Shown: positions 1 through 29,162 of the stretch, piece after piece | Layout of the letters: every line of letters begins with the position of its first letter | Position numbering within the stretch: the stretch's first letter is position 1 | NCBI GenBank assembly: GCA_964512905.1 | Contig: CAZEKK010000004.1 | Location: 1 to 29,162, forward strand | Reading direction: 5' to 3' | DNA: 29,162 nt | Origin: an uncultured Solirubrobacteraceae bacterium | Lineage (GTDB): Bacteria; Actinomycetota; Thermoleophilia; Solirubrobacterales; Solirubrobacteraceae | Notes under the pieces: generated by a model | Told to the model about the DNA's origin: nothing | The model's database searches: none | Seen by the model: the letters and a program-made list of their open reading frames with translations, nothing else | Made by a program: the position numbers and the translations under genes

Positions 1-540
1 GGCGTTGACGTTGTAGGAGTTGCCCTCGCGGTCGGCACCGACCGACGCGATCACCGGGATGTAGTCGCTGGCGATGTGCTGCAGCACGTCGACGTCGACC
101 CGTTCGATCCGGCCGACGAAGCCGATGTCGCGTCCGTCGGCGGCGGACTGGCGCGCGACCCGGAAGAGCAGGCCGTCGTCGCCGCACAGCCCGACCGCCG
201 GCTGCCCGTGGCGGTTGATCCGCAGCACGATGTCCTTGTTCACCTTGCCCACGAGCACCATCTTCGCCACTTCGACGGTTGCGGCGTCGCTGACCCGCAG
301 GCCGTCGACGAACTCCACCGGCAGGTTCAGCCGCTCCATGTACTGCGTGATCTCCGGCCCGCCGCCGTGGATGATCACCGGGTTCAGCCCGACGTACTTC
401 AGGAGCACCACGTCGCGTGCAAACTGGTCGCGCAGCGCCTCGTCGTTCATCGCCGCCCCGCCGTACTTGATCACCACGGTCTTGCCGTGGAACTCGCGGA
501 TGTACGGAAGCGCCTCCAGGAGAGTGCCGACGTCGCGCAT
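1..540 (-). CDS. argB: Acetylglutamate kinase (partial; runs off the window start)
   Basis: My translation from ATG 540-538 gives MRDVGTLLEALPYIREFHGKTVVIKYGGAAM...VVLVHGGGP...YIPVIASVGADREGNSYNVNA, with the NAGK motifs KYGG and HGGG. It lies directly after argJ. GGAG SD about 9 nt upstream. Confidence 0.96.
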   Translation of the reverse strand, partial: MRDVGTLLEALPYIREFHGKTVVIKYGGAAMNDEALRDQFARDVVLLKYVGLNPVIIHGGGPEITQYMERLNLPVEFVDGLRVSDAATVEVAKMVLVGKVNKDIVLRINRHGQPAVGLCGDDGLLFRVARQSAADGRDIGFVGRIERVDVDVLQHIASDYIPVIASVGADREGNSYNVNA

Positions 541-557
541 CAGTCCGAGCTCCGCAT
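540..557 (-). other. Putative 5-aa bridging mini-ORF (MRSSD*) between argJ and argB
   Basis: ATG 557-555 overlaps the argJ TGA, and its TGA 542-540 overlaps the argB ATG (TGATG at both ends). Translation not demonstrated. Confidence 0.35.
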
Positions 558-1804
558 CAGGTCGTGTACTCCGCGTTGATGGTCACGTACTCGTGCGAGA
601 GGTCGGAGAAGAAGACCTCGGTCTCGTGGCCGGCGCCGGGCAGGCCGACCTCGTAGAGGACCTCGTCGCCGGCCACCGCGGCGGCGAGGTCGGCCTCGGC
701 CGCGCCGACCGGCGAGCCGTCCGCCACCACCGCGATGCCCTCGATCGCGATGTCGAAGGCCAGCGGCGCGGTGCCGGGCATCGCCATCCCCACCGCCTGC
801 GCGATCCGGCCCCAGTTCGGGTCGCCGCCGTGCAGCGCCGCCTTGACCAGCGGCGAGTTGGCCACTGCCCGGGCGACCGGCTCGACCCGGTCGGTGCCGC
901 CGCGCACGACGACACGCCCGACGCGCCGCGACCCCTCGCCGTCCCTGACGATCAGCAGGGCAAGCTGGCGCAGCAGCGCATCCAGCGCCTCGCCGAAGGC
1001 CAGTTCGTCGTCTGACTCCGGCTCCACGCGGACCCCGCTCGCGCCGCTGGCGAGCAGGACCGCGGTGTCGTTGGTCGAGAGCTGGCCGTCGACGCTGATC
1101 CGGTCGAAGCTGCGCCGCACGCATACGCCGAAGAGCAGGTCGGCCGTCTCCGGGGCCAGGGCCGCGTCGGTCTGCACGAAGCAGAGCATCGTGGCGAAGG
1201 CGGGCTGGATCATCCCGGCCCCCTTCGCCTGGGCCGCGAGCGTCACGCGCCCCGAGGGGAGGTCGACCGCGAGCGTGGCCCGCTTCTCGAAGGCGTCGGT
1301 CGTCATGATCGCCGCCGCAAAGGCGTCGGCCGCGGCGCCCCCGGCGGCGAGGTCGGCGCCGGCCGCGTCGATCCCCCGCTCGACCGCCTCGATCGGCAGC
1401 GGGACGCCGATGACGCCCGTCGAGGCCACCGCGACCTGCCCCGGCGCGAGGCCGAGGACGGCCGCGGCCCGCTCCTGCATCGCCGCGGCCGTGTCGTAGC
1501 CCTGCGTGCCGACCGAGGCGTTGGCGTTGCCGCTGTTGACCACGACGCCCCGCAACGCGCCGAGGTCGCAGCGCTCGCGGCAGACGAGCACCGGCCCGGC
1601 CTGGACGCCCGAGCGGGTGAAGCGCGCCGCGCTCACGGTCGCCTCGCCGTCGCTGACGAGCAGGCCGAGATCGGTCTTGCCGCTCGCCTTCAGGCCGGCG
1701 GCGATGCCGGCCGCCCGGAAGCCCGCCGGCAGCCCGGCGTCGACGGCGCGCACGTGGGCCGGCGCAGCCACCCAGCGCGAGGAGAAGAACCCGTCCTGGC
1801 TCAC
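557..1804 (-). CDS. argJ: Bifunctional glutamate N-acetyltransferase/ornithine acetyltransferase
   Basis: Motifs GFRAAGIAAGLK, VVVNSGNANA, STGVIG, IMTTD, KGAGMIQP-FATML, STNDT, DGEG and NWGRI, ending in INAEYTT. GTG start overlaps the argC stop (GTGA). Confidence 0.97.
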   Translation of the reverse strand: MSQDGFFSSRWVAAPAHVRAVDAGLPAGFRAAGIAAGLKASGKTDLGLLVSDGEATVSAARFTRSGVQAGPVLVCRERCDLGALRGVVVNSGNANASVGTQGYDTAAAMQERAAAVLGLAPGQVAVASTGVIGVPLPIEAVERGIDAAGADLAAGGAAADAFAAAIMTTDAFEKRATLAVDLPSGRVTLAAQAKGAGMIQPAFATMLCFVQTDAALAPETADLLFGVCVRRSFDRISVDGQLSTNDTAVLLASGASGVRVEPESDDELAFGEALDALLRQLALLIVRDGEGSRRVGRVVVRGGTDRVEPVARAVANSPLVKAALHGGDPNWGRIAQAVGMAMPGTAPLAFDIAIEGIAVVADGSPVGAAEADLAAAVAGDEVLYEVGLPGAGHETEVFFSDLSHEYVTINAEYTT

Positions 1805-2790
1805 GCGATCCCCTCCGCCTCCGGCCGGCCGAACATGAGGTTGAGGTTCTGGACCGCCTGCGAGGAGGTGCCCTTCCAGAGGTTGTCGATGGCCGCGAAG
1901 ACGACGAGCTTGCCGCTGCGCGGGTCGCGGTGGGCGCTGATGCGGCAGTAGTTCGTCTCGCGCACATCGCGGACACCGGGCGCCGTGCCCACCACCTCGA
2001 CGAAGGGCTCGTCCGCGTAGGCGGCCTCGTACAGCTCACGGACCTCGCCGACCTCGGCCGCCGGCGTGACGTAGCAGGAGACGAGCTCGCCCTGGTCCAG
2101 CGGGACCATGTGCGGCACGAAGGTCACGGGCCGCTCGGCGCCGAGCGCCTGCAGCTCCTGGTCGATCTCGGGCGTGTGGCGGTGCACGCCGACCTTGTAG
2201 GCGTTGACGTTCTCGTCGACCGTCGAGAAGTGCGTCGTCTCGGTGGCAGCGCGGCCGGCGCCGGAGACGCCGGTCTTGGCGTCGATGACCGCGTCGCCGA
2301 GCAGGCCGGCCCGGGCCAGCGGCGCCAGGGCGAGGATCGCCGCCGTCGGGAAGCAGCCCGGATTGGCCACGAGGTCGGCCGCGGCGATCGCCTCGCGGCG
2401 CAGCTCGGTGAGGCCGTAGACGGCGTCCTGCAGCAGCTCGGGCTCCGGGTGCTCGCCGTAGTAGTCGCCGTAGACGCCGAGGTCGCGCAGCCGGAAGTCC
2501 GCCGACAGGTCGACGACCCGGACGCCCCGGTCGCGCAGGGCGGCCACCACCGGCGCCGAGGCGGCGTGCGGGTAGGCCACGATCGCCGCGTCGACCCCGC
2601 CGTGGGCGTCGAGGTCGGGCGCCTCCAGCACCAGCGGAACGCGGTGGCGGGGATAGACCTCGTCGAGGCGCCGCCCGGCGTCGGTGCGGCTCGTGACCGC
2701 CACGAGGTCGAACGCGGGGTGACGCCACAGCAGCGCCGCGGCGAGCGCCCCCGCGAAGCCGCTGGCGCCGAAGACGGCGACGCTAGGCAC
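1801..2790 (-). CDS. argC: N-acetyl-gamma-glutamyl-phosphate reductase
   Basis: Rossmann start VAVFGASGFAG, plus VDLSADFRL, ANPGCFPT (catalytic Cys), SGAGR and IDNLWKG...QAVQNLN. GTG at 2790-2788 follows GGAGG and overlaps the pheT end by 8 nt. The longer ORF-track extension is spurious. Confidence 0.96.
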   Translation of the reverse strand: MPSVAVFGASGFAGALAAALLWRHPAFDLVAVTSRTDAGRRLDEVYPRHRVPLVLEAPDLDAHGGVDAAIVAYPHAASAPVVAALRDRGVRVVDLSADFRLRDLGVYGDYYGEHPEPELLQDAVYGLTELRREAIAAADLVANPGCFPTAAILALAPLARAGLLGDAVIDAKTGVSGAGRAATETTHFSTVDENVNAYKVGVHRHTPEIDQELQALGAERPVTFVPHMVPLDQGELVSCYVTPAAEVGEVRELYEAAYADEPFVEVVGTAPGVRDVRETNYCRISAHRDPRSGKLVVFAAIDNLWKGTSSQAVQNLNLMFGRPEAEGIA

Positions 2791-5206
2791 GCAGCTCGCC
2801 TCCCAGCTCGCGGGCCAGGGCGGCCTCGATGGCGGCACGGCGGTCGGCAACCTCGGCGTCGGTGAGCGTCCGGTCGGCGGCCCGGAACGCCAGCCGCAGG
2901 GCCAGCGACACCTGCCCTGCGCCGACCTGCTCGCCGCGGTAGACGTCGAAGACGTCGGCGCGGACGAGGTCGTCGCCCGCCGCCGCGCGCACGACGGCGG
3001 CAACCCGCTCTGCCGGGACGTCGTCGGCGACGACGACGGCGAGGTCGATCCGGGCCTCGGGGAAGCTCGTGAGGTCGCGGTAGCCGGCCCGTCCGGCGCC
3101 GGCCGCGGCCTCGAGCGCCCGGAGATCCACCTCGAAGCCCGCCGCCGCCTCGATCTCCCAGGTGCGCGCGACGAGCGGGTGAACCTCCCCGAGCCAGCCG
3201 ACCGGCTCGTCCCCGACCACCACCGCCGCGCTGCGACCGGGGTGCAGGAACGGCTCGGTGGCGGCCGCGACGCGCCACGGGACCGCCAGCGCGTCCATGA
3301 CGGCGGCCAGGACGCCCTTGGCGGCGAAGAGGTCCGCGGGCGGCGGCGCCGGGTCGCGCCACGTCGGCGGCGCGGCCGGGCCGCAGAGCAGGGCCCCGAG
3401 GTGCCAGCGCTCGTCGGGCAGCACGCCCGACGCGATGCCCGCCGCCGGCGCCAGGTAGACGCCCCCGGCCTCCCAGATCCGCACGCCATCGGCTCCGCGT
3501 GCGAGGTTGCGCGCCGCGATGTCGAGCAGCGAGCCGAGGAGCGTGGTCCGCAGCGTGGACTGGTCCTCGGCCATCGGATTGGTGAGCGGCACGACGCGGC
3601 GCCGCGGGTCGTCGGCCTCCAGCCGCAGGCGGTCGGGGAGGTCGGGCGCCGCGAAGCTCCAGCCGGCGGCCTCGAGCAGCCCGGCCCCGACGAGGGCGTC
3701 CTGGGCGCGCCGGACGGCGCGCTGGCCCGCCGAGAGGGCGCCCGCGCCCTCGGCGCGGTGCGGCAGCGTGGCGGGGATCGCCCCGAGGGTGCCGACGCGC
3801 GCGACCTCCTCGATGAGGTCCGCCTCGCGATCGACGTCGGCGCGGCGGTAGTGCGGCACGATGACGTCCAGGCCGTCGTCCGCGTCCGAGGCGTCGAAAC
3901 CGAGGGCGGTGAGCGCGGCGCGGGCCTGCTCGCGCGGGATCTCGAGCCCGAGCACGGCGGCGGTCCGGGCGTCGCGCAGCCGGATCGGCGCGGACGCGGG
4001 CCCGGGGCCGCCCACGTCGACCGTGCCGTCGGCCAGGCGGGCGCCGCAGAGGTCGATCATCAGGCGCGCCGCGACCGCCTGGGCCTCCATCGTCTGCTGC
4101 ACCGACAGCCCCTTGTCGAAGCGGGCGGACGCCTCGCTGCGCAGCGCGAGCTTCCACGACGTTCGCTGGATGTTCGGGCCGTTCCAGGCGGCGGCCTCCA
4201 TGAGGACCCGCGTCGTGCCCGGCTCGACCTCCGAGCGCGCGCCGCCCATGACGCCGGCGATCGAGGTCGGGCCGTCGTCGTCGCAGATCACGAGCATCTC
4301 CGCGTCCATCGCGCGCACCGATCCGTCGAGCGTCTCGACCTCCTCGCCGTCGCGGGCCCGGCGCACCACGAGGCGGCCGCCCGCCACCCGGTCCAGGTCG
4401 AAGGCGTGCAGCGGCTGGCCGGTGAGGAGCATCACGTAGTTCGTGATGTCGACGACGTTCGAGATCGGGCGCTGGCCGGCGGCCATCAGGCGCGCCGCCA
4501 GCCAGGCCGGCGAGGGGCCGATGGTCACGTCCTCGAAGACCCGCGCCGTGAACCGCGGGCAGAGGTCGGGATCCTGCACCGCGATGGCGATGCCGTCGAC
4601 CGGGCCGGGGGTGCCGGGATCGTCGGCCCACGGCGCCGGCCCCAACGGCGCCCCGGTGATCGCGTGGACCTCGCGCGCCAGGCCGTAGACGCTCAGGCAG
4701 TCCGGACGGTTCGGCGTGATCTCCAGTTCGATGACGTCGGTGGCGATCGGCAGGACCCCCGCGAGCGGGGTGCCGGGCTCCGGGCCGTCCGGGAGGACCA
4801 TGATCCCGCCGTGGTCGGTCCCGATGCCGAGTTCGTCTTCGGCGAGCACCATGCCGTGGGACTCGACGCCGCGCAGACGGGCTGTGCGCAGGGCGGTCCC
4901 ATCGGGCATGACCGCGCCGGGCAGCGCCACCGCCACGGTCTGCCCGGCGGCGACGTTGGGCGCGCCGCAGACGATCTGGTTCTCCACGCCCGGCCCGACC
5001 GCGACCCGGCAGACGCGCAGGCGGTCGGCGTCGGGATGGGGGTCGGCGGCGAGCACGCGCCCGACGACGAACCGCTCGGGAGCGCCGACCCCGTGGCGGG
5101 TGACGCGGCCGACCTCGGTGCCGGTGAGGTCGAAGCGCTCGGCGAGCGCCGCGGCGCTCAGGCCGGGGTCGACGTGGTCGTGGAGCCACAGCAGCGGCAG
5201 CCTCAT
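2783..5206 (-). CDS. pheT: Phenylalanine--tRNA ligase beta subunit
   Basis: 807 aa with HPDADRL, IVCGAPN, ITPNRPDCLS, RPISNVVDITNY, GQPLHAFD, RSEASARF, DLIEEVAR, NPM, GEVHP and a C-terminal FDX-ACB domain (FDVYRG...SLALRL). Confidence 0.98.
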   Translation of the reverse strand: MRLPLLWLHDHVDPGLSAAALAERFDLTGTEVGRVTRHGVGAPERFVVGRVLAADPHPDADRLRVCRVAVGPGVENQIVCGAPNVAAGQTVAVALPGAVMPDGTALRTARLRGVESHGMVLAEDELGIGTDHGGIMVLPDGPEPGTPLAGVLPIATDVIELEITPNRPDCLSVYGLAREVHAITGAPLGPAPWADDPGTPGPVDGIAIAVQDPDLCPRFTARVFEDVTIGPSPAWLAARLMAAGQRPISNVVDITNYVMLLTGQPLHAFDLDRVAGGRLVVRRARDGEEVETLDGSVRAMDAEMLVICDDDGPTSIAGVMGGARSEVEPGTTRVLMEAAAWNGPNIQRTSWKLALRSEASARFDKGLSVQQTMEAQAVAARLMIDLCGARLADGTVDVGGPGPASAPIRLRDARTAAVLGLEIPREQARAALTALGFDASDADDGLDVIVPHYRRADVDREADLIEEVARVGTLGAIPATLPHRAEGAGALSAGQRAVRRAQDALVGAGLLEAAGWSFAAPDLPDRLRLEADDPRRRVVPLTNPMAEDQSTLRTTLLGSLLDIAARNLARGADGVRIWEAGGVYLAPAAGIASGVLPDERWHLGALLCGPAAPPTWRDPAPPPADLFAAKGVLAAVMDALAVPWRVAAATEPFLHPGRSAAVVVGDEPVGWLGEVHPLVARTWEIEAAAGFEVDLRALEAAAGAGRAGYRDLTSFPEARIDLAVVVADDVPAERVAAVVRAAAGDDLVRADVFDVYRGEQVGAGQVSLALRLAFRAADRTLTDAEVADRRAAIEAALARELGGELRA

Positions 5207-5244
5207 GCGGCCGGCTCCAGCGTGCGTCCGATGGCGGCGCTCAT
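5203..5244 (-). other. Putative 13-aa bridging mini-ORF (MSAAIGRTLEPAA*) between pheS and pheT
   Basis: ATG 5244-5242 overlaps the pheS TGA (ATGA), and its TGA 5205-5203 overlaps the pheT ATG (ATGA). Translation not demonstrated. Confidence 0.4.
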
Positions 5245-6314
5245 CCGAACTGCTCCAGGAAGCGCACGTCGTTGTCGTAGAAGAGGCGCAGGTCGGGCAC
5301 CCCGTGCTTGAGCATCGCGATGCGCTCGATCCCCATGCCGAAGGCGAAGCCCTGGATGCGCTCCGGGTCGTAGCCCCGCTCGGCGACGAAGCCGAAGACG
5401 TTGGGGTCCACCATGCCCGCGCCGAGGATCTCGATCCAGCCCGAGCCCTTGCACAGCCCGCAGCGGCCGCCGTCGGCCAGGACGCCGCCGTCGCAGTTGA
5501 AGCAGGAGACGTCGACCTCCACGCTCGGCTCGGTGAACGGGAAGAAGTGCGGCCGCAGCCGGACCTCGCGGTCCGGGCCGAACACGGCGCGGGCGAAGGC
5601 GAGCAGCGTCCCCTTGAGGTCGGCCAGCGTGATGCCCTCGGCCACCGCGAGCCCCTCGAGCTGGTGGAACTGCGGGGTGTGGGTGGCGTCGGAGTCGCGG
5701 CGGTAGACCCGGCCCGGCACGACGATGAAGATCGGCGGCGCCTGGCGCTCCATCGCCCGGATCTGCATCGGCGAGGTGTGCGTCCGCAGCACGAGCGACC
5801 CCGGGTCCAGCACCTCGTCGGCGCCGGCGACGTAGAACGTGTCGGTCCACAGGCGGGCGGGGTGCTGCGGATCGTGGTTCAGCGCGTCGAAGTTGTAGTG
5901 GACGAGCTCGACCTCGGGGCCCTCGGCGACCTCGTAGCCCAGGCCGACGAAGACGTCCTCGAGTTCGCGCCGTGTCGCCGTGATGAGATGCAGCCGGCCG
6001 ACCGGCCGCGGCGGCGCCCCCGGGAGCGTGACGTCGACGCGGTCCTCGGCCAGCCGGGCGTCCAGCTCGGCGGCGTCGAGGGCGGCGGCGCGCGCCTCGA
6101 TGCGCGCCTCGAGCGCGGCGCGCGCCTGGTTGGCGGCCTTGCCGACCGGGCCGCGCTGCTCGGGCGGGAGGTCGCGCACGCCCCGCAGCAGGTTCGGCAG
6201 CTGCGCCTTGCGGCCGAGGAAGCGGACGCGGGCGGCCTCGAGCGCGCCCGTCGAGTCCGCCGCGGCGATGGCGGCCTCGGCCTCGGCGCGCAGCGCGTCG
6301 ATCCGCTCGATCAT
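5241..6314 (-). CDS. pheS: Phenylalanine--tRNA ligase alpha subunit
   Basis: Motifs HPAR, LRTHTSPMQIR, GRVYRRDSDATHTPQFHQLEG, FFPFTEPS, WIEILGAGMV and GFAFGMGIERIAMLK. Confidence 0.98.
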   Translation of the reverse strand: MIERIDALRAEAEAAIAAADSTGALEAARVRFLGRKAQLPNLLRGVRDLPPEQRGPVGKAANQARAALEARIEARAAALDAAELDARLAEDRVDVTLPGAPPRPVGRLHLITATRRELEDVFVGLGYEVAEGPEVELVHYNFDALNHDPQHPARLWTDTFYVAGADEVLDPGSLVLRTHTSPMQIRAMERQAPPIFIVVPGRVYRRDSDATHTPQFHQLEGLAVAEGITLADLKGTLLAFARAVFGPDREVRLRPHFFPFTEPSVEVDVSCFNCDGGVLADGGRCGLCKGSGWIEILGAGMVDPNVFGFVAERGYDPERIQGFAFGMGIERIAMLKHGVPDLRLFYDNDVRFLEQFG

Positions 6315-6320
6315 GGCGCG

Positions 6321-6326
6321 ATCCTA
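6321..6326 (-). promoter_or_regulatory. -10 element TAGGAT, 6 nt before the pheS ATG (leaderless geometry)
   Basis: TANNNT followed by 6 nt and then ATG; no SD. Confidence 0.6.
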
Positions 6327-6339
6327 GAGACGGACGGGC

Positions 6340-7044
6340 TCACGGCGCGGCCTCCCGCGTCAGCTCGTACAGGGCGACGGTCGCCGCCATCGCCGCGTTG
6401 AGCGAGTCGCTGGCGATCGGGATGTGCGCGGTCCGGTCGCAGCCCGCGACCACGTCGGCAGGCAGGCCCTCCCGCTCGGCCCCGACGACGAGGGTCACCG
6501 CCCCGTCCGCGGGGCCGCGCAGCCGCTCCCCCGCCCCGGCGACGAGCGCGATCCGCTCGCCCGGGCAGTCGGCGGGCGCGCCGCGCGCCACCGGCACGGC
6601 GAAGACCGCCCCCATGCTCGCCCGGACGGCCTTGGGCCCGAAGGGGTCGGCGCACCCGGGCCCGAGCACCACCGATCCGGCCCCGAAGGCCAGGGCGCTG
6701 CGCAGGACCGCCCCGACGTTGCCGGGGTCGCGGACGCCGTGCAGGCAGACGCACAGCGGGCCCGCTGGCGCGGCCCAGCGCTGCGCGTAGACCGCGAGCG
6801 TGCGCGTTCCCGAGCCCAGGCCGGAGGCGCTGGCCAGCGCCGCGGGCTCGACCTCGGTGCCGGCCAGCCCCGAGCCGGCAGCCGCGAAGCGCTGCACCGG
6901 GACCCAGCCCGCCGCGTCAGCGGCGGCGAGCAGGTCCTCCCCCTCGGCGACGAACCGGCCGGCCCGCTCGCGGTCGCGCCGCCGAGCGAGCTTGCGGATC
7001 GCGGTGAGCTTCTCGTTGTGGGGGGAGGTGATCTGGGGGGTCAT
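6340..7044 (-). CDS. TrmH/SpoU-family RNA 2'-O-methyltransferase
   Basis: SPOUT motifs RDPGNVGAVLRSA, VVGAEREGL and SLNAAMA, with an N-terminal substrate-binding domain (FVAEGEDLL). Usual actinobacterial position between rplT and pheS. Confidence 0.92.
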   Translation of the reverse strand: MTPQITSPHNEKLTAIRKLARRRDRERAGRFVAEGEDLLAAADAAGWVPVQRFAAAGSGLAGTEVEPAALASASGLGSGTRTLAVYAQRWAAPAGPLCVCLHGVRDPGNVGAVLRSALAFGAGSVVLGPGCADPFGPKAVRASMGAVFAVPVARGAPADCPGERIALVAGAGERLRGPADGAVTLVVGAEREGLPADVVAGCDRTAHIPIASDSLNAAMAATVALYELTREAAP

Positions 7045-7055
7045 GTCGGGTGGGC

Positions 7056-7091
7056 AGACACAAAGGGCGCCGTCCGGATGGAGGGCGCCCT
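7056..7091 (-). terminator. Intrinsic terminator after rplT
   Basis: Stem AGGGCGCC-C-TCC / GGA-C-GGCGCCCT with a 4-nt loop, followed by TTGTGTCT on the minus strand. Confidence 0.6.
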
Positions 7092-7123
7092 GGAAGGTGC
7101 GGGGTGGTCGGTGGCCTGGACGG

Positions 7124-7483
7124 TCAGGCGGCCGACGCCTCGCGGGCGCGCTGCGCCAGACGTCGGAAGGCGTCGGCGTCGTGGACGGCGATGTCGGCGA
7201 GGACCTTGCGGTCGAGGTCGATCTCGGCCAGCTTGAGCCCGTGCATGAACGTCGCGTAGGTCATGCCCTCACGGCGGGCGGCGGCGTTGATGCGCGTGAT
7301 CCACAGGCGCCGGAAGTCGCGCTTACGGTTGCGGCGGTCGCGGTAGGCGTAGGAGTCGGCCTTGAGCAGCGCCTCCTTGGCCTGCCGGTAGGACGAGTGC
7401 GCCCGGCCGCGGTAGCCCTTGGTCCGCTCGAGCGTCGCCTTGCGCTTCTTGCGCGCGTGAATCGACCGCTTCACGCGGGTCAC
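7124..7483 (-). CDS. rplT: 50S ribosomal protein L20
   Basis: [15 protein letters not shown]...KGYRG...[28 protein letters not shown] overlaps the rpmI stop (GTGA). Confidence 0.98.
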
Positions 7484-7680
7484 GGCTTGCCCCCGAGCAT
7501 CTTCTTGATCCGCGGCGCGTCGTGCGGCGAGATCACGGCCGGCTTCGCGTGGCGGCGCTTGCGCTTGGGCGACTTCTTCTCGAGGATGTGGCTCGTGAAG
7601 GAGTGACGGCCCCGGATCTTGCCGGTCCCGGTGGCCTTGAAGCGCTTCTTGGCGCCGCTGTGCGACTTCATCTTCGGCAT
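7480..7680 (-). CDS. rpmI: 50S ribosomal protein L35
   Basis: [22 protein letters not shown]...[13 protein letters not shown]. Confidence 0.98.
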
Positions 7681-7692
7681 GGCGAGTCAGGC

Positions 7693-7698
7693 AGGGTA
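7693..7698 (-). promoter_or_regulatory. -10 element TACCCT for rpmI-rplT
   Basis: GC-TACCCT lies 12 nt before the rpmI ATG, downstream of the GNAT gene. Confidence 0.5.
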
Positions 7699-7751
7699 GC
7701 GAACGCGGCCGCGCGGGCGCACTGGCGGGCCGGCACGCCAGCACGCCGGCG

Positions 7752-8357
7752 TCAGCGGGCCGTGCGCCACATCGTGTCGACGGTCGGGCCGCCGGGGGGC
7801 GTGAACGCCCCGATCCGCTCGAAGCCGAGGGCCTCGTACCGCGGCACGTTGCCGGGGTTCGTCGACTCCAGGTAGCACGGCAGGCGCTCGGCGTCGATGC
7901 GAGCGAGGTTCTCGCGCAGGAGCGCGCCGCCGAGGCCACGGCCGGCGTGATCGCGGTGGGTGCCCCACCACTCCAGGTGCCAGTACTCCCCCGCCGGCAG
8001 ATTGGCGTCGAACTGCTCGAACAGCGCCTCGAGGGCCGCCGCCCGCGGGCCGAAGATCTCGCCCAGGGCGGCGGCGAAGCGTTCGGGCGGCACGCCGGCG
8101 CCGTAGGTCTGGCCCGGCGGCGTCCAGACGGTGACGGCCTCGCCGCCGGCGGTCATGTCGGTCCAGAGGTCGCCCTGGTCGAGTTCGGCCATGAGGCGCA
8201 TGAACGGCGCGATGTCCCGGGCGCGGGCCGTGGCGTCCGGAAACGCCCAGCGGCCCCAGAGCGGATCGTCGAAGAACGCGCTCGCGAGGCAGCCGGCGAC
8301 GGCCGGCAGGTCGGCGGCGGTGGCGGCGCGTCCGACTGCAGGCTGGTGACCGGGCAT
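7752..8357 (-). CDS. GNAT-family N-acetyltransferase (puromycin N-acetyltransferase-like)
   Basis: Acetyl-CoA motif [11 protein letters not shown], plus AFFDDPLW and C-terminal [19 protein letters not shown]. Start taken as ATG 8357 (MPGHQ...). Confidence 0.88.
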
Positions 8358-8474
8358 GTCCGTGGCCGACCGCCTACAACCTGATCCAGCTTTGGTGCGC
8401 ATGGCGCACGTGATCTGGATGAGGATTCAACCGGGCCCCTCCGGGCACCGCGACCGGCGGTCGCCGGAGCGACG

Positions 8475-9161
8475 TCAGGACGCCGGCTTGGCCTCGGGCT
8501 CGGGCGCGACCGGCGCCGCCTCGGCAGGCGCCGCCGGCGCGGCACCGGCAGACTCCTTCGCCTCCGCCGCCGCCTTCGCCGCGCCCCCCTCCTTCTCTGC
8601 CGCCTCGGCCTCGACGGCCTTGCCCGGCGCGATGAGCATCGTCATGTTGCGGCCGTCCTGGATCGGGCGCTGCTCGATGACCGCCAGTTCGCCGAGGTCC
8701 TCCGCCAGGCGGGTGAGGATCATCTCGCCGCGCTCGGGATGCGTGACCTCGCGTCCGCGGAACATGATCGTGACCTTGACTTTGTCGCGGTGGCGCAGGA
8801 AGCGCTCGACGTGGCCCTTCTTCGTCGAGTAGTCGTGCTCGGCGATCTTGGGGCGGAACTTGATCTCGCGCACCGTGATCTGCTGCTGGTGCTTGCGGGC
8901 GGCCTTGGCCTTCTGCTCCTGCTCGTACTTGTACTTGGAGTAGTCGAGCACGCGACACACGGGCGGACGGGCGTCCGGCGCCACCTCGACGAGGTCGAGA
9001 TCGCGCTCGCGGGCGTAGTCGAGCGCCTGGTCGGTCTTGATCACGCCGATCTGCTTGCCGTCGTCGCCGATCAGGCGCACTTCGGGCACGCGGATGCGCT
9101 CGTTAATCCGAGTCGTGTCCCGCTCAGGCGGGCGCCGGTCAAACCTGCGGGGGACCGGCAC
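8475..9161 (-). CDS. infC: Translation initiation factor IF-3
   Basis: [23 protein letters not shown]...[29 protein letters not shown] and [12 protein letters not shown], with an Ala/Glu/Pro C-terminal tail. GTG start with no SD; exact start uncertain. Confidence 0.97.
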
Positions 9162-9184
9162 TAGCTGAAGTCGGGGCGCGTCAA
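9161..9184 (-). other. Putative uORF2 (TTG start, MTRPDFS*) whose TAG overlaps the infC GTG
   Basis: TTG 9184-9182 to TAG 9163-9161 (TAGTG overlap with the infC start). Confidence 0.35.
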
Positions 9185-9216
9185 GCGGTGCGCGGCTGGC
9201 GGTGAGACTCGGTCAA
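9181..9216 (-). other. Putative near-leaderless uORF1 (TTG start, [11 protein letters not shown])
   Basis: TTG 9216-9214 lies 8 nt after TATACT. Its TGA 9183-9181 overlaps the uORF2 TTG (TTGA). Confidence 0.35.
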
Positions 9217-9224
9217 GGGCGCGG

Positions 9225-9230
9225 AGTATA
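9225..9230 (-). promoter_or_regulatory. -10 element TATACT of the infC promoter
   Basis: GC-TATACT, near consensus, 64 nt upstream of the infC GTG. Confidence 0.65.
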
Positions 9231-9302
9231 GCGGCGGACGGCGGCCGACGGGCGAAATCGCCTCCGGGCCGGTACGGATGTCCAGCCGGTGGCCGTCGCC
9301 GG

Positions 9303-9330
9303 TCAAGCGCCGACGGCTGCGCGCCGATCC
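9303..9330 (+). promoter_or_regulatory. Sigma28 (FliA/WhiG)-type promoter for the cupin gene
   Basis: TCAAG(9303-9307)-N15-GCCGATCC(9323-9330), with ATG at 9337. Confidence 0.55.
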
Positions 9331-9336
9331 GCCCGC

Positions 9337-9840
9337 ATGGCCGCGACCACCCACGATCTGCCGGCCCGGGAGGCACGCCGCACGTCCGGCGCCCGCCGAT
9401 CGCGGCGCCCGACCGGAGCACCGGCGCGCGGCCCGTCGATCGACGTGGCCGCGCTGGCCGACGCCCAGTGGAGGCCGGCGCCGATCGCCCCCGACTGGAT
9501 CCGTTCGGGGGATCCGGTGACCCGGTCCGCCCCCCTGTCGCGCAGCGCCGACGGTGCGGCGTCGACGTGGCTGTGGGACTGCACCGCCGGCAGCTTCCGG
9601 TGGGAGTTCGGTGCCTGCGACGAGACCGTCCTCATCCTCGAGGGCGAGGTCCGGGTGACCGGCCAGGACGGCGTCACCGTGGTGCTGCGCGAGGGCGACA
9701 CGGCGCTCTTCCCAGCGGGCACGACCGCCGTCTGGGAGGTCGATGCGTACGTCAAGAAGATCGCGTTCTGCCGTCGCCCCTTCCCCCATCGCCTCGTGGC
9801 CGCCGCCCGCGCCGGCAAGCGGCTCCTGCGCCGGATCTGA
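9337..9840 (+). CDS. Cupin domain protein (DUF861/cupin_3, EutQ-like)
   Basis: PIAPDWIRSGDP, STWLWDCTAGSFRWEFG-CDETVLILEGEVRVT and GDTALFPAG...WEV. Start chosen at ATG 9337, after the sigma28-like site. Confidence 0.85.
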   Translation: MAATTHDLPAREARRTSGARRSRRPTGAPARGPSIDVAALADAQWRPAPIAPDWIRSGDPVTRSAPLSRSADGAASTWLWDCTAGSFRWEFGACDETVLILEGEVRVTGQDGVTVVLREGDTALFPAGTTAVWEVDAYVKKIAFCRRPFPHRLVAAARAGKRLLRRI

Positions 9841-9843
9841 TTC

Positions 9844-11802
9844 CTAGGCCGACCGTTCGCGGTGCTCGCGAGCGATGCGCTCGACGACGGCCGCCAGCGC
9901 GAGCGTGCCGAGATCGCCCTCGCGGTGGCGGCGCAACGCAACCGACTGCGCGGTCGCCTCGCGGTCGCCGACGACGAGCATGTAGGGCACCTTGCGCAGC
10001 TCGGCCTCGCGAATCTTGCGCCCGATCGACTCGGTGCGCCCGTCGGTTTCGGCCCGGACGCCGGCGCTGGCGAGCGCGCGCTGCACCTCCGCCGCCCAGG
10101 CGGCGTGGCGGTCGGCGATCGGCAGCACGATCGCCTGCACCGGGGCCAGCCAGACCGGGAACGCGCCGGCGTAGTGCTCGGTGAGGATCCCGATGAAGCG
10201 CTCGAAGGAGCCCATGAGCGCGCGGTGGATCATCACCGGGCGCTGCTCGGAGTCGTCGGCGGCGGTGTAGGCCAGGCCGAACTGCTCGGGCATGTAGTAG
10301 TCGAGCTGGACCGTGCCGAGCTGCCACGAGCGCCCGATCGAGTCGGTCATGTGCAGGTCGATCTTCGGGCCATAGAACGCCCCGTCGCCCGCGTTGAGGT
10401 CGAACTCCAGCCCGCGGTTGCGAAGGGCGCGCTCGAGCACGGCCTCGGCGCGGTCCCACATGGCCTCCTCCCCCACCCGCTTCTCGGGCCGGGTCGACAG
10501 CTCCAGCCGCGGCGCGAATCCGAAGAGGTCGTAGATGTGGAAGCCGAAGTCCAGGCAGCGCACGATCTCGGCCTCGAGCTGATCCTCGGTGCAGAAGACG
10601 TGCGCGTCGTCCTGGGTGATGTGGCGCACGCGCAGGAGCCCGTGCAGCGTGCCGGATGGCTCGTGGCGATGGACCAGGCCCTGCTCGGAGTAGCGGATCG
10701 GCAGGTCGCGGTAGGAGCGCCGTGCGTTCTTGAAGAGCTGGACGTGCGCCGGGCAGTTCATCGGCTTGAGGCCCATGGGCCGGTCCTCGACGTCGGTGAA
10801 GTACATGTTCTCGCGGTAGACGTGCCAGTGGCCGCTCTGCTTCCACAGGTCGACGTCGTAGAGGATCGGCGTGCGGACCTCGGTGTAGCCGCGCGCCTCG
10901 TTCTCCTCGCGCCAAAGCTTGGTCAGCTCGGCCCAGACCGCGGCGCCGTTCGGCAGCCAGAAGGGCGACCCGGGCGACAGCTCGCTGAACATGAAGAGGT
11001 CGAGGTCGCGGCCGAGCTTGCGGTGGTCGCGGGCGCGGGCCTGCTCGAGGCGCTCGAGGTGGGCGGCGAGGTCCTGCTTGGACAGGAAGGCCGTCCCGTA
11101 GATGCGGGTGAGCATCGTCCGGCTGGCGTCGCCGCGCCAGTAGGCGCCGGCGACCGACTGCAGCTTGAACGCCTTGATCCGTTTGGTCGACGGCGCGTGC
11201 GGCCCGCGGCAGAGGTCGGTGAAGGGGCCGTTCGTGTAGAGCGAGACCGTCTCGACCCCCTCGTCGCGGACGAGGTCCTCGATCAGCTCCACCTTGTAGT
11301 CCTGCCCCTCGGCCCGGAAGCGCTCGAGCGCGTCGGGCACGGTGACGTCCTCGCGGACGAACGGCTCGTCGGCGGCGACGTGCTGTGCCATGGACTGCTC
11401 GATCGACTCGAGATCGCCGTCCGAGACGGTCACGCCATCGGGGAACTCGAAGTCGTAGTAGAAGCCCTGCTCGATCGGCGGGCCGATCGAGATCTTCACG
11501 CCCGGATAGAGCTCCATCACGGCGGTGGCGAGGACGTGGGCGGCATCGTGGCGCACGAGCCACAGCGCGTCGGCGTCCTCGCCTCGGCCGGTCACGATCT
11601 CGATCCGGTCGCCGTCGTGCAGCGGGCGGGCGAGGTCCAACAGGACCGACTGGCCCTCGGGCGCATCCGGCCGCGCGGCGTTCGTGACGCGGATCCCCAG
11701 GGCCGCCTTGGCCAGGCCCGGACCGATCGCGGCCGCCGCGTCGGCGCCGGTCGCGCCGTCGTCGAGCGTCAGTTCGGTGCCGTCGGGAAGGGTCACGCGC
11801 AT
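9844..11802 (-). CDS. thrS: Threonine--tRNA ligase
   Basis: Starts MRVTLPDG (TGS domain). Also RHDAAH, DLCRGPH, GAYWRGD, RDHRKLG, LKPMNCP, RVRHITQDDAH, GAFYGPKID and IHRALMGSFERF, and an anticodon domain (GRKIREAE). The 957-aa ORF-track extension is spurious. Confidence 0.98.
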   Translation of the reverse strand: MRVTLPDGTELTLDDGATGADAAAAIGPGLAKAALGIRVTNAARPDAPEGQSVLLDLARPLHDGDRIEIVTGRGEDADALWLVRHDAAHVLATAVMELYPGVKISIGPPIEQGFYYDFEFPDGVTVSDGDLESIEQSMAQHVAADEPFVREDVTVPDALERFRAEGQDYKVELIEDLVRDEGVETVSLYTNGPFTDLCRGPHAPSTKRIKAFKLQSVAGAYWRGDASRTMLTRIYGTAFLSKQDLAAHLERLEQARARDHRKLGRDLDLFMFSELSPGSPFWLPNGAAVWAELTKLWREENEARGYTEVRTPILYDVDLWKQSGHWHVYRENMYFTDVEDRPMGLKPMNCPAHVQLFKNARRSYRDLPIRYSEQGLVHRHEPSGTLHGLLRVRHITQDDAHVFCTEDQLEAEIVRCLDFGFHIYDLFGFAPRLELSTRPEKRVGEEAMWDRAEAVLERALRNRGLEFDLNAGDGAFYGPKIDLHMTDSIGRSWQLGTVQLDYYMPEQFGLAYTAADDSEQRPVMIHRALMGSFERFIGILTEHYAGAFPVWLAPVQAIVLPIADRHAAWAAEVQRALASAGVRAETDGRTESIGRKIREAELRKVPYMLVVGDREATAQSVALRRHREGDLGTLALAAVVERIAREHRERSA

Positions 11803-11812
11803 GGCGGGCCGG

Positions 11813-11818
11813 ACTCTA
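11813..11818 (-). promoter_or_regulatory. -10 element TAGAGT for thrS
   Basis: TANNNT 10 nt before the ATG; no room for a T-box. Confidence 0.5.
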
Positions 11819-11854
11819 CGCGGTGGCCTCCCGGGGGAGCGCAGCGGCGCACCG

Positions 11855-11870
11855 GCGAACACGTGTTCGC
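11855..11870. promoter_or_regulatory. Perfect 16-bp palindrome containing a LexA/SOS box (CGAAC-ACGT-GTTCG)
   Basis: GCGAACACGTGTTCGC is its own reverse complement and matches the Gram-positive CGAAC-RNRY-GTTCG consensus. It abuts the -10 TACACT at 11871-11876. Confidence 0.75.
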
Positions 11871-11876
11871 TACACT
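11871..11876 (+). promoter_or_regulatory. -10 element TACACT for the Rpf-like gene
   Basis: GC-TACACT, about 160 nt upstream of ATG 12037. Confidence 0.55.
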
Positions 11877-11880
11877 GCGC

Positions 11881-12036
11881 CGCTGAGCGGGCCGACGTTC
11901 CGGCCCGGAGCCGAGCCGGCGCTGCGCCGGCTGATGGATCAGGCCCCGGCGCCGCACCGGCCCGCGCCACCCGAACGGCCGGCCCGCCTGCGCGCCCGCG
12001 TTGGCCTGGCCGCCGCCAAGGACGGTGCAGACCGCC
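11881..12036 (+). ncRNA. Candidate structured 5' leader (cis-regulatory RNA) of the Rpf-like gene
   Basis: Hairpins 11888-11907 and 11914-11932, alternative CTGA/TCAG pairings, and a TTGGC/GCCAA stem overlapping the SD AAGGA. No family assigned. Confidence 0.35.
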
Positions 12037-12615
12037 ATGCTCCCCCGCAGGATCTCCCTCGGCGCCCTCGGCGCCCTCGCCCTCTGTGCGCCCGCCGCAG
12101 TCGCGCTCGCCGCCGACGGCCCGTCGGCCGACGCGGATGCCGACCCGGTGTCGCGCGCGGCGCTCCGGGCGCCGCTCGGCAACCACTGGACGGCCGCGTC
12201 CGCGCTGCGGGCCGCGCACCGGCCGGCGCTCCTGGCCCAGCGCCGCCGCCTCGTCCGCTCGCTGGAGCGGCTCGGCAGCCCCCGCGCCGCCCGCGCCCGA
12301 GCGGCGGACCCGTCCGCATGGACCGCCGCGCGCCTCGGCCGCGACGTCCGCGCCCTGCGGGCCGAGGTGCGCCGCCTCGACGTGCCGATCCCGCCAATCC
12401 TCGAACGGATCGCGGCGTGCGAGTCCGGCGGCGACCCGCGGGCGATCGGCGGCGGCGGGACGTTCCGCGGCAAGTACCAGTTCATGCAGTCCACCTGGGA
12501 GGCCGTCGGCGGCAGCGGCGACCCCGCCGCCGCGCCCGAGGCCGAGCAGGATCGCCGCGCGGCGATGCTCCTCGCGCGGTCGGGCCCGGGGCAGTGGCCG
12601 GTCTGCAGCGGGTAG
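12037..12615 (+). CDS. Secreted Rpf-like (resuscitation-promoting factor family) lytic transglycosylase
   Basis: Signal peptide (ALALCAPAAVALA), then IAACESGGD with the catalytic Glu, RGKYQFMQSTW, PEAEQD and QWPVC. SD AAGGA at 12018-12022. Confidence 0.9.
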   Translation: MLPRRISLGALGALALCAPAAVALAADGPSADADADPVSRAALRAPLGNHWTAASALRAAHRPALLAQRRRLVRSLERLGSPRAARARAADPSAWTAARLGRDVRALRAEVRRLDVPIPPILERIAACESGGDPRAIGGGGTFRGKYQFMQSTWEAVGGSGDPAAAPEAEQDRRAAMLLARSGPGQWPVCSG

Positions 12616-12658
12616 CCGCGGGCGGAGCGGGGACGCGGCGCGGGCTATCCTCGCCGCC

Positions 12659-13735
12659 GTGGACCCCGCTGCCCTGCGCGCCCAGTTCCCCGTCCTGCGC
12701 ACGACGGCATACCTCAACGCGGGGTCCGACGGCCCCGTGCCGGCCGCGGCCGCCGAGGCCGCGATCGCCGAGATCCGCCGCGAGACGCAGGACGGGCGGG
12801 CGGGCGACCACTTCGCCCGCGTGTTCGGGCTGCGCGACCGGCTTCGGAGCGCCTACGCCGCCCGCCTGGGCGCCGATCCAGACGACGTCGCGCTGACCTC
12901 GTCCACGAGCGAGGGCCTCGCCACGGCCGTGCTCGGCCTCGGGCTGCGTTCCGGCGACGAGATCGTGACGAGCGCCGTCGAGCACCCCGGGCTGCTCGGC
13001 GCGCTGCAGGCGGCCCGCGACCTGGTCGGCGCGACGGTCCGGGCCGTGCCGTTCGCCGACGTCGCGGACGCGATCGGCCCGCGCACCGCGCTGGTCGCCG
13101 TGTCGCACGTCTGCTGGATCGACGGGCGCCGCGCACCCGCCGGCCTGGCCGAGGCCGGCGTCCCCGTCCTGCTCGACGGCGCCCAGGGCGTCGGCGCGGT
13201 CGCGGTCGACGTGGCCGCGCTGGGCTGCGACCTCTACGCGGGATCGGGCCAGAAATGGCTCTGCGGGCCCGACGGGCTCGGGATGCTCTGGGTCTCCCCC
13301 GCGCTGCGCGACCGCCTTGCCGCCACCCGCCGGTCCTACCTGACGTTCTCCAACCCCGACGCCGGCCTCGACGCGCCGCTCCATGCGACCGCCCGGCGCT
13401 TCGACGCACCGGTCGCCAGCGCCGAGGCGCTTGCCTTCGCCCTCGCCGCGCACGACGTCCTCGGCGTCGCGGGCTGGCCCGCGGTCCACGCCCGGGCCGC
13501 CGCGCTGGCGGACACCCTCGCCTCTCGTCTCGCCGAGGCCGGCCGGACCGTGGCTCCGCGCGACGACACGACGCTCGTCGCCTTTCACAGCGACGACCCG
13601 CCCGCCGAGAAGGGGCGCCTCGCCGCGCAGGGCATCGCGGTGCGCGACCTGCCCGGGCTGCCGCTGCTGCGGGCGTCGGTCGGAGCCTGGAACGACGAGG
13701 GCGACATCGCCCGCCTGGCCGCCGCGCTGGCCTGA
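12659..13735 (+). CDS. Class V PLP-dependent enzyme (cysteine desulfurase / C-S lyase / EgtE-like)
   Basis: AYLNAGSDGP, LTSSTSEGL, VEHP, LLDGAQ, SGQKWLCGP (PLP Lys) and LRASVGAWN. GTG 7 nt after TATCCT (12646-12651). Confidence 0.88.
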   Translation: MDPAALRAQFPVLRTTAYLNAGSDGPVPAAAAEAAIAEIRRETQDGRAGDHFARVFGLRDRLRSAYAARLGADPDDVALTSSTSEGLATAVLGLGLRSGDEIVTSAVEHPGLLGALQAARDLVGATVRAVPFADVADAIGPRTALVAVSHVCWIDGRRAPAGLAEAGVPVLLDGAQGVGAVAVDVAALGCDLYAGSGQKWLCGPDGLGMLWVSPALRDRLAATRRSYLTFSNPDAGLDAPLHATARRFDAPVASAEALAFALAAHDVLGVAGWPAVHARAAALADTLASRLAEAGRTVAPRDDTTLVAFHSDDPPAEKGRLAAQGIAVRDLPGLPLLRASVGAWNDEGDIARLAAALA

Positions 13736-13799
13736 TCGGGCCGGCGGGCGCAGCGATGGACTAGGGTCGCCGCAGGACACGACGAGGAGGCAGACGAGG

Positions 13800-14276
13800 A
13801 TGCGAGCACGGACAAGCGGGTGGGCGGCGGGCGCCGTCACGGCGCTGCTGATCGCCGGCTGCGGAGGCGGTGGCGACGAAGCCCCGTCGAAGGCCGACTA
13901 CATCAAGGAGGCCGACGCGATCTGCCAGAGCAATGACGCCGAGGCCAAGCGGCTCAGTGGCCAGGCCAACACGCAGCTCGCCGCCGGCAACTTCAAGGCC
14001 GGCGCCGCTTCCCTGCGCGAGGCCGCCGACGTCGCTCGCAAGACGTTCAACGAGGTCAAGGCGCTCGACCTGCCCTCCGACGGCGCCGACCAGGTCGAGG
14101 CCCTGTTCGCGTCGAGCGAGAAGGGCTTCACCAGCCTCGACGAGACGATCGGCGTGATCGAGACCGGCGACGTGCCGAAGATCAAGGCGGCGGTCGCCGA
14201 GACGGCGAAGCTCAACGAGGAGACCGACCGGCTCGCAGCGGCCTTCGGGTTCCAGCAGTGCGGGCGCAGGAACTGA
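13800..14276 (+). CDS. Lipoprotein of unknown function (helical)
   Basis: Lipobox LIAG-C, SD GAGGAGG 13784-13790, -10 TAGGGT 13762-13767. Amphipathic helices bracketed by two Cys (ADAIC...FQQC). Confidence 0.85.
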   Translation: MRARTSGWAAGAVTALLIAGCGGGGDEAPSKADYIKEADAICQSNDAEAKRLSGQANTQLAAGNFKAGAASLREAADVARKTFNEVKALDLPSDGADQVEALFASSEKGFTSLDETIGVIETGDVPKIKAAVAETAKLNEETDRLAAAFGFQQCGRRN

Positions 14277-14283
14277 GGCGCCG

Positions 14284-15285
14284 GTGACCGCGGCCCGGGC
14301 CCGGCGCCGGCGCGTCGTCGTGCTCGCCGCCGGCGGCACGATCACCATGACCGGCGCGGCCGACGCGGCCGCCAGCGCGACACCGGACCTCGACGCCGAC
14401 CAGCTGATCGCCGCGGTCCCGTCGCTGCGCGGACGGAATGATCTCGAGGCGCGCACGCTCATCAACGTCCCGAGCGCGCACCTCACCCTCGCCAACCAGC
14501 TCGAGATCTGCCGGGCGGCGCGCGACGCCGCCCGCGCCGGCGCCGGCGTCGTGGTGACACACGGCACGGACTGCCTCGAGGAGACGGCGATGCTGTGCGA
14601 CCTCCTGCACGACGCCGCCCCGCCGGTCGTGTTCACCGGCGCGATCCGCCCCGCTTCGAGCCCCGGTGCCGACGGCCCGGCAAACCTCGTCGATGCGATC
14701 TCGGTCGCCGAGAGCGAGGCCGCCGGCGGCCTCGGGACGGTGATCGTGTTCGGCGGCGAGATCCACCACGCGCGCTGCGCCCGCAAGACCGACACGACGT
14801 CGCTGACCGCGTTCTCCTCCCCTCAGACCGGCCCGCTGGGGCGGGTCACCGAGGGCCACCCGACGATCTGGTCGCGCCTGCCGCGCAACCCGACGGTCAA
14901 CCCGGCCAACCTGGACCGCCGCGTGCCGATCGTGCCGACCGCCGTCGGCGACGACGGCCTGGTGGCCCGGGCGGTTCTCGGCACCCGGCCGGACGGCGTG
15001 ATCGTCGGCACGCTGGGCGCCGGCCACCTCCCGCCGGCCGCACTCGCCCAGTGGGCCCGCGCCGCCGACGACATCCCCGTCGTGGCCTACTGCCGCCCGG
15101 AGCGCGGCGTGATCCTCAACGGCACCTACGGCTACCCCGGCTCCGAGCAGGACCTGCGCGGGACGCGGGTGATCCCGGCGGGCTTCCTCTCGCCCCAGGC
15201 CGCCCGGATGAAGCTGATCGCCTGCCTGGCCGCCGGCCTCTCCCACGACCAGATCGGCGACGCCTTCCGCCTCGACGACGGGTAG
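14284..15285 (+). CDS. Asparaginase/glutaminase family protein
   Basis: AAGGTI, HGTDCLEET (Thr-Asp kept), VFTGAIRP...DGPANL, RKTDT and LSPQAARMKL. Confidence 0.9.
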   Translation: MTAARARRRRVVVLAAGGTITMTGAADAAASATPDLDADQLIAAVPSLRGRNDLEARTLINVPSAHLTLANQLEICRAARDAARAGAGVVVTHGTDCLEETAMLCDLLHDAAPPVVFTGAIRPASSPGADGPANLVDAISVAESEAAGGLGTVIVFGGEIHHARCARKTDTTSLTAFSSPQTGPLGRVTEGHPTIWSRLPRNPTVNPANLDRRVPIVPTAVGDDGLVARAVLGTRPDGVIVGTLGAGHLPPAALAQWARAADDIPVVAYCRPERGVILNGTYGYPGSEQDLRGTRVIPAGFLSPQAARMKLIACLAAGLSHDQIGDAFRLDDG

Positions 15286-15320
15286 CGCCCGGCGGCGCCG
15301 CGCGGCCTGCGCCGTGCGCG

Positions 15321-15354
15321 CCTCAAGATCGGCGGCCTCGCGCCGATCTCGAGG
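15321..15354. promoter_or_regulatory. Palindromic sigma28-type promoter / hairpin before the GGDEF-HD-GYP gene
   Basis: TCAAG(15323-15327)-N14-GCCGATCT(15342-15349). Arms 15321-15334 and 15341-15354 are 13/14 complementary. Confidence 0.6.
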
Positions 15355-15356
15355 TC

Positions 15357-17354
15357 ATGGCAGCCACGGCCCTGCCTCGCCCCCGCGTGCGGGCGGCGCT
15401 CGCCACGGCGTGGCTGCTGCTGGCGGCCTACGCCGTTCAGCTCTTCACCGGCGTCGGCGGATCGGCTGCGGCGGACGTGCTCGGCCGGTGGGGCTACGAC
15501 GCCGTCCTGCTGGTGGCCTGCGCCGTCACCGTCTGGGGTGCGCTGCACCACGAGGGCGTGCAGCGCACCGGATGGCTGCTGATCGCCGCCGCCCTCGTCC
15601 TGTGGTCGGCCGGCCAGGGCCTCTACTCGATCGCGTGGTACTTCGACAGCAGCCCACCGAGCCCGTCGCCGTCGGACGCGCTCTTCCTCGCCTTCTACGT
15701 CCCCGCCTACGCCGGGCTGGTGGCGCTGCTGCGCGCCCGGGTCCGCGGCATCGAGCGCACGGTCTGGCTGGACGGGCTGATCGCCGGCCTGGCGGTCGCC
15801 GCGATCGCCGCGGCCGCCGTGTTCCCGACCGTCGCCGATGCGCTGGGCCACGCTCCGGCGTCGGTGGCGGTCGCGCTTGCCTACCCGCTCGGCGATGTCG
15901 TGCTGCTCGGGATCGTCGGCGCCACCGCCGTGCTGGCCGGCGGGCGCGTCGGCCGCGCCACCGCGCTCGTCGGCGCCGGCCTCCTCCTGTTCGCGGTCGG
16001 CGACCTCCTCTACATCGTCCGCGGGGACTCCGGCTTCGTCAGCAACATCTCGACCATCACTTGGCCCGTGGCGATGCTCGTGATCGCGGCTGGCGCGTGG
16101 GCCCGGTCGGCCCCGCGGGCAGTCGTCGCCGACGGTCCGCGCGTGGCGTCGCCGCTGATCGCCGCCACCGCGGCGCTCCTGCTCCTCGCGGCCGGCGCCG
16201 TGGCCCCGATCAGCCCGGTCGCCACCGGGCTGGGCTGCGCCGCGATCGCGGCGGCGCTCGTGCGCCTCCGGGTGACGCTCGGGGCCAACCGCACCATGCT
16301 CATCGACAGCCGCCGTGAAGCCGTCACCGACGAACTCACCGGCCTCGGCAACCGCCGGGCCTTCCTGACCAGCCTCGACGACCTGCTGGCCGACGGCGGC
16401 GGGCCGGCCGTGCTGGCGCTCTTCGACCTCGACGGGTTCAAGCACTACAACGACACCTTCGGTCACCCGTCGGGAGATGCGCTGCTGCGCCGCCTCGGCG
16501 ACCGGCTGGCCCGGACCTGCCCGCCGGGGGGCAGCGCCTACCGGCTGGGGGGCGATGAGTTCTGCGTCCTGCTGCCGGCCGGCCGCCAGCCCGATGAGAT
16601 CACCGTGGCCCGCGCCGCCGCGGCCCTGACGGAGTCCGGCGAGGCCTTCACCGTGGGCTGCTCCTACGGCCATGTCCGGGTTCCCGACGAGGCGCAGGAC
16701 GGTGCCGAGGCGCTCCGCCTTGCCGATGTTCGCATGTACGAGCGCAAGCGCAGCCGCCAGGGCGGCGGCCGGGAGGGCCGCGACATCCTCCTCAGCGTGC
16801 TTGGAGCGCGCAGCCCCGAGCTCGGCACCCACCTCGAGGGCGTGGGCGAGCTCGCCGCCGCGACGGCGCAGGCGCTTGGGCTCGAGCCCGCCGCCGTCGA
16901 GCGCGTTGCACGAGCGGCGGAGCTGCACGACGTCGGCAAGGTCGGCGTCCCTGAGGCGATCCTCAACAAGCCCGGGCCGCTCGACGCGGACGAGTGGGCC
17001 TTCGTGCGGCGGCACACCATCATCGGCGAACGCATCCTCAGCGCGGTGCCAGCGCTGGCCCCGATCGGCCGCATCGTGCGCTCGAGCCACGAGCGCTTCG
17101 ACGGCGCCGGGTATCCAGACGGGCTGGCCGGTGAGGCGATCCCACTCGAGGCGAGGGTCATCGCGGTCTGCGACGCGTTCGACGCGATGCTCACGGCGCG
17201 AAGCTACAAGCACGGCATCGAGCCCAGCCAGGCGCTGGCAGAGCTGCGCCGCTGCGCCGGGACGCAATTCGACCCCCAGGTCGTCGAGGCGTTCGTGGCG
17301 GCCTGGGCACGGCGGGCGTCGCTGCCGGTCGAACGCGCGCCGTCGGCCGGCTGA
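15357..17354 (+). CDS. Membrane diguanylate cyclase / HD-GYP phosphodiesterase
   Basis: Multi-TM N-terminus, then DELTGLGNRR, DLDGFKHYND-FGH--GD and YRLGGDEF, then ELHDVGK and HERFDGAGYPDGL...VCDAFDAM. Confidence 0.93.
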   Translation: MAATALPRPRVRAALATAWLLLAAYAVQLFTGVGGSAAADVLGRWGYDAVLLVACAVTVWGALHHEGVQRTGWLLIAAALVLWSAGQGLYSIAWYFDSSPPSPSPSDALFLAFYVPAYAGLVALLRARVRGIERTVWLDGLIAGLAVAAIAAAAVFPTVADALGHAPASVAVALAYPLGDVVLLGIVGATAVLAGGRVGRATALVGAGLLLFAVGDLLYIVRGDSGFVSNISTITWPVAMLVIAAGAWARSAPRAVVADGPRVASPLIAATAALLLLAAGAVAPISPVATGLGCAAIAAALVRLRVTLGANRTMLIDSRREAVTDELTGLGNRRAFLTSLDDLLADGGGPAVLALFDLDGFKHYNDTFGHPSGDALLRRLGDRLARTCPPGGSAYRLGGDEFCVLLPAGRQPDEITVARAAAALTESGEAFTVGCSYGHVRVPDEAQDGAEALRLADVRMYERKRSRQGGGREGRDILLSVLGARSPELGTHLEGVGELAAATAQALGLEPAAVERVARAAELHDVGKVGVPEAILNKPGPLDADEWAFVRRHTIIGERILSAVPALAPIGRIVRSSHERFDGAGYPDGLAGEAIPLEARVIAVCDAFDAMLTARSYKHGIEPSQALAELRRCAGTQFDPQVVEAFVAAWARRASLPVERAPSAG

Positions 17355-17358
17355 GCGG

Positions 17359-18420
17359 TCAGCCCGACAGGCCGACCTGAAGGGCGCCGGCGACCTCCAG
17401 CGTGGCGGCCCGGCCGGCCCGGCCCATCCCAACCATGTTCACGAAGCCGTGGATGAGGCCGGACTGGCGGCGCAGGGCGACCCGCACGCCGGCCGTCCGC
17501 AGCCGGGCGGCGTACGCCTCCCCCTCGTCGCGCAGCGGATCGAACCCGGCGGTGACGACGTAGGCCGGCGCGACGCCGGCCAGGTCGGCCGCGTGCAGCG
17601 GCGAGACGCGCGGGTCGCGGCGGTCGACGCCGGCGGGCAGGAAGTGGCGGTGGTACCAGCGCATGTCGGACCGCGTGAGGAAGAAGCCGTCGGCGAACAG
17701 ATCGTAGGAGCGGTGCTCCTCGGCGGCGTCGACCGCGGGGTAGATCAACAGCTGGAACGCCGGCGCCGGTCCGCCGTCGCGGGCCGCCTGCAGACTCGTA
17801 ACCGCAGAGAGGTGGCCGCCCGCGCTGTCGCCGCCGACGGCGATGCGCGCCGGGTCGGCGCCGAGCTCCGCGCTGCGGGCAGCGACGTCGCGGAAGGCCG
17901 CGAGCGCATCATCGACGGCCGCCGGGAAGGGGTGCTCGGGAGCCAGCCGGTAGTCCACCGCCACGACGACGGCGCCCGCGTGGCGGGCCAGCAGCCGGCA
18001 GGTCTGGTCGTGCGTGTCGAGGTCGCCGACCACCCAGCCGCCGCCGTGGAAGTAGACGAGCAGCGGGCCCGGGGCGGCGTGGCCCTCCGGCACGTAGCGG
18101 CGCGCGCGCAGCGGCCCGGCGGCGCCGGCCACCGTGAGCTCGCCGACCTCCGCCACCGGGATCTTCGTGCCCGCGAAGAGCGCGGCGTCGTGGCTGATCT
18201 GGGCGCGCCCCTCCGCCGGCGTGAGCTGCTCGAGCGGCGGCGCGCCCTCCTGCTCGAGCAGGAAGAGGGCGAGCTGGACCTCGGGATCGAGGGTCAGGCC
18301 GTCCCGAACCACCGGCCGGCCCCCGGCGATGCGCCGCTGGGCGGCGGGCGGCAGGGCGAAGAGCGCCTTCGCGGCGCCAGCGCGGGCGCGGTCGGCGGCG
18401 GAGAGGGCGGGAGCGGGCAT
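17359..18420 (-). CDS. Alpha/beta hydrolase, HSL (family IV) esterase/lipase
   Basis: HGGGW, VDYRLAPEHPFPAA, GDSAGG, DPLRDEG and HGF. ATG 18420 lies 7 nt after TACGAT (18433-18428). Confidence 0.93.
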   Translation of the reverse strand: MPAPALSAADRARAGAAKALFALPPAAQRRIAGGRPVVRDGLTLDPEVQLALFLLEQEGAPPLEQLTPAEGRAQISHDAALFAGTKIPVAEVGELTVAGAAGPLRARRYVPEGHAAPGPLLVYFHGGGWVVGDLDTHDQTCRLLARHAGAVVVAVDYRLAPEHPFPAAVDDALAAFRDVAARSAELGADPARIAVGGDSAGGHLSAVTSLQAARDGGPAPAFQLLIYPAVDAAEEHRSYDLFADGFFLTRSDMRWYHRHFLPAGVDRRDPRVSPLHAADLAGVAPAYVVTAGFDPLRDEGEAYAARLRTAGVRVALRRQSGLIHGFVNMVGMGRAGRAATLEVAGALQVGLSG

Positions 18421-18457
18421 GGCCGCGATCGTAGCCGTCAGCGCCCGCCCGGGCGGC

Positions 18458-19264
18458 TCAGGCGCCCAGATCGTCGCGCAGCTGCGCCAGCCCGGACCGC
18501 AGCACGGCGACCTCGCGCTCCAGCGCCTCGACCCGGGCGGCCAGGTCGTCCGCCCGCCCCCCGGCGTGGACCGGCGGGCCCTGCACCGGAGCGTCCGCGG
18601 CTGGATCCGCAGGCGCCGGCGGCTCGCCACCCGCGAGCCCGCCGCCGGGTCCGCCGCCCGACGCGGGGGGCGACGCGTTCGGGGCCGCCACGACCGCCTC
18701 CGCGCCGCCCGACGCGTTCGGCGCCGTCACGGCCGCCGCCGCACCGGCCACGACCGCCCCGCCGCCCTCCGCATCCCCGTCGGCGCCGCCGAGCCGCTGG
18801 AACCAGCGCGCCTCCTTCTGGCCCGGCTGGCGCGGCTGCTGCTCGGCCAGCCCGCGCGCCGCGAGGCCGTCCAGCGCAGCCTGCACCGCCTCGGCATCCG
18901 CGAACGCGTGCAGGCGCTCGGTGCGCGCCCGCAGCTCGCCGGGCGTCTGGGCCCCGCGGAGCATCAGCACGCACAGCAGGGCCAGCTCGCCGTCCGGCAG
19001 CCTGAGCGCCTCGTCGAGGAGGTGGCGGTACTTGACCGCCCGGCTCCCCGGGCCGCTGGCCAGGCGGGTGAACCCGCGCCGACCGAGCCGCTGCAGCGCC
19101 GCGCGCACCTCGTCCATCCCGTACGCGGTGACCGGATGGCGGCTCGTCGCCTGGTTGCACGCGGTCAGCAGCGCGTTGAGCGAGAGCGGGTAGGCGTCGG
19201 GCGTCGTGCGCTGCTTCTCGACGAGGCAGCCGAGCACCCGGATCTCGACGGCGTCGGGGTCCAC
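18458..19264 (-). CDS. YceH/DUF480 (UPF0502) family protein
   Basis: RVLGCLVEKQRTTPDAYPLSLNALLTACNQ, LLCVLMLRGAQTPGELRARTERL and a C-terminal coiled coil (LAARVEALEREVAVL). GTG 7 nt after TACCCT. Confidence 0.92.
   Translation of the reverse strand: MDPDAVEIRVLGCLVEKQRTTPDAYPLSLNALLTACNQATSRHPVTAYGMDEVRAALQRLGRRGFTRLASGPGSRAVKYRHLLDEALRLPDGELALLCVLMLRGAQTPGELRARTERLHAFADAEAVQAALDGLAARGLAEQQPRQPGQKEARWFQRLGGADGDAEGGGAVVAGAAAAVTAPNASGGAEAVVAAPNASPPASGGGPGGGLAGGEPPAPADPAADAPVQGPPVHAGGRADDLAARVEALEREVAVLRSGLAQLRDDLGA
18671..18748. repeat. In-frame 39-bp tandem duplication within the YceH linker
   Basis: 18671-18709 and 18710-18748 match at 33/39 positions and encode a repeated APNAS motif. Confidence 0.8.
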
Positions 19265-19292
19265 GGCCGGGAGGGTAGCCGCGGCGCGCCGG

Positions 19293-19682
19293 TTAGGCTG
19301 CCGCGAACGCGTCCCGCTCGGCGGCGGTCAGCTTCCGCGACCGCCGCGACTGCTGGTCGAAGGCGACGAGCACCGCCTCGGCCTCGGCGGCCAGCCGCCC
19401 GTCCCGCGTGACGATCTCCTCGCGCGTCGTGATGCTGCCGGCGCCGACGCGCTCCAGGCGGCAGCGGGCGAGCACCACGTCGTCGCCCTGCGTCAGCTCC
19501 GAGCGGAAGTCGATCGCGACCCGCGCCAGCACGAACGCCCACGGATCGCTGCCCGCCGCCGCGGCGGCGCGCTCGGTCCACTCGTCGCGGACCTCCTCCA
19601 GGTAGGTGAGGAAGACCGCGTTGTTGACGTGGCGAAACGCGTCCACGTCGCGCCAGCGGATCTCGATCTCCTTCTCGTGCAC
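19293..19682 (-). CDS. Acyl-CoA thioesterase (4HBT/YbgC/FcbC hotdog fold)
   Basis: IRWRDVDAFRHVNNAVFLTYLEEVR and FVLARVAIDFRSEL. Confidence 0.92.
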   Translation of the reverse strand: MHEKEIEIRWRDVDAFRHVNNAVFLTYLEEVRDEWTERAAAAAGSDPWAFVLARVAIDFRSELTQGDDVVLARCRLERVGAGSITTREEIVTRDGRLAAEAEAVLVAFDQQSRRSRKLTAAERDAFAAA

Positions 19683-19706
19683 GTCCGGCGGATCCTACGG
19701 CGCGGC

Positions 19707-21104
19707 TCAGCCGACGCGCGTGACGAACGGCAGCGGCCACCGGCCGCGCAGCACCCGAGGGGCCGGCCCGTAGAGGCGCATGATGAGGACGAACCGGCCG
19801 GCGGGGGCGGGCAGCCAGTTCGCGGCATCACCAGCGGGACGGTCGCGCTGGAGGCTGATCTCCAGCGACCCGTCGCGTCCGCGGCGCAGCCCCGGCGTGC
19901 GGTCGCCGATGGCAAACCGCGTCAGCGGGTTCGGGACGACGAAGAGGTTCTCGTCGTACATGGTCACCGACCAGAAGTACCGCGCCGGCGGAAGCTGGCC
20001 CGGCGCGAAGCGCAGCACGTAGCGGTTCGCGCCGCTCAGGATCGCCCCCGTCCGGTCGGTGAACGCCGTCGGATAGATCGACTCGACCGGCCGGTTCGCG
20101 CCGATGCCGTAGACCGCCAGCAGCGCGCGGCTCTGGTAGTCGGTGCCGAAGGCGCCGGTGTTGGCCTTCGGAACCACCCAGCCGTTCGTCTCGCCGGGCG
20201 CGCGGGCGATGTAGCCGAGCAGGTCCTGGCGGATCTGCGCCTTGGCAGCGGGAACGGCCTCCCGCAGGCCCGCCAGCACGGCGGGCGCGAGGTTCTGCTT
20301 CGACGGCTCCCGCCCGGGGCCGATGCCCACGGCAGCCAGCCGGCGCAGCAGCGGCGCGTCGCGCGCCGGCGGCGGGCTGTCCTTCAGCGCGCGCCCGAGC
20401 GCATCGAAGAACGCGAGGCCTTCGGGCGTCGTCGCCACGCGCGGCGTCCGCACGACGCGGGTCGGCCGCTCAGGGCGCCAGGCGGTGCCGTAGCGGCTGA
20501 GCGGCACGAGGCGGTAGCCGCGCTGGACGCGCCTGGCCGCAGCGAGATCACCGGGCCCGAGCAGGAGCGTGCGCCCGCCGACCCAGGCCTGGCGGTGGGG
20601 CGAGCGGATGCGCCGGACGCCCGCGGGCAGGCGCCCGCGCCAGCCCGGCCCGGTGACGGCGAAGTCGCCGCCGCGCGGGCCGGTCGCCCGTGACCCGACG
20701 TAGGCGAAGACGTTCGTATACGGATCGATGAACTCGAACGTGAAGTAGCGACCGCCCTGCGGCGGGATATGCAGGACCTGCGGCTCGCGACCGAGGTCGA
20801 GCTGGATCGCCGTGTAGAGGGTGTCGGTGCTCGGCGCCGGGATGATGCGGTCCTGCGGCCGCACGAGCGACGCCGGGGCCAGCTGGTTGACCGGAGCGTT
20901 GCCGCGACCGTCGGGGACCGTGACGCTCGTGGCCTGGCGCCGGATGCGCTGGAACTCGAGCAAGGGGATCCCGTACTGGTAGGCCTCCACGCCCAGCGCC
21001 CGGGCCCGCGCGCGGTCGGCGGCCTCATCGGCGCTGGCGCCCGGCGCCACGGCGAGGAGGGCACCAGCAGCGGCGAGCAGCGTGGCGATTGCCCGTGAAC
21101 GCAT
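19707..21104 (-). CDS. Secreted DUF1254/DUF1214 domain protein
   Basis: Signal peptide ending PGASA. YQYGIPL, PSTDTLY, GRYFTFEFIDPYTNVFAYVG, YVLRFAPGQLPPARYFWSVTMYD and NWLPAPAGRFVLIMRLYGP. Confidence 0.9.
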   Translation of the reverse strand: MRSRAIATLLAAAGALLAVAPGASADEAADRARARALGVEAYQYGIPLLEFQRIRRQATSVTVPDGRGNAPVNQLAPASLVRPQDRIIPAPSTDTLYTAIQLDLGREPQVLHIPPQGGRYFTFEFIDPYTNVFAYVGSRATGPRGGDFAVTGPGWRGRLPAGVRRIRSPHRQAWVGGRTLLLGPGDLAAARRVQRGYRLVPLSRYGTAWRPERPTRVVRTPRVATTPEGLAFFDALGRALKDSPPPARDAPLLRRLAAVGIGPGREPSKQNLAPAVLAGLREAVPAAKAQIRQDLLGYIARAPGETNGWVVPKANTGAFGTDYQSRALLAVYGIGANRPVESIYPTAFTDRTGAILSGANRYVLRFAPGQLPPARYFWSVTMYDENLFVVPNPLTRFAIGDRTPGLRRGRDGSLEISLQRDRPAGDAANWLPAPAGRFVLIMRLYGPAPRVLRGRWPLPFVTRVG

Positions 21105-21188
21105 CAGGCGACGCTATCCGCATCGCCGCGCCGCCGCGCCGGCTGGATCACCGGACCCCGATCGGGCGCGAACCGCCACACCGTCCGG

Positions 21189-21217
21189 TTGACAGGATCG
21201 GGTCGCGCTGGAAGCAT
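21189..21217 (+). promoter_or_regulatory. Housekeeping-type promoter TTGACA-N17-AAGCAT
   Basis: Perfect -35 at 21189-21194, 17-nt spacer, -10 at 21212-21217, ATG 8 nt later. Confidence 0.6.
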
Positions 21218-21225
21218 CGCGGGGC

Positions 21226-24200
21226 ATGCGATGCCGAGTCGTCGCTGCCGTGTTCGCGGTCGTCCTGACCGGCGCAGCCGATTCCCACGCCGCCAAGCGC
21301 TCCAAGCTCCAGACCCCCGGCTATCGCGGCGTCACCACCGCCCCCCGGGTCCTTCCCCAGCAGCCGCCCGCCCCGGTCACGATCGGGAGCGGCCAGAACC
21401 CGCAGGTCGTCGTGGACGAAGGCGGGACGGCCCACATCGTGTGGAACGAGCGACGCGGATCGGACTCAGACGTCCTGCGCTACTGCCGGCTGAAGCGCGG
21501 CGCCCGCGCCTGCGACGTCACGCAGGCCCTTGTCCCGCCGCTCGACACGAGCGACCCCGGCAACAGCCCGGCGGCCAACACCGACTTCGACGGCCCGCAG
21601 GTCTTCGCGCTCGGAGACGAGGTGGCGCTGCTGACACAGCGGTCGTTCCGGACCGTCGGCCCCGACGGGAAGAGCACGCAGTCGCCGGTCTTCATGTTCC
21701 TGTCGCAGGACGGCGGCACGACCTTCAACCCGCCCGCCCTGGTCGGCACCGGCCCGCTCAGCGGCCAGGCCGCCGTCTACGGCGCCGCCGATGCGCCGCG
21801 CATCGGGCTGATCTCCGACACCGAGACGGGCGGCCCCTTCTTCCAGGAGATCGCGCCCGGACGCTTCACGGGGATGCGGGCCGCGCTGGGCGGCGGCGGT
21901 TCGGACGGCACCTCCAGCAGCATCGCCGGCGCAGGCGCCGTTCCAGTCGCCGCTTTCCAGAACCTCGCCGGCACGACCACGGTCCGCACCTGGACCGGCC
22001 AGGGCGACATCCACGACGCGGCGACGTGGTCGCGCACCACCATCCCTTCCACGCTCGAGCCGTTGCTGGCTTCCGGACCGGCCGGAACGTTCTTGATGAC
22101 CAGCAACGCGACCGGCCCGCGCGTCTACTCCGTACGCAGAGTCACGCCCCCCAGCGGCATCGGGCCGCCGGTCCGGGCGAGCCGCAGCTCGACCGCGTCG
22201 CGCCGCAACCTCGTGCAGGACGCGTCCGGCCGCTTGCACGCCAGCTACCTGGACGGCGATGCCGGCGTGGCGACCCTGGTTGCCCGCACGTCCGCCAACG
22301 GCGGCCGCACCTGGGGCCCGCCGCGAACGCTGCTGGCCGCCCGCCGCGACTCCGACGTGTGGGCCAGCGACCTCGGCGCCGCCGCCGACGGCGGGGGCTT
22401 CGCGGTGGGCCAGATCGCTCCCGGCGGGGCGGAAGGCCCGATCGTGGCGGCCGCCTTCGGCCCGCGCACCGCCACCGGCAAGCCGGGGCTGGGGAGCCTC
22501 CCGGGCGGCGCCGGCGACCCTTCGGTGGTCGAGCGGTGCGCGCGCGTCGAGTTCGCCGCCGTCGACATCGTGGCTCCGGAGGGCTGCCTGCTGTCGGCCG
22601 CCGGGCGCAAGGGCGTCAAGGTCTCGGAGGGCACGATCCTGCTCAACGGCCTCGAGCTCGTGCCCGACCCCGGCGTGAAGATCCTCATCGACGCCCGGAA
22701 TCGCACGCTCGACAGCACCGGCAAGGTCACCGTGCAGGCCCGGGCGCCGGGCATCGATCCGGTCGTGCTCGCGAAGGACATCCTCCACATCAAGCTCCCG
22801 GGCGAAGGGCGAACCGACCCCTCCGGGATCTGCAAGGGCGACAGCCTCGTCGGCTTTGACGCGGGGCCCGCCACGAAGCTCAAGGGCTTCCCGATCTCCG
22901 GGTCGATCGAGATCTTCCTCGAGGAGGACTCGACCTGCATCCCGCTGTCGCTGGTGCTGCCGAAGGTCTTCGGCGGCGTGCGGGGCGACGCGGTGCTGCG
23001 CGCCTCCAACGGCCGGGGGCTGCACCTCGAGTCCCTCGACATCACGGCGGGGACCATCCCGGTCGGGCCGGTCCTGATCCAGGATCTGAACATCAGGTAC
23101 GCGCGGCAGGGCGAGCGCTGGACAGGGGGGGCGCGCCTGACCTTCCCGCCGGGCTGGACGATGGGCGCATCGGTCACGTTCAGCGAGGGGCGCTTCCTCG
23201 GTGCCAGCATCACGCTCGGCTTCTATCCGGGCGTCCCGGTGTTTAGCGGCGTCTTCCTCAACCGGGCGACGGCCGGGTTCGAAGCAGAGCCGCTCAAGCT
23301 CTCGGCGGCAGCGCGCTTCGGATTCCTGCCGCTCGCGCCGCCCGACACCTTCGCCATCGTGGTGAACGGGAGCCTGGCCGCGAGCTTCGGCAATCCGTTC
23401 ACCCTCACCGTGCGCGGCGGCGTAGCCGTCTTCAACCTGCAGCTGCTGCAGGCCGAGGCCACGATCCGCTCAGACCTCTACTTCAACGTCAAGGCGCGCC
23501 TGCAGCTCGACCTCGCGGTGATCTTCGTGCGCGGCGACGCCGAGATCTGGATCGATGGGCCGCGGGAGGAGTTCGGCGGCTCGGTGGGTGCCACGGTGAA
23601 GGTGTTCGGCTTCTCCATCGGCACCGCCGAGGCGATCCTCTCGAGCAAGGCGCTGGGGATCTGCGGGCCGACGCCGATCCCGTTCGTCGAGGGCGGCTTC
23701 GTGCTCGAGTGGGGCAAGGGCGCCGAGGCGCTCTGGGGCGATTGCGACCTGGACAAGTACAAGCCCGGCGGCAGCGCCAGCCGCGTGCGGGCGGCGCAGG
23801 CGGGCGGCTTCACCGTGCCGCGCGGAGCCGATGCCGCGAGCGTGCGCGTCACCGGCTCCGGCGGGGCGCCCGCGGTGGTCCTGCTCTCCCCGACGGGTGA
23901 GCGCATCGTTCCCGCCGCTGCGGCAGCGGGCGCACGCGGCGAGGCGATCGCCGTGCCAGCGCCCGCGGAGTCGCGCACCTACGTAGCGCTGCGCCGCCCG
24001 CGCGCCGGCGTCTGGCGCGTCGAGGCGGCGCCCGGGTCCGTTCCCATCCGCGCGATCGACGCGGCCACGGCGCGGCCCGACCCCCGCGTGAAGGCCGCGA
24101 TCGGCGCCCCGCGCCGGGGCTCGCGGGTGCGGACGCTGCGGTGGCAGTTCCCCAACGCGCAGGGGCGCACCCTGCAGTTCGTGGAGGCGGGCAGGGCCGG

Positions 24201-24615
24201 CGAGCGCTCGCTGGGCACCGCGCGTGGCACCGCGGGCAGCATCCGCTTCAACCCGGGCGACGGGCCCGCGGGCCGGCGCATCGTTCACGCCGTCGTGCTG
24301 CAGGACGGCGCGCCGAAGCGCAAGATCCGCATCGGCTCGTACGTGTCGCCGGGGCCGCAGCGTCCCGGCCGCGTCCGGGCGGCGGCTGCCCGCAGGGTGC
24401 GCCGGGGCCTCGTGGTCCGCTGGACGCGGGCGGCGGGCGCGACCGGATACATCGTGCGCGCCGATGTCAGCGACGGCCGGCGGATCTCGCTCCTCGCGCG
24501 CGGCACCTCGGTGCGCATCCCCAGGATCGGGCGCCCGGACAAGGTGACGGTCCGCGTGCGGGCGCGCGGCCGCAACGGCCAGCTGGGCCGCGCGGCGCTC
24601 GTCCGGGTGCGCTGA
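21226..24615 (+). CDS. Large secreted multidomain protein (Asp-box propeller-like N-terminus, long beta-rich core, Ig/FnIII-like Arg-rich C-terminus)
   Basis: 1129-aa open frame with GC3-biased codons. Signal peptide ending DSHA, Asp-boxes SQDGGTTF and SANGGRTW, and an FnIII-like VVRWTRAAGATGYIV. Function unknown. Confidence 0.8.
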   Translation: MRCRVVAAVFAVVLTGAADSHAAKRSKLQTPGYRGVTTAPRVLPQQPPAPVTIGSGQNPQVVVDEGGTAHIVWNERRGSDSDVLRYCRLKRGARACDVTQALVPPLDTSDPGNSPAANTDFDGPQVFALGDEVALLTQRSFRTVGPDGKSTQSPVFMFLSQDGGTTFNPPALVGTGPLSGQAAVYGAADAPRIGLISDTETGGPFFQEIAPGRFTGMRAALGGGGSDGTSSSIAGAGAVPVAAFQNLAGTTTVRTWTGQGDIHDAATWSRTTIPSTLEPLLASGPAGTFLMTSNATGPRVYSVRRVTPPSGIGPPVRASRSSTASRRNLVQDASGRLHASYLDGDAGVATLVARTSANGGRTWGPPRTLLAARRDSDVWASDLGAAADGGGFAVGQIAPGGAEGPIVAAAFGPRTATGKPGLGSLPGGAGDPSVVERCARVEFAAVDIVAPEGCLLSAAGRKGVKVSEGTILLNGLELVPDPGVKILIDARNRTLDSTGKVTVQARAPGIDPVVLAKDILHIKLPGEGRTDPSGICKGDSLVGFDAGPATKLKGFPISGSIEIFLEEDSTCIPLSLVLPKVFGGVRGDAVLRASNGRGLHLESLDITAGTIPVGPVLIQDLNIRYARQGERWTGGARLTFPPGWTMGASVTFSEGRFLGASITLGFYPGVPVFSGVFLNRATAGFEAEPLKLSAAARFGFLPLAPPDTFAIVVNGSLAASFGNPFTLTVRGGVAVFNLQLLQAEATIRSDLYFNVKARLQLDLAVIFVRGDAEIWIDGPREEFGGSVGATVKVFGFSIGTAEAILSSKALGICGPTPIPFVEGGFVLEWGKGAEALWGDCDLDKYKPGGSASRVRAAQAGGFTVPRGADAASVRVTGSGGAPAVVLLSPTGERIVPAAAAAGARGEAIAVPAPAESRTYVALRRPRAGVWRVEAAPGSVPIRAIDAATARPDPRVKAAIGAPRRGSRVRTLRWQFPNAQGRTLQFVEAGRAGERSLGTARGTAGSIRFNPGDGPAGRRIVHAVVLQDGAPKRKIRIGSYVSPGPQRPGRVRAAAARRVRRGLVVRWTRAAGATGYIVRADVSDGRRISLLARGTSVRIPRIGRPDKVTVRVRARGRNGQLGRAALVRVR

Positions 24616-24629
24616 CCAGCCGCGTCGTG

Positions 24630-24661
24630 GGCCGGCAGGGTCGGCGCCCCCTGTCTCGGCC
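24630..24661 (+). terminator. Possible hairpin terminator after the large secreted-protein gene
   Basis: GGCCG/CGGCC and GCAGGG/CCCTGT nested stems; no U tract. Confidence 0.3.
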
Positions 24662-24754
24662 CTCGGCGCGCGATCGGGCGGTACGCGGCGAATGGCCGAG
24701 CGCGGGAGCGCCCAGGCGCATCAGCAATCAGCGTTGTGGGTTCACCAGCCGCCC

Positions 24755-24787
24755 AAGAAACGCAATCCGCCCCGCCATCGCGGGGCG
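24755..24787 (-). terminator. Hairpin/terminator downstream of tRNA-Val
   Basis: 8-bp stem CGCCCCGC/GCGGGGCG (24768-24787), followed on the minus strand by GATTGCGTTTCTT. Confidence 0.5.
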
Positions 24788-24795
24788 TTCCAGAG

Positions 24796-24868
24796 TGGGC
24801 GATACTGGGCTCGAACCAGTGACCTCCGCCTTGTCGAGGCGGCGCTCTCCCAGCTGAGCTAATCGCCC
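24796..24868 (-). tRNA. tRNA-Val (GAC)
   Basis: GGGCGAT-TAGCTCAGCTGGGAGAGC-G-CCGCC-TCGACAA-GGCGG-AGGTC-ACTGG-TTCGAGC-CCAGT-ATCGCCC-A. Full cloverleaf; CCA not encoded. -10 TAGGCT at 24887-24882. Confidence 0.98.
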
Positions 24869-24934
24869 TGGGACTGGGCGAAGCCTAGCAACGGCGGGCG
24901 GGGCGTCGCGAGCCGATCCTTTAGCGTCCAGCCG

Positions 24935-26092
24935 ATGCGCGTGCTCTACGGCGTCGCCGGCGAGGGAATGGGCCACGCGACCCGATCCGAGGTCGTGATC
25001 GGCGCGCTGCAGGAGGCCCACGATGTCGCCGTCGTCGCGTCGGGCGCCGCCTTCCGCCACCTACGCACGCGCCTTCCGAAGGTCGACGAGGTCTTCGGGC
25101 TGACCTTCGCGCTGGGCGGCGAGGGCGAGATCCGCCGCTGGGACACGGCGCTCCAGAACGTCCGCCTCGCCCGCCGGGACCTGCCCGACACGCTGCGGGT
25201 CTGGCTCGACGATGTCCGGGCCTGGCGTCCGGACGTCGTGATCACCGACTTCGAGCCGCTGGCCGGCCTCTACGCCCGCCTGACCCGGACCCCGCTCGTC
25301 GCGGTCGACAACATTCACGCGCTCGACCGCTGCCGGCACCCGCCCGACCTGCTCGCCGCGGACCACGACGATTTCCTCCTCGCCCGCACGGTGGTGCGCT
25401 CGATGGTTCCGGGCGCCGTCGAGTACGTCGTCACGACGTTCTTCGACGCCCCGCCGGCCAAGCGCCGGACCACGCTCGTGCCGCCGATCCTGCGACCGGA
25501 GATCGTCCGGGCCCGGCCCCGGCGGGGCGAGCACCTCGTGGTCTACTCGAGCGGCGATCCGGCGCTGCTGCACGCCCTGCGGGCGACCGGCCTTCCCTGC
25601 CTCGTCTACGGCATGCGCGGCGGGCCGGACGCCGCCCGGACCGACGGGAACCTCGAGTTCCGGCCGCCGTCGAACGCCGGCTTCGTCAAGGCCCTGCGCA
25701 CGGCGCGCGGCGTCGTGGCCGGCGGCGGCTTCTCCCTGATCGGCGAGGCGGTCTACCTCGGCAAGCCGATCCTGGCGATCCCGCTGCGCGGCCAGTTCGA
25801 GCAGGCGCTCAACGCCCGCTACGTCGCCCGGCTGGGCTATGGGCTCTGTGCTCCGGAGCCCACGCACGCCGTCCTGAACGAGTTCGTCGGTCGCCTGCCG
25901 GAGTTCGAGGCGGCGCTCGCGTCCTACGAGCAGGTCGGCAATGCGGTCGCACTGCGGACGATCGAGGAGCGCGCGGCGGCGGCTGCCGAGGCCGCGCCGA
26001 AGGAGATCCGCCAGTTCAAGCGCCGCGCGCGGCGTCCGGTGCCCCCGTCCCGTCCGGCTGGGCCCGCCGAACACCGGGGGCGGCGCACGTGA
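24935..26092 (+). CDS. GT-B glycosyltransferase (MJ1255/VC2487-like, GT28-related)
   Basis: YGVAGEGMGHATRS, VITDFEP, GGFSLIGEAVYLGKP and PLRGQFEQALNA. ATG 7 nt after TAGCGT. Confidence 0.87.
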   Translation: MRVLYGVAGEGMGHATRSEVVIGALQEAHDVAVVASGAAFRHLRTRLPKVDEVFGLTFALGGEGEIRRWDTALQNVRLARRDLPDTLRVWLDDVRAWRPDVVITDFEPLAGLYARLTRTPLVAVDNIHALDRCRHPPDLLAADHDDFLLARTVVRSMVPGAVEYVVTTFFDAPPAKRRTTLVPPILRPEIVRARPRRGEHLVVYSSGDPALLHALRATGLPCLVYGMRGGPDAARTDGNLEFRPPSNAGFVKALRTARGVVAGGGFSLIGEAVYLGKPILAIPLRGQFEQALNARYVARLGYGLCAPEPTHAVLNEFVGRLPEFEAALASYEQVGNAVALRTIEERAAAAAEAAPKEIRQFKRRARRPVPPSRPAGPAEHRGRRT

Positions 26093-26841
26093 GCCGCCGG
26101 GCGCTGGCGATCGCGGGCGCGGGCGCGGGCGCCGCCGTCGCCGGTCTGGCCTGGTTCAACGGCCAGTCCCCGACCTCGCAGCTCTACGGCGCAACGATCG
26201 CGCGGCGCCCCGGCGCCGGCCCGTGCGTCGCGCTGACCTACGACGACGGACCCAACCCCCGGGTCACGCCGGCCCTGCTGGCCGCCTTGGAGCGCCACCA
26301 CGCGAAGGCCACGTTCTTCAGCGTCGGGCGCTTCGCCCAGCGGGAGCCCGGGCTGATGCGCGAGATGGCGGCGGCGGGCCACGCCATCGGCAACCACACG
26401 TGGACGCACCCGTCGATGCCGCTGCGCACTGCCAGCCAGATTCGCGAGGAGCTCGCACGGACGCGCGCGGCGGTCGAGGCCGCCGGCGTGGCCTTCAGCA
26501 CCGTCGACGGCGCCATGCTCATGCGCCCGCCCTACGGGCGCCGCCGGCCCGGCACCCTGCGCACGGTGCGCGCGGAGGGCTACGTCCCGGTGCTGTGGTC
26601 GGTCACCGGCTGGGACTGGCGCCCGCAGGAGACCGCCGCCTCGATCGCCGCCCGCGGCGAGCGCGCGCAGGGCGGCGACATCGTTCTGCTCCACGACGGC
26701 AACCACCGCACCCCGGCGGGCGACCGCTTCCGCTCCCTGGCCGCCACCGAGGTCATCCTCGACACGCTCGGGGACCGCGGGTTCGAGTTCGTGACGGTGC
26801 CCGGCCTCGTCGCCGGCGCGCGAGCGGGCGGCGTGGCCTGA
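26089..26841 (+). CDS. Polysaccharide deacetylase (NodB/CE4) with an N-terminal anchor
   Basis: All five CE4 motifs: TYDDGP, GNHTWTH, RPPYG, GWDW and LLHDG. GTGA overlap with the glycosyltransferase gene. Confidence 0.93.
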   Translation: MSRRALAIAGAGAGAAVAGLAWFNGQSPTSQLYGATIARRPGAGPCVALTYDDGPNPRVTPALLAALERHHAKATFFSVGRFAQREPGLMREMAAAGHAIGNHTWTHPSMPLRTASQIREELARTRAAVEAAGVAFSTVDGAMLMRPPYGRRRPGTLRTVRAEGYVPVLWSVTGWDWRPQETAASIAARGERAQGGDIVLLHDGNHRTPAGDRFRSLAATEVILDTLGDRGFEFVTVPGLVAGARAGGVA

Positions 26842-26869
26842 CGCGCCGCTACCCTTGGCCGATCACCCC

Positions 26870-26940
26870 GGCGACGTGGCGGAGTGGTTACGCAGCGGCC
26901 TGCAAAGCCGTTTACACCGGTTCGATTCCGGTCGTCGCCT
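26870..26940 (+). tRNA. tRNA-Cys (GCA)
   Basis: GGCGACG-TGGCGGAGTGGTTACGC-A-GCGGC-CTGCAAA-GCCGT-TTAC-ACCGG-TTCGATT-CCGGT-CGTCGCC-T, with the U73 discriminator. -10 TACCCT at 26850-26855. Confidence 0.98.
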
Positions 26941-27132
26941 TGACCGGCCCGCTCCAGCGCGCACGTCGGACCGCTGGCGTACCGCGGGCCGCTGCGGTCG
27001 AGCCGGCGCCGGCAGATCGGCGCAGAGCAGCTCGTCGGCGACGCCCATGGACCGGACCCTCGCGCGGGGCCGTCTGCCCGGAGGGGCCGGCCGGGCGCGG
27101 CGCGCAGGTCAGCTTGACTTCCGGTGGCACCG

Positions 27133-27140
27133 ACCGATAA
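27133..27140 (+). promoter_or_regulatory. Sigma28-type -10 element ACCGATAA before the GGDEF-EAL gene
   Basis: 7/8 match to GCCGATAA, 8 nt before ATG 27149. The -35 is poor (TTGAC at N14). Confidence 0.45.
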
Positions 27141-27148
27141 CCGTGGGC

Positions 27149-29068
27149 ATGGAGGTATCGGGGGCTCCGCCGGCGGCCCAAGCGCCCGTGGCCGCAGGGG
27201 TGCGGGGCTGGATCGGCGCTCGGCTCGGCCGCGCCGGCCACGTCGGCGCCCCCGAAGACCCCGCGGACGACGGCCCCCTGATCGCGCGCTCCCTCGCCTA
27301 CCTCTTCATCAGCGGCGGCGGGCTCTCGCTCGTGTGGCTGGCCCTGCCCCACACCGCAGCGGCGGACGACCTGAACGTCCTGATTCCGTCGCTGATCGCA
27401 GTGGGCTGGGGCTTCGTTCTGATCGTCGGCATGGACCGCATCCCGATGTGGATGCTCAAGGCCACCATCTCCCTGGCCACGGTCGTCATCACCTGGGCGA
27501 TGGTCGCCAACCACCAGGACGGCAGCGTCTACGTTCTCTACTACTTGTGGGCGACGCTGTACGCCTACTGCTTCTTCTCCCGGGCCCAGGCGGTGTTCCA
27601 GACGGCGCTCGTCGGGATCGCCTACGCCGCCGTGCTCGTCGTGCAGCGCGAGACGTGGACCGCGGAGATCGCCCGCTGGCTCCTCACCATGGCCACGCTG
27701 GCGGTCGCCGGGATGCTCGTCCGCTACCTCTCGGAGACGCTGCGGCATCGGTCCCTGCACGATCCGCTCACCGGCCTCCCGAATCGGCGGCTGTTCCTGA
27801 AGGAGCTTCACCGCGCCCTGCGCGACGCCGCCGCGAGCCCGGACGCCGGCCGGCCCGCCGTGGCCTTCCTGGATCTCGACCGCTTCAAGTTCGTCAACGA
27901 TTCGCTCGGGCACCACGTGGGCGACCTGCTCCTGGCTGCCGTCGCGCCGCGACTTGCCGCGACCGTGCGACCGGGGGATCTGCTGGCGCGGTTCGGCGGC
28001 GACGAGTTCGCCGTGCTCTGCACCGGCCTCGCCGACGAGCAGGCGGCCATCGGTCTCGCCGAGCGCCTGAACGGGGCGCTGCACCAGCCCGTGCCGATCG
28101 CCGACGACGCCCTGCACGTGACGGCCAGCGTCGGGGTTGCCCTCGCGCCCCGCGGGAGCCGCGACGCCGAGGGCCTGCTCCGCGATGCCGACGTGGCGAT
28201 GTACCGCGCCAAGGAGCTCGGACGCGAGCGGGCCGAGCTGTTCGACGATTCCCTGCGCGAGCGCGTCCGGGCCCGGCTGCATCTCGAGAACGAGCTGCGC
28301 CGCGCGCTTGACCGCGAGGAGCTCACCGTCGCCTACCAGCCGATCGTCGAGCTCGAGACCGGAAGCATCGCCGGCATCGAGGCGCTCGTGCGCTGGCATC
28401 ACGCCTCGGACGGGACCATTCCTCCCGACCGGTTCGTCGGCCTGGCCGAGGAGACGGGCCTGATCGTGCCGCTGGGCTGGCAGGTCCTGCGGCAGGCTTG
28501 CCAGCAGGCCGTGCGCTGGGACGCCGCTGGCGGTGCGCTGGCCGGCCTGCCCCTGAGCGTGAACTTCTCGGCCCGGCAGTTCATGCACGCCGACCTCATC
28601 GCGTCTGTGCAGGGCATCCTGGCCGACACCGGCCTCCCGGGCAGCCGGCTCGTGCTGGAGATCACCGAGAGTGTCCTAATGGAGGACGCTGCCGCGCCTG
28701 AGACCACGTTCAAGGCGCTGCAGCGCCTCGGCGTGCAGCTTGCGCTCGACGACTTCGGAACCGGCTACTCCTCCCTCTCCTACCTCCAGCGCTACCCCCT
28801 CCAGCAGGTCAAGCTCGACCGCGAGTTCGTCGCGGGACTGGGCGCTGGCGGACGGGACGAGGCGATCGTCGGCGCGATCCTCACGATGGCCGGCGCACTC
28901 GGCATCGACATCGTGGCCGAGGGCATCGAGAGCCGGGGCCAGCTCGACGTGCTGCGCCGGCTCGGCTGCCGGCTCGGGCAGGGCTACCTGTTCGCCCGCC
29001 CCGAGCCGGCCGAGTCGCTCGGCGGCTCGCTGGCCGGACGCGCCGGGATCTGCCGCGTCGCGGGCTGA
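27149..29068 (+). CDS. Membrane diguanylate cyclase / EAL phosphodiesterase
   Basis: About 6 TM helices, then HDPLTGLPNRR and RPGDLLARFGGDEF (RxxD I-site), then IEALVRW, EITES, DDFGTGYSS, VAEGIE and QGYLF. Start taken as ATG 27149; the ORF-track extension reads through tRNA-Cys. Confidence 0.94.
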   Translation: MEVSGAPPAAQAPVAAGVRGWIGARLGRAGHVGAPEDPADDGPLIARSLAYLFISGGGLSLVWLALPHTAAADDLNVLIPSLIAVGWGFVLIVGMDRIPMWMLKATISLATVVITWAMVANHQDGSVYVLYYLWATLYAYCFFSRAQAVFQTALVGIAYAAVLVVQRETWTAEIARWLLTMATLAVAGMLVRYLSETLRHRSLHDPLTGLPNRRLFLKELHRALRDAAASPDAGRPAVAFLDLDRFKFVNDSLGHHVGDLLLAAVAPRLAATVRPGDLLARFGGDEFAVLCTGLADEQAAIGLAERLNGALHQPVPIADDALHVTASVGVALAPRGSRDAEGLLRDADVAMYRAKELGRERAELFDDSLRERVRARLHLENELRRALDREELTVAYQPIVELETGSIAGIEALVRWHHASDGTIPPDRFVGLAEETGLIVPLGWQVLRQACQQAVRWDAAGGALAGLPLSVNFSARQFMHADLIASVQGILADTGLPGSRLVLEITESVLMEDAAAPETTFKALQRLGVQLALDDFGTGYSSLSYLQRYPLQQVKLDREFVAGLGAGGRDEAIVGAILTMAGALGIDIVAEGIESRGQLDVLRRLGCRLGQGYLFARPEPAESLGGSLAGRAGICRVAG

Positions 29069-29107
29069 CCGGCCCGAGGACCGACCGGGCTATACTGGCC
29101 GCCGCGC

Positions 29108-29162
29108 GCGGCTGTAGCTCAGTTGGCTAGAGCGTCTGCTTGCCATGCAGAAGGTCGTGGGT
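29108..29162 (+). tRNA. tRNA-Gly (GCC), 5' part (cut by the window end)
   Basis: GCGGCTG-TAGCTCAGTTGGCTAGAGC-G-TCTGC-TTGCCAT-GCAGA-AGGTC-GTGGGT. -10 TATACT at 29091-29096. Confidence 0.95.

Follow-up and report, generated by a model that had tools for sequence, protein, structure and literature searches.

A chain of coupled mini-ORFs before infC in the Solirubrobacterales, a candidate device for IF3 feedback

The infC locus and its leader

The window (the whole stretch of DNA that was analysed, 29,162 nucleotides) belongs to a Solirubrobacteraceae genome, whose nearest named relatives are Solirubrobacteraceae, including Conexibacter. It contains infC, coding for the initiation factor IF3 (TIGR00168 match, E 2e-64), which is preceded by a leader of 55 nt with two mini-ORFs. 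The features considered are the following:

9225-9230, minus strand: -10 box TATACT, order-wide consensus GCTATACT, predicted start site at about 9217-9218
9181-9216, minus strand: uORF1, near-leaderless TTG start, 11 codons, its TGA overlapping the next TTG (-4)
9161-9184, minus strand: uORF2, TTG start, 7 codons, its TAG overlapping the infC GTG (-1)
8475-9161, minus strand: infC (IF3), GTG start, no Shine-Dalgarno (SD) word, conserved N-terminal extension forming a hairpin
9132-9161, minus strand: predicted 9-bp hairpin, arms 9161-9153 and 9140-9132, pairing the infC start codon
9289-9840, plus strand: antisense cupin-like ORF inserted in the thrS-infC-rpmI cluster; likeness by eye, no NCBIfam hit
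7752-8402, minus strand: acetyltransferase-like ORF inserted in the same cluster; likeness by eye, no NCBIfam hit
5203-5244, minus strand: ORF bridging pheS and pheT, 13 codons, ATGA at both ends
538-559, minus strand: ORF bridging argJ and an argB-like gene, 5 codons, TGATG at both ends

A sequence-only reading of this DNA had described a TATACT box, two successive TTG starts and an infC GTG without SD, joined by TTGA and TAGTG overlaps, and this layout is exact in the sequence. TATACT (9230-9225) is followed after 8 nt by the uORF1 TTG (9216), the uORF1 TGA (9183-9181) overlaps the uORF2 TTG (9184), and the uORF2 TAG (9163-9161) overlaps the infC GTG (9161). Both junctions have the geometry of termination-reinitiation, in which stop and start overlap (-4 or -1) or stand a few bases apart. 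Against a matrix derived from the 138 leaderless genes of this genome the box reaches 9.4 bits, and its spacer to the first start codon is 7-9 nt in 180/182 loci of the order, only five of which (5/182) carry an SD-like word before infC. Neither a sigma-70 -35/-10 pair nor an intrinsic terminator was found in the leader; a query for rho, prompted by the C/U-rich leader and by Rho-dependent polarity, gave no match above cut-off in this 69%-complete genome. Four metatranscriptome runs yielded low-depth contigs only, incapable of showing a transcript start: one spans the leader and infC (8968-9210, depth 3.8), another 9212-9362, upstream of the promoter.

The GTG is the real infC start, as the N-terminal extension behind it is conserved while its codons vary synonymously, and relatives have GTG, ATG or TTG at the same exact position. 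No conserved in-frame alternative start was found upstream in 186 loci, 60 of which have an in-frame stop within 6 codons. The in-frame CTA preceding the GTG was rejected as a start, being a by-product of the TAG overlap that varies to ATA, GTA, TAA or TAG. The gene model had placed the infC start 27 codons too late. In the window, thrS ends about 600 nt upstream of infC, with the small antisense gene between them, and another gene separates infC from rpmI-rplT. Near rpmI (7680-7700, minus strand), 85/88 relatives lack an SD and a -10-like box lies mostly 9-12 nt upstream, a spacing exceeding that usual for leaderless genes; rpmI may have its own short-leader transcript.

Genome-wide figures are approximate, since they come from a home-made gene model. 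About one quarter of the starts placed with confidence lie 6-11 nt behind a -10-like box, and the start codons of the 138 leaderless genes are ATG in 78, GTG in 58 and TTG in 2. The sequence behind 1301 non-coding -10-like boxes has sharp peaks of ATG and GTG but none of TTG, which stays flat. Direct leaderless ATG and GTG starts are common in the genome, yet only 1/186 loci has a directly leaderless infC. Relay coupling had also been suggested to recur in this operon: the bridging ORFs at pheS/pheT and argJ/argB are indeed present, but a genome-wide habit is unsupported, as mini-ORF bridges between genes number 8/110 against 4.5 expected (maximum 7), barely above chance.

Conservation of the chain and of the hairpin

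infC loci were collected from the family, order, class and phylum, and chains were followed from the first start codon after the -10 box; dinucleotide-shuffled leaders served as the null, and junctions of -4, -1, 0, +1 and +3 were counted as strict. One genome (G005, locus L021) is a single row in the counts over 121, 182 and 186 loci, and no claim depends on it; another (G218, L286) was excluded from the tallies and the tree. A chain leading to infC is present in 117/121 loci of the own family and the nearest named relatives, compared with a shuffled mean of 8.5 (maximum 15), a count that, like the other conservation counts, is not a P-value because related genomes are not independent. With strict junctions only, 85/121 loci retain it (shuffled 2.9, maximum 9). 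Without that restriction, the sister families f2-f4 have it in 44/50 loci (shuffled 3.4) and family f5 in 10/10 (shuffled 0.9). The chain is thus far beyond chance.

The sequence-only reading expected that the starts, frames and overlaps would be conserved in relatives while the peptides drift, and this was borne out. uORF1 starts with TTG in 114/122 loci of the own family and nearest named relatives. Among 101 TTG-led loci with a second TTGA, the uORF1 stop falls exactly inside the TTGA in 72, and in 26 others it precedes the TTGA by 5-9 nt; the distances between the two TTG codons in the overlapping type are 26, 29, 32, 35, 38, 41, 44, 47 and 50. uORF2 has 7, 8 or 9 codons in 95 of the same 101 loci, and its stop lies at -1 or 0 of infC in 98. 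Every Solirubrobacterales locus (186/186) has a stop codon in contact with the infC start, compared with 2/88 for rpmI and 52/586 for genes genome-wide; this last stop varies among TAG, TAA and TGA. The uORF1 peptides, mostly of 10-15 codons, share a mean identity of 14.5%, so that, as in the mycobacterial type of coupled small ORF, the stop/start overlap is conserved with a drifting peptide. A frame kept over many separate length changes and stop-codon swaps indicates selection on translation and not on a DNA word. Three loci of the own family (L009, L059, L063) have gained a third TTG uORF, placed after uORF2 and before infC and linked to both by perfect TTGA and TAGTG junctions.

The GCTTGACGCG around the second junction (9175-9187, minus strand) is more conserved than coupling needs, GCT preceding the TGA in 81/102 loci and ACG following the second TTG in 78/102. 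A hairpin over the second TTG is unsupported in the own family (pairing 0.494 compared with 0.462 for shuffled uORF1, higher in 58/102), and thus a local hairpin fails to explain this conservation; GCTTGACGCG may represent a preferred context for re-initiation.

The claim of two TTG steps is true of the own family and does not extend to the sister families, which have three steps, ATG-GTG-TTG, or to f5, which has a single TTG uORF before infC. The f2-f4 leader is about 100-130 nt long: a leaderless uORF1, mostly starting with ATG, is followed by a GTG 5-10 nt past its stop, and the third step is often a TTG uORF ending in TAGTG. Codons 2-4 of this uORF1 pair with the GTG region, forming a helix of at least 6 bp in 45/49 loci (null 13.6, maximum 23) with a start codon inside an arm in 39/49, and compensatory variants occur, e.g., GGACAC/GTGTCC and GGGCAA/TTGCCC. 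A ribosome translating uORF1 would release the next start from the helix.

In 79 loci thrS lies near infC; 7 of these have the thrS end on the first TTGA, and 6 have it in the stop of uORF1 itself. In six loci (L043, L066, L077, L103, L104, L111) thrS crosses the infC -10 box and ends on the uORF1 stop, uORF1 being the tail of thrS, while in seven (L006, L014, L027, L074, L083, L084, L132) it crosses the box and ends on the first start overlap. Read-through thrS ribosomes can thus feed the same chain, and the relay may be derived from a thrS-infC coupling. That the first TTGA is a mere thrS stop was rejected, as this holds in only those 7/79 loci and not at the present one.

The first 30 nt of infC form the hairpin in which the GUG is paired, and codon usage follows it. 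Of 181 loci, 155 use CGG for Arg9 (background 18%), 156 have CCG as codon 2 (44% of Pro codons in the background) and 112 use the rare AGG for Arg6. Loci with Ile3 encode Asp8 as GAT in 29/36 cases, compared with 18/141 for those with Val3, a compensatory replacement of G-C by A-U. The predicted energy of the infC start region is -14.0 compared with -8.0 kcal/mol for synonymous recodings (lower in 161/186 loci), and the mean pairing of the start is 0.84. The hairpin shows only in this synonymous-codon test, the folding energy of the whole leader not being unusual (z -0.89), and family f5 is an exception that lacks it. Since an SD is missing and the start codon is paired, infC should depend on a ribosome terminating on top of its start; the hairpin, which the sequence-only reading had overlooked, would in the folding model make the relay obligatory.

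Distribution of relays and of non-canonical infC starts

In E. coli and Streptomyces infC is autoregulated through an AUU or AUC start codon (PMC5472188, PMC5499595). Outside the class, an SD is combined with a non-canonical infC start in 25/25 outgroup genomes (ATC 12, ATA 5, GTA 3, GTC 2, ATT 2, GTT 1), and inside it f10 keeps SD and ATA (7/7) and f11 SD and GTC. The leader studied here concerns the same gene and probably has the same purpose, a negative feedback by which IF3 limits its own synthesis. It falls outside the AUU-type system: the infC start is the canonical GTG, ATG or TTG in 186/186 loci, SD-like words are as rare as noted above, compared with 25/25 in the outgroups, and the proposed sensor lies on upstream mini-ORFs.

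Other versions were found in the class. In the order f7 an SD is followed by CTG in 27/29 loci, opening a uORF of 9-10 codons whose stop, made by the rare codon pair CCT-AGG, lies 11 nt inside infC in 26. The SD-led CTG stands 19-22 nt before the infC start (L205-L207, L209, L212, L215, L216, L223-L244), and several f7 loci also have an ATG uORF ending in the CTGA. The f7 leader is the cleanest candidate for an IF3 sensor. In f9 (L220, L251-L257) an SD precedes a five-codon TTG-GTG ORF that ends in TTGA on the infC TTG in 8/8 loci, and the single f12 genome has, by eye, a TTG uORF with the same kind of ending. f8 (L210, L221, L222, L245-L250) is an exception, with an ATG infC start and no relay seen. 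Its leader, located 45 nt before infC, is of a different kind: the ATG stands directly behind a terminator-like hairpin with a T run, and an SD-like AAAGGAG and a conserved helix lie upstream. The three f8 loci scanned gave no Rfam match.

Relays thus appear to occur in lineages without the SD and non-canonical infC start, while the lineages keeping both show no such need. The IF3 tree recovered the families and left their deep order unresolved; thus, no claim is made on one or several origins of the relay.

Proposed IF3 feedback and its alternatives

In the proposed mechanism, the promoter just upstream would produce an mRNA whose first codon is a weak UUG, 1-2 nt from the 5' end. A ribosome starting there would read 11 codons, stop on the UGA in UUGA, re-initiate without an SD at the second UUG, read 7 codons and stop on the UAG in UAGUG; terminating, it would open the hairpin over the infC GUG and re-initiate on infC. 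As free ribosomes would hardly start infC, which has no SD and a paired start codon, IF3 output would be set multiplicatively by one leaderless initiation followed by two re-initiations without an SD. Judging from sequence comparison, the start site, the actual translation of the mini-ORFs and the dependence of infC on the relay are, together, very probable.

Excess IF3 inhibits initiation in E. coli at non-canonical codons, on leaderless mRNA and in SD-less re-initiation (PMC2268962; PMC9031893). The relays use the second and third of these cases, and f7 uses the first and third; thus, passage along the chain would be throttled at high IF3 and eased at low IF3, and steps in series would sharpen the response. 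The sequence-only reading proposed a near-leaderless UUG entry with re-initiation hops as the sensor, given that IF3 disfavours non-canonical and leaderless starts. UUG itself is canonical for IF3 (PMC5499595; PMC5472188), and in SD-led tests added IF3 had hardly any effect on it (PMC5499595). As UUG is not rejected, any sensing has to lie in the leaderless entry and in re-initiation without an SD (PMC2268962). Taken with the identity of the gene and the complementary distribution, the three IF3-inhibited cases favour IF3 feedback over the other readings, and on balance it is slightly more probable than not that the relay replaced the non-canonical start codon as the feedback device, with the IF3 level as input.

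Several points count against IF3 feedback. The sister families enter by an ordinary leaderless ATG, as hundreds of other genes do; short leaders reduce leaderless initiation further; f5 lacks the hairpin, and f8 has an ATG start without a relay. One study found an effect of opposite sign, IF3 being required when re-initiation proceeds by 70S scanning (reviewed in PMC12548453; PMC9031893). A leaderless TTG start was ineffective in mycobacteria (PMC4633059), and thus few ribosomes may pass through uORF1, IF3 being an abundant factor.

The alternative that survives best, and which is held to be doubtful, is that the relay is translated and needed for the SD-less, structured infC start but is not regulated, its weak codons fixing a low IF3 level because an excess is harmful. 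All the comparative data fit such fixed delivery and damping equally well, and so does the IF3-canonical UUG; a peptide-independent delivery by uORFs has been proposed for mycobacteria (PMC4633059). However, promoter strength or one weak start could set a fixed low level as well, the order-wide multi-step chain and the SD-led CTG uORF of f7 exceed what damping needs, and the relay is located where the known feedback codon was lost.

It is improbable that the relay is regulatory with another input, such as L20/L35, ribosome recycling factor, ppGpp, initiator tRNA or amino-acid stalling in uORF1. As for stalling, the sister-family uORF1 is Thr/Arg-rich, its helix resembles an attenuator, and thrS lies upstream, ending on the first TTGA or the uORF1 stop in the 7 and 6 loci counted above; amino-acid attenuation is possible in those families. 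An amino-acid attenuator was rejected for the own family, where no residue run is conserved, identity is as low as given above, and uORF1 lacks Thr in 31/114 loci and His in 51/114. Recycling factor would be a plausible input in that re-initiation depends on it (PMC4633059). As for L20, the L20 leader of the Bacillus infC-rpmI-rplT operon (RF00558; PMC1865079) is a regulatory leader before infC, as is proposed here, but it is a protein-bound RNA with a terminator, and the present leader has no terminator. The Rfam search, RF00558 included, gave no match in the window, nor in ten sister-family loci at E<=5; there is no L20-leader match in the order, and the matches in f9 and f10 are weak (E 0.013 and 0.29 in two f9 loci, far below the gathering cut-off). 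Moreover, rpmI often has its own -10-like box and can lie 800-1200 nt away.

That the conserved TTGAC is a DNA or RNA motif, a -35 box or a binding site, with the reading frames as a by-product, is very improbable and largely refuted by the frame test: TTGAC does resemble a -35 box and GCTTGACGCG exceeds the conservation that coupling alone needs (ACG after the second TTG), but the spacings shift in threes, the first TTG is swapped for ATG with the next base free, the last stop and the infC start both vary, and no -10 box lies at 16-18 nt; such a promoter would also begin transcription inside infC.

The relay resembles known systems in part. The coupled leaderless small ORFs of mycobacteria (PMC4633059; review PMC12548453) share the short ORF, here predicted to be 5'-terminal, the stop/start overlap, an architecture conserved above the peptide and the proposed delivery of ribosomes. 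They differ in having ATG or GTG starts and, as described, single links; here the start is TTG (ATG in most f2-f4 loci), up to three links stand in series and helices hide the downstream starts. Termination-reinitiation at -4/-1 overlaps with coupling by RNA unfolding (PMC6728339; PMC12548453) resembles the TTGA/TAGTG geometry and the structured downstream start, but normally joins two real genes, while the upstream ORFs here have no conserved product. The sequence-only reading knew of no description of such a chain, and the literature search, whose coverage left out most subscription papers, found none of this leader. Each element is known, and what appears new is their combination into an order-wide substitute for the infC start codon.

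In eukaryotes, the uORFs of eIF5 and eIF1 inhibit under scanning. The mini-ORFs here would activate, by hand-off, in a bacterium; the likeness is that a start-fidelity factor is controlled by fidelity-dependent uORFs together with start context (PMC3326321). In its widest form, for which the arguments on either side are evenly poised, the proposal is that most Thermoleophilia would have swapped the near-universal non-canonical infC start for a multi-step IF3 sensor working by serial termination-reinitiation. This sensor would exist as a leaderless UUG-UUG, a leaderless AUG-GUG-UUG with occluding helices and an SD-led CUG version, and by analogy would be a bacterial, activating counterpart of eukaryotic uORF autoregulation.

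E. coli studies disagree on IF3 and re-initiation (30S vs 70S scanning), and the relay is a natural, selected substrate for the question of whether IF3 inhibits or promotes re-initiation in vivo; cultured members exist (Conexibacter), and a 55-nt leader suits reporter tests. ORFs of 7-11 codons with a UUG start, which gene callers never see, can be strongly selected purely for frame. Among bacterial feedback devices the non-canonical infC start is one of those conserved most widely, and it has been called universal; an order lacking this start and keeping a chain of coupled mini-ORFs is a clear exception.
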